41,135 nt of DNA from Candidatus Uhrbacteria bacterium RIFOXYA2_FULL_40_9 (GCA_001791615.1 MGEY01000054.1:1-41135); one strand, 5' to 3'. Positions 1 through 41,135 are shown, counted from the stretch's first letter. Made by a program: numbers and translations. Notes: generated by a model not told the origin, from the sequence alone.

Positions 1-80
1 ACTACATTACAAAGATGATGCTCGCTTTTATTCCCTTTGTTCAGCTTGTATCGTTCATGAAGCATCACCTTGTTTGACAT
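1..80 (-). CDS. Hypothetical protein, N-terminal fragment only (continues past the left edge)
   Basis: Reverse-strand ATG at 80-78 opens a frame (MSNKVMLHERYKLNKGNKSEHHLCNV...) with no stop before position 1. It lies just downstream of a minus-strand terminator. No recognisable motif. Confidence 0.25.
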   Translation of the reverse strand, partial: MSNKVMLHERYKLNKGNKSEHHLCNV

Positions 81-87
81 AGAGCCT

Positions 88-111
88 AAAAAAACCTCGC
101 AAGAAGGCGAG
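88..111 (-). terminator. Rho-independent terminator candidate (minus strand)
   Basis: CTCGC(96-100)/GCGAG(107-111) 5-bp stem with a 6-nt loop. On the minus strand it is followed by T7 (complement of A88-A94). Confidence 0.45.
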
Positions 112-660
112 ATTATTTTCGAAAAGTCTTAAGGTAATGAGATCACTGAAAAGGTTTAGTGATGAGTGGAAAGATCTCCTTGCAAGAAAGAAGAGTGAAA
201 GAGCGAATTTTCTTTACAGGCAACAGCAAAAGGAGCGTTTATTCTATTGTGACTATGATAATGACCTCAGGGAGTTTGATTGTACCAATTTCCTGGGTCA
301 CAGATGCCGTTCTCAACAAATGAAGCTTGTCATGAGACTGGACAGAGGATGGGGGTTCCTTTTGTCTGCTCACGTGCAAGCAAAAAAGAACGGTCTTTGT
401 TTTGCTACGTTGTGGCGGGAGTGGGCTTGTGTCCGTCCGCCATCTATCAACCTTGCGAAGTTGTCTTCACAAGGATAGGGGTATTTAAGCTTTTGAGAAA
501 AGAAATGTCAATGGTTCGTTCCAAAATTTCGAATATGTGGACAAGTCAGAATAGAACGTACACGGGGAAAGATGTTCAAGAGTCTTTGTGGATAAATATT
601 TCATTTTCTTTCTTTTACAGGGGAAATGAAATGGGATCATGTGTTGACGGTAGGGAAAGG

Positions 661-695
661 GTGGCATAAAATGGTTGTAGGTGGAACAAAGTGGG
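661..695 (+). promoter_or_regulatory. MraZ-box-like array: GTGG/ATGG/GTGG/GTGG at exact 10-bp phasing
   Basis: GTGGC ataaa ATGGT tgtag GTGGA acaaa GTGGG at 661, 671, 681 and 691, about 65 nt upstream of the mraZ ATG. This matches the known MraZ operator logic of GTGGG-type direct repeats with 5-nt spacers. Confidence 0.55.
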
Positions 696-758
696 GACTG
701 GACGAAATGTCTGGTGCTCACATTTTATTTCTTAATTTTTCCACCCACCACGCCTCCT

Positions 759-1190
759 ATGTTCATTGGCGAGTACAAACATACGATCGACGACAAAGGA
801 CGACTGGCAATCCCTATGAAATTTCGGGGAGACCTTGCAAAAGGAGCCGTGGTTACGCGAGGTCTTGATGCATCTCTTTTCTTGTACCCCAAGGAGGAGT
901 GGGACAAGCTAGCTCAAAAGTTAGCAAGTTTGCCCCTGGGGCAATCTAATAGCCGCGCATTCGCCCGACTCATGCTTGCGGGTGCAATGGATGCCGTATT
1001 AGATAAACAAGGAAGGCTCGTGCTACCCGAATATCTGCGGGATTACGCCGGTCTTCAAAAACAAGTGGTTGTGGCCGGCTTATATAATCGTCTTGAACTT
1101 TGGGATGAAAGCCATTGGCAATCCTATAAGTCTGCGATGGAACTCGAAGTGGGTGACATTGCAGAAAAATTGGGGGAACTAGGTGTTTAA
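759..1190 (+). CDS. mraZ: Transcriptional regulator MraZ
   Basis: MFIGEYKHTIDDKGRLAIPMKFR... is the canonical MraZ N-terminus and a second DxxGR-type half (DKQGRLVLP) follows. I chose the internal ATG at 759 over the ORF-track start at 681. rsmH follows. Confidence 0.9.
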   Translation: MFIGEYKHTIDDKGRLAIPMKFRGDLAKGAVVTRGLDASLFLYPKEEWDKLAQKLASLPLGQSNSRAFARLMLAGAMDAVLDKQGRLVLPEYLRDYAGLQKQVVVAGLYNRLELWDESHWQSYKSAMELEVGDIAEKLGELGV

Positions 1191-1296
1191 TTCTTATCCA
1201 ATTGGTGCTTGAGGGCGCCAGGTTGGAAATCGTCTGTGGGTTCATGAACCTTTCCTGCAGACGCTTTCCAGCCCGGCATCCTGAGGCAAGATTTGT

Positions 1297-2184
1297 ATGG
1301 ATCAACAGATCATACATGTACCCGTCTTGCTTCAAGAGGTACTTGTGTACCTAAAACCGGAGCCGAAAAAAGTCTTCATTGATGGCACTGTGGGGCAGGG
1401 AGGACACGCCTTTGAGATTCTCAAGCGTGTTCTTCCTGAGGGCCGTCTGCTCGCGATCGATCGTGATCCGCATAATCTTGAAATAGCACGAGATCGTTTA
1501 GCAGATTACACAGATGCCGTTATTTTTGTCTGCGGAAGTTTCGCAGAATGTAAGAAGTACGCTTATGCTTCCAAATATCCTCAAGTTGACGGTATCTTAT
1601 TGGACCTTGGTTTCAGTTCTTATCATATCCAAGACCCCGCCAGGGGATTTTCTTTCTTGGCTGAAGGCGTTTTGGACATGAGGTATAACCCAGAAGAACA
1701 AATTGAGACCGCTGCGGATATAGTGAATACCTGGTCAGAAGAAGAACTTGCCGAGATTTTCCGTAAGTATGGAGAAGAACGACAAGCTCGATCCATTGCT
1801 CAAGCAATCATCAAGAACCGTAAACAAAAAAAGATCATCACCACAAAAGATTTATCAGAAGTTGTTCAACAGGTGGTGAAGCGCCACGGAAAAGTTCATC
1901 CTGCCACAAAAGTTTTTCAAGCCTTACGTATTGCAGTAAATGATGAGTTGGGAGAAATAGAACGTGCGTTGCCAGATCTTGTTGAACTTCTTAAACCAGG
2001 TGGCCGACTAGTAATCATTTCTTTTCATTCTTTAGAAGACCGATTAATCAAGCAATTTATTAAGGAACATTCAGAGTTGGATGTTTTGACAAAAAAACCC
2101 GTTTGTCCGACAGAAGAAGAAATACGGGCAAATCCACGAGCCAGAAGTGCAAAACTGCGCGTTGCTCAAAAACGATTTCTATGA
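1297..2184 (+). CDS. rsmH: 16S rRNA (cytosine1402-N4)-methyltransferase RsmH
   Basis: HVPVLLQEV, DGTVGQGGH, LLDLGFSS and SFHSLEDRLIK motifs. Standard position after mraZ. Confidence 0.93.
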   Translation: MDQQIIHVPVLLQEVLVYLKPEPKKVFIDGTVGQGGHAFEILKRVLPEGRLLAIDRDPHNLEIARDRLADYTDAVIFVCGSFAECKKYAYASKYPQVDGILLDLGFSSYHIQDPARGFSFLAEGVLDMRYNPEEQIETAADIVNTWSEEELAEIFRKYGEERQARSIAQAIIKNRKQKKIITTKDLSEVVQQVVKRHGKVHPATKVFQALRIAVNDELGEIERALPDLVELLKPGGRLVIISFHSLEDRLIKQFIKEHSELDVLTKKPVCPTEEEIRANPRARSAKLRVAQKRFL

Positions 2185-2531
2185 GTCATTCTTTCAGTCT
2201 TTTTTCTCAAATCAAACGATCGCGAACACTATTGCATTGGGTAAATAACCATTTTGCAACGGTGAATCTTGTCGGACTTTTTGTTGTCATCTGTCTTTGT
2301 AGTATTTACATTGTGCAAGTGAATAAAGCCGTGGCTCAAGGGTATGAGATGCGTGAGTATGAAAATGTGATCAGTGAACTTACATTGCAGAATCAAAAGT
2401 TGGAAGTTGATGTTCGCCAAGCGCAATCTTTGGAAAATGTGACACGCGCGGTAAAAATGTTAGGCTTTACCTCATCCACACAACCTTTCTATTTAGAGAC
2501 AACCATTCCAAGCTACGCATTAGCTGAATAA
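2181..2531 (+). CDS. FtsL-like cell division protein (single TM helix plus coiled coil)
   Basis: ATGA overlap with the rsmH stop. 116 aa with one TM helix (VNLVGLFVVICLCSIYIV) followed by a heptad-like region. Positional equivalent of ftsL in dcw clusters. Confidence 0.6.
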   Translation: MSHSFSLFSQIKRSRTLLHWVNNHFATVNLVGLFVVICLCSIYIVQVNKAVAQGYEMREYENVISELTLQNQKLEVDVRQAQSLENVTRAVKMLGFTSSTQPFYLETTIPSYALAE

Positions 2532-2548
2532 GAGAAAATGAGAAGAAA

Positions 2549-2570
2549 CGAGCCAAAAAGCTCGCTTTTT
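2549..2570 (+). terminator. Weak rho-independent terminator candidate
   Basis: CGAGC caaaaa GCTCG followed by cttttt. Confidence 0.4.
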
Positions 2571-2641
2571 GTATTGACAAAAGCAAGCATTTGTTCTAAG
2601 TTTTTCTCTTTTTCTTTTAAAAAGATGAAAGGTACTTGTTA

Positions 2642-2650
2642 TGCTATAAT
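2642..2650 (+). promoter_or_regulatory. Extended -10 promoter element TGcTATAAT
   Basis: TGcTATAAT lies 31 nt upstream of the ATG at 2682. A TTGACA-17-TAAGTT alternative sits at 2574-2602. Confidence 0.45.
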
Positions 2651-2681
2651 AAGCTTATCTAAATTTGTCTAATCATTATTT

Positions 2682-2993
2682 ATGAAATGTAAAAATCTTC
2701 CTTGCCTTGGCTTGCTTCAAGCCTTTAGTGTCAGTTTTTACATCGGCCTCATCAGTGTCTTTTTTACCTATGTTGCTCCAAATCTGCCATCACACCCATT
2801 TGTGATTGGTATGATTATGCTCACGCTTTTAGTTTTTTCCGCAGCCGTGACAGGATCTTTGGTGTTTGGTTATCCTGTGTATCTTATTTTGAACAAACAA
2901 ACAAAAGAAGGAGTTAGTATCTTTGCTTACACGTTGTTGTTTCTTGTTGTTATTCTCGCCATTTTAATTAGTCTTTTTTCTTTGTTTAGTTAA
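2682..2993 (+). CDS. Small integral membrane protein (about 3 TM), unknown function
   Basis: 103 aa and almost entirely hydrophobic helices. No motif recognised. Confidence 0.55.
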   Translation: MKCKNLPCLGLLQAFSVSFYIGLISVFFTYVAPNLPSHPFVIGMIMLTLLVFSAAVTGSLVFGYPVYLILNKQTKEGVSIFAYTLLFLVVILAILISLFSLFS

Positions 2994-3005
2994 TTACTAT
3001 TCCAT

Positions 3006-3791
3006 ATGACGCTTTTGTCGATTCTTCTTGCAACGTTTATCGTGAGTTTTATTTCTTTTGTTGGAGCTTTTGCTCTCATTTTTTCCAAGAACATGTTGGA
3101 TAAAATTCTTTCCATCCTCGTTGCTTTAGCAGGGGGAGGACTCATGGGAGGGGCGTTTCTTCATCTTATTCCGGAATCTCTTTTTGAAATCGGGAGTGAT
3201 GAATTGTCTATTTTGTGGATTTTTATTCTTGTTATTTTCGGATTTTGTTTCTTTTTAGTGATTGAACAGTTTCTTCATTGGCATCACCATCATCATGTTC
3301 ATGCTTCTTCTTGCCATGATTGTGAAGAAAACAAAAAAGCTCCGATGTCTTATCTCATTCTTGTTGGAGATGGAGTACACAATTTGATTGATGGACTCGT
3401 GATAGCTGCTTCTTTTTTGGTGAGTCCGATGGCAGGAATTATCACAACAATTGCTGTTGCTTTGCACGAGATTCCACAAGAAATTGGAGATTTCGGTGTT
3501 CTTGTGTACAGTGGTTTTAAACGATGGAAAGCTCTTCTTGCGAATTTTCTTTCAGGACTTACTGCAGTTATTGGTGGTGTTATTGGGTTTCTTTTTGCTG
3601 CACAAGTTGAAGGATCTATTGTGTATTTGTTACCAATTGCTGCCGGTGGTTTTATTTATATTGCGGCTTCAGATCTTGTTCCAGAGATTAAACATGAAAA
3701 GCATGCAGGAAGGCTTGCGTTGAATTTTTTTGTTTTTCTTTTGGGAATTAGTTTGATGTTGCTTATGAAGTTTCTCCCCTTTGCAGAATAA
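3006..3791 (+). CDS. ZIP family divalent metal (zinc) transporter
   Basis: Multi-TM protein with a His-rich loop (HWHHHHHVHASSCHDC) and the ZIP signature helix HNLIDGL...ALHEIPQEIGDF. Confidence 0.85.
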   Translation: MTLLSILLATFIVSFISFVGAFALIFSKNMLDKILSILVALAGGGLMGGAFLHLIPESLFEIGSDELSILWIFILVIFGFCFFLVIEQFLHWHHHHHVHASSCHDCEENKKAPMSYLILVGDGVHNLIDGLVIAASFLVSPMAGIITTIAVALHEIPQEIGDFGVLVYSGFKRWKALLANFLSGLTAVIGGVIGFLFAAQVEGSIVYLLPIAAGGFIYIAASDLVPEIKHEKHAGRLALNFFVFLLGISLMLLMKFLPFAE

Positions 3792-3796
3792 TTTAT

Positions 3797-5212
3797 ATGA
3801 AACCACTTAAATTTTTTAATACACTCACGCGGAAAAAGGAACCATTTCAATCAATTCATGAAGGGAAGGTTGGAATGTATTGTTGTGGACCAACCGTGTA
3901 TTGGTATGCCCACATTGGAAATATGCGTGCATTTATTTTTGATGATTTGTTGAAACGAACATTGAAATATCAAGAATATAAGGTGAGATCTGTGGTGAAT
4001 ATTACAGATGTTGGGCATTTAACAAGTGATGAAGATGAAGGGGAAGATAAAATGGTGGTGGCGATGCGTCGGGAAGGAAAGAGTGCTTACGACATTGCAC
4101 GATTTTATGAAGAAGCCTTTTTGAAGAATCTCGTTCAGTTAAACATAGAGCCCTTTGATGTTTATCCTCGCGCAACCGAGCATATTCCTGAACAAATTGC
4201 TTTGATCAAAAAAATCGAAGCTAACGGGTTTACCTATAAAACCTCTGATGGTCTTTACTTTGACACATCAAAACTTTCTGCATACGGAAAACTTTCTGGT
4301 CAAAGAGCAGAAGAAAAACAAGCAGGGATCCGAGTGGAAGTTGGAGAAAAGAAACATCCAACAGATTTCGCACTTTGGAAATTTTCTCCAAAAGAGGTGC
4401 AACGTGAAATGGAATGGGAATCACCTTGGGGAATAGGATTTCCAGGATGGCACATAGAATGTTCTGCCATGAGCGCAAAGTATTTAGGAGTTCCTTTTGA
4501 CATTCATACAGGGGGAGAAGATCACATTGCGGTCCATCATGAAAATGAAATCGCACAAACACAAGCAGCAGATGGAGTACTTCAGGCAAATTACTGGATG
4601 CATAATAGTTATTTGCAAGTTGATGGAGGAAAGATGAGCAAATCTCTTGGAAATCTTTTTACGGTTGAGGAATTAGAAGCAAAAGGTTTTGATCCGCTTT
4701 CCCTACGCTATTTCTTTTTAGGAGCACACTATCGATCAAAACAGAATTTTACTTTAGAAGCACTTGAGGCTTCACAAAAAGCCTTACATCGATTAATTGA
4801 TCTTGTGCGAGGGTGGGATCAGCCCGCTTTAGAAGGGATTCCATATTATGAGGAATTGTTTGAGCAAGCTGTGAGTGATGATTTGAACATTCCACAAGCT
4901 TTAGCTGTTGTGTGGGAAATGGTAGATTCTGATTTTTCTTCTTCTGCAAAAGCCGTCAGTTTGTTGAAGTTTGATGAAGTACTTGGATTGAAACTTGTTG
5001 ATTACATTGCAAAACCTCTCGAGATTACCAAAGAGGTTCAAGAATTACTTAATCAACGTCAAAAAGCACGAGAAGAAAAAGATTGGGAAGCCTCTGATCG
5101 GGTTCGTGATCAAATTGCCGAACTTGGGTATTTGGTAGAAGATAGTGCTGACGGACAGCGGATAAGGGGTCAAGGCTTCAGTCTTCACTTTTTCAAAAAA
5201 CAAGACAAATAA
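3797..5212 (+). CDS. cysS: Cysteine--tRNA ligase
   Basis: CGPTVYWYAHIGN (HIGH-class motif), WHIECS and KMSKSLGN. Confidence 0.95.
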   Translation: MKPLKFFNTLTRKKEPFQSIHEGKVGMYCCGPTVYWYAHIGNMRAFIFDDLLKRTLKYQEYKVRSVVNITDVGHLTSDEDEGEDKMVVAMRREGKSAYDIARFYEEAFLKNLVQLNIEPFDVYPRATEHIPEQIALIKKIEANGFTYKTSDGLYFDTSKLSAYGKLSGQRAEEKQAGIRVEVGEKKHPTDFALWKFSPKEVQREMEWESPWGIGFPGWHIECSAMSAKYLGVPFDIHTGGEDHIAVHHENEIAQTQAADGVLQANYWMHNSYLQVDGGKMSKSLGNLFTVEELEAKGFDPLSLRYFFLGAHYRSKQNFTLEALEASQKALHRLIDLVRGWDQPALEGIPYYEELFEQAVSDDLNIPQALAVVWEMVDSDFSSSAKAVSLLKFDEVLGLKLVDYIAKPLEITKEVQELLNQRQKAREEKDWEASDRVRDQIAELGYLVEDSADGQRIRGQGFSLHFFKKQDK

Positions 5213-5225
5213 CAACAAAAATTAA

Positions 5226-5251
5226 ACATCCGTATTATCGGGTGTTTTTTT
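5226..5251 (+). terminator. Rho-independent terminator after cysS
   Basis: ACATCCG tattat CGGGTGT (7 bp including one G-T pair) followed by T6. Confidence 0.7.
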
Positions 5252-5265
5252 GGGTATCACAACGA

Positions 5266-5294
5266 TTGACGAAACTGTGAAAGATTGCTATTCT
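5266..5294 (+). promoter_or_regulatory. Sigma70-type promoter TTGACG-17-TATTCT
   Basis: TTGACG at 5266-5271, a 17-nt spacer, TATTCT at 5289-5294. This would give a leader of about 185 nt before the ATG at 5488. Confidence 0.5.
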
Positions 5295-5487
5295 TTCTTG
5301 CCATTTGGATGAAGAAAAGAGTTGTTAACAAACAGTTCTTTCCTTCATCCAAACAGTCACGGGGCATGGGCACAAGATTCGGCCATGAAGGGTCGACTTG
5401 TGGCATCCGCTTTACCCATGCGATCGGGCTGTTTGCACACACCGCACCCAGGCGCTCTTGTGAGAGACTTGGGTCAAAGGAGGTTGC

Positions 5488-6576
5488 ATGAAGGACTACA
5501 TGACAGGCGTCAAACGTCTTCCACATTTCATTCGTTGGTTGATTGCATTAATGGTAGTATTTATCAGTCTGTTTTTCTTGCGTGGTGTTGCTGTTTCATT
5601 TTACTATGGGGAAAATTTTCAGGCTTGTTTTCAAGGAATTTCTGTTCTTTTTATTTATGGATTACTGATTTGGTTCTGGTATGCAAATGGGATTCTCAAG
5701 CACCTGTGGTATGAATCTAAACAAGACTTTGAATCAATTCGTGAACAGATAAAAGTTGATCGTAGTGAAGTTACAGTGAAGAATACACAAGTGAGAGCAC
5801 TTGAAGACCTTCTGCAGAGGCTGTGTGGGTTGCCAACTTTAGGTGCGGGGTCTTTTAATGCTCGATTCGATCACTACAGCCAGGAGGTCGGCAGGTACAT
5901 TGCTGTATATGTCGAATCACTGCCTTTTTATGATGTTCAGCCTGATGCGCGTATTCGAGACGCTCAGGCAAACGTCTGGGCATTCGAACGTTGTCTCAAT
6001 TTGCTTTTTGTACAGCACCAGATGATCCGTGAGATCGGGACGACTCTCGATCTTTCCTTTGTAGATGCTTGCAATGTAACAGATGAGCAGATTGAAGAAA
6101 GTAGACAAGCTGTTTTGGTAGCTCTCCAACAGATGAAGGCACAGGCAGATCAAGTCCACAAGCTCGAGACTAAAAAGGAAGAACTCTCCATTGCACTGCT
6201 GGGACTCACTGTTAGCGTTGCTTGTGTACTTTATAAACTTCGTCCTGAAAAACGTGTGGAAGAGATGACTGAAGAAGAAATGCGAAAGACTCTTCTGGAA
6301 GCCATTCGTGGTTATCGGCAAGGAAGAGAGGAAATGGTTGAAAGTTTCATTCTCGGTCTTGAGACAATGAAGATTGATTTTGAAAAGATTCGTTTGAACG
6401 CAGAATGGAGTCCTGAGGATCTCGAGATTGTGAGAGCAAGTCTTAAGGATACTGTGCAGAAGTGGCTTCGGGAGCGTAAACTTTTGGGTCGCAAGGATGG
6501 CACAGATCATCCTCAGGCTAGGGCATTGATCGAATTTTGCCTGGTTCAGCCTCTTGTTGAAAGCAAAAAGCAGTAA
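5488..6576 (+). CDS. Membrane-anchored helical/coiled-coil protein, unknown function (GC-rich islet A)
   Basis: AAGGAGG (5477-5483) lies 4 nt before the ATG. Two N-terminal TM helices are followed by a long helical, charged C-terminal region. G+C is visibly higher than in the flanks. Confidence 0.7.
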   Translation: MKDYMTGVKRLPHFIRWLIALMVVFISLFFLRGVAVSFYYGENFQACFQGISVLFIYGLLIWFWYANGILKHLWYESKQDFESIREQIKVDRSEVTVKNTQVRALEDLLQRLCGLPTLGAGSFNARFDHYSQEVGRYIAVYVESLPFYDVQPDARIRDAQANVWAFERCLNLLFVQHQMIREIGTTLDLSFVDACNVTDEQIEESRQAVLVALQQMKAQADQVHKLETKKEELSIALLGLTVSVACVLYKLRPEKRVEEMTEEEMRKTLLEAIRGYRQGREEMVESFILGLETMKIDFEKIRLNAEWSPEDLEIVRASLKDTVQKWLRERKLLGRKDGTDHPQARALIEFCLVQPLVESKKQ

Positions 6577-6598
6577 CTGGTAAGTAGTCGCGTTACGG

Positions 6599-6626
6599 AG
6601 CATTCCCTTTGTTGGATGCTTTTTTG
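6599..6626 (+). terminator. Rho-independent terminator
   Basis: AGCATTC / GGATGCT stem (7 bp with one G-T pair) followed by T6. Confidence 0.6.
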
Positions 6627-6662
6627 TTTGGGGATAGTCATCTCGTAGTATTCTCTTTTTTT

Positions 6663-6671
6663 TGATACAAT
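6663..6671 (+). promoter_or_regulatory. Extended -10 (TGaTACAAT) 9 nt from the start codon: leaderless-type promoter
   Basis: TACAAT at 6666-6671, ATG at 6681, and no SD between them. Confidence 0.45.
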
Positions 6672-6680
6672 AAAGGCACT

Positions 6681-7223
6681 ATGAATTCCTCACAGATGCA
6701 AAAAACAGAAAAAGAACATTCAGAAGAACATGGTTCTCTTGCTCCTGAACAAATCACAAAGCCTCGTGAAGAAGAATCTGTCAAAGAAACGAAGGAAATT
6801 TATCTTGAAACAAAAGAGGATAGAGAAGAACAAGAAGAGCAGGAAGAACAAGAAGAACAGGTCCTTGCGGAAGAAATTTCCACTGCACCTTCTCCTGTTT
6901 CAGTTGTGCCTGTCAAAGATCAACTTGATAAACAGCTTGAGTCATTACTTTCACAAGATCTTACAGATATTTTTCTTCAAATGACTCCTGAGCAACAGGT
7001 TGCTTTTAAGGCTAAAGGAGAAGAAACAGCTTCAAAGATTCGGGAAATGATCAATCAAACAAAAGTGAGTGCAAGGAAGATTTTTCATCTTATTCGTGAA
7101 TGGCTCAAAATGATTCCAGGAGTGAATAAATTCTTCCTTGAAAAGGAGGCAAAAATAAAAACAGACAAAATTGTGTTGGTGGCAAAAGAGGAGGAAGGCC
7201 GTCAACAAGACACACTTACATGA
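6681..7223 (+). CDS. Acidic Glu-rich hypothetical protein
   Basis: 180 aa with an (EEQ)n tract and an amphipathic C-terminal half (KIFHLIREWLKMIPGVNKFFLEKEAKIKTDKI). Its stop overlaps the next start (ATGA at 7220). Confidence 0.65.
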   Translation: MNSSQMQKTEKEHSEEHGSLAPEQITKPREEESVKETKEIYLETKEDREEQEEQEEQEEQVLAEEISTAPSPVSVVPVKDQLDKQLESLLSQDLTDIFLQMTPEQQVAFKAKGEETASKIREMINQTKVSARKIFHLIREWLKMIPGVNKFFLEKEAKIKTDKIVLVAKEEEGRQQDTLT

Positions 7224-9799
7224 TGACGATTTTTCAATTTGGCCTTGAGGCAACTGCACAAACTCCACCAATAACAACGATGGCTGGAGGAAATTTTAGT
7301 ACGCTTGTGATACCGATCCTTTTGATCGTTTTCATTGGCGTATTTCTTTTTTTCTGCGCGCTTGGATTACGTTCAGTTTTGCGGAAACGTCATATGATCC
7401 GAACTGCTACATTCGAGAATATTCTTCTTCTCGTGACTCTTCCAAAGTTTCGTCGTGAAGAAGAAAGTGAGAGAGGACCAACAAAAGAACAAGTACAAGA
7501 TGCGGTTGCAGCTGCAGAAACCTTGTTTTCTTCCGTGGGAGGCTTGAGTGCTCCAAAAAAATTGAAAGTATTAAAATCTTGGCTTTTTGGTCGTTCTGAT
7601 GAGTTTACGTTTGAAATAGTGATTCATAAAGGATTGATTAAATTTTACATTTCGATTCCTCGTACTCTTCAAAGCTATTTTGAACAACAACTCTCTGCGG
7701 CATACCCAGATGCTCATTTGGAACAAGTAGAAGATTACAATTTATTTGGGCCAAAAACGAAAGTCGTGGGGAGTTACATGATTTTTAAGCGTGAAAGTGC
7801 TTTTCCTATTAAAACCTATCAAGATCTTGATCGTGATCCTCTGAACGCGATTACAAATGCCTTTTCAAAAGTACCAACAGGTGATGGAGCTGCTTTTCAG
7901 TTTGTCCTGCGATCCTCTCATCCTCGATGGCGTCGTCGAGCAGTTGATATTGCACGCAATATGCAACAAGGAATGAAAGTAGGGGATGCGATGCGCAGGC
8001 GTGGAATCAAAAAGTTTAATCTATTTGAAATAGCTGGATTGAAAGAGAAAACAGAAGAGAAGAAGGATTATCGACTTTCTCCACAAGAAGAAGAACTCGT
8101 TAAAGGATTAGAAAGCAAAGCAAGTAAATCTGGAATGGATGTCTGTATTCGTCTTGTGGCTTCTTCAGAATCTGCAACCAATGCACAGAGCATTTTGGCA
8201 AACATGATCAATGCGTTTTCTCAATTCAATATTTATGAATATGGGAATTCTTTTAAGAAAAAAGTTCCACGTAGAAATCGAAAGTTAGTGAGAGGATTTA
8301 TCTATCGTTCTTTGGATGAACGAAGAAAAATTGTTTTGAATTCAGAAGAAATGGCAAGCCTCTGGCATCTTCCTCTTCCTTGGACGGAAACCCCAAATAT
8401 TAAATGGCTTGGCGCACGACGTGGGGCTGTTCCTTCAAATGTGCCAAAAGGGCCACAAGATGGAGGAACCATTGAACTCGGGTTTAACATGTATCGTGGG
8501 GTGAAAACGCCTGTGTGGATGAAAGAAGTGGATCGTTCTCGCCACATGTACATTATTGGAAAGTCTGGTACAGGAAAATCTCAACTTATTGCGCGTCTTG
8601 CGACACAGGATATTTGTGCTGGGCATGGCGTTGCAGTGGTGGATCCTCACGGAGATCTAACAGAACAGATTTTGGGAAATATTCCAAAAGAGCGCATTGA
8701 TGATGTGATATATTTTTGTCCAGCAGATCTTGATAGACCGATGGGTCTGAACATGCTTGAAACCAAAGATCCCTCCATGAAAGATTTTGCGGTTCAAGAA
8801 ATGATTTCTATTTTTTACAAGCTTTTTCCACCAGAAATGATTGGTCCGATGTTTGAGCACCACATGCGTAATGTGATGTTGACGCTGATGTCAGATCCAA
8901 AAAATCCGGGTTCTTTGATTGAGATCCCTCGTATTTTTTCTGATGAGTCTTTTCAAAAAACTTGGCGCGCGCGGGTGAAAGATCCTGTGGTACAATCGTA
9001 TTGGGTGAATGAAGTTGATAAAACTTCAGATTTTCACAAATCTGAAATGCTCGGTTATCTCATTTCAAAAGTAGGACGCTTTGTAGAAAATGAAATGATG
9101 CGAAACATTATCGGACAGGCTCATTCTTCTTTTGATTTCCGTGAAGTCATGGATAAAAAGAAAATCTTGCTTGTGAATCTTTCAAAAGGAAAAACAGGAG
9201 ATGTAAACGCAGAGCTTTTGGGAATGATTATTGTGACAAAATTACAAATGGCTGCTCTTGGACGTGCTGATATGCCAGAATCAGAACGTCATGATTTTTT
9301 CTTGTACATCGACGAGTTCCAGAACTTTGTTACTGATTCCATTGCCACAATTTTGTCAGAGGCGCGTAAATATCGTTTAAACTTGATCATTGCTCACCAG
9401 TATATTGGTCAGCTTGTGAAAGATGGAAAAACAGAGATTCGCGATGCTGTGTTTGGAAACGTGGGAACGAACTTTGTTGCACGTATTGGTCCAGAGGATG
9501 TAGAAACCTTGGAAAAAATCTATTCTCCTGAGTTTTCTGGGTATGATCTTATTAACTCAGACAAGTTTACGTGGTATGTAAAGATGATCGTGGACAACTC
9601 TCAAATAAAACCATTTACCCTCAACTTTGAAATGTTTCCAAAAGGGGATGCTGAGCTTGCAAAAGCAATTAAAGAATTGTCACGACTTAAGTACGCGCGC
9701 GCGCGAGATATTGTGGAAGAAGAAATTATGGAACGCGCACAACTTGGTGTGATGGATCAAGGTTCAAAACCACCAGAGCTTGGTCTTTCTTCAAGATAA
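7220..9799 (+). CDS. Membrane-anchored VirD4/TraD/TraG-like (type IV coupling protein-like) P-loop ATPase
   Basis: N-terminal TM helix, Walker A GKSGTGKS (8558-8581), Walker B FFLYIDEFQNF (DE at 9311-9316), followed by RKYRLNLIIAHQYIGQL, which is typical of FtsK/TraD-type coupling ATPases. Confidence 0.75.
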   Translation: MMTIFQFGLEATAQTPPITTMAGGNFSTLVIPILLIVFIGVFLFFCALGLRSVLRKRHMIRTATFENILLLVTLPKFRREEESERGPTKEQVQDAVAAAETLFSSVGGLSAPKKLKVLKSWLFGRSDEFTFEIVIHKGLIKFYISIPRTLQSYFEQQLSAAYPDAHLEQVEDYNLFGPKTKVVGSYMIFKRESAFPIKTYQDLDRDPLNAITNAFSKVPTGDGAAFQFVLRSSHPRWRRRAVDIARNMQQGMKVGDAMRRRGIKKFNLFEIAGLKEKTEEKKDYRLSPQEEELVKGLESKASKSGMDVCIRLVASSESATNAQSILANMINAFSQFNIYEYGNSFKKKVPRRNRKLVRGFIYRSLDERRKIVLNSEEMASLWHLPLPWTETPNIKWLGARRGAVPSNVPKGPQDGGTIELGFNMYRGVKTPVWMKEVDRSRHMYIIGKSGTGKSQLIARLATQDICAGHGVAVVDPHGDLTEQILGNIPKERIDDVIYFCPADLDRPMGLNMLETKDPSMKDFAVQEMISIFYKLFPPEMIGPMFEHHMRNVMLTLMSDPKNPGSLIEIPRIFSDESFQKTWRARVKDPVVQSYWVNEVDKTSDFHKSEMLGYLISKVGRFVENEMMRNIIGQAHSSFDFREVMDKKKILLVNLSKGKTGDVNAELLGMIIVTKLQMAALGRADMPESERHDFFLYIDEFQNFVTDSIATILSEARKYRLNLIIAHQYIGQLVKDGKTEIRDAVFGNVGTNFVARIGPEDVETLEKIYSPEFSGYDLINSDKFTWYVKMIVDNSQIKPFTLNFEMFPKGDAELAKAIKELSRLKYARARDIVEEEIMERAQLGVMDQGSKPPELGLSSR

Positions 9800-9810
9800 T
9801 ATTTTGTTTT

Positions 9811-10464
9811 ATGAATTTGTTTGAAGATACACAAGAAGAATGCAAAGAGGTTTATTTAGATGAAACAGAATCGTTTACTCCTGAACCTCTCATGGACATC
9901 ATGACTGAAAAAGAAGATGCAGATATGCGTCAGGTTTTAGCATTACAGATGTTAAAACACGTTCAAGAAAATTTAGGACATGCTATTGAACTGTTAGAAA
10001 ACGGACAACTTGTAGATGCTCAAACAATGCTTGCACAGCTCGTGACAGAAAAGACCCAACTTCAAAGGAAAAAAGAAGCCCTTTCTGGGGACAAGGTATT
10101 GGAAGGAGTTTTTGATGGACGTGGTATGGTTGGTTCTGATGGGAGTATTTATGAAGTGCCACAGAATTATGCATCAAAATCTCGTTTAGTTGAGGGGGAT
10201 GTGTTGAAGCTCATTGTTCGTGCAAATGGGGAGCATATTTATAAGCAAATCAAGCCTATTGAACGTCGACGTGTTATTGGATCTTTACTTTTTGATGAAG
10301 TGGATAATCGTCATGTTGTCGTGGTGGGAGACATCACGTATCATGTGCTCGATGCCAGTGTAAGTTATCATCGCGGAGGACCCGGAGATGAAGTTGTCTT
10401 AGTGATTCCAAAATCTGGTAAATGTCGGTTTGGCGCCGTGGATGCGATCAATAAGAAACGATAA
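9811..10464 (+). CDS. Hypothetical protein (acidic N-terminus, beta-rich C-terminal half)
   Basis: 217 aa, starts 11 nt after the ATPase gene on the same strand. No motif I can name. Confidence 0.6.
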   Translation: MNLFEDTQEECKEVYLDETESFTPEPLMDIMTEKEDADMRQVLALQMLKHVQENLGHAIELLENGQLVDAQTMLAQLVTEKTQLQRKKEALSGDKVLEGVFDGRGMVGSDGSIYEVPQNYASKSRLVEGDVLKLIVRANGEHIYKQIKPIERRRVIGSLLFDEVDNRHVVVVGDITYHVLDASVSYHRGGPGDEVVLVIPKSGKCRFGAVDAINKKR

Positions 10465-10548
10465 GCCTTTTGGTGATCTTGTTATATAAAGGATTGAACA
10501 ATACAAAAAAAAGGGGGGTGGAAGCCGTCCTCTTTCTATTCAAAAAAT

Positions 10549-12141
10549 ATGAATCAAGCCCTCTATCGAACGTATCGACCACAAACTTTTGCTTCTATTT
10601 CTGGGCAAGAGCATGTGGTGACAACTCTGAAAAATCAAATACTTTCAGGGAAGGTTGCGCATGCGTATTTGTTTACCGGACCAAGAGGAGTAGGGAAGAC
10701 AACGATTGCGCGACTGATTGCAAAAGTTGTGAATTGTGAACATCCAGAAGGAGGTGAGCCATGTAATCAGTGTGATGTTTGTACAGAAGTTGCAAAAGGT
10801 TCGGCTTTAGACATTTTTGAGATAGATGCAGCTTCTCATACTGATGTTGAAAATGTCCGTGAAAATATTATCAAAAGCGTTCGTTTTGCTCCGAATCGAT
10901 TCAAGTTCAAGGTGTACATTATTGATGAAGTTCACATGCTTTCCACTTCTGCTTTTAATGCGCTTTTGAAAACACTTGAGGAACCTCCTTCGCATGCCAT
11001 TTTTATTTTGGCTACCACAGAAATTCACAAAGTTCCACAAACGATTATTAGTCGTTGTCAGAGATTTGATTTTAGACGCATTCCAATCAAGGCCATGATA
11101 GATCGACTTGCAGGAATTGTAGAAAAAGAAGGGATTGAAGTTAATGAGGAGGTTTTGAGTGAAATTGCTCGCCACTCAGATGGATGTGCTAGAGATGCAG
11201 AGAGTTTGCTTGGACAAGTGCTTGCCATTGGAGAGAAAAAGATCACCATGAAAGAAGCTTCTTTAGTGCTTCCTGCAACAACGCATATTTTGGTTTTAGA
11301 TTTTCTTGAAGCCTTGCTTAAAAGAGATACTAGGCAAGGTGTTCATTTAATCAATACCTATCTTGAACAAGGGATTGATTTACGTCATTTTATTGAAGAT
11401 ACTATTGATCTTTCCCGCATTCTTCTTCTTGGAATGATTGGAGAAATGAAGCAGGCATCAGAAGCTTTTGATGAAACAACGCAAGCGCGACTTCAATTTT
11501 TTTCTTCTTTTACAACGATCTCTTTTATTTCTTTAATGATTGAATCTTTTTTGGAAGCAAAAAAGTTGATGAAAATTAGTCATATTCCTCAACTCCCGAT
11601 TGAACTTTCAATTTTAACGTGTTGTCAAAATAAAGAGGTCGTGCAGACATCAAAAGTAAATGCTCTTCCAATGAGAGGAGATTCTGTTTCATCTGAAAGA
11701 ACAGAAGTACTTAAACAAGTTCAAAACAAAAAAATACCTTCAGAAGAGATTCCTTTAGAGCAAGAGGTTGTTAAAGAAGAGGAGATTAAAGAAGAAACAA
11801 GAGAACAAAAAGAACCTGCACAAATTCCTGTATTTTCTCTTGAAGAAGTGCGACGTCGTTGGCCAGAAGTGTTTAAACAAGTGAAAGAATGCCATGCTTC
11901 TTTGCCTTTTGTCATGGAGTCTGCTTCGGTGTCCTCTATAAATGGAAATGAGCTTGAGCTTGATTTTAAGTATTCTTTGTATGCGGATACGATCAATCAG
12001 GAAAAGAATCGGAGTTTGATTGAGAAGATTGTGGAAAAGGTATACGGAGTCCATATGCGTATTCGAGCACGTTATGTTTTGGCTGAGGCTGATGAAGTTG
12101 CTGCTGATTTGATTGAAGAGTTTGGAGGAATTATGGTGTAA
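10549..12141 (+). CDS. dnaX: DNA polymerase III subunit gamma/tau
   Basis: MNQALYRTYRPQTF, GPRGVGKTT, a Zn module (CEHPEGGEPCNQCDVC), IIDEVHMLS and SRCQRF. Confidence 0.95.
   Translation: MNQALYRTYRPQTFASISGQEHVVTTLKNQILSGKVAHAYLFTGPRGVGKTTIARLIAKVVNCEHPEGGEPCNQCDVCTEVAKGSALDIFEIDAASHTDVENVRENIIKSVRFAPNRFKFKVYIIDEVHMLSTSAFNALLKTLEEPPSHAIFILATTEIHKVPQTIISRCQRFDFRRIPIKAMIDRLAGIVEKEGIEVNEEVLSEIARHSDGCARDAESLLGQVLAIGEKKITMKEASLVLPATTHILVLDFLEALLKRDTRQGVHLINTYLEQGIDLRHFIEDTIDLSRILLLGMIGEMKQASEAFDETTQARLQFFSSFTTISFISLMIESFLEAKKLMKISHIPQLPIELSILTCCQNKEVVQTSKVNALPMRGDSVSSERTEVLKQVQNKKIPSEEIPLEQEVVKEEEIKEETREQKEPAQIPVFSLEEVRRRWPEVFKQVKECHASLPFVMESASVSSINGNELELDFKYSLYADTINQEKNRSLIEKIVEKVYGVHMRIRARYVLAEADEVAADLIEEFGGIMV
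11559..11593 (+). other. Candidate -1 programmed frameshift site in dnaX (A_AAA_AAG plus stem-loop)
   Basis: The heptamer is in X_XXY_YYZ register (codons GCA AAA AAG at 11557-11565). The -1 frame reads GTT GAT GAA AAT TAG (stop at 11577-11579). An imperfect 12-position stem (10 pairs) spans 11565-11593. Confidence 0.35.
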
Positions 12142-12168
12142 AAGAAGGGTGATGGAATCATTATTCCA

Positions 12169-12197
12169 TTGACGCTTCACACTATTTTTGTTATCTT
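12169..12197 (+). promoter_or_regulatory. Sigma70-type promoter TTGACG-17-TATCTT (TGt extended -10) for the tRNA-Gln transcription unit
   Basis: TTGACG at 12169-12174, a 17-nt spacer, TATCTT at 12192-12197. Confidence 0.5.
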
Positions 12198-12215
12198 TTC
12201 GTGGTTCATATTTTA

Positions 12216-12264
12216 GTTCGCTCGGAAATGCCATGAAGCAAGCTTCAGTCATTTCGCTCACTCA
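12216..12264 (+). repeat. 49-nt direct repeat, copy 1
   Basis: gttcgctcggaaatgccatgaagcaagcttcagtcatttcgctcactca is identical to 12309-12357. It contains an internal hairpin: GAAATG..TGAAG caag CTTCA..CATTTC. Confidence 0.9.
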
Positions 12265-12308
12265 GTAAACAAAAGCTCCCGGATATCGTCTTCGACGATA
12301 TTCCGGTC

Positions 12309-12357
12309 GTTCGCTCGGAAATGCCATGAAGCAAGCTTCAGTCATTTCGCTCACTCA
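12309..12357 (+). repeat. 49-nt direct repeat, copy 2 (ends 1 nt before tRNA-Gln)
   Basis: Perfect copy of 12216-12264. Confidence 0.9.
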
Positions 12358-12358
12358 C

Positions 12359-12432
12359 TCCCGGATCGTCTAACGGCAGGACACCAGTTTCTGGCACTGG
12401 TAATCGGGGTTCGAGTCCCTGTCCGGGAACCA
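12359..12432 (+). tRNA. tRNA-Gln (anticodon CUG), CCA encoded
   Basis: Hand-folded cloverleaf. Acceptor TCCCGGA/TCCGGGA, D stem GTCT/GGAC, anticodon stem CCAGT/ACTGG with loop TTCTGGC, T arm CGGGG-TTCGAGT-CCCTG, discriminator A plus CCA. The U1-A72 pair is typical of bacterial tRNA-Gln. Confidence 0.85.
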
Positions 12433-12434
12433 AC

Positions 12435-12464
12435 AAAACCGTCTGTCTCACACAGGCGGTTTTG
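12435..12464 (+). terminator. Rho-independent terminator after tRNA-Gln
   Basis: CCGTCTGT ctcac ACAGGCGG (8 bp with one G-T pair) followed by TTTT. Confidence 0.6.
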
Positions 12465-12600
12465 TAATAGGATAAACGAAAAAACAGTCTGAGGTTTTAT
12501 TTACCCCCAAGCAGAACGAACGGCTTTTTGTTATACTATTCTCAGGCCAAGTAGTTAGTTTATCAATCAAAATTATTATACCCTTTAAATCTCTTTATTT

Positions 12601-13818
12601 ATGTCGCGATATATTTATGCCCTTGGAGGTGGAATAGTGACCATTGCTATCCTTTTGCCACTTTTGTACTTATTTCAAACAGGAGCTTTCTCCTTTTTGT
12701 CTTTTGATAAGGATGTTTACACAGATCTTTCAACAAACGGTTTCGGGGAACTTTTATCTGATGAGGAATCGTTTGCAGAGGCAAGTCGCAGTATTTTAGA
12801 AGAAGAAGCCACAGGATTCGGTGGAGGAGGTGTGATGAGTGATGCAAAAGAAATTGCTCCCTATCCTTATATTTCAAAAGCTTACGCTTATCATTATGAA
12901 GGCAGTTATCCACTTAGTGATCTTTCAAATAAAGTTTACCGACAAGTCACAGAAGATCTTTCACTTTATTCTTTAGAGGCACAAATCAAAAAAACGACAA
13001 TCGGAAACTTTTCGTTTTCTTATTTAGATCAGCCAAAGATTCAAAACATCATGGTGAGTGAAGACAAAGAAAATGGGTATAGCCTTCAGGTTGATGCTTT
13101 GTATGGCACGGTTTATCTCACAAGAAATTGGCAATCTTGGGATGAATCAGATGTGCATGAAGCGATGACACTTGATCAAATACCTGCGAATGAGGAAATT
13201 ATTATGGTCGCTCAGACGTTTTTACAAGAGTATGGCATCGACATTTCCTCTTATGGAAACCCTGTCGTGCAAGATGAGTGGTTTAATTTTGCTTCCGGAG
13301 TTGATGGATATATTCCAGAAATTATTGGGGTTGTTTATCCGAGAGTTATTGAAGGAGTTGAAGTATGGGATCTTTATGGTTCTCCCACGGGATTATTAGT
13401 GTATGTGAATGTTCGTACAGGAACGATTGATTCAGCAAATTGGAGTATTGGTCATTCTTTCGAACGATCTTCTTACGATCTTGTTTCTGAATTGGATGAA
13501 GTTAGTTCCCTCATTGAACAAGGGGGTCTTTATCAATATCAATATGAATTTGCAGATGTGACGTACGATATTACTTTAAGTGAACCTACTTTTGTTCTTG
13601 CACAATACACACAGTACAAAGGAAATGAGTTTTCTACTCTTTATCTACCTGCTCTTGCTTTTCCTATAAGTGAAAAACCAGAAGGGGCAGAAATCTTTTC
13701 TGATCATGTTGTTGTCCCATTAGTAAAAGAGTTTCTTTCAGAGTCCGGAAATGATCGTTATCCAATTTTGTTAGAGGAGGGAGTAAGAGAAGTAGATGTT
13801 CCAGTTATTTCACCTTAA
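12601..13818 (+). CDS. Secreted/membrane-anchored hypothetical protein
   Basis: 405 aa with an N-terminal TM/signal anchor (GGIVTIAILLPLLYLF) and a hydrophilic remainder. TGtTATACT lies at 12529-12537 upstream. Confidence 0.65.
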   Translation: MSRYIYALGGGIVTIAILLPLLYLFQTGAFSFLSFDKDVYTDLSTNGFGELLSDEESFAEASRSILEEEATGFGGGGVMSDAKEIAPYPYISKAYAYHYEGSYPLSDLSNKVYRQVTEDLSLYSLEAQIKKTTIGNFSFSYLDQPKIQNIMVSEDKENGYSLQVDALYGTVYLTRNWQSWDESDVHEAMTLDQIPANEEIIMVAQTFLQEYGIDISSYGNPVVQDEWFNFASGVDGYIPEIIGVVYPRVIEGVEVWDLYGSPTGLLVYVNVRTGTIDSANWSIGHSFERSSYDLVSELDEVSSLIEQGGLYQYQYEFADVTYDITLSEPTFVLAQYTQYKGNEFSTLYLPALAFPISEKPEGAEIFSDHVVVPLVKEFLSESGNDRYPILLEEGVREVDVPVISP

Positions 13819-13850
13819 GAGAAATCATATTTCAAAACCTAATCTTGAAT

Positions 13851-13889
13851 AAAAAAACACCTTCGTTTGGCGAGGGTGTTTCCTTTTTT
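13851..13889. terminator. Bidirectional terminator between convergent genes
   Basis: A7 - ACACCTTCG tttgg CGAGGGTGT (9 bp) - T-rich run. Serves 12601-13818 (+) and the rimK-like gene (-). Confidence 0.75.
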
Positions 13890-14783
13890 TTATTTCGTTG
13901 CAACTTTGATTGCGTAATCTACAATCGCACCAGCAATACTGACATTTGTGGTTTTTTGTAATTCTTCAAAGCCTGGATTAGCATTTACTTCCACGACAAC
14001 AGGTCCTTCTTTTGTATACATGAGATCAATCCCACCAATTTCTAACTGATATTCTTTTGCTGCTTTTAGAGCGAGGTCTCGCTCTCTATCGGAAAGTTGA
14101 TAAGTAGCTCCGGATCCACCATTTGAAGTATTTGTTCGAATGTCTCCAGGAGGAGCCGTGCGCTCCATGGAGGCAATCACTTTGCCATCAACCACGAATA
14201 CACGAATATCTTTTCTATCCGCATCTGCAAGAAATTCTTCGACAATAATAGGCATGGCATTACGAGAAGTAAGATAATCTGCCACAGGTCGAAGGACTTC
14301 TTTACTATCTGCATAGAACACTCCGCGACCAAAAGATCCAAAGGAAACTTTGAGAACAACCGGAAATCCAATTTTGTCAGCAGCTAACATGATTTCACTG
14401 GTCCGCTTGGCAATAGCCCAACGTGCCATAGGCAATCCATTGGTGAGTGAAGTCACATGTTGTTCTAGCTTATTTTTTGCGTACCAGTAACTAGGCCAAG
14501 AATTGATGATGCGATATCCTGCCTGTTCAAGGAGTTGGGCTGGGTAGGCATGAGAACTGGGATCTTCCAAAAAGTTGGGTCGAGCAATAATGACATCGAT
14601 TTTTTCAAGAGGTTCACCATTATGGGTGATCACTAGTTTGCCGTCTGTTCGAATAAAAGCAAGTTGAGGGGTGTAGAGACGAACAGGGACATGTCCTTTT
14701 GCTTCAATCGTCGCAGCGATTTCTTCCACAAACGCATATTTTGCAAATTGTGGATCGGAAAAGGCAAGGATTCCAATCTTCAT
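13890..14783 (-). CDS. RimK-family ATP-grasp ligase
   Basis: 297 aa with ATP-grasp features (FPVVLKVSFGSFGRGV, IVEEF, GGIDLMYT..GPVVVEVNANPGF). Confidence 0.8.
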   Translation of the reverse strand: MKIGILAFSDPQFAKYAFVEEIAATIEAKGHVPVRLYTPQLAFIRTDGKLVITHNGEPLEKIDVIIARPNFLEDPSSHAYPAQLLEQAGYRIINSWPSYWYAKNKLEQHVTSLTNGLPMARWAIAKRTSEIMLAADKIGFPVVLKVSFGSFGRGVFYADSKEVLRPVADYLTSRNAMPIIVEEFLADADRKDIRVFVVDGKVIASMERTAPPGDIRTNTSNGGSGATYQLSDRERDLALKAAKEYQLEIGGIDLMYTKEGPVVVEVNANPGFEELQKTTNVSIAGAIVDYAIKVATK

Positions 14784-14795
14784 AGATACAATTCA

Positions 14796-15779
14796 TTAAT
14801 TAGCCAGTGTATTTAGCATTTCTTTCAGTAAATCGTCAAGGTTTGTAAGGCTTGTGATGGTGTGCAAACGCTCACGAAATTGTTTTGCTCCAGGTATTCC
14901 TTTGAAATACCACGTAAGATGTTTACGAAAGGTTATTATTCCGTGTTCCCCTTGATTTTCGATTTGGAGACGAACGTGTTTTTGAACAAGGTGTACACGT
15001 TGCTCAAGAGTTACTGGTGTCAGAGGCTTCCCTGAAAGTAATTCATCAATTTGTAAAAAAATCCAAGGATTTCCTAAAGCACCACGAGCAATAGTAATGC
15101 CATCACATTCTGTTTCTTGTAAAGCCTGAAGGGCTAGCTCGGCAGAAGTAATGTCTCCATTGGCAATGATCGGGAGAGAAACATTTTTTTTGGCTTGCCG
15201 AATAATATCCCAATTTGCTTTACCTGAATACCCTTGTGTTTTTGTACGACCATGGATAGTGATCAGGTCTGCTCCAGCCTCTTCAAGAACACGAACAAAT
15301 TCAAGACACTCTGTTTCTTGAGACCAACCTGTTCGAATTTTTACAGAGACGGGAAGAGAGATTACTTGTTTGATGGCTTTTACGATTTTTGATGCTTTTT
15401 CTGGTTCTTTCATGAGTGCTGCTCCATTGAAGTTCTGGGTCAGTTTATGCACTGGGCAACCCATATTTATGTCAATTCCTTCTGGATGATTATTTTCTTC
15501 AATCAATGTAGCTGCGCGAGCCATGACCATAGGATCACCTCCAAATATTTGTTGAATCACTGGACGTTCCTGAGAATGAATTTTTGTCATTTTCCAAGTC
15601 TTTTCATTTTCTCGAACAATTGCTTCTGAAGAAACCATTTCTCGAAAAATAATCGGAGTTGTTGACAGAGATTTAACCACGCGACAAAACGAAGAATCTG
15701 TCATATCTGCCATTGGGGCCAAAGCAATCAGAGGTTTTGAATGTGTATTCCAAGAAAACATAACCCAAAGAGCATACAT
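14796..15779 (-). CDS. tRNA-dihydrouridine synthase (Dus family)
   Basis: LAPMADMTDSSFR-like N-terminus, DINMGCP and TIHGRT motifs. Lies 12 nt upstream of the rimK-like gene. The start could be the downstream ATG at 15761. Confidence 0.88.
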   Translation of the reverse strand: MYALWVMFSWNTHSKPLIALAPMADMTDSSFCRVVKSLSTTPIIFREMVSSEAIVRENEKTWKMTKIHSQERPVIQQIFGGDPMVMARAATLIEENNHPEGIDINMGCPVHKLTQNFNGAALMKEPEKASKIVKAIKQVISLPVSVKIRTGWSQETECLEFVRVLEEAGADLITIHGRTKTQGYSGKANWDIIRQAKKNVSLPIIANGDITSAELALQALQETECDGITIARGALGNPWIFLQIDELLSGKPLTPVTLEQRVHLVQKHVRLQIENQGEHGIITFRKHLTWYFKGIPGAKQFRERLHTITSLTNLDDLLKEMLNTLAN

Positions 15780-15810
15780 GGTTTAGGAACTTTTTTCCAG
15801 AGTCTAATCT

Positions 15811-15819
15811 TGATATACT
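15811..15819 (+). promoter_or_regulatory. Extended -10 (TGaTATACT) 8 nt from the start codon
   Basis: TATACT at 15814-15819, ATG at 15828, no SD. Confidence 0.45.
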
Positions 15820-15827
15820 GAACATCT

Positions 15828-17195
15828 ATGAAGCTTTCATTTCATGGCGCAGCTCGTGGCGTGACAGGATCTTGTTTCCTTCTCAAGACAAAAGATCAAA
15901 ACGGCAAAGATTATCAGATCCTTATTGATTGTGGGATGTTTCAAGGTGCACGGTATGCGGATGAAGCAAATTTTGAACCGTTTCATTTTAAGGTAAAAGA
16001 AATCGATGCGGTTTTTATCACGCATGCACATGCAGATCACACAGGCCGTTTACCAAAATTGATTGCCGCAGGGTATAAGGGTCCAATTTATTGTACACAT
16101 CCCACGCGGCCACTCACACGACTTGTGTTAGAAGATTCTTTTCACATCATGTCAGAAAACAGTCGAAGAAATGGAGATCCTCTGCTGTATGAACAAGAAG
16201 ATGTCGCTGGCGTGTTTGAACAGTGTGAGTGTGTGAACTATCACGAACAGATTACCATGGGTCCTGGGTTTACCCTTATGTATCACGAGGCTGGACACAT
16301 TCTTGGGTCTGCGTATATCAGCATTGAGACAGAAGGGAAACGTCTTGTTTTCTCAGGGGATCTTGGAAATAATGATGTGCCCATTCTTCCTGATACTGAA
16401 CCTCTTTCGCAAGCAGATTATGTGGTGTGCGAATCAACCTATGGGCATGTATTGCACGAAGATCCAAAAGGCCGAACAGAAATTTTGCATCAGGTCATTA
16501 AAGAAACCGTTGAACATAAAGGAGTTTTATTGATTCCTTCTTTCTCTATTGAGCGTACACAAGAGGTATTGTATGAAATGGATCAGATTTTTGAGCATAC
16601 CTATCATGTCAAAATGCCGATTTTTCTTGATAGTCCTATGGCGATTCGTGCCACAGAGCTCTATCGTCACTATCAGCAATATCTCCAATTTGAAGCGAAT
16701 ATTTTGGAAGAGACAGATAAAGATTTTTTTTCTTTTCCCAATTTGCATGAAACTCTGCAAACAGAAGAGTCTAAGGCCATCAATGATTTTCCAAAACCAA
16801 AAGTCATCATTGCTGGTTCTGGTATGATGCATGGTGGGCGGATTATGCATCATTTGATTCGATATCTTCCAGACACAGATTGTTGCCTTTTTATTGTGGG
16901 GTATCAGGCAGAAGGGACACTAGGACGACAAATTTTTGAAGGGGCAAAGAACGTAAGGATTTTTGGACAGGAGGTAAAGGTTCAAGCACAAGTAAAAGCG
17001 ATTGGAGCGTTTTCTGCTCATGCAGACCAAGCAAAGTTGACGACTTGGTTGCAACCCATTGATGGTCGTTTACCAAAGAAAATTATTCTTGTGCATGGTG
17101 ATCCAGAACCGCAACAAGTATTTGCCGCACATTTGCGTCATGAATTGCGTGTAGAAGTAGTTGCCCCAGAGTTTTTAGAAGAAATTGATTTATAA
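15828..17195 (+). CDS. MBL-fold beta-CASP family hydrolase (RNA-processing nuclease-like)
   Basis: HAHADHTG metallo-beta-lactamase motif. The length and C-terminal SAHAD motif are typical of the beta-CASP/RNA-specificity domain. Confidence 0.85.
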   Translation: MKLSFHGAARGVTGSCFLLKTKDQNGKDYQILIDCGMFQGARYADEANFEPFHFKVKEIDAVFITHAHADHTGRLPKLIAAGYKGPIYCTHPTRPLTRLVLEDSFHIMSENSRRNGDPLLYEQEDVAGVFEQCECVNYHEQITMGPGFTLMYHEAGHILGSAYISIETEGKRLVFSGDLGNNDVPILPDTEPLSQADYVVCESTYGHVLHEDPKGRTEILHQVIKETVEHKGVLLIPSFSIERTQEVLYEMDQIFEHTYHVKMPIFLDSPMAIRATELYRHYQQYLQFEANILEETDKDFFSFPNLHETLQTEESKAINDFPKPKVIIAGSGMMHGGRIMHHLIRYLPDTDCCLFIVGYQAEGTLGRQIFEGAKNVRIFGQEVKVQAQVKAIGAFSAHADQAKLTTWLQPIDGRLPKKIILVHGDPEPQQVFAAHLRHELRVEVVAPEFLEEIDL

Positions 17196-17250
17196 CACAT
17201 CTGCTGATAACCTCGACGAAAACGCCATTATTCGATAGACTGACCATATT

Positions 17251-19038
17251 ATGAATCAGTCGTCTATTCGGAATTTTTGCATTATTGCTCACATCGATCA
17301 TGGAAAATCAACTCTTTCAGATCGAATGCTTGAAGTCACAGGTACTGTGGAAAAGCGCAAAATGAAAGAGCAAATTCTCGACTCTATGGAGCTTGAGCGG
17401 GAAAAAGGGATCACCATCAAATTGGCTCCCGCACGCATGCATTACAAAAATCATGTCTTAAACTTGATTGATACTCCTGGACATGTCGATTTCAATTATG
17501 AAGTTTCTCGTTCTCTTGCAGCCGTAGAAGGAGCTGTTTTATTAGTAGACGCCACACAAGGAGTACAGGCACAAACCATTGGAAATTTGTATCTTGCTCT
17601 TGAAGAAGACCTCACCATCATCCCAGTCCTTAATAAAATCGATCTCCCTGCAGCAGATGTTCCAAAACGAACAGAAGAAATCGTGAAGTTGATCGGTTGT
17701 GATCCTTCAGAGGTTTTAAGCGTCAGTGGAAAAACAGGGGAAGGAGTAGAAGCTCTTCTTGAAGCGATTATCGAACGCATTCCACATCCAAAAGGTCAGG
17801 TAGAGACTGCACTTCGCGCACTTATTTTTGATTCTGCTTATGATGATTATAAAGGAGTGGTTTCGTATGTTCGTGTTGTTGATGGACAAATCAAAAAAGG
17901 TGATCGAGTAAAAATGATGGCAACTAGAGCAGATGGGGAGGTGCTTGAAGTGGGCGCTCTCACTCCTCAAGGATTCATACCGGCTCCCATTTTAGAAAAT
18001 GGACAGATCGGGTATTTGGTTACAGGGCTTAAAGATATTACTTCTTGTCGTGTTGGAGATACAGTCACAAACCTTTCTCATTCTTCAAAGGAACCACTTC
18101 CAGGATATCGTGTGGTTAAACCCATGGTGTTTGCCGGAATTTTTCCAGAAGAAGGAGATGATTTTCAACGTCTTCGTGAAGCCATGGATCGTCTTAAACT
18201 CAGTGATTCTTCTCTTACCTTTGAACCAGAACATTCTCCTGCTCTTGGGTATGGATTCCGTTGTGGACTGCTTGGTATGTTGCATTTAGAGATTCTAAAA
18301 GAACGACTTGAGAGAGAATTTGATTTTCATCTTGTGGTAACTGTACCTTCGGTCGGGTATCACGTATTTAAAAAAGGGGACGTGCAACTATTGATAAAAA
18401 GTCCTTTGGAACTTCCTGATCCCTCTTTTGTGGAACGTATTGAAGAACCATGGGTCAAAGCAGATATTGTGACACCGAATGCGTATATTGGTGCGGTGAT
18501 GCAATTAGTTCAAGATCGACGAGGTCTTTACAAAAATACAGAATATCTTTCTGAAAATCGTGTTATTTTGCATTATGAAATTCCTCTTGCCATGGTGATT
18601 GTGGATTTTTACGATAAGTTAAAGAGCGTGACAGCTGGCTATGCTTCATTGAACTATGAAGTCAAAGATTATCGAGAGGCTGATGTAGTACGCATGGATA
18701 TTTTAGTTGCAGAAGAACCTGTCGAGGCCTTCGCTCTTCTGGTCTATCGTGATGAAGCCGATCGAATTGGTCGACGTATTGTCAGTACCTTGAAAGATTC
18801 CATTCCACGTCAATGGTTTGTGATAAAATTACAAGCAGCTGTGGGAGGAAAGATTGTGGCTTCAGAACGATTGTCTGCGCTTCGAAAAGATGTGACAGCA
18901 AAACTGTATGGAGGAGATGTCACACGAAAACGAAAATTGTTGCAAAAACAGAAAAAAGGAAAGGCACGTATGGCAGAGATGGGAAAGGGGAAAGTCCAGA
19001 TTCCAACAAGTACTTATTTAAAAGTTTTAAAACGATAG
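17251..19038 (+). CDS. lepA: Translation elongation factor 4 (LepA)
   Basis: IRNFCIIAHIDHGKSTL, DTPGHVDF, NKIDL and the conserved LepA C-terminal region. TAGACT at 17236-17241 lies 9 nt from the ATG. Confidence 0.95.
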   Translation: MNQSSIRNFCIIAHIDHGKSTLSDRMLEVTGTVEKRKMKEQILDSMELEREKGITIKLAPARMHYKNHVLNLIDTPGHVDFNYEVSRSLAAVEGAVLLVDATQGVQAQTIGNLYLALEEDLTIIPVLNKIDLPAADVPKRTEEIVKLIGCDPSEVLSVSGKTGEGVEALLEAIIERIPHPKGQVETALRALIFDSAYDDYKGVVSYVRVVDGQIKKGDRVKMMATRADGEVLEVGALTPQGFIPAPILENGQIGYLVTGLKDITSCRVGDTVTNLSHSSKEPLPGYRVVKPMVFAGIFPEEGDDFQRLREAMDRLKLSDSSLTFEPEHSPALGYGFRCGLLGMLHLEILKERLEREFDFHLVVTVPSVGYHVFKKGDVQLLIKSPLELPDPSFVERIEEPWVKADIVTPNAYIGAVMQLVQDRRGLYKNTEYLSENRVILHYEIPLAMVIVDFYDKLKSVTAGYASLNYEVKDYREADVVRMDILVAEEPVEAFALLVYRDEADRIGRRIVSTLKDSIPRQWFVIKLQAAVGGKIVASERLSALRKDVTAKLYGGDVTRKRKLLQKQKKGKARMAEMGKGKVQIPTSTYLKVLKR

Positions 19039-19040
19039 TC

Positions 19041-19136
19041 ATGAAGAAAAAACAATTCATTCGTCTCTTATGGACAGGTATTTGTGTTTTAGTGATTTTG
19101 AGTATGCTTTCCTTCACCGTTGCGTTTGCCTTTTGA
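19041..19136 (+). CDS. Possible 31-aa small membrane protein
   Basis: The ATG lies 2 nt after the lepA stop. The product is MKKKQFIRLLWTGICVLVILSMLSFTVAFAF (basic head plus one TM helix). There is no support beyond ORF shape. Confidence 0.3.
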   Translation: MKKKQFIRLLWTGICVLVILSMLSFTVAFAF

Positions 19137-19146
19137 TCAGAGAATT

Positions 19147-20883
19147 ATGAAGCCAAAGCACTGGGAAATTGCCTTCGCAATCTCACAAGAACAACAAGAT
19201 CTTTTTGCCCACTATCACCCCGCGATTCTTCAATTATTGTGGAATCGGGGTTTTTATACACAGGAAGCGATTGACATTTTTCTTGCTCCAGACTGGAAGC
19301 GCGATGCTCATCATCCACAGCATTTTTCTCAGATGGTAGAGGCAGTGAATTTGATTTTTGAAGCTCTTGAACACCGACAAGTAATTAGTATTCATGGAGA
19401 TTATGATGCAGATGGGGTATGTGGAACAGCCGTCATGATTATTACCTTGCGCGATATTTGTCGACAACTTGGATATGATGAATCTCGTATAACCCATTAC
19501 ATTCCTCATCGTGAAAAAGAGGGGTATGGCATTTCAAAAAAAACAGTTGAACATTTATTTCGCGATGTGGGGACAAAATTGATTGTTACGGTTGATTGTG
19601 GAATCAGTAATATTGAAGCCATTGCTCATGCAAAAACGTGTGGTATCAATGTCATTGTCTGTGATCATCACGATGTTCCTGAAGCTCTTCCTAATGCAGT
19701 GCTCATCCATCCACAAGTAAAAACAGAATCTTATCCTTATAAATATTTAAGTGGCACAGGGGTAGCTTACAAAGTTGCACATGCGCTTATTGAAAAAGCA
19801 AATGAAAAAGGGGCGGGGTTCCATGAAGGATATGAAAAATGGTTGTTAGATCTTGTGGCTATTTCTACTATTACAGACATCATGCCTCTCACTGGAGAGA
19901 ATCGAGTATTAGAAAAATATGGGTTATTAGTTCTGAACAAAACGCGTCGTCTTGGTTTACACAAGCTCGTGGAAGTTTCTGGTGGAATATTTGGAAAATT
20001 AGATTCTGTTTCGATTGGTTATCAAATCGGTCCACGTTTGAATGCTGCTGGGCGTATGCAACATGCCAATGTGGCTTTAGAATTACTGATTGCTGAAGAT
20101 GAACAAGAAGCAGAACAATTAGCACAAGAATTGCAAGAGTTGAATGCAGAACGTCAAAAACAATCAGAAGCTATTTTTCAAGAAGCAAAACGACAAGTCG
20201 AGAATGCAAATGAACAAGCGCTTATTATTGCTGTAGGGGAAGGATGGCCTGCAGGACTTGTGGGACTTGTCGCTGGAAAACTTGTGGCAGAGTATGGTCG
20301 ACCAGTATTCGTGGTTGGAAAAGAAAATGAATTTTACGTTGGATCAGGAAGAAGTGTGGGGCGTTTCCATATGACAGAAGCTTTACAAAAAGTTTCTGAA
20401 CATCTTGATGCGTTTGGAGGGCATCCTCAAGCCTGTGGTTTTTCCACCACAGGAAAGGAACGGCTTGAAAAAGTGATTGAAGGGTTACAACAGTATTCAC
20501 GAAATATTTTTAATAATGAAATGCCATTTTCCATAATTCAGATTGATGGGGTTCTAGATCTAAACCAGATTAATTGGGAGTTTCTTCAGAAACTTGAGCG
20601 ATTTTCTCCACATGGAGAAAAAAATCCACGCCCAATTTTTTTATCTGAGCGTGTAGAAGTCAAAGGAATTGATGTTGTAGGAATCAATGGGAAACATCTG
20701 CGTTTAACCATTCAATCTTCCGGAGGTGCTTTAGTAAAAATGATTGGATTCAAATTTGGAGATTGGATTCACAAATTGCGATTAGGTTCTTTGATTGATG
20801 TGGTATATGAAATTGGAGTGAATGAGTGGAATGGAACTCGGGAAATTCAACTTATTTTGAAAGATCTCATGGTTTCTGAATAA
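19147..20883 (+). CDS. recJ: Single-stranded-DNA-specific exonuclease RecJ
   Basis: DHH family motifs (HGDYDADG, VDCG, VCDHH) and the GGH motif. I preferred the start at 19147 (MKPKHWE) over 19120 because it avoids overlap with the small ORF. The start is uncertain. Confidence 0.88.
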   Translation: MKPKHWEIAFAISQEQQDLFAHYHPAILQLLWNRGFYTQEAIDIFLAPDWKRDAHHPQHFSQMVEAVNLIFEALEHRQVISIHGDYDADGVCGTAVMIITLRDICRQLGYDESRITHYIPHREKEGYGISKKTVEHLFRDVGTKLIVTVDCGISNIEAIAHAKTCGINVIVCDHHDVPEALPNAVLIHPQVKTESYPYKYLSGTGVAYKVAHALIEKANEKGAGFHEGYEKWLLDLVAISTITDIMPLTGENRVLEKYGLLVLNKTRRLGLHKLVEVSGGIFGKLDSVSIGYQIGPRLNAAGRMQHANVALELLIAEDEQEAEQLAQELQELNAERQKQSEAIFQEAKRQVENANEQALIIAVGEGWPAGLVGLVAGKLVAEYGRPVFVVGKENEFYVGSGRSVGRFHMTEALQKVSEHLDAFGGHPQACGFSTTGKERLEKVIEGLQQYSRNIFNNEMPFSIIQIDGVLDLNQINWEFLQKLERFSPHGEKNPRPIFLSERVEVKGIDVVGINGKHLRLTIQSSGGALVKMIGFKFGDWIHKLRLGSLIDVVYEIGVNEWNGTREIQLILKDLMVSE

Positions 20884-20907
20884 AGAAGGCATTTAACCTT
20901 CTTTTTT
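20883..20907 (+). terminator. Rho-independent terminator after recJ
   Basis: AAGAAGG catttaa CCTTCTT followed by a T run. Confidence 0.65.
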
Positions 20908-20925
20908 CTTTCGTTATTTTGAATG

Positions 20926-20934
20926 TGATAGAAT
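20926..20934 (+). promoter_or_regulatory. Extended -10 (TGaTAGAAT) 9 nt from the start codon
   Basis: TAGAAT at 20929-20934, ATG at 20944, no SD. Confidence 0.45.
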
Positions 20935-20943
20935 AGAACTATT

Positions 20944-21381
20944 ATGATTGAACAAAGTATGACAAAAAAGATTCGTTTGTATGCAGATGGTGGATCTCGT
21001 GGAAACCCCGGACCTGCTGCTTCTGGAGCTGTGTTAAAAGAATGTACTGAGGGAAAAGAAGGAATCATCCTTGCACAGGTGAAAAAATTTTTGGGAGAAA
21101 CAACAAATAATCAAGCAGAGTACACAGCAATCATTATTGGACTTGAAAAAGCAAAAGAGCTTGGGGTAGAAGAAGTTGAAGTCGTGCTTGATTCTGAATT
21201 AGCTGTAAAACAACTTAATCGTGAATACAAAGTGAAGCATCCAGAGCTTGCTAAACGGTTTTTAGAAGTTTGGAATCTTCAGCAAGGATTTAAAAAAGTG
21301 ACTTTCCGTCATGTAAAACGAGTATTTAACAAAGAAGCAGATGCGCTAGTGAATGAATGTCTTGATGAGCAAAAGAGCTAG
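20944..21381 (+). CDS. rnhA: Ribonuclease HI
   Basis: YADGGSRGNPGPAA, TNNQAEY, DSEL and EADALV carry the DEDD catalytic residues in canonical order. Confidence 0.88.
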   Translation: MIEQSMTKKIRLYADGGSRGNPGPAASGAVLKECTEGKEGIILAQVKKFLGETTNNQAEYTAIIIGLEKAKELGVEEVEVVLDSELAVKQLNREYKVKHPELAKRFLEVWNLQQGFKKVTFRHVKRVFNKEADALVNECLDEQKS

Positions 21382-21384
21382 GTG

Positions 21385-21393
21385 TGGTATAAT
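21385..21393 (+). promoter_or_regulatory. Extended -10 (TGgTATAAT) 8 nt from the start codon
   Basis: TATAAT at 21388-21393, ATG at 21402, no SD. Confidence 0.5.
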
Positions 21394-21401
21394 TTTCTTG
21401 T

Positions 21402-22523
21402 ATGAAATTTTTTGGAGGGAAAAAATCTAATAGTTTTCTTGGAGTGGATATTGGTGCAAGTAGCATTAAAGTTGTTGAGCTTGGAATAGAAAAAGGAAGA
21501 CCAAAGCTTTTGACATATGGATATTCTGAATATCGAGGATCAGAGCAACACTTGTCTCCTTTTGAAGACGTTAAAGGGACAGGGACTCTACTCGCAGAAA
21601 TTTGTAAAAAAGCTGGAAGTAAAAGTGTTGTAGCCATGGCTGCTCTTCCAACCTCTGGAGTTTTTTCTACAATCATTTCCATTCCTGCTGTAAAAGATCA
21701 AAAAGAGCAACAACGATTGGTTGATGCAGAGGTTTCTAAACTAACACCTCTTCCTATTGAACAGATGATTACCTATTCAACATTTTTTGATGGGGAAAAG
21801 GGGAATGAAAAAAAAGATCAGAAAAAAGAAAAACAACCTTCTGTAGAAAAAACACAACAAAAGGAAGAAAAAAATGTTCGTGTTTTAGTGACAGGAGCAG
21901 CAAAAACATTGGTGCAAAAATATGTAGAGATTTTTAAGGTGGCAAAGCTCAGTCTTCAAGCCATAGACACTGAAGCGTTTGCTCTCACGCGTGCTTTAAT
22001 CGGAAAGGATAAGAGTGCTACACTGATTATTGATCTTGGTTCACAAAGAACAAATTTAACGATTGTGGAAAAAGGGATTCCGTTTATTTCACGGAGCATG
22101 AATATTGGAGGAGACACCATTACACGTCGTTTGCAAGAACAAATGCAATTTTCTTTTACAGAAGCAGAGAGGATGAAGCGTGATCTAGGAGTTACGAGCC
22201 AAACACAAGCTCGCGAAGAAACTCTTCCTCCTCTTTTAGAAACTTTTATACAATCTCTTTTAAATGAGATTAGATATGCGTTTCAACTGTATGCCAATAT
22301 GGAAATGGCACAGCAAAAGAATGTGGAAAAAGTGATTTTGACGGGAGGATCAGCTCATCTTCCGGGGATTCCTCACTATCTTTCCAAATCTCTGAATCTC
22401 AATGTTTATCGTGGAGATCCTTGGGCACGTATTTCCTATCCAGAAGAATTACGTCCTGTCTTAGATGAAGTAGGCCCACGAATGAGTGTTGCTATTGGTC
22501 TTGCGATGCGCGAAATGGAGTAG
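21402..22523 (+). CDS. pilM: Type IV pilus assembly protein PilM (actin-like ATPase fold)
   Basis: The FLGVDIGASSIKVVEL N-terminus and actin-fold phosphate motifs (IIDLGSQRTNL, LTGGSAHLPG). A Lys/Glu-rich insertion (GEKGNEKKDQKKEKQPSVEKTQQKEEKN) is present. Confidence 0.82.
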   Translation: MKFFGGKKSNSFLGVDIGASSIKVVELGIEKGRPKLLTYGYSEYRGSEQHLSPFEDVKGTGTLLAEICKKAGSKSVVAMAALPTSGVFSTIISIPAVKDQKEQQRLVDAEVSKLTPLPIEQMITYSTFFDGEKGNEKKDQKKEKQPSVEKTQQKEEKNVRVLVTGAAKTLVQKYVEIFKVAKLSLQAIDTEAFALTRALIGKDKSATLIIDLGSQRTNLTIVEKGIPFISRSMNIGGDTITRRLQEQMQFSFTEAERMKRDLGVTSQTQAREETLPPLLETFIQSLLNEIRYAFQLYANMEMAQQKNVEKVILTGGSAHLPGIPHYLSKSLNLNVYRGDPWARISYPEELRPVLDEVGPRMSVAIGLAMREME

Positions 22524-22539
22524 AAGATTCTTTGATGGT

Positions 22540-22920
22540 ATGAAAAAGAAAAACCTTTTATTGATTGATCAAGATGCGTTCCTTGCAGGAATTTACGGGA
22601 GCCGTCTTTCTGCTAGTGGATGGAATGTTTTTGCAACAGAATCTATTGAACAAGCAAACCAACTTATTAAGAAACGAAAAATTGATGTTGTACTCATAGA
22701 TCCTGAAACCATTGAAGGAGCATTGACTTTTTTTCAAGAACTTCGGGCAAATCCAAAAACACAAGATACTCTTCTTGTTGTTTTAACAGAACTTGGAAAT
22801 CAAAAAGAAATCACTGAAGCTTACCAAGCTGGAGCCGATGCTTATCTTTTAAAAGGGCATTTTGTTCCTTCTGAAGTGAGTAAAAAATTATCTATTCTTT
22901 TAGAACAACAATCGCTTTGA
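22540..22920 (+). CDS. Single-domain response regulator (CheY-like receiver)
   Basis: LLLIDQD acidic pocket, VVLID phospho-acceptor Asp, VVLT and LLKG. No output domain. I chose the ATG at 22540 over the ORF-track start at 22486, which overlaps pilM. Confidence 0.8.
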   Translation: MKKKNLLLIDQDAFLAGIYGSRLSASGWNVFATESIEQANQLIKKRKIDVVLIDPETIEGALTFFQELRANPKTQDTLLVVLTELGNQKEITEAYQAGADAYLLKGHFVPSEVSKKLSILLEQQSL

Positions 22921-22932
22921 ACTATACTTCCT

Positions 22933-23433
22933 ATGAAAACATCAAAAGGATTTACTTTAATAGAGATATTAGTGGTTATTGCCATTGTTTTGATCGTTTC
23001 AACACTTGCTGTGATTGCGGTCAATACAGCTCGATCAAAACAACGAGATGCCACGCGACTTAGTAATTTGCGTCAAGTACAATCAGCACTGGAAGATTAT
23101 TTTAATGAAAATAACATTTATCCTTCTGGACAAGATTTGCCACTTGGTGATGTAGCACAAAGTATTTGTTTAGACATGGATGGATTTCAAGCAAATTGTG
23201 TAGCCTCATCAAGCATTTTTCTTCAGCATGTGACAGGGACCTATCAAAGTGGATTAGATGGTCTGGTTCTTTGTGGAGAACCTACACGAAATGCCTTTTG
23301 TTATACACAAACCAATGAGGGGCTTGGATACAACATCAATTTTGAATTAGAGAATGCACTTTCTTTGGTCGGACTCACAAAAGGTGTCAATTGCGCATTG
23401 CCAAGTGGCATGATTTCTGGACAATGCGAATAA
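22933..23433 (+). CDS. Type IV pilin / pseudopilin with a prepilin N-terminal methylation motif
   Basis: MKTSKG|FTLIEILVVIAIVLIV is a class III signal peptide. The C-terminal domain is Cys-containing. Confidence 0.88.
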   Translation: MKTSKGFTLIEILVVIAIVLIVSTLAVIAVNTARSKQRDATRLSNLRQVQSALEDYFNENNIYPSGQDLPLGDVAQSICLDMDGFQANCVASSSIFLQHVTGTYQSGLDGLVLCGEPTRNAFCYTQTNEGLGYNINFELENALSLVGLTKGVNCALPSGMISGQCE

Positions 23434-23500
23434 AGGATTTTCAAAAAGATCCCCGGGTGAACATTGGATTTCACTCGGTTTTTCGTTACAATAGACCCAT

Positions 23501-24286
23501 ATGATTGCCTTATTTGTTTTTCTTTTCGGTATTTCCATTGGGAGTTTTTTGAATGTGATTGTTTTTCGGACCGCTCTTTCGGAAACCATTGTAAAAGGGC
23601 GATCAAAATGCCTTTCTTGCAAGCATTCTCTTTGTACAAAAGATCTTATTCCTGTTTTTGGTTATTTATTTCTCAAAGGAAAGTGTCGTTATTGTCAAAG
23701 TAAAATTTCTTGGCAATATCCTCTTGTAGAGTTTTTGACAGGATTGGTATTTCTCGCTTTTTATTTCAAATATCATTTTGGGATTGCTATAGGTTTTCCT
23801 GTAGAAGGTTTTGATATTTTATTACTCCTTGCAAGAGATTGGATTGCCGTATCAGTTCTTCTTCTTATTTTCATATATGATCTCCGTTATTCCTATATTC
23901 TTGATCGGTTTACGATTCCCACCATCATTCTTGTCCTTCTTTTGAATCTCTGGCTTGGGCTTTCTGTAAGCTCTCTTATTTTGGGTGCTGTGGTGATTGG
24001 TGGTTTTTTTCTAGTGCAATATTTTGTTTCAAAAGGAAAATGGGTGGGAGGCGGAGATATTCGCATGGGAGTCTTGATGGGATGTTTGCTTGGATTTCGA
24101 GACGGTGTAGCAGCATTGTTTCTTGCCTATGTTCTTGGGGCACTTGTGGGTCTTGGACTTCTTGCTACCAAACGCGCTAATCGTGAAACGGAAATTCCTT
24201 TTGGAACATTTCTTTCTTTTACCACGCTCCTTATGCTTTTTTTAGGCAAATGGGTGATTGAATGGTATCTCGCTTTATTTGTATGA
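23501..24286 (+). CDS. pilD: Prepilin peptidase (A24 family, PilD-like)
   Basis: N-terminal CxxC...CxxC (CLSCKH...CRYCQ), a polytopic membrane domain and GGGDIRMG. TACAAT at 23487-23492 lies 8 nt from the ATG. Confidence 0.88.
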   Translation: MIALFVFLFGISIGSFLNVIVFRTALSETIVKGRSKCLSCKHSLCTKDLIPVFGYLFLKGKCRYCQSKISWQYPLVEFLTGLVFLAFYFKYHFGIAIGFPVEGFDILLLLARDWIAVSVLLLIFIYDLRYSYILDRFTIPTIILVLLLNLWLGLSVSSLILGAVVIGGFFLVQYFVSKGKWVGGGDIRMGVLMGCLLGFRDGVAALFLAYVLGALVGLGLLATKRANRETEIPFGTFLSFTTLLMLFLGKWVIEWYLALFV

Positions 24287-26283
24287 ATAAAACACACACA
24301 GAACAACGGATTCAGAAACTTCGTAAACTGATTAACGAACATCGTTACGCCTATCATGTGCTTGATCAGCAAACTTTGTCTGATGCAGCTTTGGATTCGT
24401 TAAAACATGAGTTATATATGCTTGAACAACAACACCCCGAGCTTATTACTCCAGATTCTCCCACACAGCGTATTGGAGGAGAACCCCTCAAGCAGTTTGA
24501 AAAAGTGACTCATCGTAAACACATGCTTTCCATGGAAGATGTTTTTACGTATGAGGAATTTTCTGTGTGGTTTGAACGGGTACAAAAATTATCAAAGACC
24601 CATTTTTCTCTTTTTTGTATGCCAAAGCTTGATGGATTGGCTATCACACTGCAGTATCAAAATGGGCTTTTTTCTGTGGCTGCTACACGCGGGAATGGAC
24701 AAATAGGGGAAAATGTCACACAGAACATAAAGACCATTGAGTCGATCCCTTTACAACTTCGTCCAGTCAAAGAGGTGGATCTTTCCGGTATGATTGAGAT
24801 TCGTGGAGAAGTTTATTTTCCCTTGAAGGCATTTTCTACATTCAATAAAGCTCAAGAAAAAAAAGGAGAAAAGATTTTTGTGAATCCACGCAATGCAGCT
24901 GCTGGCTCTATCCGTCAACTTGACTCCCACATGACCGCTGGACGTGGGCTTGCGTTTGTGGCTTGGGATTTAGTGACAGATTTAGGACAAAAAGACATGT
25001 CACAAAAATGGAAGCTTTTGGAGGAGTTTGGTTTTAAGCCAGCTCCTGGAGCAAAACTTTGTCATTCTCTTCAAGCTGTGCAAGATCACTGGAAGGATTT
25101 ACAAGAAAAACGAAATAGTTTGGATTATTGGATTGATGGAATGGTAGCGCGTGTTTCTGAAACAGAAGTTTTCGATCGCTTAGGTGTTGTAGGAAAAACT
25201 CCTCGTGGATTGATTGCTTGGAAGTTTCCTGCAGAAGAAGCAACCACGGTCGTGAAACAGATTGATTGGCAAGTTGGGCGTACAGGAGCACTCACTCCTG
25301 TGGCAACTTTTGAACCTACTTGGGTTGGTGGCACAACAGTGCAACACGCTTCTTTACATAATTATGATGAAATTCAACGTCTTGATGTTCGTGAAGGGGA
25401 TACGGTCATTTTGTATAAAGCTGGGGATATTATTCCAAAAGTCAAAGAAGTTCTTTTTACACTAAGGTCAAAAAAATCTCTTCCTGTGGTTTTGCCAAAG
25501 AATTGTCCTGTGTGTGGTTCTTTGATCAAAAAACAAGAAAGGGAGGTTGCTCTCTATTGTACGAATACGCGTTGTTTTGCTCAGGATAAAGAAGCCATTT
25601 TACATGCAGCTCGGGCATTTGAAATTGATGGTCTTGGCCCACAGATTATTTCCACGCTTCTGGAAGCACATCTTATTTCTCGGCCTTCAGATCTTTTCCT
25701 TCTTAGGCCAGAAGAATTGTTAGAGCTTGAAGGATTTGCTGATCGATCAGCTCACAAACTCGTGGGAGAGATCCAATCAAAAAAACAAATTTCCTTGGCA
25801 AAGTTCATTGTCTCTCTTGGCATACGCAATGTTGGAGAACAAACAGCTGTTGATCTTGCGAATCATTTTGGCGATCTTTCTGCTTTGAGAAAAACAGGCA
25901 TGGAAGAATTGATCAAGATCGAACAAGTGGGAGAAGTTGTAGCAGAAAGCATTTGCCAATATTTTGAAGCAGAACATCATCAACACCTCATTGATTCTTA
26001 TCTCGAGCACGGAGTGGTTGTTCAAACACAGAAAAAATCAGAAGAAAAAACTTTTTTCACGGGGAAAACCATTGTTCTTACAGGAACGCTTGAACAGTTT
26101 AGTCGAGAGGAAGCAAAAGCACTTATTCGTTCAAAAGGAGGACATCCTGCGTCTTCTGTAAGTGCAAAAACAGATTTTGTTCTTGCTGGATCTGATCCCG
26201 GATCAAAATATGAGGAAGCCAGGAAGCTTGGGGTGAAGATATTGTCGGAAGCGGAGTTCTCCGCTATGCTTTCAAAGAAGTAA
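24283..26283 (+). CDS. ligA: NAD-dependent DNA ligase LigA
   Basis: Start MNKTHTEQRIQKLRKLINEHRYAYH (ATGA overlap with the pilD stop). KLDG adenylation lysine, a Zn finger (CPVCGS...C..C), HhH region and BRCT tail. Confidence 0.95.
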   Translation: MNKTHTEQRIQKLRKLINEHRYAYHVLDQQTLSDAALDSLKHELYMLEQQHPELITPDSPTQRIGGEPLKQFEKVTHRKHMLSMEDVFTYEEFSVWFERVQKLSKTHFSLFCMPKLDGLAITLQYQNGLFSVAATRGNGQIGENVTQNIKTIESIPLQLRPVKEVDLSGMIEIRGEVYFPLKAFSTFNKAQEKKGEKIFVNPRNAAAGSIRQLDSHMTAGRGLAFVAWDLVTDLGQKDMSQKWKLLEEFGFKPAPGAKLCHSLQAVQDHWKDLQEKRNSLDYWIDGMVARVSETEVFDRLGVVGKTPRGLIAWKFPAEEATTVVKQIDWQVGRTGALTPVATFEPTWVGGTTVQHASLHNYDEIQRLDVREGDTVILYKAGDIIPKVKEVLFTLRSKKSLPVVLPKNCPVCGSLIKKQEREVALYCTNTRCFAQDKEAILHAARAFEIDGLGPQIISTLLEAHLISRPSDLFLLRPEELLELEGFADRSAHKLVGEIQSKKQISLAKFIVSLGIRNVGEQTAVDLANHFGDLSALRKTGMEELIKIEQVGEVVAESICQYFEAEHHQHLIDSYLEHGVVVQTQKKSEEKTFFTGKTIVLTGTLEQFSREEAKALIRSKGGHPASSVSAKTDFVLAGSDPGSKYEEARKLGVKILSEAEFSAMLSKK

Positions 26284-26313
26284 ATTTTGAAGAAACATTT
26301 ATCAAAGATTTTT

Positions 26314-26619
26314 ATGGAAATACAAGATCATGATATTCAACACATCACGCAACTGGCACGGCTTTCTTTTGGAGAAGATGTTGAACAAATAAAAAAACAA
26401 TTAACCTCCATTCTCGATTATGTCGATGTTTTGCAAGAGGTTAACACAAAAGATGTTCCTGTGTTTATGCATGCCGTGGGTCAAGAAAATCATTGGCGAG
26501 AAGATGAAGTCGAAGCCTGTTCAGAAGATACTCGTACTCATCTGGTTGATGCTTTTCCTCTTAAGCAAGGTGATCTGTTGGAGGTACAAGCCGTTTTTGA
26601 AAATCGTGAATCAGCCTAA
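26314..26619 (+). CDS. gatC: Glu/Asp-tRNA amidotransferase subunit C
   Basis: Small acidic protein (IQHITQLARLSF...VDVLQEVNT) immediately upstream of gatA. I preferred the ATG at 26314. The ORF-track start at 26287 is a TTG. Confidence 0.8.
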   Translation: MEIQDHDIQHITQLARLSFGEDVEQIKKQLTSILDYVDVLQEVNTKDVPVFMHAVGQENHWREDEVEACSEDTRTHLVDAFPLKQGDLLEVQAVFENRESA

Positions 26620-26621
26620 AT

Positions 26622-28073
26622 ATGGATATTACACACGCAACCCTTAAAGAACTTTCCACACAGCTTCAATCCGGCGCACTGACAAGCGAACAAATTGTTA
26701 CTGTTTTTTTGAAACAGATTGAAACACACAATACAGAACTCAAGGCTTTACTTGGTGTGGCTGAAGATGCCTTAGACCAAGCAAAGACTATTGATGCGCG
26801 AAGAAAAGCAGGAGAATCCTTACACCCTCTTGCAGGAATTCCAATTGTGCTGAAAGACAATATTCTCGTGAAAGGATGGAAAGCCACGGCAGGATCAAAA
26901 ATGCTTGAAAACTATCACGCCTCTTATGATGCCACGGTTGTCACACGATTGCGTCAGGCTGGCATGATCTTGCTTGGTCGCGCCAATATGGATGAATTTG
27001 CTATGGGATCTTCCACAGAAAATTCTTTTTTCGGGCCAACAAAAAATCCTTGGGATACACGCAAAGTTTCTGGAGGATCAAGTGGAGGATCGATTGTTTC
27101 TGTGGCCGCAGGCTTTGCTCCTGTGGCACTTGGATCAGATACAGGTGGTTCTGTACGTCAACCCGCTTCACTTTGTGGCATTGTTGGACTCAAGCCAACC
27201 TATGGTCGTGTTTCGCGGTTTGGTTTGATGGCTCTTGGATCAAGTCTTGATCAAATTAGTGTTGCTACCAAAACTGTGGAAGATGCTGCCATGCTTCTAC
27301 AGGTGATTGAGGGAGAAGATAAAAAAGATGCAACAACAAGTGTTTTAGAAGAAACAACCATTCCTGCTTTGCTTGAGCCTTCTGTGAAAGGGTTGCGATT
27401 AGGCGTTCCAAAAGAATATTTTGTGGAAGGAATGGATTCAGAAGTGAAGTCTTGTGTAGAGGAAGCTATTGAGCAGTTGAAAATTGCAGGTGCAGAGATT
27501 GTAGAAGTGTCTTTACCTCATACCCCTTATGCAATCGCCACGTACTATCTTATTCAGATGTCTGAGGCAAGTTCGAATTTAGGAAGATATGATGGGGTAC
27601 GTTATGGGTACTCTTCTCAGGCTGGCACACTTAAACAAAGTTATGAGCAGACACGCGAAACTGGATTTGGAGCAGAAGTGAAACGTCGCATTCTTCTTGG
27701 AACATTTGCGCTTTCTGCAGGATATTACGATGCCTATTATAAAAAAGCTTCACAAGTAAGAACCCTTATCAAACAGGATTTTGATCAAGCTTTTACTCAA
27801 GTTGATGCACTTTTGACTCCAACCTCTCCTTCTGTGGCGTGGAATCTTGGAGAAAAATTTGAAGATCCTTTAGCAATGTATCTTTCCGATATTTATACAG
27901 TTTCAGTGAACCTTGCAACAGTTCCAGCTCTTTCACTTCCTTGTGGATTTGCACACGACCTTCCCGTTGGTTTGCAAGTAATTGCACGCCCATTTGATGA
28001 GCAAATGTTGTATCGTGTGGGAATGACTTATCAAACCATGACAGATTGGCATACCAAAACGTCCTTTGTATGA
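26622..28073 (+). CDS. gatA: Glu/Asp-tRNA amidotransferase subunit A
   Basis: Amidase signature GGSSGGS...GSDTGGSVRQPA. Typical length. Confidence 0.95.
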   Translation: MDITHATLKELSTQLQSGALTSEQIVTVFLKQIETHNTELKALLGVAEDALDQAKTIDARRKAGESLHPLAGIPIVLKDNILVKGWKATAGSKMLENYHASYDATVVTRLRQAGMILLGRANMDEFAMGSSTENSFFGPTKNPWDTRKVSGGSSGGSIVSVAAGFAPVALGSDTGGSVRQPASLCGIVGLKPTYGRVSRFGLMALGSSLDQISVATKTVEDAAMLLQVIEGEDKKDATTSVLEETTIPALLEPSVKGLRLGVPKEYFVEGMDSEVKSCVEEAIEQLKIAGAEIVEVSLPHTPYAIATYYLIQMSEASSNLGRYDGVRYGYSSQAGTLKQSYEQTRETGFGAEVKRRILLGTFALSAGYYDAYYKKASQVRTLIKQDFDQAFTQVDALLTPTSPSVAWNLGEKFEDPLAMYLSDIYTVSVNLATVPALSLPCGFAHDLPVGLQVIARPFDEQMLYRVGMTYQTMTDWHTKTSFV

Positions 28074-28828
28074 TTCCGTATATAGCGACAACTGGATGGG
28101 CTTTGGGTCCTTTGTGGATTCAAAGTTGGGGATTCATGGTTGCTTTGGGAATTCTTACTGCCACTTTTGCAGCTTCTCGACTTGCAAAAACTCGCGGACT
28201 TCAATCAGACAGCATTTGGAATCTCACAACTTGGGTGATTTTGGGAGCTTTTGTTTTTGGACGACTGTTCCATATCCTTTTTTATGATCTTTCTTTTTTT
28301 ATGCAAAATCCTTGGGAGGTTTTTGCTATTTGGCACGGAGGGCTTTCAATTACAGGGGGATTTTTAGGGGCTGCACTTGTCGGAATTATTTATTTGAAAC
28401 GAAAAAGATTAGATGTTTGGTCTTTTACTGACACAGCAATATTTGGATTACCTTTAGGGTTATGGATTGGAAGGATTGGATGTTTTTTGATTCATGACCA
28501 CCCAGGAAAGCCTACAAATTTTTTCTTGGGCGTACGCTATCCAGATGGGATTGTCCGGCACGATCATGGACTTTATCTTTCTTTGAATGGTTTGCTGATG
28601 TTTCTTGTTTTCTTGATGCTTGCGAAGCGAAAAGTGCAAACAGGAACTTATATGATTGTTTTTTTAATATGGTACGGTATGGTTCGCTTTGTTCTTGATT
28701 TTTATCGAGCCACAGAAGGAGCGATTGTGGACGAACGGTATGGACATCTCACTCCTGCGCAATATGGAAGTGTTATCATGATCGCCTTGGGGATATTCCT
28801 GGCTGTTCGTATGAAAAAATACGCCTGA
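28070..28828 (+). CDS. lgt: Prolipoprotein diacylglyceryl transferase
   Basis: ATGA overlap with the gatA stop. WHGGLSITGG and GRIGCF motifs in a polytopic membrane protein. Confidence 0.88.
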   Translation: MIPYIATTGWALGPLWIQSWGFMVALGILTATFAASRLAKTRGLQSDSIWNLTTWVILGAFVFGRLFHILFYDLSFFMQNPWEVFAIWHGGLSITGGFLGAALVGIIYLKRKRLDVWSFTDTAIFGLPLGLWIGRIGCFLIHDHPGKPTNFFLGVRYPDGIVRHDHGLYLSLNGLLMFLVFLMLAKRKVQTGTYMIVFLIWYGMVRFVLDFYRATEGAIVDERYGHLTPAQYGSVIMIALGIFLAVRMKKYA

Positions 28829-28839
28829 TAATTATTTCT

Positions 28840-29601
28840 ATGCCAAAAATTCCAAAGTTTTCTCCTGAAATTGCAAACCTGCTTGGTCTCAAAGAAAAGG
28901 ATTTTGTGGTTTACACTACTTTATTAAAGCTTGGCACAGCTCCTTTAAGATCTGTGGCACAAGAAGCAGGATTAAGCCGAGGAACAACGTACGATGCATT
29001 AAAATCTTTACTTCAAGCAGGACTCATCAGTTACGTAAACGCAAAATCACATCGTTATTTTACCTGTGAAGATCCACAAAAGTTACGTGGTCTTGTGGTA
29101 CGACGTGAAGTTGCGATTCAAGAAGCCCGAGAGAAAGTGGAAGAGTTTATTCCTTCTTTGCAAGAATTGCTTGGGTGGAGCAAACATCGACCTGTTGTTC
29201 GGTACCTTGAAGGAGAATCTGGTGTGCGTGATATTCTGGAAGATGTTTTGAAAGAAACGAAAAAAACAAAAACAAAAACGTATCGCGTTTATTCCTCTGC
29301 AGCAATTCGTGATTTGATTGCAAGCGCTTGGACTGGATTTTTGCAAACACGCATTCGTCGAGGAATTCATGTACGTGCCATTTCCATTGGAAGTGGCGGG
29401 AAAACTGCAGGGCTTGATGAACGACGATGGCTTAGCAGAGAATCTGCATCGCCTACATACATCTTTATCTATGCTGACAAGACGGCTTATGTTTCTGTGG
29501 ATGAAAAGAAACGACTTTTTGGAGTAATGATTGAGGATGAAGGGATCGCAGAAACGCAAAAGAGAATCTTTGATGCCATGTGGGGATTTCTTGGATCATA
29601 A
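28840..29601 (+). CDS. TrmB-family HTH transcriptional regulator
   Basis: N-terminal winged-helix (LGLKEKDFVVYTTLLKLGTAPLRSVAQEAGLSRGTTYDALKSLLQAGLI), then a coiled region and a C-terminal domain. Confidence 0.75.
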   Translation: MPKIPKFSPEIANLLGLKEKDFVVYTTLLKLGTAPLRSVAQEAGLSRGTTYDALKSLLQAGLISYVNAKSHRYFTCEDPQKLRGLVVRREVAIQEAREKVEEFIPSLQELLGWSKHRPVVRYLEGESGVRDILEDVLKETKKTKTKTYRVYSSAAIRDLIASAWTGFLQTRIRRGIHVRAISIGSGGKTAGLDERRWLSRESASPTYIFIYADKTAYVSVDEKKRLFGVMIEDEGIAETQKRIFDAMWGFLGS

Positions 29602-29629
29602 AAACCACTGACAGGAATCAGTGGTTTTT
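29601..29629. terminator. Bidirectional terminator between convergent genes
   Basis: AAAA-CCACTGA caggaa TCAGTGG-TTTTT. Confidence 0.75.
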
Positions 29630-29638
29630 GAAAACTTT

Positions 29639-30007
29639 TTAAGACCAAAAGCCTTTTGTTTTTTTATCAGAAGGTGGGGTTGAAGCAGGGGGGCTTACTG
29701 GTTTTCCAAACGATTGAATAAGAGTCACAATGCGTTCCATTTCTTGTTCAACAAGCGGTCCTTCATATTCTCCAGAGTGAGCAGTGGTTCCTTCATAGCT
29801 CGCTTTTTTTTGATCCACATGCAAATTGATTTGTATGCCTCCATCACGATCCTCAATATAGGCGTGAAAGCGGGGATAGTGATCTTGAGAAAAACGACGC
29901 GCATAACTGAGTTGCTCTCCACCATGACCGCGGATTTCTCCATAGCCAGCACGTCGTATTAAATCTCGTGCAGTGCCAGATAAGGGGCCAGAAAGAAAGG
30001 TTTTCAT
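29639..30007 (-). CDS. Hypothetical protein (GC-rich islet B)
   Basis: I chose the start at 30007 (MKTFLSGPLSGTARDL...). The ORF extends to 30079, but that would overlap the divergent gene's SD and ATG. Pro/Ser-rich C-terminal tail. No motif recognised. Confidence 0.55.
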   Translation of the reverse strand: MKTFLSGPLSGTARDLIRRAGYGEIRGHGGEQLSYARRFSQDHYPRFHAYIEDRDGGIQINLHVDQKKASYEGTTAHSGEYEGPLVEQEMERIVTLIQSFGKPVSPPASTPPSDKKTKGFWS

Positions 30008-30034
30008 ATGCAGACAGTGTAGCATCATCTTATC

Positions 30035-30064
30035 TTGACAAAAAGGGTTTGTATCAGCTAATCT
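30035..30064 (+). promoter_or_regulatory. Sigma70-type promoter TTGACA-18-TAATCT
   Basis: TTGACA at 30035-30040, TAATCT at 30059-30064, followed by AAGGAGG at 30080-30086. Confidence 0.5.
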
Positions 30065-30091
30065 TGTGTGTCTTTGCAAAAGGAGGAAACC

Positions 30092-30787
30092 ATGCGAAGA
30101 CTCACAGGTGTTCTTTTCATCATCGCTATCATCTCTACTTTTCTGTCTACCAGTCTAGCTCTTGCTGACGGGGATTCTTCATCCACGGTCGGTCAAGCTG
30201 TGAGCCAGGAGGATGCGCAGGCCATGCGCGAGCAGATGGCGATTATGGCCAAGAGTCTCGGACTCAAGGTCACAGACCCTGACGGCAATGAGGTAACTGC
30301 TTCGGCTACAGATATGGCTCAGGTCGCAGATAAAGCCCTCGACATGGCCAACCAGCGAATTGATCAGCTCATCGACGGCACATCGACCTTGGTCGGTCAG
30401 CTCTCGGTGGTCATGAAGAATGTGGCTCCTGAGATTTGGCGCATCATGATCACCCAGCAGTACGTGAAGGCTGTGGCTGATCTAGCTCTGCCTTTGGCAT
30501 TACTGGGAGTTTCTGCGCTTTTCTGCTATCTCGTGACACAGAAGTTTATTAAGAAGGAAGATCATGAGGATAATAATGCAGAGACGGCGAGGCTTCTTAT
30601 CGGTTGGTGGATTCCCGTGTTTGTTGGATTGGTTTTTGCCATGTGGTCTGCTATCGCATTCAGTAATTCGGTAAAGTATGTGATCAATCCAGAATACTAT
30701 GCAGTTCGAGATATCATGGTGTTGATCAGCAATCCTGAAAGTTTGATTGAAGGTGATGGTGGTACTGCTCAGCAGTCACGCAAGTAG
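30092..30787 (+). CDS. Secreted protein with two C-terminal TM helices, unknown function (GC-rich islet B)
   Basis: AAGGAGG lies 5 nt upstream. Signal peptide MRRLTGVLFIIAIISTFLSTSLALA|DG. Two later hydrophobic helices. High G+C. Confidence 0.7.
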   Translation: MRRLTGVLFIIAIISTFLSTSLALADGDSSSTVGQAVSQEDAQAMREQMAIMAKSLGLKVTDPDGNEVTASATDMAQVADKALDMANQRIDQLIDGTSTLVGQLSVVMKNVAPEIWRIMITQQYVKAVADLALPLALLGVSALFCYLVTQKFIKKEDHEDNNAETARLLIGWWIPVFVGLVFAMWSAIAFSNSVKYVINPEYYAVRDIMVLISNPESLIEGDGGTAQQSRK

Positions 30788-30796
30788 TTTAACGTC

Positions 30797-30824
30797 AAGA
30801 CGACACACAAGTCGTCTTTTTTTT
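30797..30824 (+). terminator. Rho-independent terminator
   Basis: AGACGAC acacaa GTCGTCT followed by T8. Confidence 0.8.
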
Positions 30825-31033
30825 GTTGTAAAGGAGTAAAAAAATATTTTTTGTGTTTTTTGAAGATACAGGAAAAGATAGATTGTTTGTTTGTACAAGT
30901 AACAAGGTATTGGTACTATTCATTCATACAGATTGGAAAAAAACATTTGCTGAAATATCAATGAATTTTCATCGGCTTTTCGGTCATTTAATCGAGGAAA
31001 AAGCATTATTAAAAATTTGTAATTCGGAAAATA

Positions 31034-32422
31034 ATGAAATACATAACAGTAACAAATATATCGAAGAATAATCTGAAAGGATTTTCAGTTAAAATACCGT
31101 TGCAAAAATTGGTTGTTATTGTTGGTCCAAGTGGAAGTGGTAAATCCACCTTGGTTCATGAAGTATTATATAATAATTCAATCAAGAACGAGTGGGATAT
31201 AAAAAATCTACCGAAAGTTATTGAGATTCTTAAACAAAAAGTTATTCCCCCAAGGGATTCAAAATTGAGTTTGGGTGAATTTAATTTTGATCAATTAAAA
31301 ATGAAATTAGCTGCAATTCATAAGGGAGATCTGTTGATAGTTGATGAGCCTTGTGCTGGATTTTGCGAAAAAGAACGAAAGGTAATTTTAAAAATGTTAA
31401 AAGATAAGGTTAAGCAAGGATATTCAATAATCGCAGTTGAACATAACAAGGAAATCATTGCTAATGCTGATTATATTATTGAACTTGGTCCAGGCGCTGG
31501 ACGATATGGAGGAAAATTGATTTTTGAGGGAAACTTAACTGAATTCAAAAAGTCTGGAACCATTACCGCCAACTATGTTTTTAATGCAAGCAAGGACATA
31601 TTTAAGCAAGGAATAATTGAAAAAGGAAAAGAGGTGACAATTTCAAAAATATCCGCTGGAAACTTTAACAATGACAGTTTTACATTTCCGCTCATAAATT
31701 TAGTTTGCTTAACGGGCTGTTCTGGTAGCGGAAAATCAACCTTACTAAATGTTGTGTATCGTGCATTATACAAAGGTAAAAATGCTTGGAAAATCAGGCT
31801 AAAAACAGTCAATGTTAATGGAAAATCAAATGTGCGTAGGTCGTTTATTGTTCCGCAATCTCCGATTGGGGATCATCCATCAAGTACACTCGCGACCTAT
31901 GTAAAGGTTTGGGATAATATAAGAGAGATTTTTGCAAATGAAAAATTATCAAAGCAATCAGGATTAACGAAATCTAATTTCATTATTTCTAAGAGTATTT
32001 TAGAGGCCAAAAGCGATTTTCCAAAAGATGTTTTGAAAGTTCTCTATCAAGGAAGAAATATCAAAGAAGTTGCAAATTTAACTATTGACGAGGCATTGGA
32101 AATATTCAAAAGCGATACTTTGATCGTAAGAAAATTGGAATTTTTGCAAGAGGTAGGTTTAGGTTATCTAGTGCTTGGACAAAAATCAGGCTCTTTGAGT
32201 GGTGGAGAATCTCAGAGAGTAAGAGTTGCAAAAATTCTTTCAAAAAAATTAGGTGACAGATCAGTTTACCTTTTTGATACTCCAACCAGAGGTTTACATC
32301 TTAAAGATATTCCAGTCCTTGTAGATGTTTTTAGAAAAATCATAAATAAAAACAACACAATTTTGATAGCAGACAACAGAGAGGAGATATTTCATTATTG
32401 CGACTATCGGATAAATCTTTAA
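31034..32422 (+). CDS. Miniature UvrA-like tandem ABC ATPase lacking zinc modules and the UvrB-binding/insertion domains
   Basis: UvrA-style N-terminus NNLKGFSVKIPLQKLVVIVGPSGSGKSTL, LLIVDEP, IIAVEHN..ADYIIELGPGAGRYGG. The second half has GCSGSGKST, PQSPIG, LGYLVLGQKSGSLSGGESQRV and YLFDTPTRGLH. It is 462 aa, against about 940 for canonical UvrA. Confidence 0.75.
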   Translation: MKYITVTNISKNNLKGFSVKIPLQKLVVIVGPSGSGKSTLVHEVLYNNSIKNEWDIKNLPKVIEILKQKVIPPRDSKLSLGEFNFDQLKMKLAAIHKGDLLIVDEPCAGFCEKERKVILKMLKDKVKQGYSIIAVEHNKEIIANADYIIELGPGAGRYGGKLIFEGNLTEFKKSGTITANYVFNASKDIFKQGIIEKGKEVTISKISAGNFNNDSFTFPLINLVCLTGCSGSGKSTLLNVVYRALYKGKNAWKIRLKTVNVNGKSNVRRSFIVPQSPIGDHPSSTLATYVKVWDNIREIFANEKLSKQSGLTKSNFIISKSILEAKSDFPKDVLKVLYQGRNIKEVANLTIDEALEIFKSDTLIVRKLEFLQEVGLGYLVLGQKSGSLSGGESQRVRVAKILSKKLGDRSVYLFDTPTRGLHLKDIPVLVDVFRKIINKNNTILIADNREEIFHYCDYRINL

Positions 32423-32502
32423 AGATGTTTTTGTTCTAATTTAATATATTGTTCAAAAGCAAAAGCATTAGCAATATCTATATTCATTAATGAACAAAGT
32501 CT

Positions 32503-33528
32503 ATGTGTAGTGTACAACAAGGTTATCCTGAAAGGCCTTCACCAGAAATTTTGGAAACAAACAGGGAACAAGAAACAGCCAAGAGAGAATTACGCGAACT
32601 AGGAATCGAGGGTTTTCCTGAAAATATTAAAGCTTTAATAGAACAACGCAGAACACAGCAACATCCAGAAGGATTTGAAGAAATTATTAGTCACCTAGAC
32701 GACACGGATGAACTTAAACGATTAATGACCGACAGAGGTGTTATATCTATTGTGCACTCGGAAGGAGCAAACGTTTGGGATCATTCGAAAATGGCAATTC
32801 AAGAAATTGAATCAATGCCAGTTTCGGAAGAAACAAAAAGAGACCTTAAATTGATTATGCTTTTTCACGATTTGGGCAAAACTCTTTCAGGTCAAAATGA
32901 AAAAAATATTGAACAAACAAAAAAGAAATTGGAAAAAGGAGCATTACAACAAGCAATGGTTGGTCATCATAAAGAAAGACTAGTTGATGTTGAGGCTGGA
33001 TTTAAGGCAAATGGAGTAGATGGTCAAAAACTTAAAATGTTTATGATGGTCGTTGAAAATCACATGAACACTTCACTTCTCGAACAAGATCCTAAAAAAA
33101 CGGTTAAATTATTTGAGGGGTTTGGGGAGAATGATGATGAGAGGAAAATAGTTGTTGAATTATTAACTCTTGTACTGCAAGCTGATGGAAACGCTACTCA
33201 GCGCGTAGATTTGGTTGATGGTGAATTAAAGTATTCAAGAAACGAAAAAAAATTAGAACTTGATTTTGACAGCGTGTGGAAAAAATACGAAGAAGGTAAA
33301 AAAATAGTGCAACAAGAGGAAGAAAAGAAAAAAAAGCAAGAAGCGGAAGTGGCCTTTGAAGTTTCTGTCTTCGGTAAAAAGTTATCTGATTATCTTGTTC
33401 AAGATCGAGGAATTAAGCCAGGACCAGAGATGGGTAAAGCAGTGGGCAAAATCAAGGGGCTCATTGCAGTAAATAAAGACAAAGCACCAGATGAAATAAA
33501 GAATATTATTGATGGTTTAGAAATATAA
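32503..33528 (+). CDS. HD-domain (HDIG-like) metal-dependent phosphohydrolase
   Basis: VWDHS ... LFHDLGK (HD at 32866-32871) ... GHHKE ... ENHMN ... LQADGNA, an H/HD/H/H/D series. Lys/Glu-rich C-terminal region. Confidence 0.7.
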   Translation: MCSVQQGYPERPSPEILETNREQETAKRELRELGIEGFPENIKALIEQRRTQQHPEGFEEIISHLDDTDELKRLMTDRGVISIVHSEGANVWDHSKMAIQEIESMPVSEETKRDLKLIMLFHDLGKTLSGQNEKNIEQTKKKLEKGALQQAMVGHHKERLVDVEAGFKANGVDGQKLKMFMMVVENHMNTSLLEQDPKKTVKLFEGFGENDDERKIVVELLTLVLQADGNATQRVDLVDGELKYSRNEKKLELDFDSVWKKYEEGKKIVQQEEEKKKKQEAEVAFEVSVFGKKLSDYLVQDRGIKPGPEMGKAVGKIKGLIAVNKDKAPDEIKNIIDGLEI

Positions 33529-33540
33529 AAATATAAACAA

Positions 33541-33573
33541 ATAACCACCAGACTTCAGTCCGGTGGTTATTTA
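33541..33573. terminator. Hairpin between the HD gene and the 3' end of tRNA-Ser (bidirectional terminator candidate)
   Basis: ATAACCACC / GGTGGTTAT 9-bp stem enclosing a small inner GAC/GTC helix. The flanking T runs are weak. Confidence 0.5.
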
Positions 33574-33631
33574 CTTAGATTCGTTTTTATTCGTAATGCC
33601 ACATGGGTTGCACGATACTGAATGTAAAACT

Positions 33632-33719
33632 TGGCGGAGAGGACAGGATTCGAACCTGCGTAAGATTTCTCTTAACACGCTTTCCAAGCGTGCGCCATCA
33701 ACCACTCGGCCACCTCTCC
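33632..33719 (-). tRNA. tRNA-Ser (anticodon GGA), CCA encoded
   Basis: The reverse complement folds as a class II tRNA. Acceptor GGAGAGG/CCTCTCC, anticodon stem CACGC/GCGTG with loop TTGGAAA, a long variable arm (TAAGA gaaa TCTTA), T arm GCAGG-TTCGAAT-CCTGT, discriminator G plus CCA. Confidence 0.9.
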
Positions 33720-33743
33720 ATTTTTTCATTCTTTTGTTGCGCC

Positions 33744-33772
33744 ATGATAACGCACTTGTGTGTAAATGACAA
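33744..33772 (-). promoter_or_regulatory. Sigma70-type promoter TTGTCA-17-TATCAT for tRNA-Ser
   Basis: On the minus strand, TTGTCA (33772-33767), a 17-nt spacer, TATCAT (33749-33744), about 25 nt upstream of the tRNA 5' end. Confidence 0.45.
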
Positions 33773-33790
33773 GAATTTTTCCAAACGTTT

Positions 33791-33799
33791 TGTTATACT
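33791..33799 (+). promoter_or_regulatory. Extended -10 (TGtTATACT) 8 nt from the start codon
   Basis: TATACT at 33794-33799, ATG at 33808. Confidence 0.45.
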
Positions 33800-33807
33800 A
33801 TCAGCAT

Positions 33808-34764
33808 ATGATTATCAATAGTGTCATGGTTCTTGCTGGTTTTTTTCTTTTAATTCGTGGGGCGGATTATTTTGTTACAGGCACAGCTTCAATAGCTCGT
33901 AAGCTCGGCATTCCTGCTCTCATCGTTGGACTCACAATCGTGGCGATTGGAACCTCTGCTCCAGAGCTTTGTGTGAATGTGATTGCTGTTGTTCGAGGGG
34001 CTTTTGATCTTTCTATTGGAAACATCATGGGAAGCAATCTTGTGAACATCATGGTTGCTCTTGGACTTGCTACGGCAATTGTTCCTTTGAAGTTAAAACA
34101 AGGAACCGTGTGGAAGGAAATCCCTTTTGCTTTACTTGTCACTTTTATTGTTCTTGTTTTTGGAAGTGACTTTCTTTTTGACGGAACTTTACCAAATGTG
34201 TTGAGTCGTACAGACGGCATGGCTCTTATTGCTTTATTTCTTATCTTCATTGCCTATACATTTGGCATGACTAAATCAGGAGAGCAACCAGAAGAACATA
34301 TTGAAGTCACACCGTGGTTACGATCTCTTACATTTACTCTTGGAGGAATGACCGCACTTATTTTAGGAGGATATATTACCGTGGAAGGTGCTGTTCAAAT
34401 TGCGACCACTCTTGGAATTTCTCAAAATTTGATTGGACTCACAATCGTGGCTATAGGAACTTCTTTACCAGAAATTGTCACAACCGTTATTGCAGCAAAA
34501 AAAGGGCATATAGATCTTGCAGTCGGAGGAATCGTAGGATCGAACATCTTCAATATTCTTTTGATTCTTGGGGTCAGTGCCACTATTCATCCACTTACAT
34601 TTTCTCTGGATTCTACAACAGATACATTGGTTGTAGCCTGTATGACGTTATTATTGTTTTTCTTTATGTTTATTGGAAAACGTCACACACTTGATCGCAA
34701 GCAAGGCATTCTGTTCATTATTCTCTATGGATTGTATGTGACATTTGCTATTTTTCGTGGGTAA
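33808..34764 (+). CDS. CaCA family Na+/Ca2+ (cation/Ca2+) exchanger
   Basis: Two alpha-repeat motifs (GTSAPEL...GNIMGSNLVNI and GTSLPEIVTT...GGIVGSNIFNILLILG). I chose the ATG at 33808 because of the adjacent -10 box. The ORF-track start is 33766. Confidence 0.85.
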   Translation: MIINSVMVLAGFFLLIRGADYFVTGTASIARKLGIPALIVGLTIVAIGTSAPELCVNVIAVVRGAFDLSIGNIMGSNLVNIMVALGLATAIVPLKLKQGTVWKEIPFALLVTFIVLVFGSDFLFDGTLPNVLSRTDGMALIALFLIFIAYTFGMTKSGEQPEEHIEVTPWLRSLTFTLGGMTALILGGYITVEGAVQIATTLGISQNLIGLTIVAIGTSLPEIVTTVIAAKKGHIDLAVGGIVGSNIFNILLILGVSATIHPLTFSLDSTTDTLVVACMTLLLFFFMFIGKRHTLDRKQGILFIILYGLYVTFAIFRG

Positions 34765-34779
34765 ACGAATAAAACAAAG

Positions 34780-34803
34780 AAACAGGGAAAGGCCTGTTTT
34801 TTT
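34780..34803 (+). terminator. Rho-independent terminator
   Basis: ACAGG gaaagg CCTGT followed by T7, with an A-tract upstream. Confidence 0.6.
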
Positions 34804-34838
34804 GATAGAAATTTACAGATAAGCCAAATTTCGATAGG

Positions 34839-36644
34839 ATGAAGAGTAGTATGGATCCAAAAGAGGAAATTAAACAAAAATGCGATGTAGTCGAGCTTGT
34901 TGGAGAATATCTCGATCTCAAACCTGCTGGTTCAGGGAGTTTTCGTGCTCCTTGTCCATTTCATGCAGAAACAGCTCCTTCCTTTTATGTTTCCGCAGAA
35001 AAGCAGATTTGGCATTGTTTTGGATGTGGAGAAGGAGGAGATATTTTTAGTTTTGTCATGAAAATGGAAGGAATGGATTTTCCTGAAGCCCTGCGTCATT
35101 TGGGTAAAAAAGTGGGTGTGGAAGTGCGAAGATTTTCTTCTGTCCAAAGCCAAGAAAAGCAACGGTTTGCGGATATGAACCAACTAGCATGTGCGTACTA
35201 TCAAAAAGTTCTTCAAACTTCTTCTCAAGCAGAACAGGCGCGTGTTTATGTGAAGGCACGAGGTATCCCTCAAGAACTTATAGAACGTTTTAGAATTGGA
35301 TATGCACCAGAGGCTTGGGATGCGTTAGCGCACTTTTTTGCAAAGCGCGGGTATGCAGATCATGAAGGGGAAAAATCTGGTCTTCTTTTGAAGAGCCGAA
35401 AAGGACAGGGGATGATAGATCGTTTTCGTCATCGTCTGATGATCCCACTTTGTGATCATCACGGATCTGTTCTTGGGTTTACCGGGCGTCTCTTGCCAGG
35501 ATCAGAGGAAAAGAGTGCAAAGTACATGAACTCTCCAGAAACACCACTTTATCACAAAAGCGATGTGCTTTTTGGTCTAGATTTGGCAAAAAGAGCTATT
35601 AAGGAAAATGGGTATGTGATTATTGTTGAAGGAAACCTAGATGTTGTTGCCTCTCATAAAGCTGGGGTTGAACAAGTTGTGGCAAGTTCTGGAACGGCTT
35701 TAACAGAGGCGCAGTTGAATTTACTCAAACGTTTTACACACACTCTTGTTTTTGCTTTTGATGCAGATGCCGCTGGTCTTGCTGCTGCAAAAAAAGGAAT
35801 ACGTCTTGCGTGTTCACTTGAGTTTGATGTTCGTGTTATTTCACTTCCAGAAGGGAGTAAAGATCCTGATGAACTTGTGCAAAAAGATCCGTCACAGTGG
35901 GTAAAGCTGACACGAGCAACCATTCCGGTTATGCAATATTTCATTGAAAAAACGGTTCAAGGGCGTGATCTTTCCAATATTGATGAAAAACGTTTTGTGG
36001 AAGCACAGTTGCGACCAGAGCTTGAGAGTATGCAATCTGTGGTAGAGAGAGAACATTGGTTTCAAATTATTGCAGATTTACTTCACACAGACCTATCAGA
36101 ATTTCGAAAATCTTTTTCTTCAATTACTCCAAACACTTCTCAAGGAAAAGTGATCAACAAACAAAATTTTGAAAAAGTCTTTCTGAGTTCTTCTGGAGAA
36201 GATCAAACTGCTATGCTTCTTTTAGGACTTTTTATTGAAAAGAAAGAGTATTTTGAAGAAGTACAAAATAGACTTTCTGAGCCACTTCTTTTTTCCGAGG
36301 ATCTCGGTCGTCTTTACACATGGATCAAAGAGGAGTATCATCAAACACAAGATCTTGCACAAAAACCTTTATTTTTGCGGTTGCGCCAACGAGCAGAGCA
36401 GGCCAATGAGACAGAAAATTTTATTCTGCTTCTCGACAAATCATCCCTCCTCGCTCAACAGTTCGTTGAAGACCTTCCGCCCCAAAAGGTGCAAGCACAA
36501 CTGACCCAACTTGCAGAGAGTCTCTGTAATGCGTTAAAGCGAAAACGCAAAAAAGCCTTAGAGGCAGATATTCGCAATGCAGAACAGCACGGTGATCATC
36601 AATCAGTTGAAAGACTTATTGAAGAATACCGAAAGCTGTCCTAA
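34839..36644 (+). CDS. dnaG: DNA primase DnaG
   Basis: Zn ribbon [11 protein letters not shown]...[14 protein letters not shown] polymerase core and TOPRIM ([16 protein letters not shown]). The start may be the ATG at 34851. Confidence 0.93.
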
Positions 36645-36711
36645 TCCAAATCCAACAGAACGCCATCTTGAAGCTCATGCGCTCGATGGGGTGATGTTGT
36701 TCTATTTGTTT

Positions 36712-37935
36712 ATGCCGAAAAAAAAGACAACACCAAAGAAACCAGTGGCAAAGAAGAAGGTTAATGCAAAAGGGAAACAAGCCACAAAAAAAACTGTTCC
36801 AAAAAAGAAAGACTTGCAAGAAGAACCAAAGGAACGGTATACACGTGCAAAAGCTCCTGATGAGGAGCAATTAGATCGTTTATTGCAAAAAGGAATGAAT
36901 CGAGGATTCATCACAGAAAATGAAGTTCTTTTTACCTTTGTTGAAGTCGAAGATTATCTTCAACTCTTTGAAGATTTTCTTGATCTCATGGAAGCAAAGG
37001 GGATTCATTTTGTAGAAATGAAGGAAGGTATTCTTGGAAGAGAAAAAGATCGTGAAGGAGTGTATGAGAAGATTCGTGTTACACATGAAAAGAAAAATGA
37101 TATTCCAGAGATCACACAAGATTCCATTCAAATGTATTTGCGTGAGATCGGAAAAATCCCTCTTTTGAATGGAGAACAAGAAGTTGCGCTTGCAAAACGC
37201 AAAGAGCGTGGTGATCGAGAAGCTGTTCGAAGGCTCATTGAAGCCAACCTTCGTTTAGTGGTTTCCATCGCAAAGAAATTTGTTGGAAAGCAAATGTCTT
37301 TACTTGATTTGATTCAAGAAGGAAATGTGGGTTTGTTCCGGGCAGTAAAAAAGTTTGAATATCGAAAAGGATATAAGTTCTCTACCTATGCCACGTGGTG
37401 GATTCGTCAAGCCATCACACGAGCACTCGCAGATCAGTCACGTACCATTCGCATTCCTGTGCACATGGTCGAGACGATCAATAAGTTCAAGCAAATTGAG
37501 CGTCAACTCATTCAAGATCTTGGTCGTGAACCACTCCCAGAAGAGATTGCCGCTGAAATGGGTCAATCCGTAGAAAAAGCGCGGCACATTAAAAAGATTT
37601 CTCAAGATACGGTTTCTTTAGAAACTTCTGTGGGTGATGATGATGAAGATTCAAAGCTTGAGGATTTCATCGAGGATATCAAGACTATTTCTCCAGATCG
37701 CAATGCTGCACGTGAGCTTTTGAAAGATTATGTTCATGAAGCCATGGAAGATTTGACTCCTCGTGAGCAAAAGATTTTAGAAATGCGTTTTGGTCTTACG
37801 GATGGCGTGAGTCACACACTTGAAGAAGTAGGAAGAGACTTTGATGTCACGCGTGAGCGTATTCGTCAAATTGAAGCAAAAGCTCTTGAAAAAATCCAGA
37901 TGAACCCACTGATTGAAAAATTACGAGATTATTAA
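36712..37935 (+). CDS. rpoD: RNA polymerase primary sigma factor (sigma70 family)
   Basis: Region 2 ([52 protein letters not shown]), region 3 and region 4 ([20 protein letters not shown]). I chose the start at MPKKK (36712), downstream of the dnaG stop. Confidence 0.93.
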
Positions 37936-37940
37936 ATGAG

Positions 37941-37970
37941 AACACCCCTGAAAAAGGGGTGTTTTTGTTT
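37941..37970 (+). terminator. Rho-independent terminator after rpoD
   Basis: AACACCCCT gaaaa AGGGGTGTT (9 bp) followed by a T run. Confidence 0.85.
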
Positions 37971-38034
37971 TACGCGGTACGTAACCGGGTTAGGCGGTAC
38001 GTAACCGGGTTAGGCGGTACGTAACCGGGTTACG
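37971..38034 (+). repeat. 3.2 x 20-nt tandem direct repeat (iteron-like)
   Basis: ta[c/g]gcggtacgtaaccgggt at 37971, 37991 and 38011, then a partial 'tacg' at 38031. The only difference between units is at position 3. Confidence 0.9.
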
Positions 38035-38072
38035 TACTGTAGGATAGAACTTTTACAGTACAGAACGGATCC

Positions 38073-38101
38073 TTGACGAAAGTGGCTATTTCGGCTAAGA
38101 T
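38073..38101 (+). promoter_or_regulatory. Sigma70-type promoter TTGACG-17-TAAGAT
   Basis: TTGACG at 38073-38078, a 17-nt spacer, TAAGAT at 38096-38101. AGGAGG at 38140-38145 lies 4 nt before the ATG at 38150. Confidence 0.55.
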
Positions 38102-38149
38102 TTTTTGCTTGTTCTTTTTATCATTCACAAACTTCCAACAGGAGGCAAT

Positions 38150-39082
38150 ATGAGCAGCCATCAAGTTGAACTCTTTCCTACGGGTAAAGTTGTAGACAGA
38201 GGTCCTCACTATAGTGGTCATTTCGTTCCTGACCTTGTTGGTCGGGCAGCAGATTTGTACCAAAAAGGAGAAAAGGGTGGTAGCCATCTAAAAGAGATTG
38301 AGAATGCAGAAAGAGAAGTCCATCATCGAAGGTTTGATTGGTGGCAGGATATTGTGTGGTCTTTGCTAGGATTGTGTCATTGGATGTTATATGGTTTTAT
38401 GACTATTTGTTGGGTGTTTCTATGCGTGTTGACTCTAGTTGAAGGTAAGTTTACTTTTGCTGAATGGTTTACTCCCTTTCTTTTGGTACAAGCGATTCAC
38501 TGGTTGCTAACATTTATTATTTATCCGCTTGTTATCCTTTGGTGTCAGAGAAAGCTGAAAAAGGCAGAAGAGAGGGTGAAGACTCTGAAAGAAATGGGGC
38601 TTGTAAGAACGAAGGAAGAATGCAAGATTCTAGAAAATCCTTGGTACCAATTCGCGTCCCATGCGGCAAAGCTTCGTGATCTTTTCAATGAGAAAGCCAA
38701 GGCATGGAACATTATGGCCGAGGCTATTGATAAGGGAGTCATTGAACTCACGGATGAGTTGCAGCGCTATTACGACCATCTTGTCACAGTTCGCCAGCAA
38801 GTGGAACGTACGGTCAATACAGCGGATTTTTTGGTGAAGTACTATGAGGAAAGTGAGCGAAGCGGTCAGAGAATGAGTCATCATGAAATTAAGGAACTGC
38901 TCGCTCAGGTGGATGAAGCTCGTGCAAGAATGGATGCCTTTTTTGAGATTGAAGAGATGCCGTTTGACCCCGCAACAGTCACTGCCAGAGCGAAGACGAT
39001 TTTGCCAGAGGATGTTCCTGAAGTTGATCGAAAGCTGCTTATTGAGCGAGCTCTGGCCAGTCAGCATAGAGCCACTCGCTAG
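38150..39082 (+). CDS. Membrane protein with a cytoplasmic/extracellular coiled-coil tail, unknown function (GC-rich islet C)
   Basis: I chose the start at MSSHQVELFP (a strong SD precedes it). A hydrophobic block of 3-4 helices at about residues 75-145 is followed by a helical charged region. High G+C. Confidence 0.7.
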   Translation: MSSHQVELFPTGKVVDRGPHYSGHFVPDLVGRAADLYQKGEKGGSHLKEIENAEREVHHRRFDWWQDIVWSLLGLCHWMLYGFMTICWVFLCVLTLVEGKFTFAEWFTPFLLVQAIHWLLTFIIYPLVILWCQRKLKKAEERVKTLKEMGLVRTKEECKILENPWYQFASHAAKLRDLFNEKAKAWNIMAEAIDKGVIELTDELQRYYDHLVTVRQQVERTVNTADFLVKYYEESERSGQRMSHHEIKELLAQVDEARARMDAFFEIEEMPFDPATVTARAKTILPEDVPEVDRKLLIERALASQHRATR

Positions 39083-39106
39083 AAGACCCCCAAAAGGGTC
39101 TTTTTT
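39083..39106 (+). terminator. Rho-independent terminator
   Basis: AAGACCC ccaaaa GGGTCTT followed by a T run. Confidence 0.8.
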
Positions 39107-39150
39107 CTTACGAACATTTCTCTTTCCCGTTGACAAGGATGAGTTTTTGA

Positions 39151-39179
39151 TTGACAATTTGGCCATTTTTTGTTATCCT
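39151..39179 (+). promoter_or_regulatory. Sigma70-type promoter TTGACA-17-TATCCT (TGt extended)
   Basis: TTGACA at 39151-39156 and TATCCT at 39174-39179. A second TTGACA lies at 39130-39135. Confidence 0.5.
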
Positions 39180-39258
39180 TCAACGTTCTTTCAGTGCTTT
39201 GCACTGGTGATTTTTCCTGTTCTTTTCATCTCACCCAACACCCTCCCAAGGAGCACCT

Positions 39259-41135
39259 ATGCGTATTCACGCACTCGCCCTGTTTTCTCTTTCCTGCTTG
39301 ATGATTGCCTGCGGAGAAGAACCTGTTGCCGAGCCTGCCTCTATTGTTCCGGTCACTGACCCTAAGCCAAACCCCGTCGAATACCCGGTTGATAATTCTT
39401 TTTCGACAGATGAGGCTACAGCGGCTTGGCTGGATTCTGTAGAAGCGACAGCAACACAGATTTCCAACCTTTCGGTCGATTACGGAAACCTGAACACTTT
39501 TGTTCAGTCGTTGACTTTTGATGAGGCTTCTCTGCGAGAGTTTTCCAGAACTATGCCAAACTATCCTTATCTTCCTTCAGATGGTCTGTGTCAGATTGAG
39601 TACTACGGTGAGGCAGAAATTTTTCATATGACCGTGGATGAGGCTCATCGTCTTGCCAAGCAGACCGAAGATCCTAACTTGGACAAGGAATGGCAAGCGA
39701 GTCGGTATTTCATTTCTCACAACATGACTGTGGAAGCACACGAGTGTCTTGTTGCCCTTCGTCAAGAAGATGAATGGAAGGCAGTTGGACGTTTGGCTAT
39801 TGAGCTTGGCAATTTTGATCTTATTGACCAGACTCTTGATTCCTACCGTGAGCTGGATCGGGTCAGTGATATTCATCAGCTCATGAATTATGCGGTGCAG
39901 ATTGGTCATCTCAAGACGGCTCAGCATATTGCCGGTAAGATGGAATGGAACTATCTGGCGGAAATTCCGCTCGAGCAGCTTCAGCGTCGTGTTGCCTGTG
40001 GAGATGTTGATCTTCTTGCCGAGTTGATTCCCTATCAGTTGAAGGAAGAAAAGGAAGCGGCACAGCAGGGAACCGAATTCGGTTTTGAGCAAAAGCATTC
40101 TGAATATCTGCTTGGCAACATTGCTCTGTTTGGCCAAAAGGATCGGCAGCAAGCCCTGGCTTATGCGCGAGAAGCGCTGGCGTGGGATGGTCTCAATGTT
40201 GTTGTTCTGTACAGCAATCCAGATTATGGCGATTATGATGTGGTTCAAGGTTCGCTTGCCTTCTGGCAGTTGATCAAGAGCGATCCTGCATTGGCTGATT
40301 CCTATCTTCGACATGTGGATGCTTGGTTCCAGCAGGTCGTGACTCATGATGATGGTTGGAAGCCACTTCCTCCCGTCGTCTGCGCTCCCAATGAGATTTA
40401 TGAGATTTTTGAGCCATTTTATTTCAACAATCCTTTCCCAGATTTGTTGGTTTCTGTGGGTCAGGGGGATGTGATCCTGCGTGATCGCTATCTCTGGCAT
40501 TTGGATCATCTCAATGAGGATGTCAGATCTGATGGATTGGCTATCGCGGTCATGAGACATTTCCTCGGAAGACCATGGGATATTGAAAATCCCCGTTTGA
40601 CCCAGGCAGCTCGTTATCAGATTGCTTTCCTGTCTGGGCACAAGGAAAAGGCACCACCGCCAACTTCACGACCGTACTACCTGTCCCAGTCTTCCGAGTA
40701 CGTGATCTTTCAGGATGGATCCATTCTCGATTCGACTGATCTGGGAATACTCCTGAGGTCTGGCCATCTTTCCAAGGCTGCAGCCGTTCAGTTGTTTACA
40801 CTTCTGCAGATTCATGTTGATCCTTATACTGGAAGCTCCTACAGTAAGCCAGAAGATGTTCAGCTTGCCATGGGCTTGGTCTCTGAAAATGTGAGTCGAG
40901 GTGAATGGGATCGAGCTCTGCCAATTTGCCATGGTCTTCTTGTGGGGACGCGCACAGATAAGTGCGAGTCACTCTTGGATGAGCAAGGTTTCTTGAGTAC
41001 AAAGAGTCCTCAGGTCAACGGCTACATCCATGATCTGTTGACTGTGACTGGTAATACAGATCTGGCAAAGGAGCTACTCGTCCAGCAGCTTCTGAAGGAA
41101 CTTTCCGATCAAACTACTGCTCGATTTGAGTGGCA
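39259..41135 (+). CDS. Large putative lipoprotein, 3'-truncated by the window edge (at least 625 codons), unknown function
   Basis: Not in the supplied ORF track because no stop falls within the window. I translated all 625 codons by hand from the ATG at 39259 and found none. AAGGAG lies 5 nt upstream. The N-terminus MRIHALALFSLSCLMIAC|GEE fits the lipobox pattern (LMIA-C). Helical-repeat-like composition. Confidence 0.75.
   Translation, partial: MRIHALALFSLSCLMIACGEEPVAEPASIVPVTDPKPNPVEYPVDNSFSTDEATAAWLDSVEATATQISNLSVDYGNLNTFVQSLTFDEASLREFSRTMPNYPYLPSDGLCQIEYYGEAEIFHMTVDEAHRLAKQTEDPNLDKEWQASRYFISHNMTVEAHECLVALRQEDEWKAVGRLAIELGNFDLIDQTLDSYRELDRVSDIHQLMNYAVQIGHLKTAQHIAGKMEWNYLAEIPLEQLQRRVACGDVDLLAELIPYQLKEEKEAAQQGTEFGFEQKHSEYLLGNIALFGQKDRQQALAYAREALAWDGLNVVVLYSNPDYGDYDVVQGSLAFWQLIKSDPALADSYLRHVDAWFQQVVTHDDGWKPLPPVVCAPNEIYEIFEPFYFNNPFPDLLVSVGQGDVILRDRYLWHLDHLNEDVRSDGLAIAVMRHFLGRPWDIENPRLTQAARYQIAFLSGHKEKAPPPTSRPYYLSQSSEYVIFQDGSILDSTDLGILLRSGHLSKAAAVQLFTLLQIHVDPYTGSSYSKPEDVQLAMGLVSENVSRGEWDRALPICHGLLVGTRTDKCESLLDEQGFLSTKSPQVNGYIHDLLTVTGNTDLAKELLVQQLLKELSDQTTARFEW

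Follow-up and report, generated by a model that had tools for sequence, protein, structure and literature searches.

A GC-rich islet between rpoD and a MacB-type exporter operon in Candidatus Uhrbacteria: a possible lineage-endemic envelope cassette

Organization and composition of islet C

The window analysed here is the whole stretch of 41,135 nt from Candidatus Uhrbacteria bacterium RIFOXYA2_FULL_40_9 (GCA_001791615.1 MGEY01000054.1:1-41135). Its right-hand end carries islet C, which contains a REP-like palindromic array and two genes predicted to be transcribed separately, one coding for a membrane protein, p310, and the other for a lipoprotein. Public contigs lengthen the window and place the right end of the islet about 350 nt past the window end; the complete element is a 3.5-kb accessory insert spanning approximately 37,966 to 41,480 (contig coordinates). 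Its features are as follows.

37936-37972, + strand: intrinsic terminator of rpoD, marking the islet's left edge (14-bp stem and U-run, -19.1 kcal/mol, z -6.0)
37970-38037, no strand assigned: REP-like array of three 20-nt units in direct orientation, TTAGGCGGTACGTAACCGGG, and one copy of the GTACGTAACC core in inverted orientation
38029-38066, no strand assigned: second dyad, inverted repeat GTTACGTACTGTA / TACAGTACAGAAC, between the array and the p310 promoter
38073-38101, + strand: p310 promoter (-35 TTGACG(AAA), 17-nt spacer, -10 TAAGAT)
38103-38122, + strand: first copy of the CU-rich leader motif, TTTTGCTTGTTCTTTTTATC (47 nt to the p310 ATG)
38140-38145, + strand: Shine-Dalgarno site AGGAGG of p310, 4 nt before the ATG
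38150-39082, + strand: p310, 310-aa membrane-hairpin protein (from translation, hydropathy and flanking charges)
39081-39110, + strand: p310 intrinsic terminator (9-bp stem and U-run, -11.8 kcal/mol, z -3.2)
39151-39179, + strand: lipoprotein gene promoter (-35 TTGACA, 17-nt spacer, TG-extended -10 TATCCT)
39191-39230, + strand: hairpin in the leader at 39191-39207 (terminator-like match), then a U/C-rich tract with copy 2 of the CU-rich motif
39248-39253, + strand: Shine-Dalgarno site AAGGAG of the lipoprotein gene, 5 nt before the ATG
39259-41135, + strand: lipoprotein gene, codons 1-625 of 725 (CDS end at contig position 41436)
about 41448-41478, beyond the window, + strand: lipoprotein gene terminator (-18 kcal/mol, z -4.4)

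The rise in G+C reported by the initial annotation and its hand count of 33/60 in the line 39301-39360 are both reproduced by computation: the region 37971-41135 has a G+C of 0.466, the remainder of the window one of 0.399, and windows of the same length elsewhere in the stretch reach at most 0.431. Both genes are also atypical in codon usage, with a GC3 of 0.418 for p310 (38150-39082; robust z 3.8) and of 0.470 for the lipoprotein gene (39259-41436; robust z 5.2), compared to a backbone median of 0.283.

To the right of the islet lies an operon of the backbone type, encoding an HlyD-type membrane-fusion protein (MFP), an ABC ATPase and a MacB_PCD/FtsX permease, with a GC3 of 0.22-0.28 and a leaderless-type promoter (TATACT box 9 nt before the ATG). 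The initial annotation suspected that a larger system might begin here and be truncated by the window end. The lipoprotein gene does continue past the window, but the block closes just beyond it and the exporter operon with its backbone signals follows. Since this operon comes directly after rpoD in four relatives, the block is an insertion; no larger foreign system begins here.

Expression signals

Full promoters of the TTGACx-17-TAnnnT type precede both genes, as first described, and the lipoprotein gene has in addition an overlapping alternative promoter at 39130-39158. Our promoter scan was not above chance overall (26 sites found versus 20.4 +/- 4.1 expected), and the weight of the two islet promoters therefore comes from their position, not from the match alone. 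A -35 element of the TTGAC[AG]AAA type is also found before homologous genes in other genomes. In the window, TTGACGAAA, the 9-mer noted earlier as common to two promoters, occurs only at 5266 and 38073.

The predicted leaders measure about 42 nt (p310) and 73 nt (lipoprotein gene); leaders are thus present as proposed, but the former is shorter than the 50-80 nt first estimated. Each of them carries the CU-rich motif, the second copy of which (39211-39230) lies 48 nt before the lipoprotein ATG, and the L083 leader has a similar hairpin and GATTTTTCGTTCTTC. The strong Shine-Dalgarno (SD) sites of both genes and the terminator of p310, which folds well, are where the initial annotation had placed them. 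The contrast that it drew with the backbone also holds: an SD-like core is found within 25 nt upstream of only 5 of the 39 other ORFs, two of which have the full AGGAGG (at 5488 in islet A, and ftsX), and in many backbone genes the ATG is preceded at 5-10 nt by a TAnnnT box.

These signals suggest that each islet gene would use a sigma-70 promoter that depends on its -35 element (TTGAC[AG]AAA-17-TAnnnT type), giving an mRNA with a leader of about 40-75 nt that holds the common CU-rich motif and would be translated by SD pairing. The core genes nearby would mostly rely on a -10 box, plain or extended, that lies a few bases from the ATG, and yield leaderless mRNAs.

The REP-like array

The tandem repeat said to open the block, of 3 x 20 nt, is clearly detected (3.2 x 20 nt, 37970-38032, TRF score 119), with no match in shuffled sequences. 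A perfect 21-nt palindrome, GTACGTAACC-G-GGTTACGTAC (38017-38037), closes the array, and its inverted arms were detected by the repeat search. The array is intergenic, between the rpoD terminator and the p310 promoter, and is followed by the second dyad (9880-9892 / 9905-9917 in L001, whose coordinates plus 28149 give those of the window).

The 20-nt unit is found nowhere else in the window, and the repeat search of the window and its extension gave no right-hand copy. The idea that the repeat forms one of a pair of island boundaries was thus not borne out, as it stands on the left side only and behaves as a dispersed REP-like element. Indeed, identical doublets of 41-47 nt are present at three further loci (L068, L071/L081 and L077), on contigs with a G+C of 0.39-0.41 and a backbone GC3 as in the window, which probably belong to the same genome. 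In L077, copies of the array (about 4500-4545 and 5250-5300) lie on both sides of a Y1_Tnp gene (4534-5241, 235 aa; PF01797 match, E = 5e-9) that has the HUH-type motif NHFHLF and is IS200-like, of the RAYT type. A related Y1 gene, 31% identical and with 20-nt inverted repeats of its own, is located exactly at the rpoD/lipoprotein junction of L019.

This arrangement resembles REP/REPIN elements and their RAYT partners (IS200/IS605-like Y1 HUH proteins) in its 20-nt palindromic units, in its clustering in an intergenic region just past a terminator, and in the identical doublets elsewhere, those of L077 bracketing a Y1_Tnp gene. It differs in that the L077 flanks are direct and not inverted, though each one is a hairpin, and in that no RAYT gene is present in the window; no Y1 transposase was found in the window or its extension. 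Our literature search found no description of REP/RAYT systems in CPR bacteria, and to our knowledge none exists.

The two islet proteins

The 310-aa length of p310 is as first stated, but the protein is not polytopic, as it has two predicted transmembrane helices (residues about 68-97 and 106-132). Its N-terminal domain and its helical C-terminal domain would face the cytoplasm. The AF2 model is helical, with a pLDDT of 66. We found only two homologues, 46-47% identical and on short contigs, and no match in Pfam, NCBIfam, PADLOC, PHROG or PDB.

The complete lipoprotein, read from L001:11110-13287, has 725 aa; it exceeds 625 aa and runs past the window as announced, but it is not giant. Its N-terminus is MRIHALALFSLSCLMIAC, with the lipobox LMIAC. 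Since the first match to the lipobox pattern is Cys13, the lipidated residue was assigned from family conservation as Cys18, which is kept in at least 90% of 21-25 family members. An lgt gene (PF01790) is present in the window (28046-28828).

The AF2 model of the lipoprotein is an all-alpha solenoid (pLDDT 81, pTM 0.73), for which Foldseek returned only generic alpha-solenoids with a TM-score of at most 0.25; no Pfam or NCBIfam profile matched, TPR, Sel1 and HEAT included. Alpha-solenoid lipoproteins of the TPR/PPR/HEAT-like kind, such as BamD and LpoA, act as envelope scaffolds. The islet protein shares with them an N-terminal lipobox and, in a model of good confidence, a body of all-alpha helical repeats. 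It differs from them in the lack of a TPR, Sel1 or HEAT match in Pfam, in fitting generic folds only, and in its CPR host. A role as a surface scaffold for protein contacts appears likely. We also considered the gene as the target of a diversity-generating retroelement and rejected this, as the repeat search gave no long direct repeat in or near it and the genes around it showed no reverse-transcriptase domain.

The lipoprotein family and its neighbourhood in relatives

Among 1.84 billion representative proteins, the lipoprotein family has 25 representatives, of which the named ones belong to Uhrbacteria or Parcubacteria, and its genomic contexts are CPR-like. No more than 100 nt separate rpoD from MFP-ABC-FtsX, which comes after it, in L024, L026, L056 and the P0006 contig. 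That the two are neighbours in four relatives implies that an insertion or a relocation took place in the lineage of the window. At the rpoD-MFP junction of L044 we found a different GC3-rich, SD-led gene. The lipoprotein gene (LIPO) itself occurs in the order FtsX-LIPO-ECF sigma in L056, L060 and the P0006 contig, directly after rpoD in L083, convergent to rpoD in L019, and 3 kb after rpoD in L033. In most relatives examined, the homologue thus adjoins rpoD or the exporter operon. L024, L026 and L044, which keep the backbone, lack the family, and p310 was not found in any other lipoprotein context examined; the islet genes are patchy among relatives.

Lipoprotein identity between genomes is only 23-35%. 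When L056 and L060 are compared, the backbone proteins are mostly 62-80% identical (CYTH 46%) and the lipoproteins only 31%. In every genome checked the lipoprotein gene, usually SD-led in relatives, has a GC3 above the locus background (+0.18, +0.08, +0.34, +0.36, +0.25 and +0.05); in L083, a higher-GC relative, it reaches 0.69 versus 0.65 for the rpoD tail. The subfamilies follow position, those of the window, L019 and L083 being beside rpoD, and those of L056 and L060 (grouping with L061) after FtsX. This correlation fits long vertical residence as well as exchange.

Origin of the islet

We consider it moderately probable that islet C is a fast-evolving accessory cassette for the envelope, endemic to the lineage, that has changed place or been exchanged within Uhrbacteria. 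It is inserted between rpoD and the conserved MacB-type (MFP-ABC-FtsX) exporter operon of a groundwater Candidatus Uhrbacteria (Patescibacteria/CPR), and would plausibly have come from higher-GC relatives. Since the search for a donor yielded nothing above 34% identity for the lipoprotein or 47% for p310, the transfer, its direction and its timing are what we infer rather than demonstrate. Most of the gene transfers detected into Patescibacteria are reported to come from other Patescibacteria (PMC12455944).

The islet resembles genomic islets of atypical accessory genes, a gene class modelled by GeneMarkS-2 (PMC6028130), in being a short, patchy insert with odd G+C and codon usage and its own signals, located past a housekeeping terminator. 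It departs from them in several respects. Neither an integrase, a flanking direct repeat nor a tRNA was found at the junction (the window tRNAs, at 12359 and 33635, lie away from it), the homologues are within the recipient lineage and in the same neighbourhood, and the signature is shared by conserved enzyme genes.

This last point bears on the most serious alternative, in which the two genes are purely vertical residents, present in this neighbourhood for a long time, and the GC3 and SD/-35 signals are a stable property of a gene class, which might for example comprise conditionally expressed, -35-dependent, SD-translated genes. Selection, or GC-biased gene conversion at a surface-protein locus prone to recombination, would maintain that property without any transfer. 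Over 527 ORFs in 37 Uhrbacteria loci (611 kb), GC3 relative to the locus median is higher for SD-positive genes than for the others (median +0.052 versus -0.005, p = 1e-13; +0.116 when only the first start candidate is used), and reverse-complement and scrambled control motifs had no GC3 effect. Moreover, the offset is family-specific (ANOVA p = 2e-8), and the CDP-alcohol phosphatidyltransferase and PRPP-synthetase-like families show it across genomes (GC3 +0.15 and +0.10, 67-75% SD). Because these two conserved enzyme families hold the signature stably, it is partly a heritable gene-class trait, and GC3 and SD alone are not evidence of recent transfer; the composition of the islet may be a property of its gene class and not a foreign mark. 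The correlation of subfamilies with position and the rpoD-adjacent homologues of L083 and L019 point the same way. However, the GC3 excess, +0.18 to +0.36, is more than one would expect from gene conversion acting alone, most high-GC3 genes are locus-unique (70% versus 41-44%), the family is missing from several relatives with the same backbone, p310 has only two known homologues, and the rpoD-MFP adjacency of the four relatives implies insertion or relocation in this lineage. On balance, we regard strictly vertical residence as rather unlikely.

Slightly more doubtful is a functional proposal, compatible with the cassette reading, according to which p310 and the lipoprotein are accessory subunits of the MFP-ABC-FtsX exporter and the islet is the variable front end of one five-gene envelope machine, much as in the initial annotation's idea of a larger, truncated system. 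All the genes are on the same strand, and the adjacent MFP, ABC and MacB_PCD/FtsX genes form an operon like those of MacAB/YknXYZ exporters, adjoined by the lipoprotein gene in the window, L056, L060 and the P0006 contig. In contrast with such exporters, the islet genes are predicted not to be co-transcribed with the operon, each one having its own promoter and strong terminator while the exporter keeps its leaderless promoter; they are co-present with it in only about half of the contexts, and they show no subunit homology. Indeed, the lipoprotein lacks an adjacent exporter in L019, L033 and L061, the exporter lacks the lipoprotein in L024, L026 and L044, and p310 does not accompany the lipoprotein in the other contexts examined.

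The initial annotation had proposed that the islet is horizontally acquired envelope or surface cargo, possibly from a higher-GC donor such as a host bacterium or a mobile element. Atypical composition, distinct expression signals, patchiness, insertion relative to relatives and a repeat array at one edge all agree with acquisition, but the donor search, made over the 1.84 billion representative proteins, revealed no source outside the lineage and no homologue of the lipoprotein beyond the 25-member family. Furthermore, neither islet protein matched viral contigs, PHROG or PADLOC, the repeat is an endogenous dispersed element, and the window has no integrase or transposase. The synteny expected of vertically inherited orthologues is partly found, with homologues lying beside rpoD or the exporter in relatives. 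Since the lipoprotein family is fast-evolving and so far known only in this lineage, the islet is not cargo from a host, and recent acquisition from outside the lineage, be it from a higher-G+C host bacterium, a plasmid or a phage, seems highly improbable. Finally, an assembly chimera with a GC-rich tail misjoined from another organism, suggested by a window that stops inside the GC-rich part, can be dismissed, as 8 independently assembled public contigs (of 23; ENA, two NCBI MAGs, JGI, Logan) share rpoD-islet-exporter with identical junctions and one SNP versus the window.

The cassette reading also invites comparison with hypervariable surface loci. Such cassettes, for instance O-antigen/capsule loci and variable lipoprotein loci, occupy a fixed slot and are swapped through recombination in conserved flanks. 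Islet C is like them in that flanks mostly 62-80% identical surround a gene of 23-35% identity, with atypical composition and presence/absence among genomes. It is unlike them in being centred on a single gene and not on a biosynthetic cluster, in its higher and not lower G+C, and in a slot that varies (after rpoD, after FtsX, convergent to rpoD).

In the lineage-endemic cassette that we favour, family members occupy different slots of the rpoD-exporter-ECF sigma neighbourhood in related genomes. The lipoprotein would be tethered to the external side of the membrane and would serve there as a surface scaffold for protein contacts, possibly acting together with the neighbouring exporter.

Results

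Immediately after rpoD the sequence changes character, and the features of the insert, which the initial annotation called an islet, are the following.

37970-38037: array of REP-like palindromic 20-nt units, between the rpoD terminator and the p310 promoter
38073-38101: promoter of p310
38140-38145: Shine-Dalgarno (SD) site, AGGAGG
38150-39082: gene 1, encoding p310 (310 aa)
39083-39106: terminator of gene 1
39151-39179: promoter of the lipoprotein gene
39248-39253: SD site, AAGGAG
from 39259: gene 2, the lipoprotein gene, running past the window

The rise in G+C is real: 0.466 in 37971-41135 against 0.399 elsewhere in the window, where no segment of equal length exceeds 0.431, and the earlier hand count of 33/60 is exact. 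Third codon positions (GC3) reach 0.418 in gene 1 and 0.470 in gene 2, for a backbone median of 0.283 (robust z of 3.8 and 5.2, respectively). The lipoprotein does continue beyond the window, with a stop about 300 nt outside it, and at 725 aa in total it hardly deserves the word giant. Beyond its terminator lie genes for a 627-aa HlyD-type membrane-fusion protein (MFP), an ABC ATPase and a MacB_PCD/FtsX permease. As these exporter genes show backbone GC3 (0.22-0.28), and a TATACT box stands 9 nt ahead of the ATG, the islet consists of exactly two genes and the repeat, about 3.5 kb, and is not the start of a larger foreign system.

An assembly chimera can be rejected, since eight public contigs agree with the window along 3-13 kb, none having more than a single mismatch, at 41119. 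The p310 protein is identical on 23 public contigs, among them two from NCBI MAGs (MGFC01000037.1 and DNXX01000016.1) and others from JGI, ENA and Logan assemblies, and longer public contigs add 8 kb beyond the window. At 41119 the window has G where all seven public contigs covering the position have C, and its lipoprotein accordingly has Ala where theirs has Pro. Independent assemblies (L001, L002 and L008 versus L006; such handles denote public contig loci from relatives or the same population) are identical until contig position ~46161, where, inside the gene of 247-273 aa that follows ftsX, they begin to diverge or stop, which suggests that this region is strain-variable or repeated. The best rpoD matches in a species-representative genome collection are labelled Candidatus Uhrbacteria or Patescibacteria, with up to 91% identity, so the window probably belongs to a groundwater Ca. 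Uhrbacteria (CPR) genome. Two tRNA genes, at 12359-12429 (+) and 33635-33719 (-), adjoin none of the GC-rich islets.

The expression signals ascribed to the islet are present. Both promoters lie where they were annotated; a scan of the whole window gave no more sites than chance would, and it is their placement that lends them weight. The two SD sites stand 4-5 nt before the ATGs, and the terminator of gene 1 (-11.8 kcal/mol), like those of rpoD (-19.1 kcal/mol) and of gene 2 beyond the window (-18 kcal/mol), folds far better than its shuffles. Of the 39 other window ORFs, only 5 have any SD-like core in the last 25 nt before the start codon, and two of these, gene 5488 (in islet A, another GC-rich block at 5266-6626) and the operon-internal ftsX, have the full AGGAGG. 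Many operon-first backbone genes have instead a TAnnnT box, often TG-extended (TGn), ending 5-10 nt before the ATG, as do those that start at 6681, 15828, 20944, 21402 and 23501, and at contig position 41553. Neither a -35 box nor an SD site accompanies the box in these core genes or in those at 9811, 17251 and 28840. Such spacing is the signature of leaderless mRNAs and implies, as far as sequence can tell, that these would be widespread in this Uhrbacteria genome. Because of this spacing and the scarcity of SD sites in the backbone, the description of the islet as using different signals was correct.

A TTGAC[AG](AAA)-17-TAnnnT promoter precedes all lipoprotein and p310 homologues with readable upstream DNA, those of L019 and L033 having a near-consensus -35 (TTGTCA or TTGACT), and the leaders measure ~40-170 nt where the promoter is clear. 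Both window leaders have in common a 20-nt CU-rich motif, 47 and 48 nt before the ATG, and the lipoprotein leader contains a small hairpin followed by a U-run, with a similar hairpin and tract in L083. These features may serve attenuation control or act as a U-rich translational enhancer; no Rfam riboswitch or known leader matched in 37900-39300.

The gene-2 product begins with a lipobox, whose Cys18 is kept in at least 90% of relatives, and lgt is encoded within the window. Its AlphaFold model is an all-alpha solenoid (pLDDT 81, pTM 0.73), for which Foldseek returned generic TPR/PPR/HEAT-like matches only (TM-score ≤ 0.25). Neither islet protein matched Pfam, NCBIfam, PADLOC or PHROGs, nor any PDB sequence, profiles giving only noise, and neither matched viral contigs. 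Searched exhaustively with HMMER, 1.84 billion representative proteins yielded only 25 lipoprotein relatives (224-740 aa). Those inspected have a lipobox at the start, those named come from Ca. Uhrbacteria and Parcubacteria only, and pairwise identities are 23-35%. L056 and L060 illustrate this divergence: their flanking proteins are mostly 62-80% identical (CYTH, 46%) and their lipoproteins 31%. We found no target repeat of a diversity-generating (DGR) type. The sequences form two loose groups that partly match position: the window, L019 and L083 beside rpoD, and L056, L060 and L061, of which the first two lie after FtsX.

The p310 protein has two hydrophobic helices (~68-97 and ~106-132) separated by an 8-residue loop, the second followed by 7 Lys/Arg in 19 residues; we infer that it forms a membrane hairpin and leaves both of its helical, soluble domains on the cytoplasmic side. 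Only two homologues were found (46-47% identity); both lie on short contigs, and one of these shares its sample of origin with L083. A profile search of genome contigs and a Foldseek search gave no match. The GC-rich neighbours of other lipoprotein genes (p424 in L060, p564 in L019) were compared with p310 and are unrelated. Upstream of a p310 homologue, at L059:90-215, a hairpin and a TTGACAAAA promoter come after two copies of another palindrome (CGTCTTTCCGGGC...GACCyGGrATC), a layout like that of the window with a different repeat sequence.

We compared 47 Uhrbacteria rpoD loci. Among them, L024 and L026 have the exporter operon starting less than 100 nt after rpoD, as do L056 and another relative's contig, the one carrying P0006, and in L044 the rpoD-MFP junction holds another gene, dihydroorotate-dehydrogenase-like (L044:11393-12373, minus strand), SD-led and GC3-rich (0.58). 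The junction that holds the two window genes is thus vacant in several relatives and has served on more than one occasion as a site for extra genes. The family HMM found no member in L024, L026 or L044. Elsewhere in L044 (2273-6064), three adjoining SD-led genes have a GC3 of 0.75-0.87 for a genome median of 0.37.

Table. Position of the lipoprotein gene (LIPO) in relatives.
L056 and P0006 contig: Na/Ca exchanger-dnaG-rpoD-MFP-ABC-FtsX-LIPO-ECF sigma-small protein
L060: PBP-ABC-FtsX-p424-LIPO-ECF sigma
L083: LIPO directly after rpoD, oriented as in the window; closest homologue (33-34% identity)
L019: LIPO convergent with rpoD
L033: LIPO 3 kb downstream of rpoD

The tandem repeat at the left edge is real (3.2 × 20 nt, TRF score 119, never reached in shuffles). 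It comprises three direct copies of GTACGTAACC at 20-nt spacing and one inverted copy, the last two forming a perfect 21-nt palindrome. Exact matching against metagenome contigs turned up an identical doublet in contigs with the same G+C and backbone GC3 (two doublets in L068, which has the hairpin core six times, one in L071/L081, and the L077 arrays described below), so that what had been taken for a boundary repeat is probably an endogenous element with dispersed copies. Neither a right-hand counterpart of the repeat nor a target-site duplication exists, and the exact palindrome had no match in genome contigs or viral contigs. L071 and L081, considered as a recombination breakpoint at the array, turned out to be one locus. 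The last 128 nt of L071 are identical to an end segment of L068 and could represent a further element of the dispersed kind.

L077 has an array on either side of a gene for a 235-aa protein matching Pfam Y1_Tnp (IS200-like). This is the architecture of REP elements with their RAYT transposase; the CPR genome in question probably has such a system. Within L077:2773-6301 the REP-flanked Y1 gene lies between [FeFe]-hydrogenase large-subunit and NuoF-like genes, apparently splitting a hydrogenase operon, and L068:13912-14559 is a second, weaker Y1_Tnp-like ORF (E = 2e-4). At L019:11099-12103, another RAYT-like Y1_Tnp gene, 31% identical to that of L077, has 20-nt inverted repeats of its own (GGTCCGGACATCGGACTTTT) and a duplicated ~35-nt terminator on its flanks, and lies exactly between rpoD and the convergent lipoprotein gene. 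In L071 the array is placed between a terminator and the TTGACAAAA-type promoter of a GC3-rich gene. Together with the window, L071 and L019 are suggestive of a link between REP-like elements and the shuffling of such genes. A literature search found nothing linking RAYT/REPIN with CPR, and to our knowledge REP/RAYT elements have not so far been described in this group.

The lipoprotein gene is richer in GC3 than its locus in every genome examined, and most of these genes have an SD site that their neighbours lack.

Table. GC3 of the lipoprotein gene and of its background.
Window: 0.47; 0.29
L019: 0.52; 0.44
L056: 0.73; about 0.37
L060: 0.80; about 0.43
L061: 0.91; 0.66
L033: 0.84; 0.79

The generality of this association was examined in 37 loci (611 kb, 527 ORFs). 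GC3 minus the locus median is +0.052 for SD-positive ORFs (0.116 for the first start only) versus -0.005 for the others (p = 1e-13), and reverse-complement and scrambled control motifs had no GC3 effect. Genes with an excess above 0.10 are unique to one locus in 70% of cases, as against 41-44%, in keeping with an accessory pool. The offset also holds steady within gene families (ANOVA, p = 2e-8): the CDP-alcohol phosphatidyltransferase family has an excess of +0.15 ± 0.03 in six genomes and the PRPP-synthetase-like family one of +0.10 in four, and both keep excess and SD across genomes of very different G+C. Members of these two families, all SD-led, with an excess of +0.10 to +0.17 at median GC3 of 0.33 to 0.66, are:

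L020:8552-9364
L051:4219-4956
L021:11475-12239
L053:8730-9542
L013:16195-17319

In the window, the cell-division genes mraZ (681-1190, GC3 0.45) and rsmH/mraW (1297-2184, 0.35) are GC3-rich relative to the backbone, so the excess is not limited to orphan genes. The highest GC3 in the window (0.54) belongs to an SD-led gene of islet B (30068-30787; islet B, 29630-30824), whose product has three predicted transmembrane segments and matches phrog_1486 ('membrane protein', moron category; E = 4e-11). Crude heuristics showed no surplus of signal peptides, lipoboxes or transmembrane segments among the products of GC3-rich genes.

Discussion

Horizontal acquisition was the reading first proposed for the islet, and part of it stands: the two genes are an accessory insert with distinct signals and composition. 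Their distribution, contexts and identities, and the lack of viral matches, show a lipoprotein family that is lineage-endemic, resident in the rpoD/exporter neighbourhood, very fast-evolving and dispensable. Exchange from higher-GC Uhrbacteria is plausible, since in L083, a higher-GC relative, the lipoprotein GC3 (0.69) is near that of the end of rpoD at the same locus (0.65, from only 23 codons). Other Patescibacteria are reported to be the donors in most of the transfers detected in Patescibacteria (PMC12455944). The block is not cargo from a host bacterium or a mobile element, an origin that would not agree with the 25 relatives, of which those named are Uhrbacteria/Parcubacteria, nor with synteny in relatives and the lack of viral matches.

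Since GC3 offset and SD are stable in conserved families, the signature says as much about gene class as about foreignness. One joint reading, which we consider unlikely in its entirety, would have two expression classes co-existing in Uhrbacteria. The core class would be read from -35-independent (extended -10) promoters into leaderless mRNAs and have AT-rich third codon positions. The second would have TTGACAAAA-type -35 promoters and long leaders, be translated from Shine-Dalgarno sites, and keep third positions that are persistently richer in GC. The latter could be a conditionally expressed regulon including hypervariable surface lipoproteins for the host or cell-contact interface, its composition being actively maintained rather than a fading trace of transfer, and REP/RAYT elements would mark the junctions where its genes are shuffled. 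A literature search found nothing tying Patescibacteria to leaderless and SD gene classes. As to function, anatomy and gene neighbourhood point most likely to a surface-tethered scaffold lipoprotein and a cytoplasmic partner anchored in the membrane, perhaps in concert with the adjoining exporter.

These findings overturn no current views and are a useful, modest refinement. The two putative expression classes and the probable CPR REP/RAYT system are side observations that deserve a genome-wide test. The contrast between leaderless core genes and SD-led accessory genes is clean within a genome, and gene finders and detectors of horizontal transfer should reckon with it; in these genomes, GC-richness together with an SD site is not by itself proof of foreign origin. 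CPR/Patescibacteria are ultra-small, largely uncultivated and apparently dependent on host-cell contact. Variable surface proteins are obvious candidates for this contact, and we know of almost none that has been characterised. Besides a probable REP/RAYT system, the locus offers a small lipoprotein family specific to the lineage, whose fold is predicted with confidence and whose genomic address recurs, defined by rpoD, the MacB-type exporter and an ECF sigma factor.
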